From Iphione sp. A-MEVVRFRX5 (Eukaryota), in contig OZ320317.1 of the NCBI GenBank assembly GCA_976226885.1, positions 52,886,001 through 52,950,000 on the forward strand: DNA of 64,000 bases. The letters run 5' to 3'. Every line of letters begins with the position of its first letter. Positions within the stretch are counted from its first letter, which is position 1. Shown here one piece after another: positions 1 to 64,000 of the stretch. A program made the position numbers and the translations under genes. The notes below the pieces were generated by a model. That model made no database searches and was not told where the DNA came from. It saw only the letters and a list, made by a program, of their open reading frames with translations.

Positions 1-161
1 CAACTGGTAGACAGCCTACGACAGATACAGATCAGACTACGACAACTTCCACATGGTGGCAAATGACTGATTGTACATAATGCTTTTGTTTCATTTGTGT
101 GTATTTCTGGATATACTCATCTGAACGGACTCTTCGCCATGCACCGTACTTATGGTACTCC

Positions 162-2528
162 CTAATTCTCCTTTAACAATTTGTCCATATAATAACGCTT
201 CAACTCACTTTTAATGGTCTGACTCTTCGTACTACTTGGATTCTTCAAATACAATGGAAGGTGGTTCCACACTCTGCTTATATTCTATCTACACTCTCAT
301 ACCTTGGTCCAATTTGCCTAATAACAAGACTAGTATGACGTCGTTTGACGGTTCTAGTCAGTAGCACCTGGTGAATTTATCAAGGAGTTTCTCACTGCAT
401 ACAGACCTAGGTAATATTCACAAAGTTGTAAGTAGTTAATTAACTTTATGGTACATAACATTCAATCGGAGAAGACCGATCTAGGAAGCCGAACCTAAGC
501 AGTCTGTTGATCAGTTGTTTTAGTGAAACAAAACATCTCGGTCTCCTACTGCTCATTAGGATAGCTCCTTGATCTGCATATGGAGGAACAAATGACTTCA
601 ATAGGAAGAACGCTGTTTCTTTAGGGATGCATTTCCTACATCGTTTAAACAGTAGTGCCAGGGGTCTCAATTTGGACAGATTCTTCTTAATTCACTGTCC
701 CAAAGGTGCATATCTATAGGCTGATATCGGAATAGTTCACAAAGTATAACTGCTTTACGTTCTTGTTACTATATACAAAAAATGTTTCAATTGTATATGG
801 GTTACGTGATTATGTGAACAATAACACCTCTGGTTTCGTAGTATTAATCCTTAAACCATTTCTTTCACACCAGTCATTTAATATGGTCAGAGTATGTTGT
901 TATTCGGCTGCCACCAGCGTTGGATCTGGTCCACTAGCTAATAACGTTGTGTCATTTGCATATAGCAGACACTCTCTGTCCCGAAATTCTTTTAGAGAGT
1001 CATTAATATAATTCAGAAACAGGAGGAGGCCCCAAATGATCCCTTCGGGTACCCTGGATTGAACTGGGAGTGGATCTGATGCACACTGTAGATTTAATTT
1101 GGTTCTTAGGGTTCAGATCAAAAGGTAGATACTGACCCATGAGATGTAATTGCCTAAGCCATCGTAACTCAGCATTTAATAATTATACCGTGTTGTATAC
1201 TGTTGAAAGCCTTTGCATAATAGATTGATAGAATTCCAGTTAATAAATTTTGATTTAAATTTTGGTAGGCTATGTCAGTCAATGTTGCCACAGCTTCGGT
1301 TATTGACTTCCCAGACCGAAAGCCAAATTGATTTTCATGAAGAATTCTTCTCAAGGGAGTGTACTATTCTTCCAATCAGCTTACACAAAAATGGCAATAT
1401 TGTGATTGGTCTATTGTTACTAGGACTGTATCTGTCTCCCTTTTTAAAACTCAGAGTGACCAGACCTTATTTCCATTCTGGTGGTACATTCCTGTTAGCA
1501 ATGAAGTATTTACTTTGTGTACTAACTGTGCTGTTAGGAGGGGCAATGCATCCCTTAGGATCTTTGAAGAGCACCAAGACAGGCCAGATGGTTTTGAGAC
1601 GCTGATTTTCTTGATGATCCCTATTATTTCATCATAGTAAGTTTTATTTCCAAAGGATGTAATAGAGACACCCTTTCCTATAAGAATACATGTATTACGA
1701 TATTACTCTGGCAAAAGCATTCCCTGGATAACTAGGCAAATAGGTTAGCCCCGCAGATTTGCGTTTTTGCATGCCATCTGCGCGATGTAGCAGCTCGATA
1801 AATACTGGCTACGACCCTCCGTATATTCAACTGGACTGAATGATGGTCACTTAGGTTCAATTTCAATACAGAGTATTTTACTGTAGTCACTATGTTATGA
1901 TAAATGTGGTCTAATATGGTAAAAGTATAACCTTTGTCTCTAGTGCTCCCGTCAATCAACCGTGTGAGAGTAAACTCATTCTGGAGGTCCTTAATTTGTA
2001 ACATACTGCCTGCATTAGAATTTCAAATAGTCATTATTGAAGTCTCTGATGGGAACGTTTTCACAATTCTGTTTGTCTATGTAATCCAATGATGATTTCA
2101 AGTAAGCTATAAACTCTTTAAGGCTACCACTTCGTGGCCTATAAATTACCCCTAGGTTTAACTTCACCCCGGCAACCATCTCAACGCAAAGTGACTCAAC
2201 TAAAGAGCTGTTTCTATTTTATGTGGACAAGGTAACATCGTTGACTAGAATATCATTTTTCACACACATACAAACACCATCACCCTTCTGACTCCACCAG
2301 CTGACATACTGCTTGGGAAAGGTCTCTCTTGTTGAATCAAAAATATCCTTGCACTTCTATACTTCCACCTTTTATATCAACATGCAACCAGGTTTCAACC
2401 AGTAATACCATGCCATACACTTTCTTGCGTACTAATAGGTTTACTTCGTCTAATTTATTCAACAGATTACGAATGTTAACATAAAAGATAAGGACTGTGC
2501 CCATTGTGCTCATTATATGCCATAACAC
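162..2528 (-). mobile_element. Decayed non-LTR retrotransposon ORF2 (APE endonuclease + reverse transcriptase), CR1/L2/Crack-like; frameshifted with stops
   Basis: Minus-strand motifs in the expected order: EN N-terminus FYVNIRNLLNKLDEV...LLVETWL (2337-2528); EN C-terminus TILDHIY...LNLSDHH (1732-2004); RT ENQFGFRSGKSITEA...AKAFNSIQH (1169-1354); frameshifted GVPQGS-like box then LFLNYIND...LLYANDTT (about 940-1060); C-terminal RVWNHLPLYLK...SELKRYY, stop at 162-164. A short 3' UTR with an AAATGAAAC tail remnant runs to about 85. Confidence 0.9.
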
Positions 2529-2784
2529 TTAAGTATCAATCAATGCACACATATTTGACTCATCGAACCGTATTATCATAGTTTGGGAGAAACTACAGGC
2601 CGTTTTCAATAAATCTGAAAGTGGACTAAGTCATGCAATTGTAGGGCGCAGGGGGGCTGTGTAGGCTGGAGGTTCACATTTTCCAGTGTATAAATACGTA
2701 CATGTATGTTTATAATGCTAGCATATTGCAAGACAGGGCGACATAGATAGCTAGCAGGAGTAAAAATGGAAGGGGATGTTCAGA

Positions 2785-3060
2785 AGGTCTTAATTGTGAG
2801 GGAAATGCCCTCAGATCTCTGGTGTAGCAGCCAGTCATAAAAGGTGGTCCTAACCTTCGAATACGAGGATGACTCGACCGCGGTATGCCAGTCATGGCTT
2901 GTGTGCACAGCATACTACCGTCCTGTTAACCTGACACGGTCACCAAGGGGTAAGAACTGTCTGTCAAGACGAGATTTGTGTAATGTATATGATTGTACAC
3001 CACCTACTATATCCGAACTATGATGCGCTATGCTGAAACACGGTGACACATCTATTTCTA
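2785..3060 (-). mobile_element. Possible remnant of a pogo/Tigger-like DNA-binding region (CENP-B-type HTH), or a decayed LINE ORF1
   Basis: Stop-interrupted minus frame reading FQHSAS*FGYSRW ... AYRGRVILVFEG*DHLYDWLLHQRSEGISLTIK resembles the pogo/CENP-B helix pattern L.eW...qR..G..ls. Eye match only. Confidence 0.25.
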
Positions 3061-6000
3061 CACATATTTTATTCTGACAATGATTACAGAGCTCTACATA
3101 TTGTCTCAGGATCCAGATGTTATTAATCCTTCTAAAATCGTTGGATCTTAACCTTTCCCAATATACGGTCATGCTTTCCAGCTGAACAACCCATCCCTTT
3201 CATATAAGTGATCGATCCACGAGATAAAGATCTCTGCGATCCGTCATACTTGCATGTGACTTTTCTCAGATACAAGCGGTGAGCTGTCTAAACATTGCCG
3301 ATTTCCGTACTCACAAGTGACCATTCCACTACAAATATCTCTAGGAATACTTAATACCACTGATAATATCACGATTAAAGAAGCCGGGCCGAATTTTTGT
3401 TATAATTGCACGTTGGCCGTCCTTGTCTTTCATTTTATCCACGCAAAGTCCAATATCACAGACCATGCCATTAGAAGAGGCGGCCCCATGCGGACAGGCA
3501 CGGGTCAATATACAGCACACCAGCAGGGAGAATCATCCAAGTCTCGTGTGAAAAGCCTGGCAAATAGATCTGGATCAATATTGCGGTCCAAGATGGAGGT
3601 ACGTGTACATGTATGGCCTCGTTCAAGGATCACAAAAGCACTGACTGTGACTGCTCATCAGCCGTGTATTAAGGCACAACTGAGTATGGAAAACTTCTGA
3701 GTTCACTGATAAAATGTCCTTCCGAACTATCCAGCCTGCTGCATTCCCAGCAATTCATTCGGATTGTTCCACTTAAAGCGGGAACCTTTACTGCTCAAGT
3801 GATAAATTCAGTTATTCTTCATTTCCTTTTGTTCCATAAGACTAATTCAGGACCTTTCAGCGCCTTTCGTAATGAGAAACGGTCAACATTAAAAATAACC
3901 CTTCCTTAATGGCGGTCTCGTCATTTTTCACTCTATACTGAGCCCACGAGAGCGAAATGATGAAACAGAAAGCGCGCCTTGTATACTAGTCTCCATGAGT
4001 TACAGTAGAGTTCGCCCTATCGTGGCCTACATGTCAGCAATCAACTTGTAGAGGAAGTAATAAAGCCTCCCCAGTCAATAAGGGAATTTTCGCCCTTTGT
4101 GTTGCCCTGCCAATCCCCACCAGCATAATTACATATGGGCCCTTGCAGACCCGGCAGTTCAATTCTTATTTCAGCGCACATTAATGAAGGGATTACAAAG
4201 CAAGTCATTTATAAGGCATAATGGATCTCGAGGCAGCCACCATAGCCAGCAGGGGTTTCTTTCCCAAGCCTATATTGAAAGCAACAAGTGCAAAATATTG
4301 TACGATATATCAGTCAGGTGATCATTAAGAAATCTGATTTATTCTATTAACCCAACGAAAAGGCACAAAAGAGTTAGAAATAGCAAGATGCTCCTCCCCG
4401 CCGCCTACCTACGCTTGCACAGAACGACCGAGACTGGCCGCCCCTCTGACCTTGAAGCGTGGTGAGAGGCAAATATATCAACCTAGTGGACCCCTACCAG
4501 TTTCAACGACCATTAAGCCAGTGGTAACGTGCAACGCTGGGACAATGAATCTCGGCGCCATGCCATCCGAGCCCGCAGCCATGTCTTTCTTCCTACGTGC
4601 ACCCTTGCCCCCACTGGCATCAATTCTATTGCGTATGATCCCAGAATTGAAGGACCTGACGCCAGGGTTACCCTTAAGTCAGCGCACTAGATTTCATTCT
4701 ACATCTGCATGCACTTTCAGGGCGTCATACTTTGCTCACATTCGATAATATTTCTTTTAACCCCTTCCTTCTTGCCCGTCCATCATGGAGCGTTGCTGGC
4801 TACCTCTGACCACTATTGGCACAGCTATAGACAGCGCTCCTAGTGAAAAGTTCGACGGCAAAACTTCTTCTTATAACTAAATTAGTCCAGTGTGTTGCCC
4901 CATGGACACAAAATGACCAATGCCTCAATTCAAACCAGCAGGAGGATCTAGTATAACACCTTTGCTTACCCCATTTACTGAGTAAAGGCTGTATGCTAGC
5001 GAGTAGAAAGTCCTATCACTTGCTGTCACTTCCCTGTAGTTCCCCCAGTGTGACCACTGCCTCAGTGCCTATGAGCAGCAGTTCTTGCTTATCACTCTTA
5101 CTACGTTCAGCAAAATAACCAACGCCTTCAAGCGGTGAGCAGCTGGTCTCTACTGCTCATCGCCACCTCTAGTCCCAACTAAAATACATGGCCTTGACAG
5201 GTGCCATCACACCATCGGGACACGAGAGTTTTGGCAACGCCTGAAAAACTGTCAGTGCCCGACAGGCCATGAAATGTTCACCCGGTGGCAGAGATTTGTT
5301 TCACAACTGAACGCGTCATGGGGGCTAGGGTGATGGTGGGGAGGGTACTCATGACTTGCTTATAGTAGGCACTGTTGTTTCAATATGGCTTCGCGTTGCT
5401 TTAAGGGGTGTCTGGCTTACAAAGTATGGCATTGCGCCTTGCTTAAAGGCCTGCCTCCTTGACTTATTATTTCTATAATAGGAGGTGCAAGCATCTAGTT
5501 GTTTCATGTCGAAGGAGTCAGCAACCCTATGAACACACTCTATAAAATAACAATTTTAATGGAAAGAGTAAAAAAAAAAAAAGAAAAAAACGTGATAAGG
5601 CAGCTGAGGAAATTTTCAATCAGAGTAATAGATAAGAAAGAAGAACATTATTTAAGCGAGATTTATCTTGCACCAATAAGTTCCTCCATCTTGGTGCGGC
5701 AGACAACAATTTCTTTTCAAAGAGTCATGGTATTCCAGCACTACACTAAGATGAGGTGCAGCTAGGAGCGCCCGTTGTCATGGGAACAACGGGCATGTGA
5801 TGCAGTTCATTTCCGCCTCCGCGTGTGACGAGTCATCTGAATGCTGCCTGCTGGCAAGGCTACTCTTACCTCGCGCCATCAAGTACTCACCCCAAACTGC
5901 AGCCCGTGAGTCAAGACCCCGTGCCTAACCCACCACCCCCTCCCAACCCAAACCAGGGCCCCCCCTTCTTGCACACTGGGTGTTATCGAGCACTCTTCTG

Positions 6001-8308
6001 TCAGTCACACACGCAAAACCACCCATGACTTGAGCAGATAAGGAATCCACGCATGCGCCGAGCACATTCTCTAGCTGCTCTCAGCAAAAGTGCTCGAGAC
6101 GCTCCCACGAGACAGCGGCGTCCAAGGCGGCAGGCGCCAAGTCATTCAACGTCGGCAGACTGTCCGAGACGCCGAGGTAACATGGCGGACGGTCAGAGGG
6201 GAAAGGCTGAGAACTGAAGCCGAACATGGCCGCTCAAGGGGCCTCCATCCTTATCTGCTGAAAAGACTCCTCCATCTCAAACATTCTTCCCGCTTCAATC
6301 CATTGCTGCTTGTGCATCTGGAGAACCAATTGCTGACTGGGCGGTCGCTCAATATAGGCCCCATGCACAATGTCCGCGTTATAAACGGTTTGCACGGATC
6401 TTCTGAAGTATCTGATGGCGTCTGTTGAAAAACTTTGCCTCGTACTAAAAAGTACCATCGCTTACCACACCACGACCGAAAAGCGCTCATTACTTAAAGT
6501 GGTTCTTATAAAACAATAATAAGGGGAAATACGTTTTTTAGGTTTGAGGAAGACTTGTGTCTCCTCTGTGGCATGTATGCACTTTAAACACCGGACAAAA
6601 ATCTTCTGAAGTATCCAGTGGTTAGAGTTAATTGTTGAAAAGCCTTTCTTCATACTTCATATAAAAAGGCGCCATCGCTCATCATCCAACAAAGCACTCC
6701 CCCCAAAAGATACTCTAATAAAAACAAAGAAAATGTTTGGTTTTTAGTTTTCAGAGAGACAGCGGCTTTTCTCCCAAAACCAGCTCAGGGGAGGTTACGC
6801 TGAGATTATCGTGTTTTACAAGTGATTATCTTGCGTTAGGTTCTGGTGGTGACGGACTGTTATGCCCACTGTGTCAGAACGAAAACATTTCGTTTTAACT
6901 GCACCGGGCCTTTGGGTGTATATAAAACCTTCAGAAATACTTTTGCAACAACTTTCACATTATGAATACACTGTAGTGTTGATTCTTTACTCCTCGTCGG
7001 TAGGGGAAACGCTGGTGTCCTGAAAAGGATGACTGCGCCTGTATTTTCGTCCGAGTGGTGCTGTGGCAAGTAGCACGTACTACGCTGACTACTCCTGAAG
7101 GGGTTAGGTAGAACGCTGGAGTATAAAGTAGAGGAAGGGGGACGTTTGGGTTAGACCCCTTGGGGCCAGCGTCTGTAGGGGATGTCCGACAAAGTGCGCT
7201 GCCTGCACGTGGCTCCCAGAAGACTGTCGAACCCAGACAGGTCGTGTCCAGCCAATGATTTCTATCGGCAGTCGCTGGTTTTTAATGTACTGGCACTGCA
7301 TCCACCCGACACCCACACACAAGCATGCATCTACTGCCTACGTACAGTGAGGCACTGGAGAGCTACTCTTATCATAAGTCTCTACTCAAATGCGGCACTT
7401 ACGTATGTGTATTATACTTATTATAAGTGTCTTGTACTGTGGGTAGCCAATACATGTATACTGTAAATGACGCTGCCATGAAATCGAGGTACACTGATCC
7501 TACGTGATTATTCTTCAAGTAGTGAGGAATGTTATTAAAATATAAACAAAATCTGACCAGACTCGTTTCTCTGAAGAAATATGCACAAATTCCAGCTTCT
7601 CTCTGTCTACATCTTCCTCCTTCTCTCAGCTTCTCTGTCTCTCCCTAGCCCCATCTCCTCGCCCATCGCCATTACCATTACCCGCGGGAACGAGCGCCAG
7701 GGCCATGCCGCTCCTCTGAGCTGCGAAGGAGTGTTTACTGGGGGTCAATCTAATAAGGAAGGAAGACGGCAACCAAGACATGCGCAGAAAGCGGCAAGCG
7801 TCAGCGCCACCTGTCAGCATTCACACTAAATACGACCAGTAAACACATTCCATTCTCTCAGTCTGGACTCTCTCAATGCTCAACTTTAAATGCATCGCAG
7901 CAAAAACTGTCATGAATTTCTGGCGTTTGCCTCTCGCGTTTTTTTTTTCACGTATTCTGTAGAACTAATGGAAACAACTGGGCAGCAATCATGGGAGGCA
8001 ATGCCTCATTTACACATGTGTGCCTGAAACCTACAAGTTCGGCGAGGTTAGCCTTTCGTAAGCACTTCCTGCCATCCCTTCTACTGGCACCCACTCTACC
8101 AGCTTTTAGTGCCCCCCCCCCCTCCAACAATCACCACCACCTCCGCCTACCAACCCCGGGCAACAGCCTCAACACAACCACTCTAACAATTTCCACAATT
8201 ACTCCTGCCCTCCATCCTCACCACCCTGTCATTGCCACTGCCAGGACGTCCCAAATTTGCTGGTTCGCCTCTTGACTTCAGCCTTTCAAAACAGATTGTC
8301 GCCGACTC

Positions 8309-8457
8309 TGTCACGTGATTAGGCAAGGTACGTGACCGCCTGTCACCTGATTAGGGCCGCGCATGCTCGCTGGGACACGGCGTCTGCTGTGTGGAGTGGT
8401 CACTCCAGTAGCGAACGAGCACTTGGTGGTGTGGAGGAGACGGTGCATGACTTCCGG
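8309..8457. promoter_or_regulatory. CpG-rich cluster of promoter-like motifs
   Basis: Near-direct repeat TGTCACGTGATTAGG (8309) / TGTCACCTGATTAGG (8341), each with an E-box; NRF1-like GCGCATGCTC (about 8359); ETS-like ACTTCCGG (about 8450). No linked gene identified. Confidence 0.25.
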
Positions 8458-10170
8458 TAAAGCGGACCGAGAATATGAATAGCGCTTTGTACTGCCCCTA
8501 AAGTGTTTGAATAAGCCCTGTCAGGGAATCGCCCTGCAGTAATGATTCCGTCCCGGTGACCAAATTATCTTTCAAGGTTGAGAAATGTATGTTTTATGCG
8601 GCTGGTTCGTGATGGCTGGTATAAAAGACGCAATAAAGATAAGCGAGGCCATCTTATCTTTTTAGGTGAGGACGTTCACAACAATCATGAGAAAGCGTTT
8701 TCTTTTAAATGACCAAAATTCAAAAAGTCGAGGCTCGTTTTTATCTCCTAAAAGAACACCGCAAGGAGCATCCAAAAAGACACTTGAGATGGGACTGAGG
8801 CTATCACTGCCTGCCTGCCTGTCAGACTTGTGGACTGACTGTCTGACTGTCCATCTGTCTTTCCCTATGTATACTTGCATGCCTACTGTTTGAAGCCTTC
8901 TATGTGGACAGGAGCGCCAACTTATGAAGACGACCGCTGGAATGTGACGAGGAGCCCTTGATTTGATTGGTCGATTTTGGTAAAAGGTTGCGGGCGATAT
9001 GCTTGCATGCGAAGAAAGCGCTGGAAAGAGGGAGGAGGTAGACGCGCGGAAGGGGGGGGGGGCGCTGCTGACTGTTGACGCACTTGGTCACTCATCCATC
9101 ACCTGCTGCTGTGCACTCTCATCGTGAAGCACTACAGTGGTGGAAGCTCAGGCCACAGAAGAGGGCGTTAGAAGGGTTTCACCTTCGACCGCTCATCAAT
9201 TCAACTTGAGCTGGACCTCCGCAATGATTTATGAGCTCGCTGTCATGTTTTGAGCTACTCAAATTATGTCACGGCGATTGGATTCTGTGTCAGTAACAGT
9301 GACACTACCGGGCGACAACCACCGTTCAAAGATAGACATTCTCTTCAGGGAATTCTAGACTGAGCTTGTGTAGACCTGATACAGTCCCCAAAGCCCTGGT
9401 TATAGTACAGAAGAAAATAAAGAGCTTCTCTGTTAAGGGGGATAATATTAAAACTGATGCTTGGGAATGAGCTTTGGACGCCAGACTCCCAAAGCAGACA
9501 GGCTCTGAACGATCATGACAGGGAGCACATTAAAAAAAAACGCACTGCCTACATATAGGAATTTCATGGAAGGTTCGGGAGATGTATGACGATGTGGATT
9601 GGAGAAGGCAAGAATGACATGCAAGGCCCGCAAGAGAAATAATTCCAGAGAAGAAATGGTCGCGAAAGCGTACAGCGGGGCGGGCAGAGTCAGTCCGGAA
9701 GTAGGGCGGCGGGTCAAGGTCAGGGATAGAGGGCAAAAGGTTTTCCCGCTTCTTCAGAAACACTCAAGGTGATAACTTGACCCCGAGGTCTTCTCGGGGC
9801 CCGAGGTCTTCTCCGGGTACCAAATGCCTTCTTGAGCTCGCTAGACGACAGTCATCCGTCAGCAAACTTGGACATCTTGGACATTAGTATATATATGTAT
9901 TCAACGTGCAAATTTCCCTCTCCTAAACAACTCCCTTCGCCTATCCACGTATGGGCGAACAAGTAGAAACAGGCCAGTTTTTTCTGTCCTTGATAGACGC
10001 GTATCTGCGTCCTGACAGAAAAGAACTGATGCTTATTTCATGATCATGCAGTAAGCATGAATGTAAAATATCTTCCAATGGTTGTGCAATATTTCGGTGA
10101 GTGTCGCGCACCTTACAGGTATTATGTACAAATGTTTTTTTCCCCTGTGACCAGCATAACTGTACAGTGT

Positions 10171-10516
10171 GGAGATGGCTCAGTGGTAGAGCACTGGTCC
10201 AATGATTGAGAGGTCACAGGTTCAATCCAAGGCTTGTTACTCTTGATCATGACCAGACAGATTTACTGTAGCCCCAGCCCAGAGTGGTCCAAACTTCTGA
10301 AAAGTCCATGGATGTACAGGATTCTGTCCCACATACACTTGACCCCAGAAACCTATTCAAAATAGGAGTAGAGGGCAACCCTGGGTATTCTGGTCTCTCA
10401 ATTCTCAATAATAGATGGTAGTATGCTACCCCAGGAGGATATGGAAGAACCCTGTCATGATGGGTGAATTTATTCCTGGTTAACGATACAATGAAACGAA
10501 ATGAAAAAAATGAAAA
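10171..10516 (+). mobile_element. tRNA-derived SINE, copy 1
   Basis: A-box TGGCTCAGTGGTAG and B-box GGTTCAATCC, then a central core and an (AATGA)n-like tail. Colinear with the copy at 57403-57727, with shared identical blocks TCTCAATTCTCAATAATAGA and CAGGAGGATATGGAAGAACCCTGTCATGATG. Confidence 0.85.
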
Positions 10517-10711
10517 CACCATGGTATAAAAACAGCACCAAATCTGTCGCTCCCCTATGATGTACATCATTTGACTGCATTAGGCCCAGTGTCCTCATAT
10601 GTGGTTCGGGTGCGGATGCATTCATCTGTGTTGCTTTGCATATATATGTAAAAACACGATTACTGCACATGTCTACACATGTCCACTTATTTCCACACAT
10701 ATCTGCTGCTT

Positions 10712-10831
10712 ATACTTTTCCAGTCAAATTCACCAGCTTTTGCCGCTTTCCCCATCAAATTTGCTAGTTCACATACTTATTCTAGTCAAATTCACTGGTT
10801 TTTACCACTTTTCCCATCACATTTGCAAGTC
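10712..10831. repeat. Two-copy tandem repeat, about 61-bp unit, about 80% identity
   Basis: ATACTTTTCCAGTCAAATTCACCAGC...CCCATCAAATTTGC at 10712 repeats as ATACTTATTCTAGTCAAATTCACTGG...CCCATCACATTTGC at 10773. Confidence 0.8.
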
Positions 10832-13800
10832 TTCGTAACTTTGCTCATCATTCACCTACAAAAATGCACTGTCACACAATGCACACACGCACGTTCAATA
10901 AACATCCCAGTCTGCGAATGTCTGAGAAAAAAACGTTTACAAGGCCTTGGACTGCAATGCATCCGGACACTCCCACCGGATCCCACCAATAAGGAAACCG
11001 GGCTTTATACAAGACCGAAGTGAACTCCTACACATCATAGGACCACAGCTTTAAGCTGGTGCTGAGTTTAATATACAAGCCCCATTCATATCACTTCGTG
11101 AGGGTACTTGGACATTTTCTTTAGTATCAATTTACCTTCACACTTTCCTCGTATAGAATGAAACTAGTGTGTATGATAAACATTTAAGGGCTGCTGATAC
11201 GAAGCAGCCTGGCACTAATGTAAATAAATCTATAACTTGCGATAATATTCATTGCTGGAACCATACTCAAGAACTGCCCCTCGGTCGATTCCTAATGGCA
11301 ACAGCGCGCTCAGACAATTACGTCTAAAAAGGCGGAGTAAAACATAAATTAAATGATTAGCTTTTAATTGAACACGTCGTGTTCCCCTTCACATGGCGGA
11401 TGAAAAAACGGAAGGATAATTCCAGACATATAACCCCCCTGCTCTTTGCTGAGCTGGTTACTTAGTGCTATGGCAAGCAGCATAGCTACGAGGAGATATA
11501 AGTACTTACGTATACATTTTTGTTACCTTGTATGAGCATAGCCTCTCAGACGGTCTTTATCATAAACTGTGTTTTATGGCATACCGTCCAGATGCAAAGC
11601 GAACAATCTTAATAAATATAATTTCCTCCAAACGCGTCACATAAAGCGCTTTCCTCTGCCAAGTGCATGGACAAATTTTACATCTACAGAAGGTGCTCCT
11701 TAAAACACGCTATGTACATTAACAGTCAGTTCGCATTTTATCGAGTGGTTTTGTGTGAACTGTTCGCATTAATAGTATCGTTGAGCATCAGGTCGTCATT
11801 TTCCGACTGCTCAGGGCGAGGAAAAAGTGTTTTTTTTTCTAAAGACGCAGCTAAGAGAAAACGGCTCGCTTGGAAATGCGCTTGAACAAAACATAACACA
11901 TGTATCTCTTTTCCAGCCTGGACGGAAAACTGGAGGTATTACGAATCAGAGGTACTACCGCGAGGTTCCTCTGGAAGTCCATGTGCATCCAATCCGAACT
12001 AGTTCGTGTATAAGCTTCCTCAGAAATCTAGGGTAGCAGGGGGCCTGGCAGCAAAGCATTGTTCAGTCATCCCTGTTCGTATCTAACCAGGTTAGGTGTT
12101 CCTCGACCAGGCCTCATGCAGGGTATGAACCGAGGAGAAGAGTGGACCCTGAACGGTTCGACTGCAATAATCTCATCAGTGACAGCTGCTGTTAGGGTGA
12201 CGGATTGGAGCTGAAAGCCTGACGGGTCAAACGGGGCCAAGGACAGCTCTGGGCTGGGTCTTTGCATGAGAGAGGACCTGGTAGACCCTGATACTTACAC
12301 TAATCTAATTGCTCCTGGCGTCCAATAAATCCCATTCACTAGCCCTGGTAACAAGGGTGCGATAGCAAGGAAAGCACTGCAAACAAATCGCCCGGCCCAT
12401 ATCTGGGAGGAAAAAGAAAACGGTTGAGGCGAATAAATCAAGAGAAACACAGGCGCACCGCATGAAATAAAACGGCACGGACGGCGACGGTTCGTTTGCG
12501 CCTTCCCTCTGGTTGTCAGTGGGCTGTTCAACCACTGTTAGAGTGGGATGGCGCCCACGCCATTATCACGTGGTTAAGTAGCAACACAAGAGGAGACCAA
12601 ACCCACAGACAGGTTCGCAGACGCAGACACAGCCTTCTACTCCCGCTATTGTTTGAGCACAACATACAACAGCCCCGGCTGGTGGTCACAGCCACAAAAG
12701 GTTCCCGACAAGCAGTAACACAATGCCTGCTGGCCAGAGTGGTCGTAAGGAAAGGCGCCGTACGATGAGAAAGACCCATCTACTCTGTGTCAACCTGCGC
12801 CAATCAAAGAGGGCGTCCGAGCGAATGTCACTGCGGCTGATACGCGCGTACGTTTTATCAGCGTATGCTGCAAACAGGGCAAAGAAGTGTGAAATGTGGT
12901 CAGTGGAATACAAACAGCAATCAGCCTCCCAATCCACTCCGCCAACGAGGAAAAAAAGTCATTTTTAACTCGCCCCTTCCTGCTCCCCCACAAACTTTTA
13001 ATTTGTTCAATCAGCAGGCCGATTCTTTCCGTTTGGTGTCATTTGTCTGAGGCTTTCCTGCTCGCCAAAAACCATTAGTAAAGGACTCGTGGTGTGGCCG
13101 GTCTGGCTGTGACCGCAGTGTCATCGAACGTAAACAAAGCGCCCCTCGACGTGATAAACACACATTAGGGAGGACGATTCGGGACGCTTCTCTAGCAGGA
13201 AGAACTATTTTTTTGGCCTCGGCCAGGATGAACCAGAGAAGCTTGCAGAAGGTCGGCCATGGAACCCCTCGTGTATATCAGTGTCAAACGGCCGTTAATA
13301 ATATTGCAAATTGGACGCCGAAAGCTATTTGTCCATCGCAGCCCGCTGTCTAGAAAGCTAAGGAAGCAACGGCAGTAGTAACATAGAAAATCAACTGCAA
13401 CTGTATTACAAAACTCCAAACACATTATGACCCTAAAGAGTATTTCTACTAAAGTAAACACATGTGTACAAAAATATGCATGTGCTTCACAAAGAAGACT
13501 TAAAATGCTTTAGGCGTTTTAAAACTTGAACACCCACTTAAACAACGACTACCGCCTGGTATAAAGTTGTTTACATCAATAAAATCGCCATTGGGAAAAA
13601 AACAAATAGCTGAAAGATTTAAGGCATTTAAGGCAGATTTTAGGTTAAGTTTTTAGTTTAGCAATACTCGCATCAAAAGCCTCCTTTCGTAACAATGCGA
13701 GCACAGTCCATGTTAAAATGGCCTTTTTACCAATCATTTAACCACTAGCCATATCTCCCGATACGGCAAGGAGATATGAAAGCCCCAGATACAAATAAAA

Positions 13801-16800
13801 TTACAGGAATGGAATATCTTCGGTCGATTTAAAATATTTATGACACCATTCGAGTACATCTATTTGCTTGGGGTGGTACCACATTCTATCATCCTTATCA
13901 ACGAAACTCTCTTCGCCCAACCCATTGCTGATCTTGAACCGAAAAACGGTCGATCGCTCACGGCCTTGGGCGGCAGATACTAGCCGTCGTCATGGCAATC
14001 TTTGTAATAGCCGGTGCATTAGATTTCCGCCCAGGTTTTTCGTCCTCCATTTCGTCTAAATTCGTTGATGCTTCCAAACGGCGGGACCTAATTTGATAGT
14101 CCTCCAACGAACGCCTTTAATTGCATTCTTTCTTCCCTGTTCCTGTCTGGGCGACAGCCGGAGCTCTTCTTGGCAGCGCAGTGATGGAGCCAAGAGCACT
14201 AGCACCAGTAATTTACCCTACCTCACAGTTCAGGCTGAAAGAAGATAATGATAAAACTGAAATCTTTTACCAACGACCATATACCAAACTTTTTGGGTAC
14301 TTTTGCATTATCGCTCAAAATCGACGTTCAGTTGCTCCAATCTTACAAAAACACGAACACGAACAGCATGCAGTTCGATATCTGGAACCGTGCCAAAGGG
14401 TAATAAGCAAGACTGTTCACATTCTACGGAGGGGAATGCATCTGGGAGGGTTTTATTACGGCTTCGCCAGTTTGCTCTTCATGAATTAAACGACTTTTCT
14501 AACTCCCTCTTCAGAATAAACAGATCTAGATCATGTACTGACATTGTATGTCCATGAGAACAGTGGGACTTGAAATCAGCTACTGTGTCACGGACCACGT
14601 TATAAGTCCGTCGACCTTCCTTGGAAGGAAGGTTATTAGTATGTCCATGGCAAGGAGGCAAATTCATAAACATAAAAATTGAATAGTTGCAGAAACACAG
14701 CCATCAGTTTTTTTACCAGAAGTTTCTGTAAGATAATCAGGAGATGGATGCATACATTTAAACAAAAGGAAAAGCGCACAAATAAATATGGCTGATATGT
14801 TCTGGGCAAATGTCATCCCGTTTGTGTCCTATTCATCGATGGCCTTCTGATACCCACTCAACGACACAGTATGGAATGATATACGTGCTAGAGAACGCAA
14901 AAGAAATTGCAAGAGTGGCACACACTATGTTCATATCCCCATAAGCTTAAAAACGGTAAAACTAAATCAAGAACATTATCTGCAAGTTTTGTTTTTTTTT
15001 TAATCTTCTCGTAGAGTCTACACTAGGACGGCAGGATAAGATGGCGACTACAAAACACGTTCGAGACGATTGGATGCATGGGTCAATTGTTGATTGCGAG
15101 TTTTCCACTTTTGCCAATCGAAAATTTTCCCCTCATGGTGACTGATTGCGAATGGTAAAAAAGAATCCGAGATGGTGAAAAAAGATGGTGGGAGGGAGAG
15201 AATAAAAATTTTGTTAAGGGGTCGCAGAGCGCATGTGGTCTGCAGATAATGACCTGGGAATCTGCTAGACCGCATGACTATCGCCATGGGCCTCCCATCA
15301 TCATGCGGGCGGGAATGTGTGGAGACTGGACCGAGTCCTAATCGATGAAAGGAATTCCTCCGGAGACGCATACAGCATTTAGGCCATCGGCATTTACAGA
15401 GTCGACATCGTCTCCAATTCAAAGGGAACAACGACGACGACTGAAACTGATACGGAAAGAGGAATTTTCACAGAATGATCCTTCATTCTTTTCGCGAGAC
15501 TTCCGTGGTTGTTATAATGCCTCTGTATGGGAACGGCCTCAGATCATCATCTCCAAACACTCGAGAACGTACGGCTGCGAGACGTGGAAAATATCGTCTG
15601 CTCAGAGTCATTTATAGCGCGCCACTGTTCTAATGGATGCCGCCATCGGCAAATGCACTTCGCATCATACAAGCAGTCTCACTGCGCGTCCTCTTTGTTA
15701 TCGACTGTAACAGTTGCTTCCTCTTCCTACAAATTTAAATATTATGAAATATCACGGGGAAACTTTCAGTGCGCAATGTCTCTATAAAGCGTTTTAATGA
15801 AACCTTGTTCATGCATCAAACATCATATTCCAGCAATTAGTGGGGTAATTAAACGCCAGGGCTGGAGAAAAGCGACGTGTATCATCCATTACAAGCAGGG
15901 AGCAAATAAGGTAGGGCGCAGAATACAATTCCTATCCATTACCAATGCGTGAAGACGGGCTACATCTGATACAATTTGGATGGGTGAAAGACAATGTCTC
16001 GCTTAGTCCACTTGTACTAATTCCTGTAGCAGACACTTGAGCCTTGGCCACTAATTGCACGCCTGGTTACAGGAGCCGGAGGCAATTTGTCAGATTTTAA
16101 TGGACGAGACTGGTTTTTCCTTGCAGCCCATCTACCCAAGCACTGCACTACATCAGCCGACTACCTAGAGTGGTAGCTGCATGGACGTTGGCCATAAATA
16201 CGACCATAGGACGCTGGTATTTCTAAACAACAGGCTGCAAGATTCCCTGAACGCCATAGGGTACATCAAAAGTGGCCTTTTGTTAGACATAAATCTCTTC
16301 GCACTGTCAGCTGTTACACATTCAAGATAACAAGTCTCCGACACGTATAACTCAAACAACCTGGCAAAATGCTTTTCAAATATGATGATAAGATAAGGCA
16401 AACGCTGCGTCATGCGCTGCACCATCGCCTCATTGTGTAAACGATATAGAAGCTAATGTCATAACACGTAATTTGGAAAGGATATTGAATAATTAGCGGC
16501 CAGGCCAGTCAGGTAGTCAGGGATATGGACTACATGGTCCTAGACTCTGAGCAACAATAATTACATTGTCATCTTTTCACATTGACCCCAATATGTTCCC
16601 TCCTTTTCTTCAGTGATCAAAAGGGAACCCACCTCCTTTACTCAGATGAACTCTGTTAGGAAGACTCATTTTGCGTTACGACGTAAATCGGTTGAAAACA
16701 CAGACACTGAAAAACCCCACACTCCCATTTCTCATGCTACTCACGAAACCACGTTGGATGCCACAGGAACGCAAGTATCTAGGCTGTGGCCAGGCAGGCG

Positions 16801-17950
16801 TGATTGTAGATCAATCAATTCATTGTGCCTTGGCAGGGACAGAGCTCGGCCACACTGATCCTCTATTCATCCCAGTGATGCATCTGTCTAAAACTGCGCT
16901 ATGTACTAAGCTCACTTGGATCCCAGATGCAGTTTGTCCATTTATTTTTCCGCTGCCTTCTGGCTCTCCTCTTCCCTCAATCTTCCCAAATAGTTCCACA
17001 TGCTCAAGCGACCTTAGCTCCGAAATATTGCTTTCATCTAGATCCAATGCATTTCCCGATCTCGTCACTTATCGTCATCATGCATCAGAACTTAGCACCG
17101 AGTTCAAGACACTGTGAAGGTAATTAAAACAGTTCTACAAAAAGAAGAGAAATTACTGTGCGTGGCAAAAAGTGTTCTACCCCCACCTTCAAACAGTTGC
17201 TGATGGGGAACAGAAAGAAACGCATACATGTACACGTAAAACCTCGATTTTTTTCCGGCCTAGAGGTTCTATTTGACGATTATCGAACAGTCTGTCGTGA
17301 CAAACATGCTTGATTATCCGGTTCGGCTTCCTGTTTCCAGACAGCTTCCAAACAATAATTTGTCGTCTGCTTTTTCCATGCCAATGCCGATGCAAGTAAG
17401 GCGGTAAATTACACTCTACTTCCTGACTCGCAGTGTTCTACTTCCCTTCATTAGACAGCCATTGCGCAGTAGTCCACCTCAACTGGAGTGTGCCAAGTAG
17501 AATGCAACTCATTCTTACACGGACAAAAATTGTTGAATCCTTTCCAATGTGCACCAATTGTGGGGAAGAGTAACATCTCACTGCAATCATTATAGGACGA
17601 CCATTATGTTAAATGAGGCTTACAGTCAAGAACGAGCCCATTTAGGTCAATGTGACATCATTAGGCCAAATCATAGTACATATATGTTATTATAACTACC
17701 GCGGGGAAGGAAAAGACATGCCGGTAGGGGGATTCTGCCTGGCTGTCTGGTTATCATTACTGGAAATCACTGTCAATTTTCATATAAGCATCATTCAGTG
17801 TGCCAATATTCCAGCCGATTCGTTTGCTTGCTGAATGACGGTTCTGTTAAGTAGGAGCGAACAGTGCTAATAACGGCACATTAAGAACATTTAACAGCGT
17901 TCTATATATAAATATCTATCCATGCTAACTGAGTCTTAAAAGAACAAATT

Positions 17951-18300
17951 TCAGCCGTAAGCAACTTTCATCTGCCCTAGATCAGACACATCGTATATAC
18001 TAATTGCCGCCTGGGCAGCATTTATGTGCACACTGTGTCCCTTAAACTTATTTGGATCAATACCTGCAAGGAACCAGTGGGCCTTGATCCATGGGCTTAG
18101 TTCCAGCCAACTGTTCTTGTGAGGTTTGTGAACGCCACTCATTAAGGCACAAACTTTCTTTTCCGAAGTATTTCATTCCTGTAATAGGCTACATCGGGTT
18201 CCGAACTCTACTCTGTCTAAGCTGTCTAGAAGTGAACATGTAGCATATCTGATCAGTTCCACTTCTTGCACCAACTGAACGGTGATGATCCTACTTTAGA
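17951..18300 (-). mobile_element. Tyrosine recombinase remnant of a DIRS/Ngaro-like retrotransposon (pseudogenised)
   Basis: Frameshifted minus-strand motifs in canonical order: RSGTDQ (cf. SKTDQ), NLTR (cf. PLTR), AGIDPNKFKGHSVHINAA (cf. GLD...KGHSFRIGAA), LGQMKVAY (cf. LGRWKS.AY). Confidence 0.65.
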
Positions 18301-21300
18301 TATACATGTAATGACATACAATATAGTCGGTTATGTCCAATCCTTTTCAGCGCATAATGATCCCGTGACAAATACTCAATTAAATGCATTATACTTTTAC
18401 CAAAATTAAACAGTGTGGAAAAAGAGTCTTTTACAGGGTATGGAGGGGGGGAGGCTCTAGTCGAATTCAAATGTGCACAGGCAAAATGAACCCAGGGATC
18501 GGTTTGTATCATTTAGTCTTCTGAACGATGCCACCACAAGTAGAGGCAACCCCGTTCACCGTCCGCTCCGCATCCGTAATGCACCATTGTAGGATTTCTA
18601 AGGAACAGAAAAACTGAATCAGCACCACCCCTATCGAGACGCGGCGCAGTGACTCGATCTCCACGTAAAGATGAAAATCTCCACCATACTGTCCGGGCTA
18701 AAACATGGGTCAGTTACCGGCTACTGCTGGCTACACGCATCAGGAAATCAAATGCGACAAATATACGGAACGGAGGGCAAGTATATATTCTTCACGTCAG
18801 TTCTTCATGAGAGGGCGAGTCAACTTCCAACAATAAGCACCGCGAACCAGTGAACAGACCTAAGGTATTGGATTTTGCGACTCCTTCCCTCCCTGCTTTG
18901 TACATAACATGTAGAAGAACAAACATTTCTGGTGGGTAAGGCAAATCAAGGATAACTGATGTGGCCTTAGGTCTCATTCTAAATCACGAATAGGATTGGT
19001 GCATACACTCGCATTGGCAATGCCGCATTGTGCCAAGTAGAAATACACTAGTCAATGGTCTGCGGTCAGTGTAACAGAACACCTGCCAAAGGCCGAGGGG
19101 ACAGCCTGTTGGACATTGTTGGTGGAGAAAGCCAGGTCCGACATAAATTTAGGCGAATAGAAATAACCCAGATAGGTACACATGCCTTTACAGCGTTGTG
19201 CTGTGGCAGATTGGGGGATGTTGGTTGAAAAAACAGCTAAACCCCGAACATCTGTCTGCTGTTCATGCTACATGTACATGGACACACATGCACAAGTAAG
19301 AGAGGCAGAGATTAAAATCTGTCCAGTGTTGTACGGTGAAAAAACCGGAATGGGTTAATTCTAGGGCGCCTAAGTGCACCCCACAGTCGATTCCGACGTA
19401 CATTACAGCTGAAATGGGAGAAGGGGGACCACTCTTTGGCCAAATCCCAGTGGAATCTGCCTATTCCAGGCCTAATACTGGGGACTAATATAAGGATATC
19501 AGCCGCCAGAGACCCTTTGACAGAACTGATTCTCTGTCCATATCCTTAGTCAGGGAAGACTGTAGAGGAGTAAAACAGGTTTACCACGCCGTGGAAGGAC
19601 ACCGTCTGTGATGGAATACATGTACTCGGCGAACGGCTGCCAAGGACGACAAAGCCATTTAGGAGATAACATACGTACCACGAACCACAATCACCATCTC
19701 ACTAAGTCAGCTGGCCTGCTTAAGGCTCGCCCCGTCTCATTAAAACAATACCATTATCTTAAAAGTACGTCCCCCCCCTCGTCCCCTTTAAAATCTACGC
19801 CCATGTCTTAAAATGAGTACCTTCGGAGATAAAAGGCTATATTCAGCCACAGTGCGCCTTCATATGGAGTCCCCTGTCTATTAGGATAGGCTCTATTTAT
19901 TATGCAGATGCCAGGGGCCGTGTGTGGCATACGGTGCGGGCTTCCACGGAAACGGCAAGACAGTATTCGCCTCGTAAAAGTTGTATGGTGTTGATATCTG
20001 TATTCTGGTAGGGGGGAACCTTTAAACTTTATTATCGATTTAGTGTGTAAAGTAGGGAAAAATGACAGCAAAAAAACAATAAATTTAAACGAAGTGTTTT
20101 AATGTAGGATTACATTGACTTATTAAAGGTTAATCATTTTCCTCACTTACTGCAGTAAAAAAATAACTTCAAAGGAAAGATGGTGGACACTTAGACATAG
20201 AAACCGGGCAAACACCACAACATGCAATATGAACAAATAAGCGACATTCACGTTCCTCAAAGTAATGGGAGTATCATCAAACAATAATCACTTCTGTGAA
20301 ACCTGAGACGCCATTGCACCAACAAGAGCCGATTGTTATCACAAGTATTCGCTTGTAGGTTGTTATTCCCATCAGAGCAAACTTAACGAGGAAAACTATA
20401 TGTTTACCTTTTTATCCATACTTAGCTAGAGAGCTGTCTTTGTTGCCTTAGAAGGGTATTAGGTGCACCTCTCTCCAAAGTCTCTGAGTAGCAGCCATCG
20501 CAAGTCTTTGTAATGAGTGTTAACAAAGGCAGGCAGGAAGGCTGCCCGCGCTTCTCGTCCCGGAGGAACACCGACACCTATCAATATCCCTTACCAATCT
20601 TGTCTGCTGACACTGAGAAGAAAAACTCACCTGAAGTAAAGAAGAAAAACAACTGGTAAGCAACTGATACAAAGAAAAAATAGATAGGGCACGAATTCAC
20701 AATGCGAGCTTGTACCACGGGCGATTAACTCGTCGTGATCAACTTCAGAATGGTATTAGGAATGCATTGTTTTGGGGGGTTGAGAATATAACAGTCGCAC
20801 AAAAGGCATTGGAATTGATCAAAAACCTCCACTCTCCATCACAATATATGAAGAGCAGAAGAGTGGGTGTTGTGTGATGAGTACCCTTTCTATTTAATTT
20901 CAACCAGCTCTAGCTCAAAAGATTAATTTGTCTACACACTAATGGGGCGATTAACTTCTGGGCGAAATACCAACTGCACCGAGTTGTGATGAACCGTAAA
21001 CTGAAAAACCTAGCCCCAGACTGAATTGAATGGATGTCAATACATATCCGTATTACGCAGCCTCAAGTCAGAAATTTAAAAGGGTATCCGCCCTCCAAAG
21101 ACGAGCCTCATCAAAAGGGGTTATTACATCAATATGAAATCGGGTTCTTTCCATACAACAAACTACAGCCATTTACAAAGCCTTTCGCTGATTTCTCGAC
21201 AAGTCCCAGACAACAAGAAGGAGGCATGGGGGAGCTATTGTGAACCAGTTCACGTTGTCCAACGAGTTTTGTATTGATCTTGGACTTTTTTTCGAGCGGG

Positions 21301-21553
21301 AACAGGTAAGTTATTATTACGAGTTGTGTGGAGGAGTAACTCCTTGCTAATAACATGTTCTTGTGAAGGAGACTCCCTTGTCCGTTGTCGGGTCAAAGAT
21401 ATAATCTCCTCGTCAACAACGCCCTTAAAATTGCAGGTTTAGTTGGTGAGTGACTATCATGAGAGGGGATAAGCGGCAATGTAGGAGTCTTATCGGAATG
21501 ATGTTCTATTTACTCGGTGCACACACACACACAGTGTCAGTGAAATGAATAAT

Positions 21554-21585
21554 GGGGGGTCGGGGTGGGGGTAGGGGTCAAGGGG
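21554..21585 (+). other. G-quadruplex-forming motif
   Basis: GGGGGGTCGGGGTGGGGGTAGGGGTCAAGGGG: five G-runs of 4 or more with 1-4-nt loops. Confidence 0.6.
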
Positions 21586-23825
21586 CGTGGTATTCAAGGT
21601 TTACCTGACATATGACCATGCGGTTGGGTGGCACGATGAACTAAATCAAACAAACCTAGGAGGGCCCAGCCCACCTGCTGATTTACTTGAACTCCCATCC
21701 CCTCTCTTGTCGGACAGTACGTACCCGTGAGAATACATGTAATTGACGTACATATTCAAACAAACCGGTGGAACTACTGGAGTGTGTTATTTGAACTGCC
21801 TGGGTAAGAACCCACTTGATATACCGGAGGAGGGGAAAGGGTGAGAAAAAACTGGCTGAAGGAAAGAGTCTAGGGCCCTAGCTCTGACATGAGGAACGCT
21901 ATGAAAGAGAAACACGAGAACATGCGAGTACTATACCCTTCAGTCATATTTAAACGAGTGGAGAGAGGTAAATAGTCATTTGTTTACCGCCCAGGAGACA
22001 GGTATCTGCAAACCAATTATATGTACAGGGAAGCTGCACCACCAGAATATGGGTAGGGTGATAATATTGGGTTGCATTTGTACAGGTACTTGTGCTTCCT
22101 ATCCCCTGCTGCACGCGTGCGTTCTCTGCTTACACCCATTTTACTATGGAAACACAGTCTGGGAAGCCGTTTTGACGACCAGTTTCCAATCAGGATGCAT
22201 CTCAGTTCAAAACACTTCTGCTCAGACTAGAATGAAAGCCTTGGTATTTATGAAGTTTGTAATCAGGGCATGTTTCAAAGCAGGATAATTTCGCAAGGCA
22301 GCAAAGAAGCCCTCATTATAAGCTTACTACTGTATTCACAGCCGAACATGTCAATAAACTGCTCATATGGAATTCACCCTACACTTACTTGTGTTTTTGT
22401 GCTACCACTTGTTTCAAGTAACGCAACGCAAACAAACTGCCTTCTAGTTGCTGCAATCTAACCCCCCCCCCCCAACTTGCTTGCGCACCTTTTTTTTTTT
22501 GGGGGGGGGGCCTCGCATCCAGTCTTTTCTCTCGGATGCTCCTCTTCCCGACACCATCCTTTCCCGCCCCTTCTTCCGTTCATTCTTGCTCATCCTACTA
22601 CAAGTATTCGGGTTAGAAGAGGTAGTCATGTCCCCACTGTTTTCACAGGCCATGCTCACGAGGGAGAGAGTCTTCTGTCTCACACAGCCATCTTCGAGCT
22701 ACATGCAGCATTTCTAGAGATCACAGACCCCAATCATCAGAGGTCCCCGCAAGCCAGCCCTCCCCATCTTGGCTTTCTTCGTCTGAACATGTGTTCGCTT
22801 TAGAAGTGGCCGTAGCCAATACATCGAGTCATTTCCCTCTGGAGAGACATTTCTATTGAGGAGGTCGCCCTCTACAACTCGTAAAGATGGTTCGGTAATT
22901 AAAACGCAGCCGTAGCCCATGGACCGGTCGAACCTTTCTGTCAGCTTAATTCAATTCGTAAATGGTATACTGGCTTCGCCATGTCCAGAAATCAGCCACC
23001 TCAGACCGCCGCCGAGGCCGGCAGAGGAATATATGTGCCGGACGATCTGAATGTACGCAAGTGGAATTATGGGCCCAACCAGGAAAGTAAATAAGCCCGG
23101 TCGACCCGAGCCGGCGCTCGCCAGATCAGCGAGCGCTCGGCCGGTGTTCACGTATGCCACCCAGACAGGACCATTTACCTCTTTATAAGTTTCACCCAGA
23201 GTCTGCTGTATCCCCTGGCTCCTGGCGGAAGCCGATATCCGCAATCCACGCTAGACTTGTACACATCTGCCGTAAGGGATGGTGTGAGGGCCCGGTGTAA
23301 ATAACGCAGGCATAAGCTGTAGGAATGATACAACGGTAACGCAACCTCAGCTAGACACATATATGACGGTTTAAGAAGAATTAAGTAAACCTAATCTTTA
23401 TGTAGCGTCAAGAAAAACTGTCGGGGTCATGTGCTCGTCTTCCTGTAAGCTAAATTCCGCTCATCGCTATTAGAATAATTCATTACCGTTAGCCCAGCGG
23501 AGTGGTGTGGCCGTGCAGGTGAGCCCAACACCGCCTGACCCCCTTGGAAGGGCAACCCGTAAAGTTGGAGGCACTGGCGGGCAAACAGACGGGACCCCGA
23601 TACAAAGTACAGATGGAGCAGACTACTTGCTATGCCGCGTGGAGGCCACTCGTGCTGCATCCCTCTCGGTAGGCGGGCTTCATGCGCCGCCTACCGGGGC
23701 TGTTGGGCCTGGCAGCAGGGAAAAGGTCCAAATGAGAGGAGGAGGGGGCCCCGACCATAGTGACCCGATTCAAAGAAGGACCAACTGCCATATATAGCAT
23801 ATAAGGAGGAGCGGCCTTAATATAA

Positions 23826-23826
<1 letters not shown>

Positions 23827-23872
<46 letters not shown>

Positions 23873-23904
23873 CACGCGCGCGCGCGCGCGCGCGCGCGCG
23901 CACG
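23827..23904. repeat. Compound microsatellite (CA)n-(CG)13; 78-bp alternating purine/pyrimidine tract
   Basis: Read directly; the pure CG run is 23875-23900. Confidence 0.95.
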
Positions 23905-24433
23905 ATTCGTCATAGAAATACAGAGCAGAAGTACAAAATGTTTCTTAAAAAGTAGTTTTCTAGCACCAAATCACGATATGGAACGCACTGTCCTATTTGC
24001 ATTTTATCGACAGCACCAAGTAGTATAAAAGACAAGGTTAAAACAAAAGGAAAGCTGACTGAGTAAGGGAGTGGGGGCAGAAAAATGAATGCGGCTGAAA
24101 ATCAAGTTAGTTGTGTAAATGTAAGAACAAGAAACCAAAAATGGTCAGACCGGGTTAAAGACAATGCATTGATTAATCTAAATCTAGCATGACCCTGGCT
24201 GGATTAACCTTATAAATGTAAGAGTATAAAGGCAAAAAAGGAGCCAATATAAACAGTCAGCTAAAAGACTCCCGTTTGTTAATGCTTTCAGTGCAGCTGA
24301 CCTCAAAAACTGCAGGCCGGCGTCTATCTACATATTTATGCCGTAAAAAAATTAATGTCTTGCAGGCGTGGAAAATGAAGTAGTTGGACCACAGCTGCGG
24401 TTGCTATGGAGATCACGAAAAGCCATCCCTACG

Positions 24434-24544
24434 CCCTTCTACACACAATTAGATTCGCTAGCTCCTGGCAGTTCGCATACCCTTCTACACACAGACACCA
24501 ATGCAGTCGCGGGTACATGTATTTAGCGTACCCTTCTACACACA
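24434..24544. repeat. Three identical 14-mers (CCCTTCTACACACA) separated by 32- and 37-nt spacers
   Basis: Copies at 24434-24447, 24480-24493 and 24531-24544. Confidence 0.85.
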
Positions 24545-27500
24545 AGCTGAGCTCTACGCTAGCGACCAGCCGTTAGCGTACTCGGCTGAGACGACAAGCC
24601 GCCATACAAGGCCCCCTGCTGGGACGCCGTTGTACCACAAGCGGAGGCGGCTGAGCCCGCGCGGGTGGCTGGTAATCTTAACGATTGTTTGCTCCCGCCA
24701 CAAGACCCAACAAACATGGCTGACAAGAGAAGCTGAGCGGCAAACAAAGCGAACGGCGCAGCCTCCAAGGGCGATGCGCGTGCTGCTGCCGACTGACTGC
24801 CTCCCTGCCCCACCACAGTGCTACCTACTCCTTAGGATGCGCGGGGATGGGGACAGCGTCCTGTCCACCCTCAGACTACATCCCCAGGCTTTCTTAACCG
24901 GCTTAGAGGCGTGTACGTTAAGGGCACTCAGCTGCCAGTGCACAGGGAGGTTAAAAAGGACAGTTTCGGTAGAAGTGTCACGACATGGGACTCTGTCGCG
25001 TAGCGGGGAACCAAGCGAGGGAAGCTAACTTGCCAGTTCAGAGATGTGTACCAAGCTGGATTCTCCGGCATGAAAAGGGTCGACAATCATGTACATTACG
25101 AGTAGTGGGACAGTCGAGTCCACAATTAGGGAGGCATCAAGAGCCATGCCCATTGCTACATGCTGCAGCAGGACTGCCAGTGGACAGAAACGTCCCGCGT
25201 TGGGCCATGTAGCATGACACTGATCCCCAGCTGTGTCTGTTGAGGACGACTCGACTGCCGGTTAAAAGGACATTTTCATTAGAACCGTATTGAATTGGGC
25301 TCTATGGCATGAGATAATTCCAAAGATGGGTATTACAGTAGCACCTGCACTGCCAGCTGAGAGAAGAATCCGGGCCTGGGTCTCGTGGTATGGGATGGAA
25401 CTTTTGGCTTCTTCGTTTAGGACAGGTGGACTGTCGATGCAACACGGACCGACCAAAAATGCTATAAGTACAACAGCCTCGAAATAAGGCTTCATGGCTC
25501 ACAAGGATTTTGTCGGGGTTTAATCGGATAGCTAAGCATTCCCTAATGGCTCCCAAAACTCATAAAATAACGCGTAGAATTGTTTGGTTGGTGAGGTGAA
25601 GACAACCTCTCCGCTCGTAAATATGACGCCTTCAAAATGCCTGCGCATGGAAAGTTCTCTTGGGTTAACGCTCTTGGGTTAAATTTAAACACAGGGTTAC
25701 AGGTTGGAAAGGAGATAGCACGTGTCAGATGAAAACGGAAAAGGGGGAACGAGGCAGAAAGGATAAGAAGAGGGGGACGATGAAGCTTAACCTGGGAGGG
25801 GAAGAGTTCAGCCGAAAGACTCAAGGAAGAGACCACGACGATGAGAAAAAGGACCATTAGCAGATGAAGCCTCATTATCAGTGGTGGGAATGACATCGGT
25901 AGAAAACAATACACCAGGGAACTGCAATGGAAGAGTAATTGAAAGTGATGAGAGGAGGACAGCGACTAACAGATGGCTCGAATAGCGGAAAATCAGAGGT
26001 TGAAGGGGGCCTGACAGAACGATACGGGGGCTTTAGACCTTTATTTATATGCGTGGGCGATCAGGCCCATGGGCGTGGCACGTCAGACAAAGAGAATGGC
26101 TCTCTGTATCTGTACATTAGGAGATGCGAGTAAGCAACGATTATATATCAATGACAGCCTTGCACGGCTCATGAATACATATTATTCCTACGCTGCGTGG
26201 CCCTCGGTGATAATACTGGCGTCGATATACTTAAATATAAACGGTCGTATTTCTCACCTTTTGTCACGTTGATGCTGTATAGGGCAATGGGACAGATCTG
26301 CAGGCCATTCTGATGTTCTTCCATCAGGGATCTCAGTGATAGGAATAAATAAATGTGGAGAAATACAACGTGCATCATTTCGTACAGAACTCTTCCTACT
26401 AACACAATGTACAAGTAAAGCTCTCTTAACGAATCCTCTGGAAAAGAAGCGTCTCGATAATGAAGTCAGGGTTAGCAATGTAAAGAGAAGCCATTTCAGT
26501 TCAATTTTCAGAGTCCCGAATAGAAATGCTTTATGATATGGGCACTTCTGAAGTTCTGCTGTTGTGGAGGATTTTTGGAACATATTATACTAGACTGATC
26601 CGATGGAAAATCTGCAGAACAAAATATGTTTACTGTGAATGGCTAACTTCAATGGGCATCTCACATTACTCATAAAAATGCTTAAATCTTGGGCTCAAAG
26701 TAGCTAAACATTTTATTACAGACTTCTTATATGCCTGTACATCCTTGCGCATGCAACCATACTATGTGTACGGCAATCATTTTCCGACCTTTCCTTCAAG
26801 TAACAACCATACGACGGCTACTCTATTGTAAATCGTCCCAACCTGATGGGCACACACTTTCTACGTGTCATTCCTAAGAGTGGCTCCATTCTGACGAAAA
26901 GCTGAGAAATGATATCTGTGCCACATAAGTGCAGGAGAACCACGGGTAAAGTGGCGCCTCCTAAAAGTACAACTAGTTGCCTACTGGAGGCAGTGGGTCA
27001 GTCGGAGGAGGCGCGGGGGGGGGGGCGGTAGGAGATGGTTCCCATTATTGGCGCATGCTATGTACAACCCTTCTGCAGTGGGTCCAGCCAAGAATTCCTG
27101 CTGCAAAGTACCAGCCATTACGCGTCATCCCATGGCCGGGCGTCAAGACGGATCTGCTGGCTCAGGCCGGGGGGTGGAATATCTAATGCTACCCTACTCG
27201 GCGGTCCATTAGCTGGCTCCATACTCTCAACAGTCATATCAAACCCCTACCCCCCCCCCCCACCCCCATCAATGCTGGACGACCGGGGAACAGGTAGGCA
27301 GCAACTGCACGGTTATCTAGATACAAACTGGTTCAAAACATCCAGCCCGAGATAGTATTAATAAAACATGAACTGTCGGTCGTGAAGGCGAAGCGTGATG
27401 GATCGGGCTGGAAAACGAAATTGTTTATGCGAGAGAATGAACCTTTGGAGCCCTCCTTGTGTCATAGCAAGGCAATATGAGGCTAATGCAGTATGGGCTG

Positions 27501-30500
27501 GGTTTCTTTTTTCCTTGGCTGTTATGATCAGGAACTAAGCCGACACCCTTAGCCAATATCTGAACAGCTTGTTAAAACATATTTAATGACACGAAACTAT
27601 TCTGTTCTTGTCTTCATTACCGCTTTTTCCATTGGCTTTCATTTACCGAACTGAGACAGCGGATATTACATTGAGCGAAAATGTCAAATTCTTCTCTCGA
27701 TACGTACCGGTTTTGGGGGCCAGCCTTCCGATGGAAATCTGTTATTACTTAAAAAGGCATTTGTCTCCTGTTCCCAGCTACTTTCCATTGTCATCTATTA
27801 TTAAGCATTTCGTTGTCTAAAAAGTACCATTAGGCACAATGCTTAATCAAAGCTACACGGCCTGTTTTACCGAGCTGGGGAGAACATGATTTTTTTTGTT
27901 GCCAAGGCTTTCATTTCGTCCTATTAGGATCTAATAAAAGTACCTATGGAACTTGGATGACCGTTATTTTCCCAATAAACAAGCATTTTATTGGCAGTTC
28001 TTGTCAACATTCATTATCAATTTATACGCATTTGTCACTGGCCTCATCTCTTAAGTTTGGCGCCCCTCTTTCGGGCCAAGTAAAATAAATTCTACATGAA
28101 AGAGAGTACTTACTGACCAGATGGCTTAGCTGACACACAGAACTAGCTGTATCTACCTCAAGGGAAAATTAGAAAGACGAAGACCTAATACGCCACATGG
28201 GAGCTGAACTAACCGGCTAGGTGCCTGCCACTCGGAGCGGCCATCCCACCCACAAACACGGTTACTCTGGACAGGCGACAATGGCTTCTCGCACGGCATT
28301 CCGCCGTTTTCGCGCCATTACCTATGCATCTTGGCTGCGGTAGTAGGTAATGGTGCCCAATTCCCTGGTACTCGAAACTCTTTGGCGCTCTCCGGCATTC
28401 TGAGACGCGATCATTCGCTCAGAATATGCAAATGAGGACACAAGTCGGCTGATGGGACGTCCATTATTGCCTACGATGCAGATGGACGCCTTCTGGCAGT
28501 TACTATGGCTGCCGTCAGAGGGCCCTCCCATTAGAAACATGGCATCCCGTTCTCCGGACACTCGTCATCGCTTTCCGGTAGGTACTCCCGAGCCCAGATA
28601 CTTCCGGTTCCGGTTATCACTGCGCCGGCACCGACAGGGCTGCCAATGGAATATACGGCTGTCAAGATGCAAGATCTTCCTGTTATCGTTTGATATTATG
28701 CTTCACATCACTGCCGCCCCTCCCCACAGGGGCCTAATGTAGCTTTAACGTGGTCAGTTGAAGGGGAAAATTTTGTTTTTCGATTACTCATGTAAAGTCC
28801 CTATAACGTGATCTGACATGCACAGAAGATAGGGAGCTTCACGCCATTGACACCGGCGTGCATGTAATATGGAGAGCGGCGGGATATCTAGGATGGCAGA
28901 GACAGATAAGACATTTTCATTTTTAAAACCCTCGCAATCAGGAGGTATCGAGCTGTAAGTGCATTTGAATTATATGAAAGGCACGTGACCATGAATGCGA
29001 AGATAACAACTGAATTGGAGTTTTGGGGAAAATGGCTTATGGTACAAGTAATCTTGGGTGTGACACTACTACGAATGTCCTGAGCATGCTGGTCTTCGGA
29101 AATGAAGACCAGTCAACTACAATGTATGTGAAAGTCTAATTAAATTGAGGCCAGTCCATTACAATGAACGTGCCAGTCTAATAAAATGGAGGCCAGTCCA
29201 TGTATGTGTATTTCAAATAGCTTATCAAATGAAAACCATTCTATGACAATTTCTGTAACAATGAAACAAATGGAGGCTATGGAGTCACTATGCTATAAAC
29301 TGTAACAATACTGCAACCTTTTCCGCTTTTCTTGAAACGGTCAAAGAAAGAAGGGCAGATTCCAAATAGAACTATTTACCTCAAAGACCATACCTAAATG
29401 TTTATCAAACAAGACAGTGGACCTTTGAGATCTATTGCCCCCACCTCTAACACCTTGAACCACACTAACATAATGACTTACATGTATATGCCTGACTGCA
29501 AATAGATGACCAACACAATGTCACACATTACACAGTGTGTGTGGTGGTGAGAAGAATATATTGAAATACAATAATTTTGCATTTAAATTCTTGCAATATC
29601 ACAAAAAGCACCCAATGTCAAGTACTCATGTTGTAAGAGAACATACTGAATAAAATTATTTCATTTCATACAGTAGTTTGGCAGTTATAAGACCCACAAG
29701 GTCGTGACGGTCAGCCAATATAAAACCTTTCGATCTCCACGGAAACTTCATCCTCGTTTGGATATAGCGCCTGCTTACACAATCAAAACACATCTATTTG
29801 AACGCACTTCCAATTACGAGATGCCTTATAAACTGGATTAAATAAAAGCGTATCTAAGCCCCACCTTTCGTGACTTTCAGACTATACTATAATAAGACTA
29901 GTTCTTCCATCCTGTTTTTACGTATTTCTCTTTGTATTACTCTCCTATCTCTGTCAGCTGTATCAGCTTCGCACAGTCCAATTTCCTTTTTCTACGACTA
30001 AGAAGGCGGAAGTTATTTTGACAACGTGTAATGTGAAAAGCATCGCCCGTGGCGTTGTAATTATGGACCTAGGACGTCAAACCAATGAGGCGTTCAGGAA
30101 AATTAAGAACGGCGCAAAAATGCTTCCACCAGCGGGTATGCGGCAATGGCTTGCCTGGCCGTTATCTGCGTGAAACTAAAATCAGGTCCGATGCGACGTA
30201 ACGGGCTGGATGACCGCTAGTGGTAGCTCCACACAGAAACGTATAGCTTCGTTGATATGACATGGAAGTAACGGCTCTGTTCGGAATCATTACATAAATA
30301 ATAACCGGCCGCAAGAATCAATATTCCCTTCCGGCTGTTGCCAGGTTATAGGCATTAACCCGACACAAGGCTAAAATCCTGGGAATACAGTTTTTGCCGT
30401 GCTTAATCCTTTCGCTTAATCATGGCCCGTACAGGGATATACGGTTGGTAATTAGGCAGGGAGCAAGAAACAAGCCGCTCGCTATGATGGGATTTACGAA

Positions 30501-33500
30501 GTGTCCCTGCCGCTGTAATCGCGGGTGGCTGTCGGCCTTGGAAGACCTCCTGCGGCCTTTGATCTTTGCTCGACGCCCAACAATAATCCCTATCACACAG
30601 AATACTACAGGTTTCATCGTTATCTTCTGGCAGACTGAATGACTGCCGAAGACATTTACGTGATCGAGACATTTTAACTTATCCAACCAATAAATTCTTT
30701 TAAACGTTTATTTATTCTGGAAGGAATTAGGCTGTTTGCCTTACATATCCAGATCCTCTGTCATCATACGAGTGCGGAATCTCAAGGAACAGGATACAGG
30801 AATAACAAATGACGTCTCTTCAGTTCAATTTGAAGAGAATGGGGCTGGTGGAATGTGGTGATGATTATGGTTCGATGGTGTTACAGTATGAAGGTGAAGA
30901 TGAAGATGAATTATTGCACTCGGTCTATGGGTTGTAATGGTTGGGACTATGATTTATAAAATACACTTTTCAAGATCATATGATCATATGGTTATGAAAT
31001 TGAAATGAAAGGGTTAGTGCTTGGATCACAAGAAGATTTCTCTTCATCTGACACTGATCTACGCATCGCATCTCAAGGGACCCTGAGATTCTCTTTCCTA
31101 TTTCTTGTCATGAAACCGGTATTCCAGACATGTATAAAGCAAAGTTTGAACTCACATCCGACAAAGAGCCTGTGAGCAAATATATCATTTTTCCTTCTGA
31201 TAAGAGAGCTCATTCTGTCCGCTCGTAACTCTATAAAACAAATGGATATCTTTTTAAAATTTTAGGTACTGCCTTTAGTATCACGTAAAGAATTGTGAAG
31301 TGTACCCAAATTTCTGTTATGCTCTTAATGATTTCACTCAAACATTTCGGATTGTCTTTAGTTGGCGGTGCACATTATAAAGCTAGGTATTCAGAATCAG
31401 TTTTACCTCGACACGGAATGGCCCTGCCCATGGGTTTGCCATTGGATCAGTGTGACGGAGATTTCCATCGTTTCTGTTTTTTGTGTGTAAATTACTGTTT
31501 CTTTTTCGTAAAATTGCAAAATGTTACTTAATACTTGACGAAGCTGACCTAGTGTTAAGACACAGTGTGGATCTCTTCGTAATAACAGAGAGTAGTGGGC
31601 TCGGGATCATAAAGGGACATTACTTGGCAAGTCACGTTTACAGCCGGGTTTCTCCCATGTTTCTCATGACCTGACACAGGTGGGCATATGCTGGCCACCA
31701 AAGACCAGGTGTGCTCTATGGCGTCCTTTTCACCTGCCAACGATAAATGTGAGGACTGTATAACGAAAAACATGTAGGACTTGCACCAAAAAAATGTGGG
31801 GGCGGGAGGTGCACTGGAAACTTTTGATGTATGGCTTCTGGAAATGGCTTCCACTCGCCGCGCTGCCCGCTTCTTCAATGGCTTCTCTTCTTCAAGTCAT
31901 CTTCAACACTGTAACCATAGTTACTTCTTTTAGCTCTCTGGCTTGGCACATCGGGCTAAGTAGGACATTCCGGAATTTTGATGAAATAAGGAATTTAAAA
32001 AAACACAATAAATGTTCAGTTCCGTCCGTATAGTAGAAATAACGAATTTAAATGAAACCTTTGAATTACTGCTCCATTACCTGTGGAAAGCAAAGTGTAC
32101 TGAATGACAGTGACTCGAACATACACTTTTATAAATAAATACTTCCAAATTTTAAAGAAAATTTTCTAACTTAATTACTATTACCGATCATATTATACTT
32201 TACCTGCAATTCTGCACTGTGTTGTGCATTAAGTCAAAATCATTGTTCATGGACTGATCATTACTTAACTCACTCAAAGACCTGAGAACGCCTGAAGTAT
32301 TCCCAGGTGTGATCTTCGACATGCTTACACACGCCCAGACGAAACCCCGCGGATGTCGTGAGGCATGTTTGCAGCATAGGCACTACATACGTATTTCTAT
32401 CATCCTTGGAGGACTCATTAATTATCCTAATTAAAAAGAATTACATGTAATGGGTTGGGCAAGAAAACTGTATATTCCAGAATCAAATCTAAAGGTGTCT
32501 CCTGGATGTCTGCTTTGAATACTACCCGCCTTGCATGATTACAAATGTCTTTTATACAGGATATATGATGAGATTAGCAAATGCCACACAAAAAGATTGA
32601 TCTTAAATACAAACCTCTATAAGGGTTTTGTCTCTGTTTATGTATGATAGCTTTATTGTAGCTTGTTCATATGATTTATTTGTATACGCGCTTTGATCAA
32701 ATACTCGTATTTTTTAATTTTAAAAAGTCTTCCATTTGTAGGGATAGGCCTGGTCCTATCTGGCAATTTACCGAACATAGTCCTGACAGTAATGCTTAAC
32801 GATGGACTGTCATCCTGGATGCGTTAATGGGTAAAATATGGGGAATAGGTTTGATGTCTGGGTACTTCTTCATAAGGTCATCCTTTGGCAATGTCATTAA
32901 GCTGGGCAGACCGCTCCTGCTAGTTCCGGTTTGTAAAGGTCACTTTTGTGATCATGACAAGCTCAGGTGATACAGTCATCAACTGTGTCCTTGAATAGCC
33001 CGCATGCACCACGCCCTTTCCGGAGAGAAGGTACTGGTATTCATATGCCTATACAAATGACCTGCATTCACTGTACATCTCAGGTAGCAGCTGCTTACTT
33101 CTCACTAGGCAGTGCGAACAAACCAATGGTACCAACGGCGTAGCCTTGGCCACATTAAGGACATCACATTTGGTCGACATTCTTTGAGACTGTGTATTGA
33201 AGAGGGCTCACAAGAATCCTTCGAAACTTTATGAAAATGGCGAGTTATATGGAAAACGTCATTTTGATGTTAACAGATTAGGCATTCCCTTAGGCAAACA
33301 GTTTGTGTTCGAGCAAAATGTATGACTAATGCGGCCCAATGGTATCTCGTTCATCAGAATCTTGTTATCCCAATGCCTCGGTATCCACCGGGGAAGGTTG
33401 GGAACCAACTGCATACACGCTTCAGAAAAGCTACCTATCCAGATACATCATTTATCTAGACATTTTGCCTGGGAACCAAGATCTCAAGGCTACATGAGGT

Positions 33501-36500
33501 CTGCATGTACTTATATCCCTCCTCTTTACCAAATCTACTCAATCCACCTCCAACAGGGTCTAGTTTCTGCGTAGTGCTGCCGCCCATCCGGATGACGTCC
33601 AGACAGACTACGACACCTCCTGTTTGTTTGGAATGCATTCGTGTCGCCAATATTCTGGACAGCTCGTGTGATAGCCTCTCACTCTGTACCTGAGGGCAGT
33701 TCGTTATCAAACGTCCGGTCACTGCCCGGCTGTCACCTTCCGAGTAGATCAAAGATAGCAATGAGCAACCGGACTGACCACCGGCCCCCGCCTCGCCCGG
33801 GGCGGCGCAGCCTTGAGAACAGGAAACGTAACTAGGTCCTCTGAATCAAGACAGCCGCTGCCTCAAGATGACAGCCACCGTCACTGTTTCCGTACAGAAT
33901 CTCATACGTCTTTATTATCTTAGCATTGAAGTTGAAAGGAGACTCAAATCACGGTGGACGGTCTCTCTACGCTGGTAGCGCTCACCAGAGGCCCGTCCTC
34001 GCGTTCTTTGTTGGGGACTGAAGTGAAAGGGATCACCCTTTTGTAGTCGGCCTCCACTGACCCTGTTTACTGCTAAGGCCTCGGATACTCTTGCTTCTAA
34101 TGATACACCTGGAAGAAGTTCACTACCTGGATAGTTAATTAGTGTCTGTGATCTCAGAGAGGTAAAATGAAAGGTATTAACAAAAGCTTAAGAGAAAGCT
34201 TTGAGAAGAGCAAGAACAGTAAAAGGCTTACAATTTTGGCGGCTTCTACCTGCTCAACACATCCAGTGTATACTCGAATCGCTCAAGTTCGGCAAGATAT
34301 ATATCTCGGCCACAAGATGTTGCAGATATTAAACTGAGTCCCTGCTTCTAGCCGAGGACTGCACCGCTCCCCTCTAGCGCTCTACGCTACTGTTCCAAGG
34401 CCAAAGGGCAGGCTAGCGCTACCAGCGCAATCGATGGAAATGGCTGCAGCCGACACAAATGGACCATCTTGTGAGAAGTTTACAGATTTTGGAACAGAAT
34501 CACAATATGTAAGACGGGGAACTTAAAGTAACAGAGGGGACACGATAGAAAAGACATTCGAGTTTGACGATCTTCACTAATATATGTACGATTAGGGCGC
34601 AGCGCATTATCCGATGGGTAGGGAACCTATTCGAGCGTGATTGGCGAGATAAGGACACATTAGGACGTGAGGTGCTTCTAATGTGGTACACACGTCTGGC
34701 CACTCTCACAATGTAGGCCTCCACAATAGGCACGGCAGTTAAAAGTAGTTGCGACCTTAAAACCTCTCTAATTTGCCTAACGTAGCGTCATGTTTGGAAG
34801 GCTGGGGATGAACGGAGTCGTCAGGGTCTGATATGAAAACCCAGTGTATCGTAAAATTCATGCATCAGTGTAGAGGAACTGTGGCATTAATTACTTAAAG
34901 TAATTAAATCGGGGCTGAGTTAAACAGTTTCCTTCTGGCTAGGGCTTTAAAGTTTCTTCACACCACAGATACGCAGCTTGCAGAGCAATTCCTTTAAAAT
35001 GTGAACCAATTTACATAAAGAAGCACCCTCCTACAGAAGCACGTTTCAGAAGTCTTACATTTAAAGGCATAGAGGCTGTGACGCGAAATCATGTGTGGTA
35101 CACAAACAACCCACAGCCATTGCTTTGTCCTTGTGGAAACCTCTGGTCTGTAGACTAACAGTACAGCTACTGAAGCACTTGTCCACTCAGAGTTGAATAA
35201 AGGAATCCGACATTCAACAAAATCGGAAAGCAATAAGTAAAAAAAAATTAATAAAAGGACCGCGGTGTTAGTACTCTCGACACAAACTCAATGACAGAAT
35301 TTCATTTTATCGCTCCACTGGCCCGCAGTAGAACTGGTCGCATTATCCACAGGGTACTTGATCGCCTTGTACCAGTGAAGTTGTCTTACATTCCCCTGCG
35401 GAGTATCAGGATTCATTCAAGAACTTTCCTTCGTAGTCGCTTGTAAATTTGATTGGGGAGAATTCCCATATGACCATTGGGTATGGTATGTTTACATGTC
35501 TTCCAATAGCAAACGCTGCGCCCACCACCGAACTGCATTATGGAAGTGCAATGTATGGAGATTGTCTATGGTAGCGTACATCAATGATCGCTTTCCCATT
35601 CGACACTGTTAACCGCGACTAGTTGTAATGGAATTCATGTTAAATATACTTGCGTCAAATACTGCGGTGTGCAGTAACACACCATCAATAGGAAATAGTT
35701 CCAATTTGGGGGGGGGGACTTGGCAATAAAGGAGATAAAGGGGAAATGGAAAGCACTAATTTTAACAAGGCCAAAAAAACGAGGTTAACAGAAAAATACT
35801 GAAATGAAAGTCAATTAACTGTTGAGCTCTGACTCTCCAAGAGATTCTTAATAACTGAGAAACTTCTCTAATTCGACGTCAGAGTTGCTGTCACGGTTTA
35901 ATGGTAACAGAGGGAGATTCGTGGGCGGTCCTCAACCTCTGACTGGAGACAGGAGCAATTTTAAAGCCATCATGAAATATTTCTGGCTTTTCTCACCAGG
36001 CTAATTGGCATCCGTGCGGGGCTCTCCGGGAGGCGAGCTGCTCGCCAGTCTTTGTAACGAAATCTCTTCGCACCTTTTTCTTTTTCCCGAATACTAATTA
36101 ATGTAATTTTCTGGGTGTTTATTTTTGCCCCTACATAAATCTAATGCCCCTAATTGGGCCCGGCTGATGATTCGGTGGACGTTTCCTGGTACGTCACGGC
36201 TCCCTGGGTGAGCGGCGCTAACTACTTACAACTATAAATGCTACGTTAGCAGTTTTCATTCAGTATGGATGTGTCGAAGCTCCCGGGCTGGAGTATGTGG
36301 TCGACCTTAGGGCGAAATAACATCAACAACTGACGCTTACGGAAACAATTCCAGCAACTCATGTTGGTGGAAATACATGTACAGCCGGATACCTTGCGGC
36401 CGGGGAGAGAGTGGGTTACAAAGTACCCTATCATATAATACCTTGTCGGCCATCGATTTACTCCACCCAGTTTTCACCTTCCTAATCTAAGGGCAGGTGC

Positions 36501-39500
36501 TGATGGACTAGTAGTGTGTCGGAGATACACCACCTTGTATGTTCACGGTCCACGGCTGATTATAAGTGGGCATCTTGGCCATTAGGAATGACCCCGGGTT
36601 TGATACTCACTGCAAGAATAGAATGCCAAGATGCGGTCGCTCTTGACAGTGAAACCATGAACATTCTAAACAAGTTCCAATTGTAAGCGATGTCCACACC
36701 CACAGCCAGTTTTCGCTGATTTTATACGGAAGCGTGGGAGACTATATCTGGCACAGAAGAGACAAATGATATTGACCGACAGACTGAAACGAAAGTGGGA
36801 AGTACGCAAATGTCTAAAGAAAATCCCGAAAATGCAGGTACAAATAGCATGATTCTCGGAATCAGCTCGCAATTAATGGCTGCTAGCCTGCCAGGTTAGG
36901 TGCCAGCGGCCATTGCTGCATGTCATTATTTTCGGTCTGGAACGGATTCACTCACCTTACCGTCGAAGCTGAGCAACTGGTCGCAGAAAGGGACAACAGG
37001 TGTACCCGGTGGCTTTCGAAATTGAATCTAGGTATTGACAGGATGGCCTCCTCAATGGTGGAGGGCTTCACATTGACATTTCTGTCCTTGCCACGATGTT
37101 CCTCGTTGAGGAGGTGCTGTGCAGCGCATGTGTGCAACCATTTGCTGCGTATCTGGGTGTAGCGCTACCTGCTCCTTCCATCCCCCCGGCCCCCAAGAGC
37201 GATGCCACCCTCCTTATAGAGGCATGCACCTACTTTCCCATTCCATGTGTCTGCAAGGAAGGTCGGCGAAGCTCGGCATCAGGCAGCCCCTTCCTTAAAA
37301 GGACTTCCAGGCAGTTGTCACGGTAACACTGCAGGAGGGACGTTTACGAGTTCATCCACGGGCGCCTTTGTTAGCTCGGGCTGGGGTAGCGAGAAACTAC
37401 TTTGGGGGCAAATTACAGAACTTATCATACTTATCTGTCCCACCTAAGTAATGAATATATGCATGTTAACAGATAGCAGGCCAAGTGGGAGGACAAGGCC
37501 ATACATTAATGATGGGGAAAGTCGAGCGACGGCGCCAGTAGGCTCCCTGTCGCTGGATTACGAGGAGGCTGCCAACGATAGTGCTGAAGCTCCAGCCGGG
37601 AACACTTACTGCTGGCCCTGCAGCGCCATGCCCAGCAAATATAGGATCGGTCCTTGTATGGTGCGAAGTTGGGAGGTCTTCATAATATGACAATGGCGTC
37701 CGACTTTCAGGACTCCGTGGGCAACGGTCCCGGCTGTTGACAACGGAGAGTAACACCAATTTAACTGAAAGCGACAGGCATACTGAAGCACTGACCAGAT
37801 GAGGAAAAAAAACGCGTCATGAAATATTTAGAGCTTATGAAACGTGACTAGAATGCTACGTTAAATTACAAAAGACGGGACCATTCAATATGTATGTTAG
37901 TGCTGATGAAAGCAGCGACAGAACACTGTGGCCGACTGAAAAGACAATTACTCACACCGGCTTCAACACTCAACAGAAAGCAGGCAACGGAGCCCTGGAA
38001 TGAATCACAAATCCAAGTCTGCACGCCGCACCTTTGATGGTGTAGAGAGGGGAGCAACTCACTCCAATCCCTTCAACAGAATTGGCCATGCTGCAAAGCC
38101 GTGAACGAAAGAACCTAGCCAGAAAACTAGCAACGTCTAAGGTAGAGCCTTACCACAACTGCCACTATGTAACACAGAGCCCCGTCCTGACTGGCAACGA
38201 GTAAGGAGAGGTCTAGTTGGTCTAACCAACTGATGCTAGTTACAGTTCCCCTCCCCGTCCTTCCTCAAAGTCTAATGTGTCTGACACACCCTAGTCCCTA
38301 TTAATGATGTGTAAAGATAGTCCCTAGGCGGCCGTGGGAAACATGAAAGCTGGAGTGTAACGTAGCACGCAGCCTCAGCTCTATAGACATTAAAATTAAC
38401 ACAATCCACAGAGCGCGGTCCCTTCTACTGCCACACAGATCTTGCAAAGGTGACTGGTATTAACAACGGTGGGCCTAGCCTATCACGGCTTCTGACACAT
38501 CTACATGACGACTGACAACACTGACTACTGCTAGCTCCCTGCTGAGAGAGTGGAGACAAGTCAATGATCCAACCGCTGTTGCTTGCCTACTTGCTGTCAT
38601 CATCACAGATAGAACTGGCGGTAGAACTATGGGTTCTTGCCGAGTGGCTCTGTATAATACTTCCGTCTCTAATCAAATAAGAACAGGGTCATGGTTCTTC
38701 CTCTTTTTATTCGCTATGCCAAACCTTCTTTATGCACAACGATGAAAAAGGTCACCTTTGGGCGGGGGTGAGGCTTATAATTAGTTTCTTATTGAACAAG
38801 TCAGCTGCAAGAATGACATCGCTTCAGGTTCACAAAGGCACTCGATTTTCAGACGAAAAGGATTACGATACAAAGAAGCCTCAGCTTCCCGTACGGAGTT
38901 CCCGCTGAGGTTACTATCATTCGTACATTTTTAAGTCCCTAGCCTTTGACAGCGATCACTTGTGTATTAATCTCTGTGTGCGTCATGATTCCACTTCTCT
39001 GTGTATCCTCCTGCTTGATGCCTGTGATGGCAGTAAGCCTGTGTCTGTCTCCTCCTCCTTCACTCGTTCTACGTGTCAAAATACCTGCTGTAGAAATACA
39101 CCTGGTCTTATATCTAACTCATAATGGTGTGTAACACTGGGTTGGTACAGGTAGCATGAAACAAAATGACCGTCCATCCATCTGGATTGCAGTATACCAA
39201 GCTGTTATATTGCCCCCGTGGCAATCTCTGACCCGTCTTGTCCTTTTTCCTCATCTGCAACTAAATCTCCATGGGTCGACAGGATGCCCTAGCAGCTAAG
39301 ACAAAATTATGAAGTGTCACCACAATGGAGTATCCTGTCAGTGACACAAAGCAGGTCAAATGTCGTTAGACAAGATGTTCCTCAGCAAGAATCAGTACGT
39401 CAATGAAAGCGTCAATCACTGGGCTGGCCGAAGAACAGCAATTACAGGAAATTATGACGTCTAGGCATTAGTGTACGACAGTCCGAACATTTAAATGACA

Positions 39501-42284
39501 GGGCTCTCGATCGTGCCGCGTCCCCTATTACCCCGGCAATGTTAAAGCCACTATCGCTCAGTTATGTCCTTATATATATCTGGGGAATACGTACCACGCA
39601 TGAGACCATGCGGAGGGGAATTTTCCAATTAGCGAAGTCAGTAGATAGTCCGCAAGGCGACAAGAAGAATCGCTTCTTCGTTTTTGGAGAAATCAAGAGG
39701 ACGAAGTTGTCCTCGACGTCCCCGGCCTCCTATCAATTTTCGACATGACATGAGATCTAGAAACTTCTGGAGATTATAGACTGGAAACAGGAATTGCTAT
39801 GTTTGATTTTCCTCTGCCATTTCTGAATTTCACACATGTATTCTTGAAGTCGGCAATCCGGGCACTTGTGGCGAGTATAGTGTAAACAAAGATTTAAATC
39901 CTCTTCTAAACTTTGTAATTCAGCAAAATTACTGCAGAGGTGAAGAGTGGGTGATAATTGGGGAGTCTGTGTATATTCCTATGTAAGGTATAAGGCTTTG
40001 TTAAAACAAGCCAGTGCAAATTTTGTGATGTGCACTTGATGAAAAGGTGGGGGAACAGATACCTTTATTATAATATCAGATGTAATAGTGAAGTCAATGC
40101 CAAATGATTATTATAGGTGTAAACCTTACAATAGCTCAAAGAGAGAAACACACTTTCTTTCACCTCCACCCCAGGTGACCTGACCTATATATGACTGAAG
40201 CTACCAGTCTTATCAGCCATTGTGACGTCATGCCGACTTTAAGAATACGTACTTACACGGGTTGTGAGTAGGAGCCGTTCTCTAAAAACAGCCAGTTCAA
40301 TGTCTGGCTTGATAACAACGAAACTGAGCACCATGAACAGCAGTAAGCTCGGAAAACCTGTGCTTTGCAGATCCTCGTTGAATGCCTATGACTGCATTAG
40401 ATTCTTCGAAGAAAGGTACACGCCCTGTAACCCGGTGTTCTCAATACTGAACTTTCCCTCATCAGTCTCGAACACCTGCATCTAATTGCATTTCATGTTA
40501 CATGACCAAAAGAAACGTTGGGCACAGTCTGCTGCATGGACATTCGTTGAATGAGTTCTGAATAACATGGCAGCTAAAAGTACCTTGTAGCTAATATGGT
40601 GGGGTTCATGTCGTCCTGCATTTAATTTAGAAGTAATTCATTTGGCTTTTATGTTAAGCGCATGACAGAATCGATTTACATGCCCAGCAGTGAGCTCCAA
40701 TGCTATTGCCTTCATTTTTGTAGCATCTGCATAATCATTCGCAAGCAGTCGTTTAAAACTCTCCGATAATAACAGATTTAAAAGCGCCTCTGAGGCATCT
40801 CAAAACGATAAACGAGATCTACAAGGAGATGTAAATGTGTTATACGTCTTTTCTTGTCCGATACCCACTTGTAAATTCACATTTGTCTCTATAAATTACG
40901 CGTCTATAAATATACTGAATGTGTGCTTCGTTTTTCAAAGGTGATTAATGAAATACCTGATCACAATCTACATTTTTTCTCTGACGTTGATGATTCTTGT
41001 CAGTTAAATTCCAATTTCGTCACCTTCCATGTTATCCCCCATGGATGTATAAGAGAGTGTATTGTAAGATGTAAGTTATCTCCACTGGATCGTTGCTGAC
41101 TACCAATGTCATTTGTCTGCAAAAGCAAGGGTTTTTTTCTCTCTCGAAGAATTGCCGATGATACACATCACACCGGTAAGAAACATGTCCTCTCTGTCTT
41201 TCCTTTCGTTTTCCTTAGAGATTGTTCTGATCTATTGGATCACCATTCGCTTGCTGAAAATCCCCCGAGTATCCGCCATAATAGGACAAGTGACCAATAG
41301 CATCAACCCATTGCACCAGAGGGAGTCTAGGTCACAAATCGCGGCAAAAGGCCAATGCTGACAAATGTCGTCTGCGTTGTGAAAAAAAGGCTAGATAATA
41401 ACAAAAACAACAGCATTGTCCGCATCAATAATATCTAGCTGTTTTTCCCGAATGAAAATTCCATGCCGCATAACTGAAATTTTTCTGGAAATCTTAATAT
41501 AGTTACTTTCCGTTAATATCCATATGTGTACAAGTACATATGTTTGGAGATTGACTTGACTGGAAATTTACATTAACTATATATCTATAGTCAATGATAT
41601 GAATGGAAATTACACAGGAGACTAATCTCGGTGAATTAGATAATTAAATTCACCTAGAGTTGGTACTTTTAACTTGACTGCTATGATACGATACTAATTA
41701 AATATCACAGCTAGGGAGGAGGCGCTCTGTCAGGATAGTCGCTGAACTGACGCACTCACCAGAAGACTGACTTTGAGCGGTCGACTGAACTAATGAACAC
41801 GTAATTTAGCTGGAAACTCGAGATGGAGCAGATTAGTGGTTGCTAGTGGTCAAATCCCCCATGTATTGAGGAAAATAATGAAACCGGACACTGGCTAGAA
41901 CTATGTAACCCAGAAGCCAGTCGTATTACGGTTGGATATAGGGAACTGTTTATCACATTATTCCATTCCTTTTAGTATGTGCATAAGTAAAATTCGCTGG
42001 AGAATGTACGAGACCGCCTTAGTCGTCTGCTCTATATTCCATACTAAAGGTGGGGTTCATATGTATACATTGTTCACATTCACGCATCCATTCGTGGGAC
42101 TGCATTAGCGGCCGGACCTATAAAACCAACAGACTCTTTCACATACTTCCGGTCATTACATTGTCGCATCCGTCTACGTTTTGCTAATCGGGTGGGTGAA
42201 CATCAGGTCATATCTGTCGACCGCTATGCATGAGATGGCCAGTCCGGGACAGAAATACATCATTGGACAGAAAAGAAGTGTGAT

Positions 42285-42331
42285 TATATATATATATATA
42301 TATATATGTATATGTATATATACATATGTAT
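42285..42331. repeat. (TA)n microsatellite with TATG interruptions
   Basis: Read directly. Confidence 0.9.
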
Positions 42332-44539
42332 TTCGGGGGATATATCAGACAAGGCTAGCAATATAATATGTAAAAGTTAGTGAGAACGGACTTAAGTCTG
42401 TGGAAATGGTTCGATTAGGTGTCAACAAAAAGTCCAAGATGGTCATGGTTGGACTTCGGCACAAAACATTAGGTCTAGATATATTATTGGTTCATCACAC
42501 TCCTTATGTCTGGGCACATAAAAGCCTCCTCAACTTTTATAGACTGGGTTATGCTTTACAGTCCCACAAACAGATGTAAACATAAATAATGTACACATGT
42601 GAGAAGAGCCTGGACCTATGAAGTCTCTCATCCCCATCAACTGAAAGTGAACCTTCCCACCTAGCTTAGGCAGCAGAGCAGGGGCATTGATCCCCTCACT
42701 CACTACTACTGGCCACTGCTCACTACTAAACCACGAAAACGAGCTGTCTGTGGTGGGCACTCAGGTGTGAAGACAACTCCTTGTTCACCGCCAACTGAAG
42801 AGGGCAGAGAAAGTCAAACAAGAAGGTGAGCAAGATGTAAATTTTTTATTAGGTCGTACATACTTTGAAATTGCTTTAATTGATTTTAAAATATATTACA
42901 GTAACAACTGTCCACACAGACAAAGATTGCATTAAAAATCAGTCCATTTGAAAGAATAGTTTTAAGTCATAAGACTCACACTTTTGTGACGGGAGGAGGA
43001 CAAGACAGCAGTATCCCTAGAGTTCTCAATCCTCTTCGAGGCGGGGGGACTATTAACCCTTGCAATTTCTACTGCAGTTAGTTGTAGGGAATGTCGAAGC
43101 GCAGAGGGCATGGGAATGGAGCACTTCGATGGTAGATGGCGCTGGGCCGCTTCCGGTTGTGTCGAGGTTCAGCAAGTCAACAAAAAGAAAGGCTATTCGT
43201 GTGTCCATCAAATTAGTCCTCGCTTGCGACTGGATAGCAGCACGATTCGAAAGGATTCCTGAATAGGCTTGCAAGGATCTGTAACCTCCGATAAAATGTC
43301 TGTCAGAATTTGCAACATTTTCCGTGTTTTTACATGCAAGCACCGACAGAGACTAGACCTGATCGTGTTAGGCGGGCATATTTACTGAGCCATGAACATG
43401 ATATACTGATAATTACAGATTTGGTAATGCTTTGTAGGCGAAATATTGATAGCTAAGCATGTCGTCTAGTGCTAATGAATTTATCATGTTATGTAGGCAT
43501 ATCCATAACATAGCCCCGTCAATTGGATATCTTGGCAATTCTATAACCTAAAAAATAGCGATCTCATAATATAAGTACAGGGGAAAGACGACTTGGTCTT
43601 CCAGAGCACTGTAAGGACTGTGGTTGATGAAATCCTGGTATTAAAACCTTTGGATATCACATTGTATTTCTCTTACGTACTATTATAGATTCTCGAAAAG
43701 CTGTTCGGAGCAATTCGTGGTGACAACGTACCCTGGAACTGTATGACGGCAAAACACGCACGCACGCACACGAATACCCGTATCATGCGGTTATGAGTGT
43801 ACTCTATTGGTTATTTTCCAACAAGGGGGGGGGCTTTAGTTAGTCCCCTTAATGACATAACCATGCAACACCCATCCTTATACAACACTGCTATGCTTAT
43901 TGTGGCTTCTGTCGTGAGAATTATTGATCTTGAGTTTGCCATTCTGACTAAAAGCGAGCGGCTTCCAAGGGCCACTCAATTTGCGCGGTATTTTTTTCCT
44001 TCTTTTCGATTTCGTCTTCGCTTGCTTTGCGGAGGATCGCGTTGGTTGGTGGGACGATGAAGATGTATATCAAGCCTTCTCGAGAGAGTAACCACAAATT
44101 ATGGACGTCCGCACGGGCTGGTCTCCGGTAACCAGCGAAATGGTATCACCGGATTATGTCAACACTCATTTCCTCACACGAGCCAGTCGAAAGGGAATCT
44201 CGTAACATCGCGTGGATCTGGCGTCTCCAGGAGAACGTAATTACTTCTACTTCTGTGGAAAACTTGGGCAACTTCGGGTAAAAATAATTACAAAACGAGA
44301 CTAACAAAGAGCGACTGTGGCAATAGAAAGAGAAATTAGGGCGACTGTAGATGGCGGACAGTTAGAAGCTCAAGTATGAGACTTTTCAAAGTTTATGACT
44401 GCCAGGTTAATTAATCATGTGATTAGTACCGTCATTTAATGGACGAGGTGTGTGCAATCAAGTCATTCTTTTTTTCTTTGACATGTTGGTACCTTCCAGA
44501 GACTAACTGATATGCTTGCATCAGGAAAGGAGTATTAAA

Positions 44540-45900
44540 ATATGCATGAGTTTAGGTGCAATCGCTCTGGCTGCCCCACGCCCTGGTATACGACATTGTT
44601 CAGTTTGTACACCAATGATCATGAAAGATTTAGTGGTCTTACACTCATACCCACTCCACCGTCTTTGAGTGGCTATGGACAAGGAGACCAGTCTAACCAA
44701 GGTTACCTTGTAGTGTCTCCAGAGTGATGAATCCTGCCTTGTAACAGCTGACGTTTCCTCATAGCATGGATACAATCTGGCCCACACACCATTTCTCAGC
44801 TGGACCAGTTCAGGGCCTGGCCTGCAACATTTGCTGTAAATCCTGTGAAAATTGGGACTAGTCCAGGTCCACGCTTTCAAAATGGCCATAGGACACCAAG
44901 CTTTGGTTTCCAGGCTATGGGCCAGACCTTGGGTGAAGTTTTAATCTAAATGAATGAAGTTCACCTGGCCTCAGAGGTCTCACCCAAGTCCATGCCCTCT
45001 ACTAACATCATGAGAGTGCAGACCTAGGTGTGAGCGTGTGCTTTGTCTGTACCGTCCCCTCTGGCGTATGTACATGAGAACCAGCACAGAGGTGTGCCTG
45101 ATGGGACACCAAGATGCTTTCACTCCCCGACCACAGTCACTTCAATCTCAGGCGATCAGACTAAACTTTCTAAGGCATCTCTGGACCATTCCTGGCTACA
45201 TGCATACCAATTATCAAAGCTCCTACAGAATTCAAAAACGAAAAAAAAACTGATGGGCCCATGACGGACTCAGATAGGTGGATTACTCCCCAGGCCAGAA
45301 GTTCGGACTCCTCCCCCCCCCCCTCCAGGCTTACCAGGCTGAAATTTGAAGACAGCCTGAGGCAAACCCTGAGCTACAAGTAACAACTCCAGGTCCTTTA
45401 AACATTCCTTGAGAATAGAGGGGAATTACTGACAGACCCACATCACCTGAAAGGGGGCTACAGCAAGAGCCTGACGGGCGCACTCTGATCCACAAGAGGG
45501 CAGGGCTGTCAGACCCGGGCTGTAAGTCAGCTTGCCTCAAGAGGGGGGGGGGGGGGCTGCGAGCCCCTAGGCTGTGAATAGGCCTGCCCAAGGCCGATCA
45601 GGCCGAGATGTAAAATTTCAAGGCTCTACAATCACCCTAAGGGGATCACAGCAAAAACCCTGAAGGGTTTTGCCCTAAAGCCCTAGGGCTATACACACCT
45701 AAAAACTTCAGGTTTCTCCTTGGTCACTAACGTTAGGATGTCAGTGTTTTCCCAGGCTGTAAGTGTGGCCAACAAGGCTAAATCTTCATAACAACCTTGG
45801 AACCACCCAGGGCTATAGACGCATGGAATTTCAGGGCACTATGCGGTTCCAAAGGGAAACCAGAGCACAAACACTGACATGCTAGGCCCATTTGCAGCTG
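44540..45900 (-). mobile_element. Possible highly decayed DIRS-like RT/RNaseH remnant
   Basis: Scattered minus-strand fragments in DIRS order: FPFGTA (cf. LPFGL.TAP), LKFLGV, MYIRQRG (cf. YINRQGG), QLLQGRIHH (cf. LLSQ..I.HP). Several frameshifts are needed; eye match only. Confidence 0.35.
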
Positions 45901-46193
45901 GTTGGCTGACTTTGGGGAGATCAGGTAAAACACTAATTACAGGACTAGCCCTGGCAAGGCTATTTAACGGGCCCACCCTGGACAAACTAAGGCCATGGAA
46001 ACAGGAGCAGTCATTCCTACCAACCCATAAAATCGGGCCTGCATCCTGGCACCAGCTATATAAATCATGACTTGATTGTGCATCACTCATCCTTTGATAT
46101 GACATCACAGGATTAATTGTAGTCTAAATAATATATTTAAAATTAGAAGCAGTGTGCTCAACAGAGGCTGGAATACATTCGGCAAGCATGACT

Positions 46194-46203
46194 CGTGTGT
46201 GTG

Positions 46204-46252
<49 letters not shown>

Positions 46253-46262
46253 GCGCGCGCGT
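46194..46262. repeat. Compound microsatellite (GT)n-(GCGT)n-(GC)n
   Basis: Read directly; 69-bp alternating purine/pyrimidine tract. Confidence 0.95.
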
Positions 46263-49200
46263 CTATGTTCTTGTGTGTGCGCAAGAGGTTGAGAAGCGGC
46301 ACGACATCTGACCAAACAGCAAAAAGAGCCAACCTCGGGCGTTAAAAGGTTGCAAGTGACCGCCGGTTCTACCAACCCTGGACGTGTAGGAGCGGTCGGC
46401 CTCTAAGCAGCCAGATCAACGCCAGAACTAAGATTAGGAGGCGGATTAGCGGCGGCACTGGGCAGGAGATTAGGAGGGATACAGGCCCATCCGCACCTGG
46501 GGCCCTGCCGGGAATGATGGAGGGACGGAGCGAGGGTCGAGCGGCGCTAAGGATAGGGCAGCCCCTAGCTACGAGGATGGGAAACAAGAAGCAAAAAACC
46601 ATCATGTACACTTGGGCTCTTTAGTAGATTGTATACTCTATGTGATGAATCCTTCGTAGCAGCATGTATACGTCCGTAGGCTTGCTGGACACGGAGAAAA
46701 AAACGAGAGGCAAGGAGTGTGGGAGGGAGAGGGTAGGGGCAGATGTAGAATGGTAAGACAGTGATGGAAGGGGAGGAAGGTAAACGGGAGGAAGGGAACG
46801 ACAAATAGGGGAAAACGGCAAGATAAAGGAGGAAAACGGGCTTAGAAAAGAGGGGGATTGAAAGTGTGTGTACTTGTGTGTGTAAGAGGGGTGATTGTAG
46901 GGCACGGACAAATTGTGGTAGGAGAGACAGGGAGGAATGACCATAAATATGCACAAATGGTAGCGAGATGAGTGGTACAGCGAGATGGGTGACGGCAGAG
47001 ACATGTTATGGTATCGTTATCCCTGTATTCTGGAAGTGGACTAAAACTAAAAAGACGTGCTATCATTTGCTAAAAGGCATGGAAAGGTTTTTCAGAATGG
47101 CAAAACTAAATGGACGCAATTAGTGTGTAATTCTGAACGTGCCCCACCAAGAGGGGGACAGACTAGTCTCGCCACGATTTTCATGGGGCGCTCTTTTTGT
47201 CCAATTGGTAACGACAACCCTTGGAATTATTGACGGCGATGACGAACATTACTTAAGATGATACCGTAGCCGATTATCATTAACTTAATGGAAGTAACCA
47301 CAAGAGGCTGTTAACGTACAAATCCCGGCACAGAATACATTATAGAGTAATAACAGTCTAGTGGCAATGTGGTTGTAACAGATAGGGGTCATTGGGGTCT
47401 TACGTGGTGCTTTTAGGCTGATGGCGTTATCACCATTCACTAGTGGTGGAGGTGTAAACTACATCAGTGCCATAGCCTACTAGATGTACAAGTGCTGGTA
47501 GTAAAATACAATTTACTAATATGCAGAATAAAAAGAATGTAACCGTAACGTAGGCTTCATAGAGGGGGTTGGAAACAGCTTATCAGTAGGTTTTATGCTG
47601 ACAGCAACATCAACAATGTTACCAGTGTACAGCATACCAGTATTCAAGCCTAATATGCTGGGGTGTAGAAGTTCCAGCAGTAAAATCACCATAGACGAAT
47701 ACATGTAACTACGTAGCAGCCCTGCGGTTGTCATAGTGGGCGATGAGGAGCATCTTCTTCGCACGTTTTGTACTGATTGCTGTTCTTTATTACTGAAGGC
47801 AGCTTCAACATTCGCTTGTGGTATAAGAGCACAGCATGACAACTCTACATCCTATTTTAGACAATAAGTGCCTCTCGTGGTTACGTAAAAATAACGGGCC
47901 GTTTACGGATGGTTTCTTTATAAGACTACAAACGCTCGTTTTTTTTTTATGAGACTACAAGTGCTTGAAGTTAAGGGCGATTCTCTCTAAAATAGAGGCA
48001 GTCAAACTTCTGACCTGAGTGTCTTCAAAGACAGGAATCGAACGGCATACATACCTGAAAAAAGGAAACAAGAGCAAGATGTACAAGAAATCGAGAAAAG
48101 CACGTATTCAGCGCTTGAAGGCATCTGTTATAATTGTTACAATTACTGTCGTTCTCTCTCTAACCAGTCGCCTCAGACATTATGACTTAAGTTACAGCGC
48201 CTCACACCAAGCTGCACACATGGGGATACTCCAACTAGGCAGGCGAATAGGAAAGCACTTTTAGTGACTTCAGCAATGGATTGAATTTGCAATGGAATAA
48301 TCTTATGAATTAAACACTGAAAGGAGATTTGAACATTACTTTTCGTCTAGTCATTTCAAGATATCCCACTTGAACAAAGCAAACATAATAAACAGATCAA
48401 TAGTTAACTTTTCAAGCACGTTCATATGATCCTTTAAAAATAAACACACAAAGCATGGTACTGTAATGACAACGTCTTAAACACTAGCCCGGAACATGCT
48501 CGAAGCAAAAGAATCCTTTCTGCCTGAAGGGCATGAGTTCAGCCCATACTTCTAGCTTTGCTGTTGCTTCGGGCAGAGTAAACCGAAATTAGTAAAGTTT
48601 ATTGAATAAGTCTAATTACGGCTACGCCATGCATTCAAGTTTTGATTTAATATGTAAACGAAATCCATCCGTCCCCAGAAGTTGGCTGGCAGGTTTGGAG
48701 CATTGTTTTGTTTGACTGGCTGATTGCCTGGCCGGGAAACTGGTGTGATAAGAGCGAGAGAAGAAGTAGCTACCGCAGGCCTCGTTCACTTCTCAGCCAG
48801 TAACTTAATCAAGGGTCTAGGTTATGACAAATAAATGGACAGAGTTCATTGGATTAGTACAGTCAGCTTCATGGGCCAGTATTGGGACGCAGAAAAATTC
48901 CATTATGTTCCACCCTATACAGACACGCTCCTGCGATATAGCGATCTATACTACAAACAGTGAGAATAAATATAAGGCGCATAATTTCATTCTATCATTG
49001 TTTGTCGTGATCATTATTTTCAGGAGTTCATCAAATCTTATTCATTTGAAACAATCCCGGATGTCTAGCAGCTCCTTACAATTTAACGAATTATGGTCCA
49101 TATGTGTGGCGGTGTTTCACAGAGACTTTTCCTTACGTTTAAAACCTTTATTTGCTATTCGAAAATAACAATCACTGAAAAGCCAGTAACAAGAAGCGAC

Positions 49201-52200
49201 TAAACCATGAAATGAGGACCTTGAAAAGTTCACTTGAAAACTATTTGCTTTATATCTAAATACAATGAAAACATGTATGATATCTATTGGATCCCTCCCA
49301 CTTGACGACCCATTGGTAAAATCAGAAAAAACGTAGACGATGTTTCCTATTGCAGAAAATATTAGTGGCTACACTGAACGGCTAGAGGCCTTATCATAGG
49401 AGAACTCCGGCTTTCAAAATCACTTGACACGATTAAAGAGAACCTTCAAGCAAGGTATATCCTCGATACCTAAATTTGCGTCAATTTCTCTTAGCATTGC
49501 TGGACTTGCTCACGAGTTATTTGCGAGCAATTCCACATTCAAATCGATCTGGTTAAATTCAAATACTACGGGGGGGGGGGGCGGCGGTTGTTACCGGCAA
49601 GCACTGATTCTGAATCACCTACTGGTACCATACAGAATTCCTGCGGGGTCATTCCACTAGAAATATTGCTCCATGACCGTTGACATTTTCTTCGTTTTTT
49701 CTTTATATTTTCTTAGTCTTTGTATCAAAAGTAAGCCATTGATTTTCAACCCATCTTTGTAAGGGTAATGTGGCCATTGATTTCCATTTCATTTCGGATA
49801 CTAATGGGGCTGCTTTCAAAGAGCCTGCTGCTGCCACTAACACTGCCCACCACTACTAAGCCGGTTCCTCATTCTAGCAACAATGGCCTCCGGCATCAGC
49901 CACTCGGGCCAGGCCCAGCCCGGTCCCCACAGACACTGACGCCCCAGGGAAGCCACTCCATGACCGGACGCTCCGGGTGACCTTCAGAAGCGCCGCCCGA
50001 CGGCGTAGGGACACATTACGAGCTGCCGGCGGCGCCCTCTGCTGGGGGTCCTACAACAGATCTCGCGACGGCGGACGCCGTGAGAGAGGGGCTGGTGGTT
50101 ACGAAGCGGACGATCGACTTGACCGATCACGTGAGGGCCTGCACCAAATCATGTCTGGTAGCCAACCTATGCAGATAACAATCCCTAATAACTACATGGG
50201 AAAAAACTGGTTGCTGCGGCGACCGAGTGCAACGACAAAGTCCCTCTCAAGTTTACCATCCACCCTGCAGTAGCTTTACACACATACATGAACATACAGA
50301 TCTTTGTGTATGCATAGGATGCGTGGGGATGCCGTGAATATTCCCATTCCCGCGTTCTGGTCCCTGCTCCTCCAACAGCACCAGCAATCCTCGCCGTCCT
50401 TCTCGCCAAACACTCTTTCATGAACGTGCTGTGCGCTGCACGGTCTATCCTCTGAGCACACCCGGTAATCGCACAGTCTCTTGGGTGAATGCTCATCCGA
50501 AGATTTTTCTTACGGCTTAAACATTCACCAGACGCCCACCCTGAGTGACTTTCCCTGTCCCGCGCCATCTGGTGAGCGGCAGAGTGACTATACTGATATG
50601 AGTGCTGTTTGATCGCGGAAAGACGCAATTCAAGCGATATAAACGCAAATCCTCCAAGCGACGGCAACGGCCGACGTTTGTATTAAAGCACATCATCCGT
50701 TCGCCGTTAGACTGCTAGATATGGAGCATTTCGCTTGAAGCAAGATTCACACTGTGAAAGACGTTCGGCTACATGTTACATACGACGAAATCAGGTGGAA
50801 ACAGCCGGAAGAGCACGCAGAAGCAGAAAAAACGAAGATAGTTAACGTAGCTTAAATAAATGTGAATGGATAAAGTGAGGAGAGGGGAAAAGAAAAACGG
50901 GCAGCTCCATTGACGGAAGAACGTGCGCACCACGCCATGTGTTTTCCTAAACGGGCATACGAACGTCCATACATCTTCCATCCTCATATATTGTCGGTAT
51001 ACAGAGTTGAATACAGTATGTATATAGATGACAGCCTTAAACTATCGTCTCACTCGCATGGACGGATTAATCTAGCTCTAACGGTCATGGTTCCCGGCGG
51101 TATGAATGGGTCCTATGTGCAAGGGATAATAGGCTTCTGAAGCGGGCTTGGTGGTCTTGTCATCTTTTAATTAATCAAATGGGAACAGGATTTACTTCTC
51201 TTTTATGCAGTCGGCTAGGCAAGGACACATTTAAAGATCATGAGATGAAAAAACAAACTTTTTCCCCTTTCATGCTGTCATTTCTTTCCCATTAGAGTAA
51301 TTATATCTCTCGAACAACTTAATGCTGTCAGACCAAATCCATGGGGAGTATAAGCCATCATCTAGCCGTGGTCACTATTTTCTCCATTATCCACGTCAAA
51401 GCTCAGGAGCCAACATACTGAAGTCGTTATAGCCAAACATAGGACTGATGTTGCACGGGAAACCTACACTATAATATGCACAGTTCTTCCAGCAGCCTTG
51501 TACAGCTGGTATGAAAACAATCTACTGCGTCCTAGACCTGACCTCATCTACGTTCTCCACGTCGATATCTCACCTCGGCAGGCCCATTTATTTCCCAAAG
51601 AAGCTCGAAACTGGCTGACAGCAGTGCATCATACTAATATTTCCATAACCATCTCGTCTTAACCTCTTGATCAATGGCTACAGTGCCCACGTCGCATCGA
51701 CTACACAGGCAGCAAATTCAGTGGGCTGTAGTGGCTTCGGCCGAGCCCGCTGGTGGAGGGTGCGCAATTTGACAGATAACAGGCGACAGATATTGGTCAA
51801 GATTGGTTGGCCTCTTTGAGGGGGACATGATCATCCGCGGCTCCTGCGGCGTGCTCAGCCGCCGGCCTGACGCTGGTCGTATCCGGGCCGCTGTATCCGG
51901 CCCCGGTATCCAGCCTACTGGAGACAGTTTGTGGTCGTCACCTCCTCCAGTAGGGTGAAGCAGCAGGAGGCAATCCAAGGCTGGGGTGGGGCCGCTACCA
52001 CTACATTGTCCCATCAAGAGCTGGGACCAGGAAATGGGTATCTTCAGATTAGGGGATATTCCATTAATTTTCGACCCAAAAGTAAATGAATAAAACAAGA
52101 GCGCGGAGTTGATTTATATGTGAGATGGGACCTTGTGCGACGACATGGAGTAACAGTATTTGTACGCCACGTTGGTTTTTCCTCTCTGCTGATCACGGCA

Positions 52201-54139
52201 AAAAATGATTGTCCTTCTCTCCTTGGTCATCACTTCCGCCTCTCATTGAAAAAAAAACCTGCGACAACAACATATGCCAACTCTCTTTTTCTCTCTATGT
52301 TTATCAACACACGCTGTTTGCATCACTTTTATGAATAGGCCGCTCCCTGAGCCAACCTTTGGGGGACGAACAAAACGCACTGCCATTTTTTCCTTCCCCC
52401 AAACAATTTATCTGTCCTCCCCATTTATTTTACACGGCTTTGTAAACAGTACGGTGACACTCCAACAAATCACTGACAAAGCAAAGTGCTGTCGAGAGTA
52501 TCTGACGAGAGACCACACGCTATGGCCGGTCGCTGTGAAGACACGCCGTTCCGGCTTTTATCGTAGGTCTTCCTCAATATATTAGAAACGTCTCATAATG
52601 AAGACACTCCATCTTTAACTTCATTCAGAACAGCGTGGTGCTTCCACGCACTATTGTTGCTCCGACGCTCTGCAAACTGATACATCTATCCGCAGAAACA
52701 ATCGATGATTGTATTAGATTAATCCTTATGAATATAACGTAATCTAGTACTATTCAGCCTTTCCTGACTGTCGATAGAATACATATATCTTTTTCTACAT
52801 GAGCTTATACTATTGGCTTGGAGAATGATCCCCCCTCCCCCGGTCCTTCCCCTCCGTCATGACTGCACCTTCCGCCGTACGCCAGCACGATAGCCATTCT
52901 GATCAGCGTAAGCCAGCCGTCCTAATCGAAAATGGAATCAGACCCGCTATCAAGTACGGAAGGAATTCAGCACTGTGCTTATCTCGTCGGGGACGTCATG
53001 CTCGTCATGCTCTGACATTAGACAATAACGTCACATGGGCGCAGGCCCACCCAAATGAAATATTCCCCAGAGAACTGACTACAAGAGGACGAGATCAGCC
53101 ATTTCCCGGACATCTACTGCAGTTTCTATCGTCCCTAGTAAACGTACGGATGGCCTATTATTGCACTGATCGTACCGTATGCGGGCACCTCATTTCAGAT
53201 ATGATCTTTCACATCATGACAGTGATATTTTAGTTAAACCGGTTGACCTAAAAAAAAAAGGGGGGGGTAGTGATGAAGAGACTAAATAGATTATATGCAT
53301 GAGGCTCAGAATTAGGAAAACGTTTAGAAACAAAGGCTACAGGTCCATAAATGTATACGTGCCTCTTGGGTGACTGAAGACAGCCAAGTAAATCATCACC
53401 TTGCTTTTGGAAACAAGAACTAAACAGAGTGTACAGGTTTTGTTCACGTAGAACCGCGGGACCAATATCAAATATAGGAACCTAGGTACGGTATGAAAGG
53501 ACGTCAGGGGTGAAGTTGATGAAGACGGCAGGAGAGAGTATGACGTTATATGTTTTTTTAATAAATCTGCTTTTGATGCCACAGATGATACCAATGGTTT
53601 ATCACACCTGGGCTGTCCTAGATGGCATCATGTGGCGTCTGTATGGCACCCCTTGTTCCTCGCTATGAGGTGGGTAATACATCTTTTTAGTGGCGGTGAT
53701 GAATTACTCAGACAAGTACCGAGCTGCCTGACTACCTGCCTCTTCCCCACCCACCCACCCCCGCAAGTAGATGGCACGGTATGGTAGACAAGTAAGAAGG
53801 GAGGATGGGAGGATGGGGAGAGGGCGAGGGATGGCGAGGCGTGGAAACTATGGAAGGCCGAGCGAGCGAGTCGGAAAGAAATGTAAGAGGGCAAGTAGGT
53901 GCAGGAGGCCTGGGTAAGAACTGTGAAATGAGAAGCGCTTGGTGACATACGTGAACAGATTTTTGTTGCCAGTCTGAAATGAATCCTGGTGTTTTGAGCA
54001 AATTTACCGACAAGAGGTGAGGTAGGCGGGAAACGGAATGATAGTTCTGCCAGGTAAAAGGAGGGCGTCAGAAAGTGCTTGGTGAAAAGCGGTTCATGGT
54101 AGAGAACAGATAAGACCAGGTACTGAGGTTGGTAAGTCG

Positions 54140-54600
54140 TGATGCCTCATAAAACACACAGGTAGGAAATTACACCACCACTGGTTGGTGGGAGGCATCT
54201 TGCAACTACTTATATACATGTAAACAAGTTTGTGGGTGGGTGGTTACTGGCGCCTCGTGGAAGAAGACAGGTAAAAGACGACACTACTGGTTGCAGGTGG
54301 TGGGCCTCGTGGAAATACATATACATGTAAATGTAAACAGGTAAGAGAAAGTACTGTGAGTGGGTAGTTGGCCTCTTGGAGTCAGACAGGTCTAGATGAC
54401 ACCACTGCATGGTGGCACATGTAACATTGTAGGTCCCTTTAAAGTATGTGTTCATATTAGTGAAGGTAACATGGCCTGTATGGTTGCTAGGGCCTCAAGG
54501 CAGCAGACAGCTACTGACGTACGAGACGTTAGGTGGTTAGAAAGTAAGTGAATTTACTGCTGGTGCCGGATAGAAATACACAGGTAGGAGAAGAGGTCGC
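54140..54600 (+). repeat. Degenerate tandem repeat built on ACAGGT... and GCCTC(G/T)TGGA motifs
   Basis: ACAGGT at 54158, 54267, 54337, 54386 and 54580; GCCTCGTGGAA at about 54252 and 54304; GCCTCTTGGA at about 54371; TACATGTA at 54215 and 54322. Confidence 0.55.
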
Positions 54601-57402
54601 TCGACATTGGTCGGTCGTGTTTTCAGTGGCGCAGGTTTTGCACGGACACTTTAGAATCCAGGCAATGCAGATGTTTACTTCATCATATCGAGTGCATTGG
54701 TGGCTTTGTGGACTGCTGTTTGCGCGAGTGATTAAGAATTCCCCACTGTGAAGGGGTCGAAGGTCACGTAAGGCCGCCCTTGCCTGCGACTAGCTTTGAT
54801 ATTTCACTTTCGTGGCTTTTATTGAAAACACATTGTTAAAAAAAAGTCAAATGGTACGGTTAAGAAAAAACTAAGGCCGAGGTGGCAAACTCCATCGTGT
54901 CGCCCTAGACTTACACACTGAACACGCTATTCATAGTTCACAAGCTTCCAGATTCCGCCAGGTACCGGGAACTACTGCTAACCTGCGCTCACGAGAGGGT
55001 GGGTAGGGGGGGGGAGCTAACAAGAGAAAAAGCAAGCCGACTGGAAAAGACATGCATCTAACAAAGGCGCAGTTCGGACAGCCGTGCCTGATGACCTGCT
55101 AGGGCTATACTAGGTAACTGATGGAGAGAACATGGCTATAACAGAATCCTTAACGGAATTATACATCGTCATTTTCCGCTTGACTTGCCAAGCAGATCAA
55201 TAAAGGTAGGCTGCTCATCGAAGAACAGAGAACACGGAAGTAATTGTGTTAGCCTCATCTGCTGCGTGGAATTCACTGCTACCACAATGTGCCAGTATTC
55301 CCAGGAAACGATGGCGTTTGCGGGCGAGGAACAAGGAGCTACAGAGTTTGTTTTTATTTTGTTTCTTGCTTTGCCATCCTACCACGCAATCAAATGTGTG
55401 AACTGCGTGGTAAACAAATACGTAAATTGTAGAGTCTGAATTGTCCTGGTTTCATCACAAGCAGACATTCATTTCATACTGTGCGGTTATAAATAAGAAC
55501 ACAATGGATCAATAAATGAGGTCGGTTACTGACGGCCTCTTAAAAACAGAATGGTAGATCATGTTACATGGACGACCTGGTCAAAAAGTACTGTTCCTAT
55601 TCGCTACCAGGCAAAACAAACAAAAAAAAGAATCCATACTGATGCAGGCAATATCAAATACCAAATTCACGCTGAACAATCTGATTCAGGAAACCTGTTT
55701 TGTTTGTAAGAAAAGATACACAGAATAATACATGAAACGTGAAACATGCGCTCCTATATATATTTAAAAAACAGCCAAAGCAGAGACTGTGAGAATGAGC
55801 TTTGCACCGAATGAAAAGGGAGTTTGCAAAGTGGGGGAAACTGGGAGAAAACGCAAACAGAGCTATGTACACTATCAATATTCTGATTTGCACTGGATGC
55901 ATGGGATCCGCGCTTCCCCTCCCCCTCAATTTCTACACAACTGTGTGAAAAACACTGCTAATTCGGTGACAACAGACGCTGTTAAAAGAGGGCGTTGGAG
56001 GGCTTTCTTCCATTGTGCCTGGACTGGTATACCCGTGCCTAGCATACTGCCAGGGGCTTGGCCGCCGGATACAAGCCACAGTGTGGTCGGGCGATTGGTG
56101 CCTGCAGCCAGTTCGGCGACTGATTGGACTCGTCGGCGGGCTCGACTAACGTATGATCGGCATACCAAGGGAATGATGGCGGCAATAGCAAGCATCTATC
56201 TCAGTGCTGGGTGGCGGGTATCGCGGCATCTATCTGTGTACTAGGTGGCGGGGATACTGATGTCCCACCTCCTGAGAATCAGGTGCCAGGTCCGTGCCCA
56301 GGATAGTGTGCTGAGAGGGTGGGGATCTTTGGACGGCGCCAACTGACATAGCGAGGTGCAGAGTTACAGCTGAGACGTAGTAGGTGGGAGTGAAATGCAA
56401 AGAGCCCTCCCACCCACCCACCCCTCACTTCCCGCTCCCCACAGCCCCACTGGGAGAGAGGACGAGGGCGGCAGAGGTGGGTGGGATTCCCTAGGGTGAG
56501 GGAACAGAACCGGTTCTTCGGGGATGCGCTGGTACGGAAAGCAATGAAAGGGTAAAAGGAAGGTCAACATAACGATCGGGGATAAATGAAATATGTGGAC
56601 ATGTATATAAATACAGCGGAGTCGATGAGTGCAAAGGTAGCGATATCAGAAAAGCTATAGGGGACTTCAAAGAAAACAAAAAATAGACACTGAGCAAAGC
56701 TGGCAGTAGGGAAAAAAACCTTCGTATAACGAAAGGCTGGCGCTAATATAAATCGTTCAATACACAGCGTGTTATGTGGACAGCTTTCTGAAATTAAACT
56801 ATTGTAGTGTGATTTTCTGTGTAAACTGTGCGCATACTGATGGCCTTAAGTGGAACTAAAAGAAACAGGAAAGGAACCGAGGTTATATATGAGGTGACCG
56901 AAGGAGGGACTAAAGCTACCGGACTTCCCAAGTGCTATGTCGAGGTCCTGAATATTGATTCCCTCCACGAAACCAACTGCCAGAGGATATGTTCTCTCTA
57001 CTTCTCAGCTTGATGTACCGAGTATCTTCCTGGCGAGATGGCGGGGTGCCACCTTCTATATTTCCATCTATAAAAGACACGTACTCCACTCCACTACCTC
57101 CAAAACGAAGTATGCTATGTACATCGTGAATAAGTACTTTTGGGGCGGATATATTTTTTTAATTTGTGTACAATTTATGTCTTCTCTGCTCCAGGGTAAA
57201 TATATAAATAAACACCGCCATTATTATAATTCAGACACTTCAAAGGCGGAGGATGTGAGTCATGTCAGAGGACGTGCAGACAAATATTTGTGGATGTAAA
57301 TCGAAATCTCCCTTCCTGAATGGTATTGTGCAAGCCAACTGATGAATCTTTATCTCCACATCAATGCCATATAAAATGATAACACATACTGTAATTTACT
57401 AA

Positions 57403-57727
57403 ATTTCATTTCATTTTATTGTATCTTTTACTATGAAGTGGATATTCACCTATCATCATGACAGGGTTCTTCCATATCCTCCTGAGATAGCATTCTTCTG
57501 TCTATTATTGAGAATTGAGAAACCAGAATACCTGGGGTTGTACCCTACTCTTATTTCGAATAGGTATCTAGGGTCTTTTGTGCACAGGGGACAAAATCCT
57601 ATACATCCATGGCCTTTGTTATAAGTTGTGGAACACTCTGGGTTCTGGCTATCAAGAGTCCTAGGCCCGGGATTGAACCTGCAACCTCGCAGCCAGTGGA
57701 CCAGTGCTCTACCAACTGAGCGAACTC
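57403..57727 (-). mobile_element. tRNA-derived SINE, copy 2
   Basis: Minus strand: GCTCAGTTGGTAGAGC (A box), GGTTCAATCCC (B box), core GCACAAAAGACCCTAGATACCTATTCGAAATAAGAGTAGGG, tail AAAATGAAATGAAAT. Homologous to 10171-10516. Confidence 0.85.
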
Positions 57728-57804
57728 AGTGACTTAAAAGGTGCACCCCATCTTTCAAGGCCACTCTACATTGCTACATTTTCTGTGTTTGCATAAAGGG
57801 GGCT

Positions 57805-58045
57805 TCAGAATGTGTTCTCCTTTACGCCCCCGAGAACCACAATGACCAAGATGAGGAGGAGTCCCGCACGTCTAGGAGGGACTAACCGAGCGACAGCGTC
57901 TATAAAAGGCGATTGATCTCGATTCGTTTCGTCTATAATTTTCCTGATGTTGGGATAATTACCGTTCTTGCGCAGATAGTTCTGTAACCGCACTGCCTCA
58001 AGCGAAGCAATGTCGGGCGGAACAAACAATTCGTAAAATGGTTTC
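57805..58045 (-). mobile_element. Possible small Penelope-like RT-thumb fragment
   Basis: LRIVCS (one frame) and LEAVRLQNYLRKNGNYPNIRKII (another frame) resemble the PLE thumb pattern RICS...E...L...L..NGYP...I..II. Confidence 0.3.
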
Positions 58046-60054
58046 GTTTAAAAAAAAAAAAAAAAAGGCATGTGCCCAGATGGATGGGTATTTCGAGTAT
58101 TAATGGAGACCAGCAAGTGTTTCTTGCTAGATGTTTTTTTCACGTGTGCGTTTGACCAGGTTTTCTTCGGGAGAGGGCAAAGGACAATGAAGGGTCGTCT
58201 CCAGGGACATCCTCGCCGCCCCTGGCTGAATGATGAAGACTGACACTTGGTGCCGCCGCGACCAATGGCTATTGACGAAATCTACCAGCCGCGCCAGACG
58301 CCTTCAGCCGTTGCGGCTTTATCGAAGTAACGATCAGACTCCTCTGACCCTGGGACCGTAGTGTTCCAGTGCTTTCAGAACTTGCGAGTGTGTAAGGAGA
58401 ACAGTGTTTTCTTTTTAAACGTCACATAGGAAAATCAATTTGAGCTGACAGGGGAGGGGGGCGTTAGTCGGGATGGGCATGCCCCAAGGATTCATGTTAA
58501 GCACAGACGTACATGAAAGAGGGGACCAACCAGCACAGGATTGTATAGGTAAACAATGGGTGCTGGTATGTGCAAATATATTTGTGTAAATTTACATGAA
58601 AAAGAGGTATAATTCATGCACAAACGGCACAGATTACACTGAATCTGTCCGCTGTCGGCCAAATTTATGCATAAACGGGACAAAGCCCAACCCTATCTGA
58701 TAAATGTATGCATAAGTGGCACATATTACAACGAATTCTCTAATCTATACGAAAACCTTATAAAGCATACAATTCATACATGAAATGCAATCAAAATGTA
58801 TGTACACATTGGTATACATGTATATCTAGCCGCTTTTCCCTAAATCTCTGTGCAACAAACTCCACGGATATGCTTGGAATACTAACGCACGAGTATATAG
58901 AAATCTAGCCTGATAAACGTTACGGAAAAGAACCATTTACCTGGCCCATTCTATCCCACTCGAGTGGTGCGACGTTCTAGACCTGTGAACAAAAATGGGA
59001 GCGCCACCCCAGACTCCCCACCGAGAAAACATCAGGTAAAGAAGAACGTTCTTCGGTAAATCTTTGTTCAGGAACATTGCCGTGGCGTCGGGACGTTCGA
59101 CGCGGTAATATCGATACCTACACGACGACACGGTAATGTCGCGGTAAGGAGACAAGTACAAAAACGGCGAGGGTGCTGCCAAAGGACGATACGATATGTG
59201 ACAATACGACGGAAACTTCCTTGTTAGACCAGCATTCGTCGTTTTCGACAATGAAGGGAATACCTGAGATATGTCAGGGGACTGAATCAACATTAACTGC
59301 TTTTTCACCTCTCTTTGATGTGGAAATAGTAGAATCTTAAAATTATTCAAACAGGCTCAGATAAAACCACTTTCTTTCCTTTAGCTCTACTGTAGACGAT
59401 GTGGCCAAAAACTTACGGGTCAACAACAATTTATCCGAAGAGAACATTAGATATTTTATTTTTATGAAGACCTTGTTTACCCAAAGGCCTGGCTGTAGAT
59501 GGCAAGCAGCACAAAGAAAGTGTAGGGCGAAGAAGGCACAAACAGAAGTGTTATTTCTCAAGGAACTGAAGAATGAGTTCTTCTCCAGATTACAGTGATA
59601 CACGACCGAACTCGTAGAAGCCCTTGCACTAAGTCACTGGGATAGGACTTGTATGGTGTGAATACATTTTCACACCTATAATTTATACTACCAGTTGACA
59701 CTCTGAACCGGTAGACTTCTCTGCATGTACGTACATGTATGTATTTGTGCTTTGATCAGCAACACGTGCTTTGAAACGGCACAGACCGTATGAACGATGG
59801 AGTATTATCCATGGGTCCGTATGTTTGCGGTGACTATTGTAAAATTCAAACACATTGTTAAGAGAGGATGTGTCTCCTCGATGCGGTATGCAGGTATGCA
59901 GACTCGTACCACAATAACGTATCCAGCTTATCTTTGTCCGCTTTTTTGACACTGTGGATCTGCATTATATCTAGTAGACACCTATGTTAGAAATGGTGAC
60001 TGAGGAGCCTCAGAGTTTGCGTTCAGTTAAGGATGCAATGGGGTAAACACCAAC

Positions 60055-60069
60055 CGTATACAGTGTCCC
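60055..60069 (+). repeat. Left copy of 15-bp target-site duplication CGTATACAGTGTCCC
   Basis: Identical to 61418-61432. Confidence 0.85.
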
Positions 60070-60284
60070 TAACTGGAACGAAAAAATACAGCTGGGCCAG
60101 AAGCAGACACTACCCTGTTGTGACAACCTGGGCTGGTTGTCAAGCCTCCTGCATGCTTTGTCATGGTGACAGTCCATTCCAATTGTTGACAGAAAATAGT
60201 CCCTCATAAATGATCAAATATTTCATTATTGAGGGGAGTATTTGTGCACACACACATAAATTAATAATATTGCAGGGTTTTAGA

Positions 60285-60319
60285 GACAGGGTTTCGCCCT
60301 TCAGGACTCATCAGGTGTC
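60285..60319 (-). ncRNA. Minimal type I hammerhead-ribozyme-like motif (stem III/cleavage triplet abnormal)
   Basis: Minus strand GACAC-CUGAUGA-GUCC-UGAA-GGGC-GAAAC-CC-UGUC: conserved core, 4-bp stem II, and GACA/UGUC stem I. It lies about 185 nt after the PLE stop codon, where PLE pseudo-LTR hammerheads are known to occur. Confidence 0.7.
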
Positions 60320-60503
60320 ATATTGTTGCTATTATTTCTTGTTAGGATGTATTCCTACATTATTGCATCAGAAAGGATATATGCACATATATGGTGCATA
60401 AATGTCCTTAAATATGGCTTAATTTGCTGGGATTGGAGGGGAGACCAAGTAAAAATAAAATTTTTGTACGAAGTTTGGTACTTCCCCCTATCCCCAGCTT
60501 GTA

Positions 60504-61376
60504 TTAGCCATATTCCGGTGCATCAATTAGGTTGAGTCCATAGGGTGGGAATGTCTTCAGTCTATATATCCACTTTTTCTCTGCTCTGTTCCTTAGTTCC
60601 TTGGCTCTGTCTGAGTCAGGGCTGCACGTTATGAATTCTAGGACGTATATCTCGATATCGTCCAGGCCACGGTGGTTCTGTTGGCGGAAGTGTGTGCCTA
60701 TGTCGCTGGGTGTGTGGTCTTTAGTGATTTTTAGGAAGTGTTCTTGCATCCTATCCATTACTCTTCTCTTGGTTTGTCCTACATACACGGGGCCACAGTT
60801 CCTGCAGCCAATGGCATATATAATGTTGTTGGTCTTACAGGTGACATTGTGTTTGATTAGGAACGATTGCTTCGCTACATGCGATCGGATGGTTCCTTCT
60901 CTGACCAGACGCTTACAATATCTGCATGTGGTCATGGTGCATTCTTTCAAAGGTTTGCCCATGAGGGCACTCTTATGTTTTGTGTTTTCCTCAGGGTGAT
61001 AGTCCAGTCTAGCTCTGACAAGGTAATTGCTCAGATTGTTTGGTCGTCTCAGACCGGTTATGAATTTGGAGTCATGTATAGATTTCGTTCTATGTGACAT
61101 GCTTAGAATACCCCAGTTTTGTGTTGCTATGCGTTTTGGGTCATTGAAGGTAGGATTATACGTGGTCACAAGTATATTGGGTTTTGTGGCTTCTTGGTTT
61201 TCTTGCCTATTCTTTTTTTGTCTCGCTGTCCTCAGGCTTTGCATGGACGCTCTGTTAATTCCCTCAAGTACTATATGTACGGGGTAGCCTCTATCAAGCA
61301 GGGCTTTGCCTGTTGTTAGGCAGTGTTTGATGAAGTCTTCTGTGTGTGTACATATTCGTCGGAGACGTAGGAACTG
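60504..61376 (-). CDS. Partial PLE polyprotein: RT thumb, Cys-rich linker and GIY-YIG endonuclease (290 codons, no internal stop, 5' truncated)
   Basis: The listed ORF 60504..61244 extends 44 codons upstream as QFLRLRRICTHTEDF...LLDRGYP (PLE thumb). It contains linker CTMTTCRYC, GIY-YIG box IIYAIGCRNCGPVYVGQTKR...QEHF and C-terminal EKKWIYRLKTFPPYGLN. Confidence 0.9.
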   Translation of the reverse strand, partial: QFLRLRRICTHTEDFIKHCLTTGKALLDRGYPVHIVLEGINRASMQSLRTARQKKNRQENQEATKPNILVTTYNPTFNDPKRIATQNWGILSMSHRTKSIHDSKFITGLRRPNNLSNYLVRARLDYHPEENTKHKSALMGKPLKECTMTTCRYCKRLVREGTIRSHVAKQSFLIKHNVTCKTNNIIYAIGCRNCGPVYVGQTKRRVMDRMQEHFLKITKDHTPSDIGTHFRQQNHRGLDDIEIYVLEFITCSPDSDRAKELRNRAEKKWIYRLKTFPPYGLNLIDAPEYG

Positions 61377-61377
61377 T

Positions 61378-61378
<1 letters not shown>

Positions 61379-61417
<39 letters not shown>
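61379..61417 (+). repeat. A39 tract at the 5'-truncated end of the PLE (poly-T on the coding strand)
   Basis: Read directly, between the PLE junction and the right direct repeat. Confidence 0.95.
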
Positions 61418-61432
61418 GTATACAGTGTCCCC
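61418..61432 (+). repeat. Right copy of 15-bp target-site duplication CGTATACAGTGTCCC
   Basis: Identical to 60055-60069. Confidence 0.85.
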
Positions 61433-63175
61433 TCGGACTGCGACGACCTCTCTAAACAGACCACCTCCACAAAAAGACAATTTTACTTACAGAGGGCACT
61501 CTACACTTACACGAGCATTGCCCCTAACGCCTGGCTAGAGCACCAAAGGTATACATGTACATTCATTGTGTTACGTATGTCTCTACTTGCAAACTACCTT
61601 TTATGGGTGTAACATTGTATACGAAATCTACAGAAACCAATTTAGAAAGGATTTGATCATTCAAACAGACGTTCTTACATTTTCTAAGTTCATGTATACA
61701 TAGCCAAAAATCGCAGTCAAAAGAGGCAGACATGTCGTCTCTTGTCCTCTTTTCAGCGTCAGGTTACTTCTGTTTGGTCTCACGTTCACTTGTTGAATGT
61801 CAACAGAATGGTGTTCATTTCGAAAAACACTCAGCCGCTCAAATGGCTATAAAATGAAGCAAAAGTATAACGGAGGGCAGTTCTCTTTGTACGTGCATCT
61901 CTCGGTGCTTCGGTGCCCCCTATTTTCTCCCCCACACAATACAGGTGTATACCCAACACTGTCGCTCATTGTACTAGTTGTCCTAAATCGCTTAAAAATA
62001 AATGCATGCACTTGCAGTATAGGCCCTTCGCAAATCAACATGCTCAGGGGTCGTGCTTTATACTGTATGTCACCGGAGCATCTTCGGGACACTGTCACCC
62101 GAGTACTTGTGGGCAGCTCAGGCCTTTCGAAAAGGGGCAAGTGATTCCCAAAACCAGAACGGTGTGAAGTTCGTTTGAAGGGGCAGCTGATGCGACCGCA
62201 CAGTCAGCAACCGTAGTGGCAACCTAACTAAGGACCGGTGAAAATTAATGCTGATAAGAAGAAACTCAATCCCATGAAGCAAGTCGTACAGGTCAACGGT
62301 CGGTTACGTATTTCTAGCAGAAAAGATACTAAGCATGCAATCGTATTGTTTTCCACGATAAGTATATGTAGTTTCTACTGTGGTGGAAATATTGCAATTT
62401 GGGTCTGTCGTGCCTCAACTGACTCAATTCTGCAGGAACAGGAGTAGGAGTTGCGTCTGTCAGGTCATAGGTTGGAGCCCATCGAACTCAGAGGTAGCCT
62501 GGTATGAGCAAGCTGTGGTAGGGGCTGGTAAGTGCTACACCTTGCTGTAGTCAGGTCTGGACAGGGTATGGCTGGCAGTGCGACACACTGCAGTGGTCTG
62601 CGCTTGATACGGTCAACTTCTTACTGGCAGGGCACTCCAAGAATGAAGCCGGTCATTATGGCTAAGGGAAAAAAAATCTGTCAGAGCTGACCTGTGTCAG
62701 AGCATGATCTAGTTGTGTCATTTCTAGGTACACTTGGGGATGCTTCTCAAATATACCAACTGAGGAGCATAACTTTTTTTTTGCTTCTCGACGTGGCAAT
62801 GTCTTCTCCCAGGAGCATAACTTTTTGGTTGGAGTGAACATCACCGCTTTCAATGTGACTGGATGGGTGAGGTAGTACTGGAATACATGTACAGTGGAGA
62901 CCCGGTCAGAGAACATAACACAGCGGAGACCGTGGAATAGACCATATATTTCCCTGTCACGTAAACACATACAAGCGCATACACGAGAAGATTTTTAAAA
63001 AATGAATCAAGGCCTTATATCTTATACATAAAGCATGCATTGGACTGCTTTCATTTCAAGACAGAATCAGCAAAAACTTGGTAAACTTGGTCACAGATTC
63101 AAGCACACTTCGTATGGGGCATAGCTTCCACATGTCCCACATGAAAAGGTCTGAGGTATCAATCTGAAAATCGCC

Positions 63176-63202
63176 GCGTACAAGCGTACAAGCGTACAAG
63201 CG
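63176..63202. repeat. Short tandem repeat (GCGTACAA)3
   Basis: Read directly. Confidence 0.85.
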
Positions 63203-64000
63203 CCTCGCTCTAACCTCACTCCAAACATACTGTGTGTTGTGGTGAACATTATGTGCTAAATACGTAATGACTGTTTGAAAATTTTAGGGGCATATTCACC
63301 AGCAAACGTACATGAGGCACGTGCGCGTTACGGTGCTTGAATGCGGGCTTCGCCCGTTGACGAATGACAGGGTTTCCTGGTAGAGATAACATTAAACAAT
63401 CTTTGCTTCTTTAGCAAAGTCGTGCCAGAAGTGATCTATAGTGTTTTCGTGGCCCCTCCCCCGATTATACTTAGCTGGTGCTTTGAGCTGCGATTACTGG
63501 CCGGCAATGAGGCAAGTCATGATACTATTCTAATTACTACGAATGACAGGGAGGCAGCCACGCGGCGCCGGAGGTGCTACTGGTCCATCAGTAGTAGATA
63601 ATTGAAAAGGTGAACAGTACGGCTTGTCAACCTGGGACACGTTCTTTTAGAAGAGCGGGCGACGCTAATAGAGCGCATGGGGACGTCTCATTAGAAAGGT
63701 GATTGTTTGTTACCATGGTTACCCCATCGTCCAATCAAGAGTCGCGTCACTAGTTGTCACCTCCCTCTCTTGTGATGTTATTCTAGGTTGGATCGAGGTT
63801 CCTGATGATCCTTTACCTACTCTCTACCGCTCCAGACTGCAGTATCCCTGGGTAATTGAATCTTGCTTCGTTTGCTCGGATGCACCTGAGTCCGAGTGAA
63901 CCATTCGCTCCCTGCACTCATCTGCTCTACGCCCAGTAGCCCCTGTAATCTACCCGTCGTCGCCCCGTTCAGACGAGCCCTCGATTACTGTCGTTTTGTT

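Follow-up and report, generated by a model that had tools for sequence, protein, structure and literature searches.

The 64-kb window (the whole 64,000-nucleotide stretch of Iphione sp. DNA that was analysed) carries a fragment of a Penelope-like element (PLE) that was inserted, with a probability that we put at about 0.8, by the element's own target-primed reverse transcription (TPRT), the T tract at its 5' junction being made by the element itself. Shown by this copy and its relatives are TPRT by the element from a fixed 3' end, a variable 5' end and a nick stagger of about 15 bp, together with a T tract that is joined directly to the 3' end of the top strand, that is, to the end of the upstream target-site duplication (TSD).

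The 15-mer CGTATACAGTGTCCC is present exactly twice in the window, at 60055-60069 and at 61417-61431, and was matched in 0 of 100 shuffled sequences. Its first copy, as read on the plus strand, abuts the 3' terminus of the PLE, and its second copy, an exact repeat of the first, adjoins the T tract. The 1,347-bp insert between them consists of 1,309 bp of PLE on the minus strand (61378-60070), which contain the end of the RT thumb, a GIY-YIG endonuclease and a 3' UTR and are homologous to 29 other loci, and of a run of 38 A's on the plus strand (61379-61416). On the minus strand, which is the PLE strand, this run reads T38; it is bordered by the upstream TSD on one side and by the truncated 5' end on the other, and recurs in this position among the family copies. 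The exact 15-bp direct repeat reported in the preliminary description is thereby confirmed, except that its second copy had been taken to end at 61432, one base too far. The plus-strand A tract described there is present and pure, its length being 38 nt and not 39, and it was rightly said to have no AATAAA upstream: neither AATAAA nor ATTAAA occurs in the preceding 40 nt. The insert is a 5'-truncated Penelope-type element, a solo copy without a pseudo-LTR (pLTR) of its own.

The coding remnant (60504-61376, minus strand) consists of 290 codons and a stop. Its frame is open from 61376 to 60507, begins with QFLRLRRIC and is closed by the stop codon at 60506-60504. In the encoded protein, a CX4CxxC linker (CTMTTCRYC) is found together with a GIY-YIG domain whose GIY and YIG motifs have two Cys between them, and IIYAIGCRNCGPVYVGQT can be read directly in the translation. 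Pfam PF01541 (GIY-YIG) was matched at residues 184-273 of the 290-aa remnant with E = 1.3e-5 and 25.9 bits, the cut-off being 22.6. The protein is 68% identical to the RT-EN ORF of a full-length relative, L033, in which the corresponding CX2-5CxxC linker upstream of GIY-YIG reads CINNDCRYC. Since relatives read ...GIPYG|QFLR at this place, the 5' break of the window ORF lies inside a Gly codon. Translation, Pfam and the comparison with relatives thus bear out the earlier reading of a stop-free PLE RT-thumb/GIY-YIG frame on the minus strand, cut in mid-codon just before QFLRLRRIC. Judged by its sequence, the element is an EN+ PLE with a C-terminal GIY-YIG and a linker of the Neptune/Nematis type, the type being that of the linker and not an assignment to a clade. 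Searches of ENA assemblies returned 13 related proteins (28-56% identity).

Family copies were collected by searching the source's own 1.18-Gb genome with a query extended by 500 bp of flank at either end, and 29 further loci were found, with identities of 65-93%. In most of the other copies (more than 20), homology stops exactly at 60069/60070, and all copies whose homology ends there share the terminal motif ...TTTCGTTTCAGTTA(G); the variable end of the family copies is always on the side of the T tract. When the genome was searched with a strict pattern of the 3' end, two places were found, and a looser pattern gave 14, as compared with 10 for a control pattern. According to these alignments, base 60070 is the canonical 3' end of the present PLE family. 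As this end is common to more than 20 copies, the cDNA of the window copy would have been primed there by the element's own TPRT. A constant end is the starting point of target-primed reverse transcription, and a LINE copying an antisense transcript would leave arbitrary ends at that position. The constant end at 60070 therefore gives the insert the normal polarity of a PLE, with the homopolymer (T38 on the element strand) at the 5' junction. The reversed polarity proposed in the preliminary description has to be abandoned, 60070 being the 3' terminus of the family and 61378 the truncated 5' end.

No near-identical source copy of the window insert was found among the scored matches, the best having identities of 93% in a stretch of 618 bp and of 82% across the full length. 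The suggestion that the event is recent can be kept in part: the intact frame, the perfect TSD and the intact tract speak for it, but the lack of a near-identical source copy among the scored matches speaks against it, and a recent insertion is only weakly supported. One other copy (L007) has its breakpoint at most 2 nt from that of the window copy; this coincidence was not considered as meaningful, as about 0.5 such pairs are expected by chance according to our own estimate from the spread of breakpoints.

The DNA that was hit by the PLE is the terminus of a Tc1/mariner-like MITE (TA|TACAGTGTCCCCTCGGACTGCGAC..., 61419-61485, plus strand), which was recognised from genome candidates. From about 61419 onward, this terminus has 694 first-look candidates in the genome that are 88-96% identical over about 65 bp, and the left flank of the insertion is single-copy. 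MITE paralogues of the right flank were used as a stand-in for the empty site. Nine of them read TATACAGTGTCCCCTCGG uninterrupted, each with an unrelated upstream flank and with no A run. The 15-bp repeat is composed of 2 bp of unique flank (CG) and of the first 13 bp of the MITE, and it is a genuine TSD despite its 13 MITE bases because it includes the unique-flank CG. The PLE landed on the edge of the MITE, and the A tract is part neither of this MITE nor of the flank. The preliminary description had also allowed for the 15-mer being a terminal repeat of the PLE; it is not part of the element, since every other copy has a different TSD. In the material analysed, none of the refuting observations named in that description came up.

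In order to score the 5' junctions, the DNA downstream of the 3' end of each copy was searched for an upstream repeat, the T tract not being used as a criterion. TSDs were detected in 23 copies including that of the window, with lengths of 10-17 bp and a mode of 15 (14-16 bp in 18 of the 23). The tally covers these 23 copies of a family that is put at roughly 100-160 copies; about 11 copies whose 5' end lay beyond the fetched DNA or had decayed, with no detectable TSD, and about 40 further listed copies stand outside it. Insert lengths range from 27 nt to 5.6 kb with a 3' end that is always constant. The 5' ends correspond to random truncation, with an additional cluster some 400-430 nt away from the 3' end; the sense start site is predicted at about this distance from the 3' end of the pLTR. 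In 21/23 copies the upstream TSD is followed immediately by 4 or more T's in a row, and in 16/23 by 8 or more. The mean number of T's in 12 nt is 10.0 after the upstream TSD and 2.9 before it (Wilcoxon p = 3e-5, 23 copies). Little or no T run is seen in L009, L027 and perhaps L017.

Individual copies, each with its own different TSD, illustrate this layout. A TSD TGCTTCTACCACCCA is followed by T15 in L003 and a TSD AACGTGTGTAATCCT by T17 in L035, which is broken inside the RT, and the tracts of L005, L014, L025 and L032 are T18, T14, T18 and T15, respectively. In L066, a 15-bp TSD (GAAACATGTTCCCTT) and T14 are followed by no more than 26 nt from the 3' end of the PLE. Young tracts mostly consist of pure T, and T is somewhat enriched at the last two positions of the TSD (12-13 of 23 copies). 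The downstream flanks of the family copies have no such tract, so that the tract must be made during insertion. In the present PLE lineage, nearly every copy has poly-T at its 5' junction, and the tract is a trait of the lineage. The recurrence of the same layout in 21 of the 23 copies with TSD supports the second option of the preliminary description, in which this poly-T is a product of the PLE's own machinery.

The full-length relative L033 shows the complete organisation: a TSD (AACTGAAGTAGCTTTT), T24, a 400-bp pLTR, a 5.2-kb body, and the TSD again. Its pLTR (4401-4796) is 99.2% identical to 9606-10000, at the 3' end, and in its last ORF RVT_1 precedes GIY-YIG, RVT_1 scoring 27.4 bits, below the Pfam cut-off of 29.6. 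The same layout of pLTR and body is found in L037, the pLTR being a feature of the family that is absent from the window copy. In L033, the pLTR passes into the body without a long T run. The pLTR/body junctions are T-rich, reading GTTAG|TTTTTCTCTTATTC in L033 and GTTAG|TTTTTTCATTTTTTAGC in L037, two subfamilies that are only about 68% identical. These T-rich internal junctions, which are not target junctions, are compatible with tailing at the end of each template.

In 28 copies whose terminal 400 nt were aligned, conserved RNA structures point to a split type I hammerhead ribozyme on the minus strand. Its predicted 5' half (GACAC-CUGAUGAG-stem II-CGAAAC-CCUGU, 60286-60319) was recognised by conservation and by compensatory changes in stem II and helix I, and its predicted 3' half (ACAGGGUA|GUGUC, 60106-60118) by helix pairing and covariation. 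The core is conserved in at least 22 copies, the two halves being separated by a loop III of about 175 nt and the cleavage triplet being GUA. Pairing is 7/7 in helix III and 5/5 in helix I, where the pair types covary (GACAC/GUGUC in 8 copies, AACAC/GUGUU in 13, GGCAC/GUGCC in 1). The few G-U pairs of the hammerhead would be A-C mismatches on the opposite strand. Across copies, the predicted cut is located 38-41 nt before the 3' end; in the window copy the distance is 41 nt, and the cut would separate 60111 from 60110. The insert and three related loci were searched against Rfam with no hammerhead match even at E <= 1, and when the core region was folded locally by a simple procedure, the result did not surpass that of shuffled sequences (z = -0.15).

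The same 3'-end alignment contains a conserved 3' UTR hairpin (TGACAACC...GGTTGTCA, 60121-60143, minus strand), both arms of which change together, from TGACAACC/GGTTGTCA to TGGCAACC/GGTTGCCA (consensus TGRCAACC...GGTTGYCA). This hairpin is likely a recognition element for the RT. Taken together, the predicted hammerhead and the hairpin support the sense strand as the functional RNA. The contrast drawn in the preliminary description, according to which PLEs end in hammerheads rather than poly(A), becomes moot, as the window copy itself has the family's (predicted, split) hammerhead on the strand of the ORF.

For the window copy, the preferred reading, insertion by the element's own TPRT with a self-made T tract, would run as follows. 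The endonuclease would nick the plus strand of the window after ...GTGTCCC (60069), and the 3'-OH of the nick would prime cDNA that starts at the canonical 3' end of the PLE's sense RNA (60070 onward). Synthesis of the cDNA would halt after 1,309 nt, in a Gly codon of the RT thumb, and about 38 A's would then be gained by the cDNA 3' end. The other strand would be nicked 15 bp away and its 3'-OH would prime the second strand, the A tail being copied to T38 and then the PLE. As to the origin of the A's, we infer that the element's RT adds a dA tail to the 3' end of the cDNA, in a template-independent or a reiterative manner, a sub-step whose chances we consider as slightly less than even. The dA tail would be copied in second-strand synthesis, or would precede a jump to another RNA. 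A wider version is offered more tentatively still: the RT of this lineage, a sister of telomerase RT, may have a strong dA-tailing activity at every template exit, with the tail priming the second strand or the jump to the next RNA, so that a T tract would mark every template end including the pLTR/body junction.

Two other sources of the tract were considered and discarded. Slippage on a U run at the breakpoint does not fit the relatives, which read ...CCATATG|GACAG there. A jump of the first-strand cDNA to a poly(A) tail would yield A's, and not T's, on the sense strand.

As the main alternative, the tract may have been copied from a poly(A) tail, which keeps TPRT by the element and changes only the last step: the 3'-OH of the top strand would copy the tail of a PLE RNA or of a bystander mRNA, and the RT would then switch to the cDNA. 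Tract lengths of 10-38 nt do resemble pieces of a poly(A) tail, as does the purity of most young tracts, and the T enrichment where the TSD ends may correspond to annealing to A's, although a dA-tailed cDNA fits it equally. However, inserted copies have no A tail at their 3' end, and the window copy has no poly(A) signal near that end, so that the tail of a PLE RNA would have to lie beyond read-through sequence. No antisense filler derived from a flank is found between the T tract and the PLE, and the T-rich internal junctions between pLTR and body are not predicted by such copying, which we regard as unlikely.

Much less probable is an antisense polyadenylated PLE RNA as template, copied in trans by a LINE or by a poly(A)-primed PLE RT, in which case the A tract would be the 3' tail and 60070 the 5' end of the RNA. 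The association of A38 with a 15-bp TSD does resemble a LINE-type retrocopy, and both antisense templates and bidirectional promoter motifs within pLTRs have been discussed (Arkhipova et al. 2013, PMC3846280). In 5 copies, moreover, the hot spot of 5' ends has an antisense AATAAA placed 4-7 nt ahead of the A run. It is because of these 5 copies and of the antisense templates discussed for inverted PLE structures in PMC3846280 that antisense-template models were given any weight. They nevertheless require, in every subfamily, an antisense start that coincides with the element's last base and a cDNA that always reaches it, as well as poly(A) sites scattered over 5.6 kb, whereas neither AATAAA nor ATTAAA is present within 40 nt of the tract in 18 of the 23 copies (that of the window and 17 others). 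They also imply an RNA of 26 nt for L066 and are at odds with the pLTR/body junction of L033, which lacks a long T run, with nick sites that are not T-rich in the manner of LINEs, and with conserved RNA structures whose G-U pairs place them on the sense strand. The first option of the preliminary description, retroposition of an antisense PLE RNA by a LINE, was rejected on the constant 3' terminus, the variable T side, L066 and the 18 of 23 copies lacking a signal. A tract that pre-existed in the target, a chance repeat or an assembly artefact is barely credible. The MITE terminus, with hundreds of genome copies, does supply 13 of the 15 bases of the repeat, but the other two are unique flank bases next to a single-copy left flank, MITE paralogues have no A run at their edge, the 15-mer was never met in the shuffles, and the same layout is found at 22 independent loci with a different TSD at each.

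To our knowledge, how PLE integration is completed (second-strand priming, formation of the 5' junction, origin of the pseudo-LTR) is largely unknown. A poly-T tag of about 4-40 nt at nearly every insertion of the present lineage is a directly readable footprint of the final integration step, and it leads to a concrete biochemical prediction for a telomerase-related RT. If the RT tails at every template end, the T tract would record the building of both the PLE tandem repeats and the 5' junctions. For annotation, a poly(A) with a 15-bp TSD beside an antisense PLE fragment may be mistaken for a LINE-made retrocopy, and the T tract helps to locate the true 5' boundaries of PLE insertions. We could find no description of homopolymeric poly-T at the 5' junction of PLEs in the searchable literature, including the accessible parts of PMC8557442 and PMC3846280, and with respect to these sources the junction T tract is an addition to known PLE integration.

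Processed retrocopies made by LINEs have in common with the present insert an A tract that abuts a TSD of about 15 bp. They differ in that here the end at the tract is variable and the far end constant, the reverse of what is expected for the LINE type; in addition, the window copy has no poly(A) signal, its nick site is not T-rich, and its tract is on the strand opposite to the functional RNA of the element. With canonical EN+ PLEs of the Neptune/Nematis type, the present lineage shares a single RT-GIY-YIG ORF, the CX2-5CxxC linker, two Cys inside the GIY-YIG core, frequent 5' truncation, a pLTR that is a partial tandem copy, short TSDs and, by prediction, a hammerhead in the 3' repeat. In the present lineage, however, TSD lengths cluster closely around 15 bp, and a loop III (about 175 nt) separates the two halves of the predicted hammerhead. 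Arkhipova 2006 is said to be a further source on canonical EN+ Penelope-like elements. The zinc-finger-like CX2-5CxxC linker upstream of GIY-YIG marks Neptune/Nematis-type clades, according to Craig et al. 2021 (PMC8557442). For PLEs in general, PMC8557442 and PMC3846280 describe 5' truncation, pLTRs, inverted copies, a 30-40-bp "tail" and variable TSDs, as well as microhomology junctions and microsatellite targets, (TA)n/(CA)n.

In EN-deficient PLEs (Athena and its relatives), a simple repeat also extends the 3' end of a 5'-truncated cDNA before its fixation to the chromosome, and the RT is the sister group of telomerase, as summarised in these two sources (PMC3846280; PMC8557442). The repeats are there telomeric ones, added by telomerase at chromosome ends, whereas the present addition is poly-dA at internal sites flanked by TSDs. 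In the R1/R2 non-LTR elements, extra bases occupy precisely the junction of the upstream target (TSD) with the element's 5' end; they are ascribed to the RT, acting on run-off from the template or before it engages the cDNA, and microhomology primes the second strand (PMC2718515). These non-templated nucleotides are of any sequence, appear short in the cited examples and occur only in a fraction of copies (Stage & Eickbush 2009, PMC2718515), whereas about 90% of the scored copies of the present PLE have a homopolymeric tract of T's that reaches 38 nt. The tailing step proposed here thus has no direct precedent, since the R1/R2 tails are of any sequence and apparently short, and are not homopolymers of 10-38 nt (PMC2718515). 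The non-templated bases of R1/R2 are the nearest mechanistic parallel to the T tract, and the telomeric repeats of EN-deficient PLEs a looser one.

The target into which the Penelope-like element (PLE) of the window was inserted is the terminus of a Tc1/mariner-like MITE (TA followed by TACAGTGTCCCCTCGGACTGCGACCACCTCTCTAA; window 61419-61485), identified by comparison with its genomic paralogues L042-L050. A first-look search of the genome gave 694 candidates for this abundant MITE. Only one terminus is recognisable in the window: beyond about 61485 the similarity to the paralogues is lost, and a search over 1.6 kb revealed no inverted counterpart of the terminus.

In L011 (G000:C2:80114685-80115472 region), another genomic copy of the PLE family, the tract between the upstream target-site duplication (TSD) and the PLE 5' end is not pure T but periodic, (T6-7 G) x4, which could result from stuttering on a short template or from later microsatellite growth. 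In seven copies (L005, L006, L011, L025, L026, L034 and L035), 1-4 additional bases (TT, TA, TC, AAA, TTTA) separate the canonical ...GTTA(G) from the TSD, and the 3' junction is thus slightly variable too. L066 (G000:C26:53861069-53861085 region) is a minimal insertion in which a 15-bp TSD and T14 are followed by no more than 26 nt of PLE 3' end. It resembles a target-primed reverse transcription event that was aborted but nonetheless tailed and sealed.

Among short copies and pseudo-LTRs (pLTRs), 5' ends bunch about 400-430 nt from the PLE 3' end (full-length relative L033, 4399-4415; copies L037, L025, L026, L030 and L017). The sequence at these clustered ends is a T run followed by AAATTTTATTGTTAC, with AATAAA on the antisense strand; they may mark the sense transcription start site of the pLTR promoter. 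The 5.2-kb body of L033 also contains, upstream of the RT-EN ORF, two long ORFs of 494 and 453 aa (5066-6550 and 6637-7998), neither of which had a Pfam match; the N-terminal portion of the RT is probably encoded by the second.

Comparison of the window copy with copies L002-L030 delineated a putative split type I hammerhead on the minus strand (window 60106-60118 and 60286-60319), in which loop III spans about 175 nt and helices I and III show covariation. The predicted cut lies 38-41 nt upstream of the PLE 3' end and would therefore fall inside the retrotransposed unit, a hint that the template may be permuted or circular.
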